In this document: positions 1 through 63,971 of the stretch, one piece after another
How the letters are laid out: the number at the start of each line of letters is the position of its first letter
Position numbering within the stretch: the first letter of the stretch is position 1
DNA from: Candidatus Saccharimonadia bacterium
GTDB taxonomy: Bacteria; Patescibacteriota; Saccharimonadia; UBA4664; JBBRNT01
Assembly (NCBI GenBank): GCA_038230095.1
Contig: JBBRNT010000006.1
Location: 1-63,971, forward strand
Direction: 5' to 3'
DNA length: 63,971 nt
Position numbers and translations under genes: made by a program
The notes under the pieces: model-generated
Databases searched by the model: none
What the model saw: only the letters and a program-made list of their open reading frames with translations
What the model was told of the DNA's origin: nothing

Positions 1-37688: not shown

Positions 37689-38846
37689 TTAAAACTGCTT
37701 AAGAAAGCTAGTAGCGAAGCCGGTACTTAGCGTGCTCTGGCTGGCGGCGCGCTCAAACGCCAGGTCTATGAGCCGCCCGACTACGTCTGCGGCCGAGTAG
37801 CCAGCGGCACGCCAATTGTGTAGATACAGGCTGCCGGGAAGCGGATTAACCTCATTGAAGTAGACTTGACCACGCTTGCTGTCCACTAACAGATCTACGC
37901 GAGAGATGCCGGTACAGCCGAGGGCCTGGTAGACACTGGCGGCTACTGCCTGGCACTCTGCCAGCAGTGCGGCGGGCAACCGAGCAGGCAGGTGGCTATA
38001 GACCGCTCCACCGACCTTGCCTCCGAGCTTCTTGCCAGCGCCAAGGTACTTCTTATCAAAGTCGAAGAAGTCCTCACCGCTAAGGGCGGGCTCTTCAGGA
38101 ATACCAAATACGAGCTCAGTGTTGCCCAGGATAGGCACTGTGACCTCTACTAGATTCGGTACGGCCTCCTCCACTATCCCCCACTGGTCGTAGTGGAAGA
38201 CCACCTCTAGGGCATTTGAGAGCTCGGCTCGGCTCGTGACGCGGCTAATGCCAATACTAGAGCCGAGGTGCACGGGCTTGGTGAACATGGGGTAGGTCAG
38301 TGCTTGTTCTAGCTGGTCCATGGCGGCCCTGGGGTCCTGGGTAAACTCGGCCTGAGTCAGACCGGCGTAGCGGTGGTGCGCTATACCAGCCGAGGCGCAG
38401 ATGGCGTGGGCCAGCAGCTTGTTCATGGCAAGGACACTGGCTTCCATGTCACAGCCTACGAATGGTACCCCGGCCAGACGTAGGAGCCCCATAAGACTGC
38501 CGTCCTCGCCGTAGGTGCCATGCATAGCAGGAAACACGACATCGATAGACCGGTAGACTTTACGCCCAGTGAGGCCGGTGGACTTCACAAGCTGGAGACC
38601 ACCATCCACTAAAACGGCTGTTTTGGGCGTCTTACGCAGGAACTCTTCGATGCGGCCAGAGCTGAATAGCTCTATTTCGGCCAGCGCGGGATCCCAGTAC
38701 CAGCTACCATCCTTGGCAATGTAGACAGGCTCCACCTGGTAGAGTCCCAGAGCCCGCAGCGGCTTAATAATGCTCGCGATTGCTGTCACAATAGATACAT
38801 CGTGCTCTGTGGAGTTGCCACCGAAGATAACTGCTACTGTTTTCAT
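37689..38846 (-). CDS. ddl: D-alanine--D-alanine ligase
   Basis: FGGNSTEHDVS, HGTYGEDG, KPVHLGSSIG, NEVNPLPGS. Confidence 0.95.
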   Translation of the reverse strand: MKTVAVIFGGNSTEHDVSIVTAIASIIKPLRALGLYQVEPVYIAKDGSWYWDPALAEIELFSSGRIEEFLRKTPKTAVLVDGGLQLVKSTGLTGRKVYRSIDVVFPAMHGTYGEDGSLMGLLRLAGVPFVGCDMEASVLAMNKLLAHAICASAGIAHHRYAGLTQAEFTQDPRAAMDQLEQALTYPMFTKPVHLGSSIGISRVTSRAELSNALEVVFHYDQWGIVEEAVPNLVEVTVPILGNTELVFGIPEEPALSGEDFFDFDKKYLGAGKKLGGKVGGAVYSHLPARLPAALLAECQAVAASVYQALGCTGISRVDLLVDSKRGQVYFNEVNPLPGSLYLHNWRAAGYSAADVVGRLIDLAFERAASQSTLSTGFATSFLKQF

Positions 38847-38913
38847 ACCAAGCCGCCATTTACTAATACAGTTATTATATACAGTTCCCTCAGTCTATGT
38901 AGACAAAATGAAA

Positions 38914-38937
38914 AGTCCAGATCAGATGATCTGGACT
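38914..38937 (-). terminator. Hairpin, probable minus-strand terminator downstream of tRNA-Gly
   Basis: AGTCCAGATC-4-GATCTGGACT followed by TTTCATTTT on the minus strand. Confidence 0.55.
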
Positions 38938-39296
38938 GGCGGGGAATGGTTGGCGAGCGGGCGCACCCCCGAGCGATCGCTCGCCAACCAGACTGCCCCG
39001 AGAGGGGCGAGTGCAGCGGCTATACAGCCGCCCCTCTCGAGCTACGGCGCGACGTGGTCAGCTGCCGTAGTGGTATTCCTGACGCCCTGGAGGCGTTTAG
39101 GGCATCAGGAAGGGTTTGCGCCGTAGCGCTCTGCACGGAGTGCAGCGACCTTGGCAGACCAGCGCTGGAGGGCTCACTAGTCTGCCGCGGGTGAGGCGCG
39201 CGGTGGCAAGCGCGCCGTCACAACCGATCGGACCTCGGAGGGAGGTGCCGCCCGCTCGGTGATCTTGGTGGTTATCAATTGACACCGCAGTGTCGG

Positions 39297-39369
39297 AGCC
39301 CCAGGGTGGATTTGAACCCCCGACCTTCACCTTGGGAAGGTGATGCTCTACGTGCCGAGCTACCGGGGC
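39297..39369 (-). tRNA. tRNA-Gly(CCC), atypical
   Basis: Cloverleaf GCCCCGG..TCACC-TTCCCAA-GGTGA..TTCAAAT..CTGGGGC-T; non-canonical D-loop; CCA not fully encoded. Confidence 0.85.
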
Positions 39370-39412
39370 AATGCCTTAAGCGATACTAGAATAACCCAGA
39401 ATGACGAAATGG

Positions 39413-40858
39413 TCAAGCGAAATGGTCGGACCAGTCGTTCTGGAGAAACACCACATCGCCGGCTTTAGCGAGCTGCGGTATAGCTGCGAATGAGGCTGGG
39501 CCGTCGTCATACCAGAGTAGCTGGCCTTTGAAGCCTCCTAGCTCTAGGCCCTCGGCAATAGCTGGGGTAGCGGAATTGCGCACGAGGATAACCCGCTCAA
39601 TGCCAGACTCGGCTAGGAGCCGGCCAATGCGCTGGTGCACCTCCACTTTCTGGGGCTCAACTTCCTTTAGTCCTGGCGTGACATAGGTACGATGGTGGCC
39701 CGATAGCCCAATGAGGAACTCTATCCCGACCCGCGCGCCATCGGGGTTACCATTGTAGCTATCATCAATAATAGTGTAGTCGCCAACGGTGAGAGGCTGC
39801 ATACGGTGGTCAAACGGTGCCGTCTGGGACAGGCCTGCTTCAATCTGCTTTGGTGTCATACCAAGACCGTGAGCTACTTCGATAGCAGCTAGCAGCGGCC
39901 CTACTTGGTGTAGCCCTAGCAGCGCCGACTTAGCTTGGATCCGCAGCTTGCCCTGGCTGGCCACAAAGCTGGTGCCAGTTAGACTGGTCTTAGCCGCAGT
40001 CACCTTCCAGCCGGCTAGACCAGTACGGGTGTACTCACGGTTGCCCGGCCGGATATGGGCCGTAACCAGCGGGCTCTCACCATTAACCAGTACCTGGTCG
40101 TTTCCCACGTAATCAGCAAGCTCATAGATAGTGCCGACGGTGCGGTCCAGCGTCTTGAAGCGCTCTATATGCGCCTCATTAATACCAGTAATTACCCCTT
40201 GCTGCGGGTAGGTGAGATGACATAAGCGGGTAATGTCACCCGGGTAGTACTCCCCTAGCTCGAAAATAAGTACTTCTTCGTCGCCGGCTAGACCACCCAC
40301 AAAGCGGTCTATGCCCGCGGCCGTATTCAGATTGCCAGGAGTAGCGGCCACCTTACATCCAGCGGCAATCACAGTAGCCAAGATTTCCTTCATAGTCGTC
40401 TTGCCGAAGCTACCAGCTACCCCAATGCGAACGGCGGGGTGAGAAGCCACCCGGCGACGCACGCGGCGGGTAGCCAGCTGATTGCGGGGGAACTGAACGA
40501 GCACCTTGCCTAGTAGGATAGGTAGCGTCAGGCCATAGGCCAGAATGATAGGCGCCGCTAGCACTACCCAGAGGCCTACCAGGAGGCGGAACACAGGCGA
40601 GCCGTCGGCCACTAGGAACCAGGCGGCGAGCCAGAGCAGGCCCACCAGCACCATTGCCCAGAGCCAGCCTATGAGCGCTCGGGCGACCGGTGTTTTTACC
40701 AGATGTTTTCGCTTCTCGACATGAGCAAAGTCGCTGGTCCGGTGGTACCACTCCAGATAGGTCAGTAGCTCGTAGTCGCAGGCCTGTAGCATATAGACCA
40801 AGCTGCGTAGGTACCGCGGCCGGTAGCGGGTGAGGAAAAAATTACTAAGCTTGTTCAT
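39413..40858 (-). CDS. murF: MurF-type UDP-MurNAc-tripeptide:D-Ala-D-Ala ligase with N-terminal TM helices
   Basis: GVAGSFGKTTMKE, GNLNT, FELGEY, IIDDSYNGNP, QND; next to ddl. Confidence 0.88.
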   Translation of the reverse strand: MNKLSNFFLTRYRPRYLRSLVYMLQACDYELLTYLEWYHRTSDFAHVEKRKHLVKTPVARALIGWLWAMVLVGLLWLAAWFLVADGSPVFRLLVGLWVVLAAPIILAYGLTLPILLGKVLVQFPRNQLATRRVRRRVASHPAVRIGVAGSFGKTTMKEILATVIAAGCKVAATPGNLNTAAGIDRFVGGLAGDEEVLIFELGEYYPGDITRLCHLTYPQQGVITGINEAHIERFKTLDRTVGTIYELADYVGNDQVLVNGESPLVTAHIRPGNREYTRTGLAGWKVTAAKTSLTGTSFVASQGKLRIQAKSALLGLHQVGPLLAAIEVAHGLGMTPKQIEAGLSQTAPFDHRMQPLTVGDYTIIDDSYNGNPDGARVGIEFLIGLSGHHRTYVTPGLKEVEPQKVEVHQRIGRLLAESGIERVILVRNSATPAIAEGLELGGFKGQLLWYDDGPASFAAIPQLAKAGDVVFLQNDWSDHFA

Positions 40859-41609
40859 GCATAAACTCCTCTACTAGGATAGCGGTTTCGGTGGGTTTAT
40901 CCAAAAAAACGAAGTGCCCAGCCCCTGGTAGCACTTCTAGCCGGGAGTGGGCTATTAGACGGTGCAGAATGTGCGCGTTGCGCAGCGGGGCATCAGCATC
41001 CTGCTGGCCCCAGATAAGCAGGGTGGGTATATGTACCCGGCTGGCATTGGCCCGCTGGTCTTCTGTCAGCACGCGGCGGTAGTTGGCCGCCAGAGCGGGG
41101 CTCGCCGCAGCATACTCGCTATTACCATTAGTGGCGTACAGCCTGGTTCGCAATCTGTTCGCAACTGCCGGGAACGGCCGGGTGACGACTTTGCCCGCCT
41201 TAGCTAGAATAAATGTGAGGCGCTGTCGCACCGTCCAGGCGTCTCGAACGCCGGAGGCACCAATGAGAATAAGTCGTTGTGGGCGGATTAGCCCCTGGCC
41301 TACTAAGTAAATAGCTGCTTGGCCGCCCATAGAGTGGCCGAGCAGCGTGGTGGGTCGGATAGCCAGCTTGGTGCAGAAGTCGGTAATGAGCGCCGCATAC
41401 TCGGGTATACCCCAGACCCGGTCGGGCAGCTGGCTACCGCCAAAGCCGGGCAGATCCAGTCGCACCACGCGGTACTTGCCGGCTAGTGCCCGTGCCAGGG
41501 CGTCAAATGGCTGGACGCTAGACCCCCAGCCGTGCAGCATAAGCACCACCGGCCCCTTGCCCTCATCGGCATAGGCTATGGCCAGCTTATCGACAATCAG
41601 CTGGGGCAC
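40845..41609 (-). CDS. Alpha/beta hydrolase
   Basis: LHGWG, DLPGFG, GHSMGG, WGQQD, AGHF; coupled to murF. Confidence 0.92.
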   Translation of the reverse strand: MPQLIVDKLAIAYADEGKGPVVLMLHGWGSSVQPFDALARALAGKYRVVRLDLPGFGGSQLPDRVWGIPEYAALITDFCTKLAIRPTTLLGHSMGGQAAIYLVGQGLIRPQRLILIGASGVRDAWTVRQRLTFILAKAGKVVTRPFPAVANRLRTRLYATNGNSEYAAASPALAANYRRVLTEDQRANASRVHIPTLLIWGQQDADAPLRNAHILHRLIAHSRLEVLPGAGHFVFLDKPTETAILVEEFMHEQA

Positions 41610-42061
41610 TAGTTGACTTCCCTATCGGGGTGAGCGGGGTCGAACAGGCGATCGCTGGGTGGCTCTGGTGGCTCGCTTGCCGGCACCTCTGGCACGGTAA
41701 AGTCTCTGGCTAAACGAGTGCCCTCGAGCGCCCGACCCATCATGATACGGCGGCGCTCGTCGGCGCGCAGGTGCTTGGGATCATTTAGTGGCTGGACGCC
41801 ATTCGCGCTGCGCCGATAGGCAATGTAGGCTAGCTCCTCAGCCGTGGGGGGTACTATGGACAGATCGAGACGGTCCTCCAGCGACAGGTTGCGGTCCGGC
41901 GCAGTATTAGGATTGGTCGAGGCTACCTCCGCTGGGTGCTCACTACGTAGGTCCGCTAGCGCAGCGTAGACATTGCGGCGCGGGATGGCGTCGCTGCCAT
42001 CGGGCACGAGCACGTCACCGTGCTCGTCCATTTCGGTATGCTCGTTGTGTTCTGCTGACAT
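41609..42061 (-). CDS. Hypothetical protein
   Basis: 150 aa; leaderless-type TGC-TAAAAT-6-ATG; stop overlaps the GTG of the hydrolase. Confidence 0.65.
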   Translation of the reverse strand: MSAEHNEHTEMDEHGDVLVPDGSDAIPRRNVYAALADLRSEHPAEVASTNPNTAPDRNLSLEDRLDLSIVPPTAEELAYIAYRRSANGVQPLNDPKHLRADERRRIMMGRALEGTRLARDFTVPEVPASEPPEPPSDRLFDPAHPDREVN

Positions 42062-42084
42062 GGCTATATTTTAGCACTAATTAA

Positions 42085-42116
42085 AACCCCCCGGCGTGCA
42101 ACACGCTGGGGGGGTT
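42085..42116 (-). terminator. Terminator downstream of tRNA-Ala
   Basis: GC-rich stem AACCCCCC.GCGTG/CACGC.GGGGGGTT with a T tract on the minus strand. Confidence 0.7.
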
Positions 42117-42131
42117 CGAATAAGGGCACTT

Positions 42132-42207
<76 letters not shown>

Positions 42208-42434
42208 ATGGGAACTCGAAAACAATACCAGATTGAGTGGGTTTCTTCAAGTCTTGGGCTGCTCATATCTCTGCGGGTACTTGATCGTGGTGGACGTTCC
42301 TCCCGAGACGAAAGCTGATTACTTTTGACCAGATCTGGGAATTGTGCCATAGTGTAGCGCATGCGTTGAACACAGGTGAAGTACTCCGCTTGCACCTGTA
42401 AATCCGATCTTCTCAAGAGAAACTGGGGTACGAC

Positions 42435-43043
42435 ATGACTGTCATTGTTGCCGCAAGGACCACCCATCGAGTGGGGCGGAAGCGTGCGGATATCCGGGAC
42501 GCTATTACTATTGCGAGTGATACCCAGCTGACTGATGGCTGGGAAAAGACCACCGGCGCGTATCCCAAGATTTGGGCAGAAGAAAAGCGACTTATCTTCG
42601 GCGCCGCGGGTCTGGTGGCGGCTTGGCAGGCCGTCCAGTACCACGTGACCTGGCCGCACTATGCCGAGACGCAAGACTGGGAGGAGTGGCTCGTCAGAGA
42701 GATCAACCCTTTGGTTACTGGGTCGCTCAGCAACGCCGAGCTGCTACACCGCCGACGTGGTGTAATCGACACCAATCTATGCCTGATCGTGGCTACCGGT
42801 GACAAGCTGGCGTCCATCGACTGTGTGGGTGGCGTGGTGGTCCCGCGGAAGCACTGTGCGGCTATTGGCAGCGGGTATGCCGAGGCACTTGGCAGCCTCG
42901 GCAAAGGCCCCTGGACGAGCGATGATGTTATCCGAGCTGCATTTGCTGCGACCGAGACCAATCTGGGCTGCGGCGCGCCGATCTACTTCGCGACCACTAT
43001 CGACTACGAGATCCAAGAAGCGGATCTCGCTGGCCTGCAATAG
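42435..43043 (+). CDS. Ntn-hydrolase, proteasome-beta/HslV-like peptidase
   Basis: N-terminal M-T-V-I-V-A (Thr nucleophile), ASDTQ, PKI, AIGSG. Confidence 0.75.
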   Translation: MTVIVAARTTHRVGRKRADIRDAITIASDTQLTDGWEKTTGAYPKIWAEEKRLIFGAAGLVAAWQAVQYHVTWPHYAETQDWEEWLVREINPLVTGSLSNAELLHRRRGVIDTNLCLIVATGDKLASIDCVGGVVVPRKHCAAIGSGYAEALGSLGKGPWTSDDVIRAAFAATETNLGCGAPIYFATTIDYEIQEADLAGLQ

Positions 43044-43062
43044 CCACTCCACCATGTGCCCT

Positions 43063-43093
43063 AGGGCCCTTCGATTTGTCGAAGGGCCCTTTT
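43063..43093 (+). terminator. Terminator of the Ntn-hydrolase gene
   Basis: AGGGCCCTTCGA-tttg-TCGAAGGGCCCT-TTT. Confidence 0.8.
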
Positions 43094-43215
43094 CTATGCC
43101 AAATGCCGCCTACAGCTTTAAGCATACCCAATAGAGCTAGCTGCTTGATTACTCTGTGTGGAAAAGAAAACGGGTCGTGAGTACAAATGTACCCACGACC
43201 CGCAGGGTCGGTGGA

Positions 43216-45042
43216 CTAGTTCGCGGGACCGCCGCCAGCGTAGTAGATGGGCGTACCCATTTGGAGGAGCTCGGACGGTGTGACAATCTGGTAGCCGGCG
43301 GCGATGGCCCAGTCGAGGATGCGGCCTATGGCCAGAGCTGTCTGGATGTGGCTACCACCATCGTGCATAAGCACGAAGTCGCCATTCTTGATACGGCTCA
43401 TGGCGTGCTGCACCAGCAGATCGGCTGGGACGCGAGGGCTGGTCCAGTCGGATAGGTCCGACTGGGTGAAGAGGTTGCACATGTGGTAGTCCCGCATGGC
43501 CTGGTCATTTAGCACGGACCGGGTCAGGCCTGGCGAGCGGAAGAATGTGACTGGCTGCCCCGTGAGCGCAGTAAGGGCCGCATTGGTCCAGGGAAGCTCA
43601 CGCACATCTACCGCACCGCTGTATTGGTGGCTCCAGCTGTGGTTGCCCACACCATAGCCACGGGCAATAACTTCCCGGGCTACATCGATGAGCGGTGCGA
43701 TGCGCTGGCCAATCCAGAAAAACATGGCCTGGCCTTCTAGTCCACGATCGCGGAAAGCGTCCATGATAATACGGGTGTTCACTGCGTCTGGCCCGTCGTC
43801 GAAGGTGAAGGCCAGAGCCTTCATGCCTGGCGGTAGCTGTACCCCCGCAATGGGCGCTCCTGGCACACAGGACCCCAAGGGGTTGCGTGGCGGGTTGCCC
43901 AGCCGGGTGTCTAGAACGCGGACGGGCGCTGGCAGAAGGCCAGCTACGCCGGTGTTCAAGAACCCAATTCCATCGACGACAACCTGCCCGGTGCGCAAGG
44001 CCTGCACTACAACGCTGCCACCTGCCAAGCTTGATGCAAAGGCATTGGGCGTAGCAAGAGAATTCTGGTAGTTCAGGGTGGAGTAGGTGCCGTCCGAGGG
44101 CTGTGGCCCAATGGCGGCCCAACCGGGACCGGTCATGTCTACAGCAGTAAGCGTGCCCAGAAGGGCACTGGCACCACTTGGAACACTGGGCACGGGTACG
44201 GAGCGAGACTCGCCAGCCGCCAGAGCAGTGCCAGCGCGGGTGTCCAGAAAGCGCTGCGGGCCGCCCGGCAAGAGCTGTACGGCGCTGCCCGCAATATCCC
44301 CTTCCAGGTCTACTACTAGATCGCTGGGATTCTGGGAGACGGTACAGATGGCGCCGTTCTGGATGGGGGCAAAGGCCAGCACGCTGCGCGTGGGCGTGTT
44401 AGCATCCACATTATTGCTGGATGTGGTAGGTGCGGTGGTGCTATCGCACGGGACGACGCTGGTGTAGCCGGCAGCCTGGGGGTTGGTTACCGTCAGGTTG
44501 ACTATGGCCACCGTGGCTTCTGGCCGTACGAGCGAGCCCAAGGGGATTACACGCTTGGCACCGGGGACGAGCTGGCCGGCAGGGTCCGATCTGGAGTCTA
44601 GCACTCTGGCCTGGATCGGACGTATTCCGGGGTCGTTCGTCAGATACGCCGCCACATCCAGTACCACATCGGCACCGGCACTGGCGTATATATCCAGCTG
44701 ACCCGCCGTGCTCAGCCGGAGCAGCGCTAGATTGGCAGCAGTATGGCCACGACCCGTCACATTGACCACCGAGGTGTCTGGTGTGCTGAAAGCGTCACTG
44801 ACGCTCAAGAACCCCGAGCCGTCAGACTCGGTTAAGGTCACATTGGCCAGGACGGCTGTGGCATCTGCCGGGATACCGTTAATACCCGCAATCTGGATGC
44901 CACGTAGGACCTGGCCTGCCCGAATGTGGCCCGGTACGCCATTATCTGCGCCCGTTGCCTGCGGTGTCGTAGCCACCAAACTGGTAGCCACGAGGGCGGC
45001 GGCGGCCAGGGAGGCCCACCAGCCTCGGTGTGTGCTCTTCAT
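43216..45042 (-). CDS. Secreted/surface protein: tandem RxLDTR beta-repeat modules plus a C-terminal NodB/CE4 polysaccharide deacetylase
   Basis: Signal peptide; RVLDSR, RFLDTR, RVLDTR repeats; TFDDGP, GNHSWSH, FRSPG, DLSDW, LMHD. Confidence 0.88.
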   Translation of the reverse strand: MKSTHRGWWASLAAAALVATSLVATTPQATGADNGVPGHIRAGQVLRGIQIAGINGIPADATAVLANVTLTESDGSGFLSVSDAFSTPDTSVVNVTGRGHTAANLALLRLSTAGQLDIYASAGADVVLDVAAYLTNDPGIRPIQARVLDSRSDPAGQLVPGAKRVIPLGSLVRPEATVAIVNLTVTNPQAAGYTSVVPCDSTTAPTTSSNNVDANTPTRSVLAFAPIQNGAICTVSQNPSDLVVDLEGDIAGSAVQLLPGGPQRFLDTRAGTALAAGESRSVPVPSVPSGASALLGTLTAVDMTGPGWAAIGPQPSDGTYSTLNYQNSLATPNAFASSLAGGSVVVQALRTGQVVVDGIGFLNTGVAGLLPAPVRVLDTRLGNPPRNPLGSCVPGAPIAGVQLPPGMKALAFTFDDGPDAVNTRIIMDAFRDRGLEGQAMFFWIGQRIAPLIDVAREVIARGYGVGNHSWSHQYSGAVDVRELPWTNAALTALTGQPVTFFRSPGLTRSVLNDQAMRDYHMCNLFTQSDLSDWTSPRVPADLLVQHAMSRIKNGDFVLMHDGGSHIQTALAIGRILDWAIAAGYQIVTPSELLQMGTPIYYAGGGPAN

Positions 45043-45192
45043 TAGTACCCACTTTCGGTCTAAGGCATGTCAAGGTTGTTCTTACCCACCAAGAAGTGGG
45101 CATATTATTCATTAACTAGAGTAAAAGCGCAAGTATAAGTGCTTTCATATCTTAGTTTTCTGAGCATTACATGGCCTACAACAATTATACTA

Positions 45193-45221
45193 TTGACAAA
45201 ACCCGTATTGTGTGCTAGTAT
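45193..45221 (+). promoter_or_regulatory. Near-consensus sigma70 promoter for candidate ncRNA-2
   Basis: TTGACA-17 nt-TAGTAT with an extended TG. Confidence 0.8.
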
Positions 45222-45228
45222 TAATATC

Positions 45229-45419
45229 AACAAACGATTTCACCTAGAAATCATGCAGACATAGTCTGCTATCTCTTCCGCGAAACCGGCGTTTGCAAAC
45301 CCCTTATCGGCACATTGAGGCCTGGGTCGCAAATCGTACCAGAAAGAACCAGATTCTCGACAGTTATCCGCACCTAAGCGTGCAAGTTTGTTCGAAACCC
45401 CGCTATCCGCGGGGTTTTT
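45229..45419 (+). ncRNA. Candidate stand-alone ncRNA (RNA-2)
   Basis: Strong promoter, no usable ORF, several stems (AACAAAC/GTTTGTT, GCAGAC/GTCTGC, ACGATTT/AAATCGT, GCAC/GTGC), terminator AAACCCCGC-5-GCGGGGTTTTT; next gene is convergent. Confidence 0.65.
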
Positions 45420-45430
45420 GTATTCACTAG

Positions 45431-45922
45431 CTATGAGTGCCCTCGCTCAATTTCCAGCGCCCGCTGAACCAGCCTATCCCCTATCGGACCCCAGTCGAAG
45501 TAGTCTTTGACCGTAGTGGGGTCGATGAGCTTAATCTGTGTGATACCGCCTGCCGGATCAGACACAAAGGGCCCAAAGGGCCGTACACTGCACCAGTACC
45601 GTAGCTGGTAGATAAGCCGGCCACCAGGCAAGACGATCTTCTGGTAACCGATAGGCGTGGCGTCGAGTACCTCCATATTGGCCTCCTCCTCTAGCTCGCG
45701 GTCCAGAGTCTGGCGAAAGCTCTCGCCGGGCTCAATGGTGCCACCCACGAGCCCCCAGGCATGTTTATTGCCGCCAAAGCCAATGAGCAACTGCCCTTCA
45801 AAAAAACAGAGCCCGTACGCTTGGGTACAGAGCTCCGCGGGCAAATCGGTAAATGTGTCTGAGTCGTGGTACTCGACAGAGTGGCTCGCCCCATCGTCCA
45901 CAAATGAGCTTGTGATAATCAT
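45431..45922 (-). CDS. NUDIX hydrolase
   Basis: LVGGTIEPGESFRQTLDRELEEEA. Confidence 0.9.
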   Translation of the reverse strand: MIITSSFVDDGASHSVEYHDSDTFTDLPAELCTQAYGLCFFEGQLLIGFGGNKHAWGLVGGTIEPGESFRQTLDRELEEEANMEVLDATPIGYQKIVLPGGRLIYQLRYWCSVRPFGPFVSDPAGGITQIKLIDPTTVKDYFDWGPIGDRLVQRALEIERGHS

Positions 45923-46060
45923 GATCAACGCTCCCTTAGGGGAGTAATCATAGCTGGTTTAGTGCTCTAAATCTAGTGCCAAGCCGTACCGCACCTACCA
46001 GGAGCAATCTTAGAATACTACCTAATGGCCCAGCTGGGTTGGGTTTTGTATTGGCAAGTA

Positions 46061-46092
46061 ATCGGGCGGGGAGATTGCTCTCCCCGCCCGAT
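46061..46092 (-). terminator. 14 bp hairpin downstream of the small ORF
   Basis: ATCGGGCGGGGAGA-4-TCTCCCCGCCCGAT. Confidence 0.6.
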
Positions 46093-46165
46093 ACAGGCAA
46101 GCCTTGCTTTGACGAGAGCCTCGTGGGTGACGACCGGTGTCGGTCTCAAGAAGCCACAACCGCGG

Positions 46166-46381
46166 TCAGATGCCAAAGTACCCACTGCCCGTGGAGGGGT
46201 TGATTTCAGTTCTTTCACCTTTGGCATTGTACGGCGAGACATAGCCACCTGAGCTACTCGAACTGCCACGCCGATCGCGAACGCAGTCGGGATGGGGGCA
46301 CGTGGCTTTGCTGGCGGTGTGACCGGGACGAGGCTTGCTCGTGCTCTTGCTCGTACCAAATAGTTCGGATAACCAGGACAT
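46166..46381 (-). CDS. Small hypothetical protein (71 aa)
   Basis: TATAGT -10 box, SD AAGGTGG, CPHPDC motif, downstream hairpin. Confidence 0.5.
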   Translation of the reverse strand: MSWLSELFGTSKSTSKPRPGHTASKATCPHPDCVRDRRGSSSSSGGYVSPYNAKGERTEINPSTGSGYFGI

Positions 46382-46491
46382 GACTTACCACCTTGTTTGG
46401 GGTAGGGAGACTATCGCCTCCAATTGAATGGACGAAAATACTATACAACAATTTCTCGAATAATGGAACTAATTGGATAGATTTCTGCTAA

Positions 46492-63971: not shown

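Follow-up and report, generated by a model that had tools for sequence, protein, structure and literature searches.

A candidate family of stand-alone structured small RNAs adjoining a NUDIX gene in Patescibacteria

The genomes of Patescibacteria (CPR) are tiny and densely packed. The stretch of DNA analysed here in its entirety (the window; 63,971 nt from a Candidatus Saccharimonadia bacterium) has a GC content of 55.5 % and a very compact gene map. What, then, is housed in the gap of 388 nt between the polysaccharide-deacetylase gene and the NUDIX gene listed in Table 1? A first-pass annotation made from the sequence had proposed that a strong promoter drives a stand-alone, structured noncoding RNA from this gap. 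A candidate RNA gene (45193-45420) is indeed present, and we give it a probability of roughly 0.8 of being a genuine structured RNA gene. This reading draws on compensatory changes in hairpin H2 of the RNA, seen in a fragment from a second metagenome (X2), and on the existence of RNA genes of the same design on three other contigs (L104, L105 and L106).

The arrangement of the neighbouring genes is as originally described: the gene to the left is divergent from the RNA gene and the one to the right is convergent with it, and no gene on the same strand lies 3' of the RNA. The plus strand is without an ORF of at least 70 amino acids until far downstream of the RNA gene. A cis-regulatory leader or riboswitch has a gene downstream on its own strand; here, the next gene, encoding the NUDIX protein, is on the minus strand, and the early conclusion that the RNA is not a leader therefore stands. 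Housekeeping genes are located nearby (Obg, RNase H, LeuRS, Ddl, a Mur ligase, and YceG), and a 71-aa ORF is also among the neighbours. All named relatives of the NUDIX protein of the window are from Patescibacteria. The window sequence is present in one sediment metagenome run; look-ups of RNA-seq and DNA runs returned only this source run and X2, with no RNA runs among the matches.

Table 1. Features of the RNA gene and its surroundings (positions are those of the window)
Feature	Position	Strand	Remarks
Polysaccharide-deacetylase gene	43216-45042	minus	divergent from the RNA gene
Diverged direct repeat of 45374-45438	45060-45122	+	local alignment z = 3.7; 6/1000 shuffles as good
Sigma-70-type promoter	45193-45221	+	-35 TTGACA 45193-98, 17-nt spacer, -10 TAGTAT 45216-21
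Predicted transcript, about 192 nt	45229-45420	+	from putative +1 A45229 to terminator U-tract
P1, 5' strand, AACAAAC	45229-45235	+	pairs with 45386-45392, probability 0.55-1.0
Hairpin H1, GAUUUC-ACCUA-GAAAUC	45236-45252	+	stacked on P1; probability 1.0
Hairpin H2, GCAGAC-AUA-GUCUGC	45255-45269	+	compensated pairs in X2
Linker with CU-rich CUCUUCC (45273-79)	45270-45288	+	thermodynamically ill-defined; no stable predicted pairing
Central three-tier hairpin	45289-45337	+	common to L104-L106; within the 71 nt identical in X2
Helix A, GCGUUU with AAA-U-CGU	45289-94 with 45331-37	+	U45334 bulged
Helix B, ACCC with GGGU	45299-302 with 45324-27	+	
Helix C, GGC with GCC	45309-11 with 45320-22	+	
Small hairpin He, AGAA-CCAGA-UUCU	45345-45357	+	in minimum-free-energy and constrained folds; ensemble probability about 0.3
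Hairpin H6, GCAC-CUAAGC-GUGC	45370-45383	+	probability 0.87
P1, 3' strand, GUUUGUU	45386-45392	+	pairs with 45229-35
Intrinsic terminator	45395-45420	+	AAACCCCGC-UAUCC-GCGGGGUUU then UUG; 9-bp stem, 5-nt loop, U-tract
NUDIX gene	45431-45928	minus	convergent with the RNA gene

The near-consensus promoter reported at first, TTGACA-17-TG-TAGTAT, is present at the left end of the RNA gene. It agrees with the consensus at 10 of 12 positions and has, in addition, an extended -10 element, TG at 45213-14 (TGc, 45213-45215), in a spacer that ends in TGTGTGC. The only other TTGACA-17-TG site in the whole window (51685-51657, minus strand) is a normal gene promoter. The hexamers taken alone are weak evidence, as promoter counts across the region are no higher than in shuffled sequences (2 found versus 2.1 expected). 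The 9-mer TGTGTGCTA in the spacer occurs exactly only once in the window, is missing from the window's other TTGACA-17-TG promoter, and is common to the promoters of the L104, L105 and L106 RNAs, where it is found at the same offset. The geometry of the promoter, together with a closing stem (P1) that starts exactly there, points to A45229, 7-8 nt past the -10 element, as the +1 position. The RNA would be transcribed from about this position and, going by its promoter, is probably abundant. The intrinsic terminator that had been noticed after the RNA is strong and GC-rich; it begins 3 bases past the closing stem and stands back-to-back with the stop codon of the NUDIX gene (45431). It was unlisted in one scan and was seen in a second scan of the window and in the predicted fold.

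The 192-nt predicted transcript folds with a free energy of -56.9 kcal/mol, compared with -43.5 ± 3.8 kcal/mol for dinucleotide shuffles (z = -3.55; none of the 200 shuffles was as good). The pairing between the 5' and 3' ends that had been spotted by eye amounts to 7 bp, and the several hairpins claimed along with it were recovered at 45236-52, 45255-69 and 45370-83, with ensemble probabilities of 0.86-1.0. The middle 100 nt of the molecule is thermodynamically ambiguous and is not a two-strand bubble. Enforcing the helices of the central hairpin on the window RNA costs 0.8 kcal/mol relative to the minimum-free-energy fold. The apex of this hairpin is located at the midpoint of the molecule, and its conserved unpaired bases are UUAUCGGC, CGC and CGUAC.

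A diverged copy of the 3' end of the RNA sits just upstream of the gene, which indicates that the locus has been rearranged. The repeated segment, of which the window holds just two copies (the upstream one being 63 nt long), spans the end of H6, the 3' strand of P1, the terminator-like hairpin, and the region of the NUDIX stop codon. In the upstream copy the terminator-like hairpin reads CCCAC-CAAGAA-GUGGG; the letters of its stem differ while the pairing is kept. Such an arrangement would result if a unit of about 316 nt had been duplicated in tandem and its upstream copy had later been mostly overwritten.

The X2 fragment, the one close homologue found and a partial one, is a single 151-nt contig of depth 2 from an aquatic metagenome. 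It covers 45221-45354 and was rebuilt from a table of differences. X2 is identical to the window over 45221-51 and over the 71 nt from 45284 to 45354, and all of its differences (13 substitutions and 5 indels) lie within 45252-83. Hairpin H2 reads GUGAGC-AUA-GCUCAU in X2: four of the six pairs are changed on both sides and one has gone from G-C to G-U, with 100 % of the pairs still formed, as against at most 42 % in slid controls. H1 is uninformative in this comparison because it is identical in X2. The linker varies at 45280-83, where GCGA in the window is replaced by CUUC in X2.

X2 also bears on the coding potential of the region. ATG-CAG-ACA-TAG (45253-45264), which the first-pass annotation had given as the only ORF, is the sole ATG ORF in the RNA region; TTG and GTG ORFs of 30-45 aa are present as well, on both strands. 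In X2 the ATG ORF has turned into ATG-TGA, and a 1-nt deletion at about 45355, read from the unaligned tail of X2 past 45354 after alignment by MAFFT, breaks the frame of the 45-aa TTG ORF. The TTG and GTG ORFs gave only sub-threshold matches in Pfam (E 0.046 and 0.12). When the 45-aa ORF was searched among 1.8 billion protein representatives, no relevant relative came up, the sole match being an unrelated, repetitive protein. A small-protein or type I toxin gene was considered and dropped: no conserved ORF with a start signal is found, and the ORFs are broken in X2. As X2 is a single low-depth contig, the evidence from it is thin. Its pattern of change is nevertheless that of a functional RNA and not of the remnant of a CDS. 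The possibility, raised at the outset, that the region is a decayed CDS in relatives is thus countered by the compensation in H2 and by the frame-breaking indel, and the same two observations, taken with the RNA genes of the same design beside NUDIX genes, uphold the original proposal of a stand-alone structured noncoding RNA and speak against both a leader and a decayed CDS.

These latter RNA genes came to light in a homologue search. The three closest homologues of the NUDIX protein of the window (P0002, P0005 and P0003) lie on contigs L104, L105 and L106; their amino acid identity is 63 % with the protein of the window and 82-83 % among themselves. On all three contigs an RNA gene of the same design is located about 25 nt past the stop codon of the NUDIX gene, on the same strand and ahead of a LemA gene. 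The promoter of these RNA genes is TTGACA-17-TGcTATAAT. The predicted RNAs start with ACAAUACUUUU, which pairs with AAAAGUUUG 155-163 nt later, so that here too a closing stem is placed at +1. Their terminator carries compensatory changes, and the L105 RNA folds with z = -4.63.

The L104-L106 RNAs and the window RNA are alike in their promoter, including TGTGTGCTA, in the closing stem (ACAAxAC ... GUUUG) and in the terminator, in the length of the body (155-163 versus 164 nt), in the central three-tier hairpin with its UUAyCGGC, CGC and RAAnCGUAY bases, and in the homologous NUDIX gene that adjoins them. They are unlike in the number and sequence of the 5' hairpins. H6 is without a counterpart in L104-L106, and small hairpins of differing sequence are seen there, by reading of the alignment, where He sits in the window RNA. 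The NUDIX gene is convergent with the window RNA, whereas it is co-directional with the L104-L106 RNA, and genomic GC content is 55 % for the window versus 43-46 % for L104-L106.

Support for a shared core comes from the central hairpin. MAFFT followed by RNAalifold, applied unguided to the four RNAs, finds a common central hairpin. In a fresh MAFFT alignment, 98 % of the cells of this hairpin are paired and 4 pairs are changed on both sides; 1 of 500 shuffles showed pairing as good, and at most 46 % of the cells were paired when the partner strand was slid. Helix B reads GGCC/GGCC, GGCUU/AAGCC and GUCU/AGAC in L104-L106, and all four RNAs retain UUAyCGGC, CGC and RAAnCGUAY as unpaired bases. 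In L104, L105 and L106 the central hairpin is part of each RNA's own minimum-free-energy fold. Together, the changes in H2 and in the central hairpin argue for selection on structure in both.

A model of the central domain built from L104-L106 alone (R3) was run over both strands of the 64-kb window (128 kb) with filters off. Its best match, 45285-45340 on the plus strand, scored 13.8 bits, and none of the next nine exceeded 10.0 bits; it has an E-value of 0.22 and is not significant window-wide. It is the only full-length match among the three alignments listed. Taken as a test of one pre-specified locus of 160 nt, the match corresponds to roughly 1e-3, the E-values of the tool being rough, and it is lost under default filters. 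The full-length covariance model of L104-L106 (R1) did not recognise the window RNA when run against the window, nor did nhmmer find a link between the window RNA and the L104-type RNA. In global alignment, the window RNA gave z = 4.8 against L104, relative to dinucleotide shuffles, and 2.5-2.6 against L105 and L106.

The design of the RNA gene is thus common to the two lineages: the promoter is the same, a stem starting at +1 closes a body of about 160 nt, and a terminator follows. So is the central three-tier hairpin, in which compensatory changes are seen and loop bases are kept. In both lineages, the RNA adjoins the 3' end of a homologous NUDIX gene, with differing orientation. That the window RNA and the L104-type RNAs form one family by common descent is, in our judgement, probable. 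It is made less sure by the difference in NUDIX orientation and by the way in which the relatives were found, namely, by looking beside NUDIX genes, which introduces an ascertainment bias into the NUDIX adjacency.

The family is rare or fast-evolving. At 80 other NUDIX loci, neither nhmmer nor a model that includes the window sequence (R2) detected such an RNA, and no shared gene order was seen. R2 found no further member over 733 kb of Patescibacteria loci; a weak match in L001 (E 1.6) was set aside because it falls within a coding region. The close homologues of the deacetylase, on L081 and L082, have unrelated upstream DNA without an RNA. Relatives of LemA at 88 % and 97 % identity have two tRNA genes in the slot of the RNA (contigs of the L121 type carry NUDIX, two tRNA genes, and LemA), and those at 80-86 % identity leave no room for an RNA. 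A scan of metagenome contigs with the pattern TTGCAAACC-N17-29-GGTCGCAAATC returned 21 loci, none of them related, of which 7 represent a protein-coding family matched by chance. We read the window RNA and its relatives as an uncatalogued and narrowly distributed small RNA family of Patescibacteria, five sequences of which would now be known.

Do these RNAs belong to a known class? The window RNA matches no Rfam family. At the gathering score, a search of the window with Rfam 15 returned two tRNAs only. When E-values of up to 10 and permissive filters were used on a 441-nt region (45040-45480), only terminator-driven noise was obtained, the best sub-threshold match being rnk_pseudo with 20.1 bits versus the 55 needed, which is likewise driven by the terminator. 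The Rfam models for 6S, SRP, RNase P, tmRNA and riboswitches all went unmatched, and the L104 RNA has no Rfam match either. Likenesses to c-di-GMP-I, ZTP, T-box, SRP, RNase P and Y-RNA that were seen by eye were dropped since Rfam did not match them. A retron ncRNA (msr-msd) was rejected: a terminal inverted repeat is present but generic, and no reverse-transcriptase gene is adjacent. A repeat-array guide RNA (CRISPR, TIGR) was rejected as well, there being no internal repeat families in 45000-45500 and only the flanking duplicate of the 3' end. BLAST against phages and plasmids gave nothing real, two scans of viral contigs gave no matches, and in literature searches no CPR small RNA of such a kind was found described.

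Several orphan structured bacterial ncRNAs are known from comparative genomics, the raiA-motif RNA being an example. The window RNA resembles such orphans in that it appears to be independently transcribed, is about 200 nt long, has several conserved helices and invariant junction or loop bases, and lies beside one particular gene without being its leader. It is unlike them in having no such match in Rfam 15, in its host (Patescibacteria), and in being known from 5 sequences versus hundreds.

On the reading favoured here, the extended -10 promoter would fire at about A45229 and yield an RNA of about 192 nt, the first seven bases of which would pair with 45386-92. As P1 pairs the ends, the body of 164 nt would be closed into a multi-hairpin junction consisting of H1, H2, the central hairpin, He and H6, and the Rho-independent terminator would end the transcript immediately past the closing stem. 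The RNA may then act in trans, with the central hairpin and its conserved internal-loop bases serving as a platform for recognising a protein or a small ligand, and with a scaffold for stability provided by P1 and the peripheral hairpins. A platform is suggested by the fact that the slowest-evolving part of the molecule is a 49-nt hairpin with two conserved internal loops while the flanking hairpins vary, and it is favoured over a short antisense seed because the longest conserved stretch is structured and not single-stranded. The mechanism is argued from shape and conservation, and a protein- or ligand-binding platform in trans is put forward tentatively, at clearly less than an even chance. 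As a single figure that strikes a balance between the well-supported identity of the gene and the weakly supported mechanism, we would give about even odds.

Other roles have to be weighed against such a platform. A base-pairing small RNA, in which the CU-rich linker CUCUUCC (45273-79) or one of the loops blocks the Shine-Dalgarno regions of its targets and the hairpins merely stabilise the molecule, would agree with a stand-alone gene bounded by a promoter and a terminator. The window RNA, X2 and L104-L106 all contain a CUCUU(C) motif (UCUCUU in L104-L106), which in the window RNA is located in the segment without stable predicted pairing. This role seems unlikely nevertheless: the best-conserved part of the RNA is the 49-nt structured hairpin and not a short single strand, the motif is partly paired in hairpin Ha of L104-L106, and a duplex scan over 70 start regions of the window, a crude one that covers about 7 % of a genome, gave -43.9 kcal/mol, no better than the shuffle mean of -43.8 kcal/mol. 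Decidedly unlikely, too, is sequestration of sigma-70 RNA polymerase by a divergent RNA of the 6S type, with P1 as the closing stem, the central hairpin as the terminal stem, and hairpin-rich segments in place of the bubble. 6S RNAs show little sequence conservation, and models often fail to find them. Like 6S RNA (SsrS, RF00013), the window RNA has a stand-alone gene with a very strong sigma-70 promoter, a length of about 160-190 nt (a 164-nt body in a total of about 192 nt), paired 5' and 3' ends, poor sequence conservation beyond close relatives, and the apex of its central hairpin at the middle of the molecule. The early remark that the size of the RNA is in the 6S range but that no 6S-like rod could be seen proved apt, however. 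No 6S model of Rfam matched the 441-nt region even at E up to 10, the closing stem is just 7 bp long, and no single-stranded bubble is defined. Since H1 and H2, the latter with compensatory support, fold locally beside the closing stem, there is no rod in the fold; rather than a rod with a central bubble, the molecule is predicted to be a multi-hairpin junction with local hairpins supported by covariation.

The position of the RNA beside the NUDIX gene invites two further explanations. In one of these, the RNA and the NUDIX protein are a two-part module conserved in some Patescibacteria, the RNA being a dedicated substrate, a regulator, or a guide; it might, for instance, be highly expressed and carry on its +1 A a non-canonical 5' cap such as NAD, on which the enzyme would act. 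RNA next to NUDIX is the sole gene order common to the window and L104-L106, the other neighbours being different; the adjacency has outlasted a change in orientation, and both types of RNA start with A. A module of this kind, if true, would explain why this pairing and no other survived genome scrambling and an inversion. We regard it as improbable in view of the ascertainment bias mentioned above, the 80 other loci with NUDIX genes of the same family that lack the RNA, the L121-type contigs with their tRNA genes between NUDIX and LemA, and the fact that the NUDIX protein matches the generic Nudix box only. In the other explanation, which appears quite improbable, the RNA works in cis as a sensor: P1 would close an aptamer that controls the terminator, and read-through would produce an antisense RNA across the convergent NUDIX gene. 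The layout is riboswitch-like, with a terminator within 3 nt of a P1-closed body, only the NUDIX gene (on the opposite strand) lies downstream, and RNA and NUDIX adjoin in both lineages. No known aptamer matches, however, and several CAAAC/GUUUG segments could swap partners but form no clear antiterminator by inspection. Moreover, the antisense arrangement is not conserved, as in L104-L106 the RNA and NUDIX share a strand, with the RNA coming after NUDIX and before LemA; the LemA gene, by reading, appears to have a -10 element of its own. Finally, the gap might contain no functional gene, just what is left of a segment that was rearranged or duplicated, or of a decayed CDS, with promoter-like and terminator-like sequences by chance. 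The locus has been rearranged, with the 63-nt diverged copy of the 3' end just upstream, and the distribution among relatives is patchy. Yet 71 nt are identical in another organism, right beside a hairpin with four compensated pairs, and conservation of the central hairpin and the promoter extends over lineages whose GC contents are 55 % and 43-46 %. The ORFs have nothing beyond the sub-threshold Pfam matches and the one unrelated protein given above, and an indel breaks the ORF frame in X2. A relic is, accordingly, the explanation to which we attach the least credence.

In conclusion, the stand-alone structured RNA, possibly with a binding platform at its centre, would add a new family to a familiar class, that of the stand-alone structured bacterial small RNAs. 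For the cultured Saccharibacterium TM7x, a transcriptome preprint of 2022 gives no validated small RNAs (10.1101/2022.03.25.485537). The compact genome of the window spends about 230 bp on a promoter, an RNA of 190 nt and a terminator, from which it is likely that the RNA gene matters to the cell. The structure model, the conserved core and the few relatives provide a starting point for a covariance-model search of CPR genomes. If the family is confined to a few genomes, it would be an ordinary orphan small RNA; if it turns out to be widespread or tied to NUDIX, it would be among the first lineage-specific regulatory RNAs of a mostly uncultured branch of the bacteria.

The uncatalogued RNA genes found beside the closest NUDIX homologues (contigs L104, L105 and L106) all start from a perfect TTGACA-17-TGcTATAAT promoter. 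The L105 gene had been called as a 68-aa protein (1423-1629) by the gene caller. On contigs where LemA is 88-97 % identical (L112, L113 and L121), the NUDIX/LemA slot is occupied, in place of the RNA, by a pair of apparent tRNA genes judged by eye, one of them with a long variable arm. Stable-RNA genes seem to be exchanged at this slot.

Features of the window and of related contigs
Feature	Position	Strand	Remarks
TTGACA-17-TG promoter-like site	window 51657-51685	-	-10 TAGACT; upstream of LysM-CHAP gene 50266-51498
Apparent two tRNA genes	L112 2780-2960; L113 1-170; L121 2235-2420		in NUDIX/LemA slot; by eye
Uncatalogued RNA gene, ~200 nt	L104 9352-9623; L105 1425-1691; L106 about 900-1160		between NUDIX and LemA
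Diverged direct repeat, ~63 nt	window 45060-45122 vs 45374-45438		copies bracket promoter and RNA cassette
Leucyl-tRNA synthetase gene	window 34532-37483	-	NUDIX domain inside
202-aa protein	window 42435-43043	+	weak proteasome beta-subunit/HslV-like match
71-aa ORF	window 46166-46381	-	good AAGGTGG ribosome-binding site; without family match
Perfect 28-nt palindrome CGGGCGGGGAGAttgcTCTCCCCGCCCG	window 46063-46090		after 71-aa ORF

The metagenome pattern of two spaced anchors matched a conserved protein-coding family (L086, L088, L091, L094-L096, L099 and L102) in which TTGCAAACC-23 nt-GGTCGCAAATC is read in frame. This family is unrelated to the RNA; such a chance match calls for caution with two-anchor patterns.

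Besides the RNA promoter, the site upstream of the LysM-CHAP gene is the only TTGACA-17-TG promoter-like sequence in the window. The upstream copy of the direct repeat is the counterpart of the RNA 3' end and the NUDIX stop region, and contains a terminator-like hairpin (CCCAC-CAAGAA-GUGGG). Its opposite strand carries a TTGACA that may be a promoter element of the deacetylase gene. The 71-aa ORF lies in the 560-nt "gap" that separates NUDIX from RNase H; a clear U-tract was not found at the palindrome behind it.

The leucyl-tRNA synthetase is an unusual fusion: directly behind its editing domain sits an inserted NUDIX domain (aa 397-517, E 1e-10). The 202-aa protein scored weakly with Pfam (E 3e-4) and the NCBIfam archaeal proteasome beta model (E 3.5e-4). 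For the N-terminal ~400 aa of the deacetylase (43216-45042, minus strand), the best distant relatives are Actinobacteria-type secreted proteins. The C-terminal enzymes of these relatives are many and varied. Taken together, these relationships suggest a shuffled surface module, possibly acquired horizontally.
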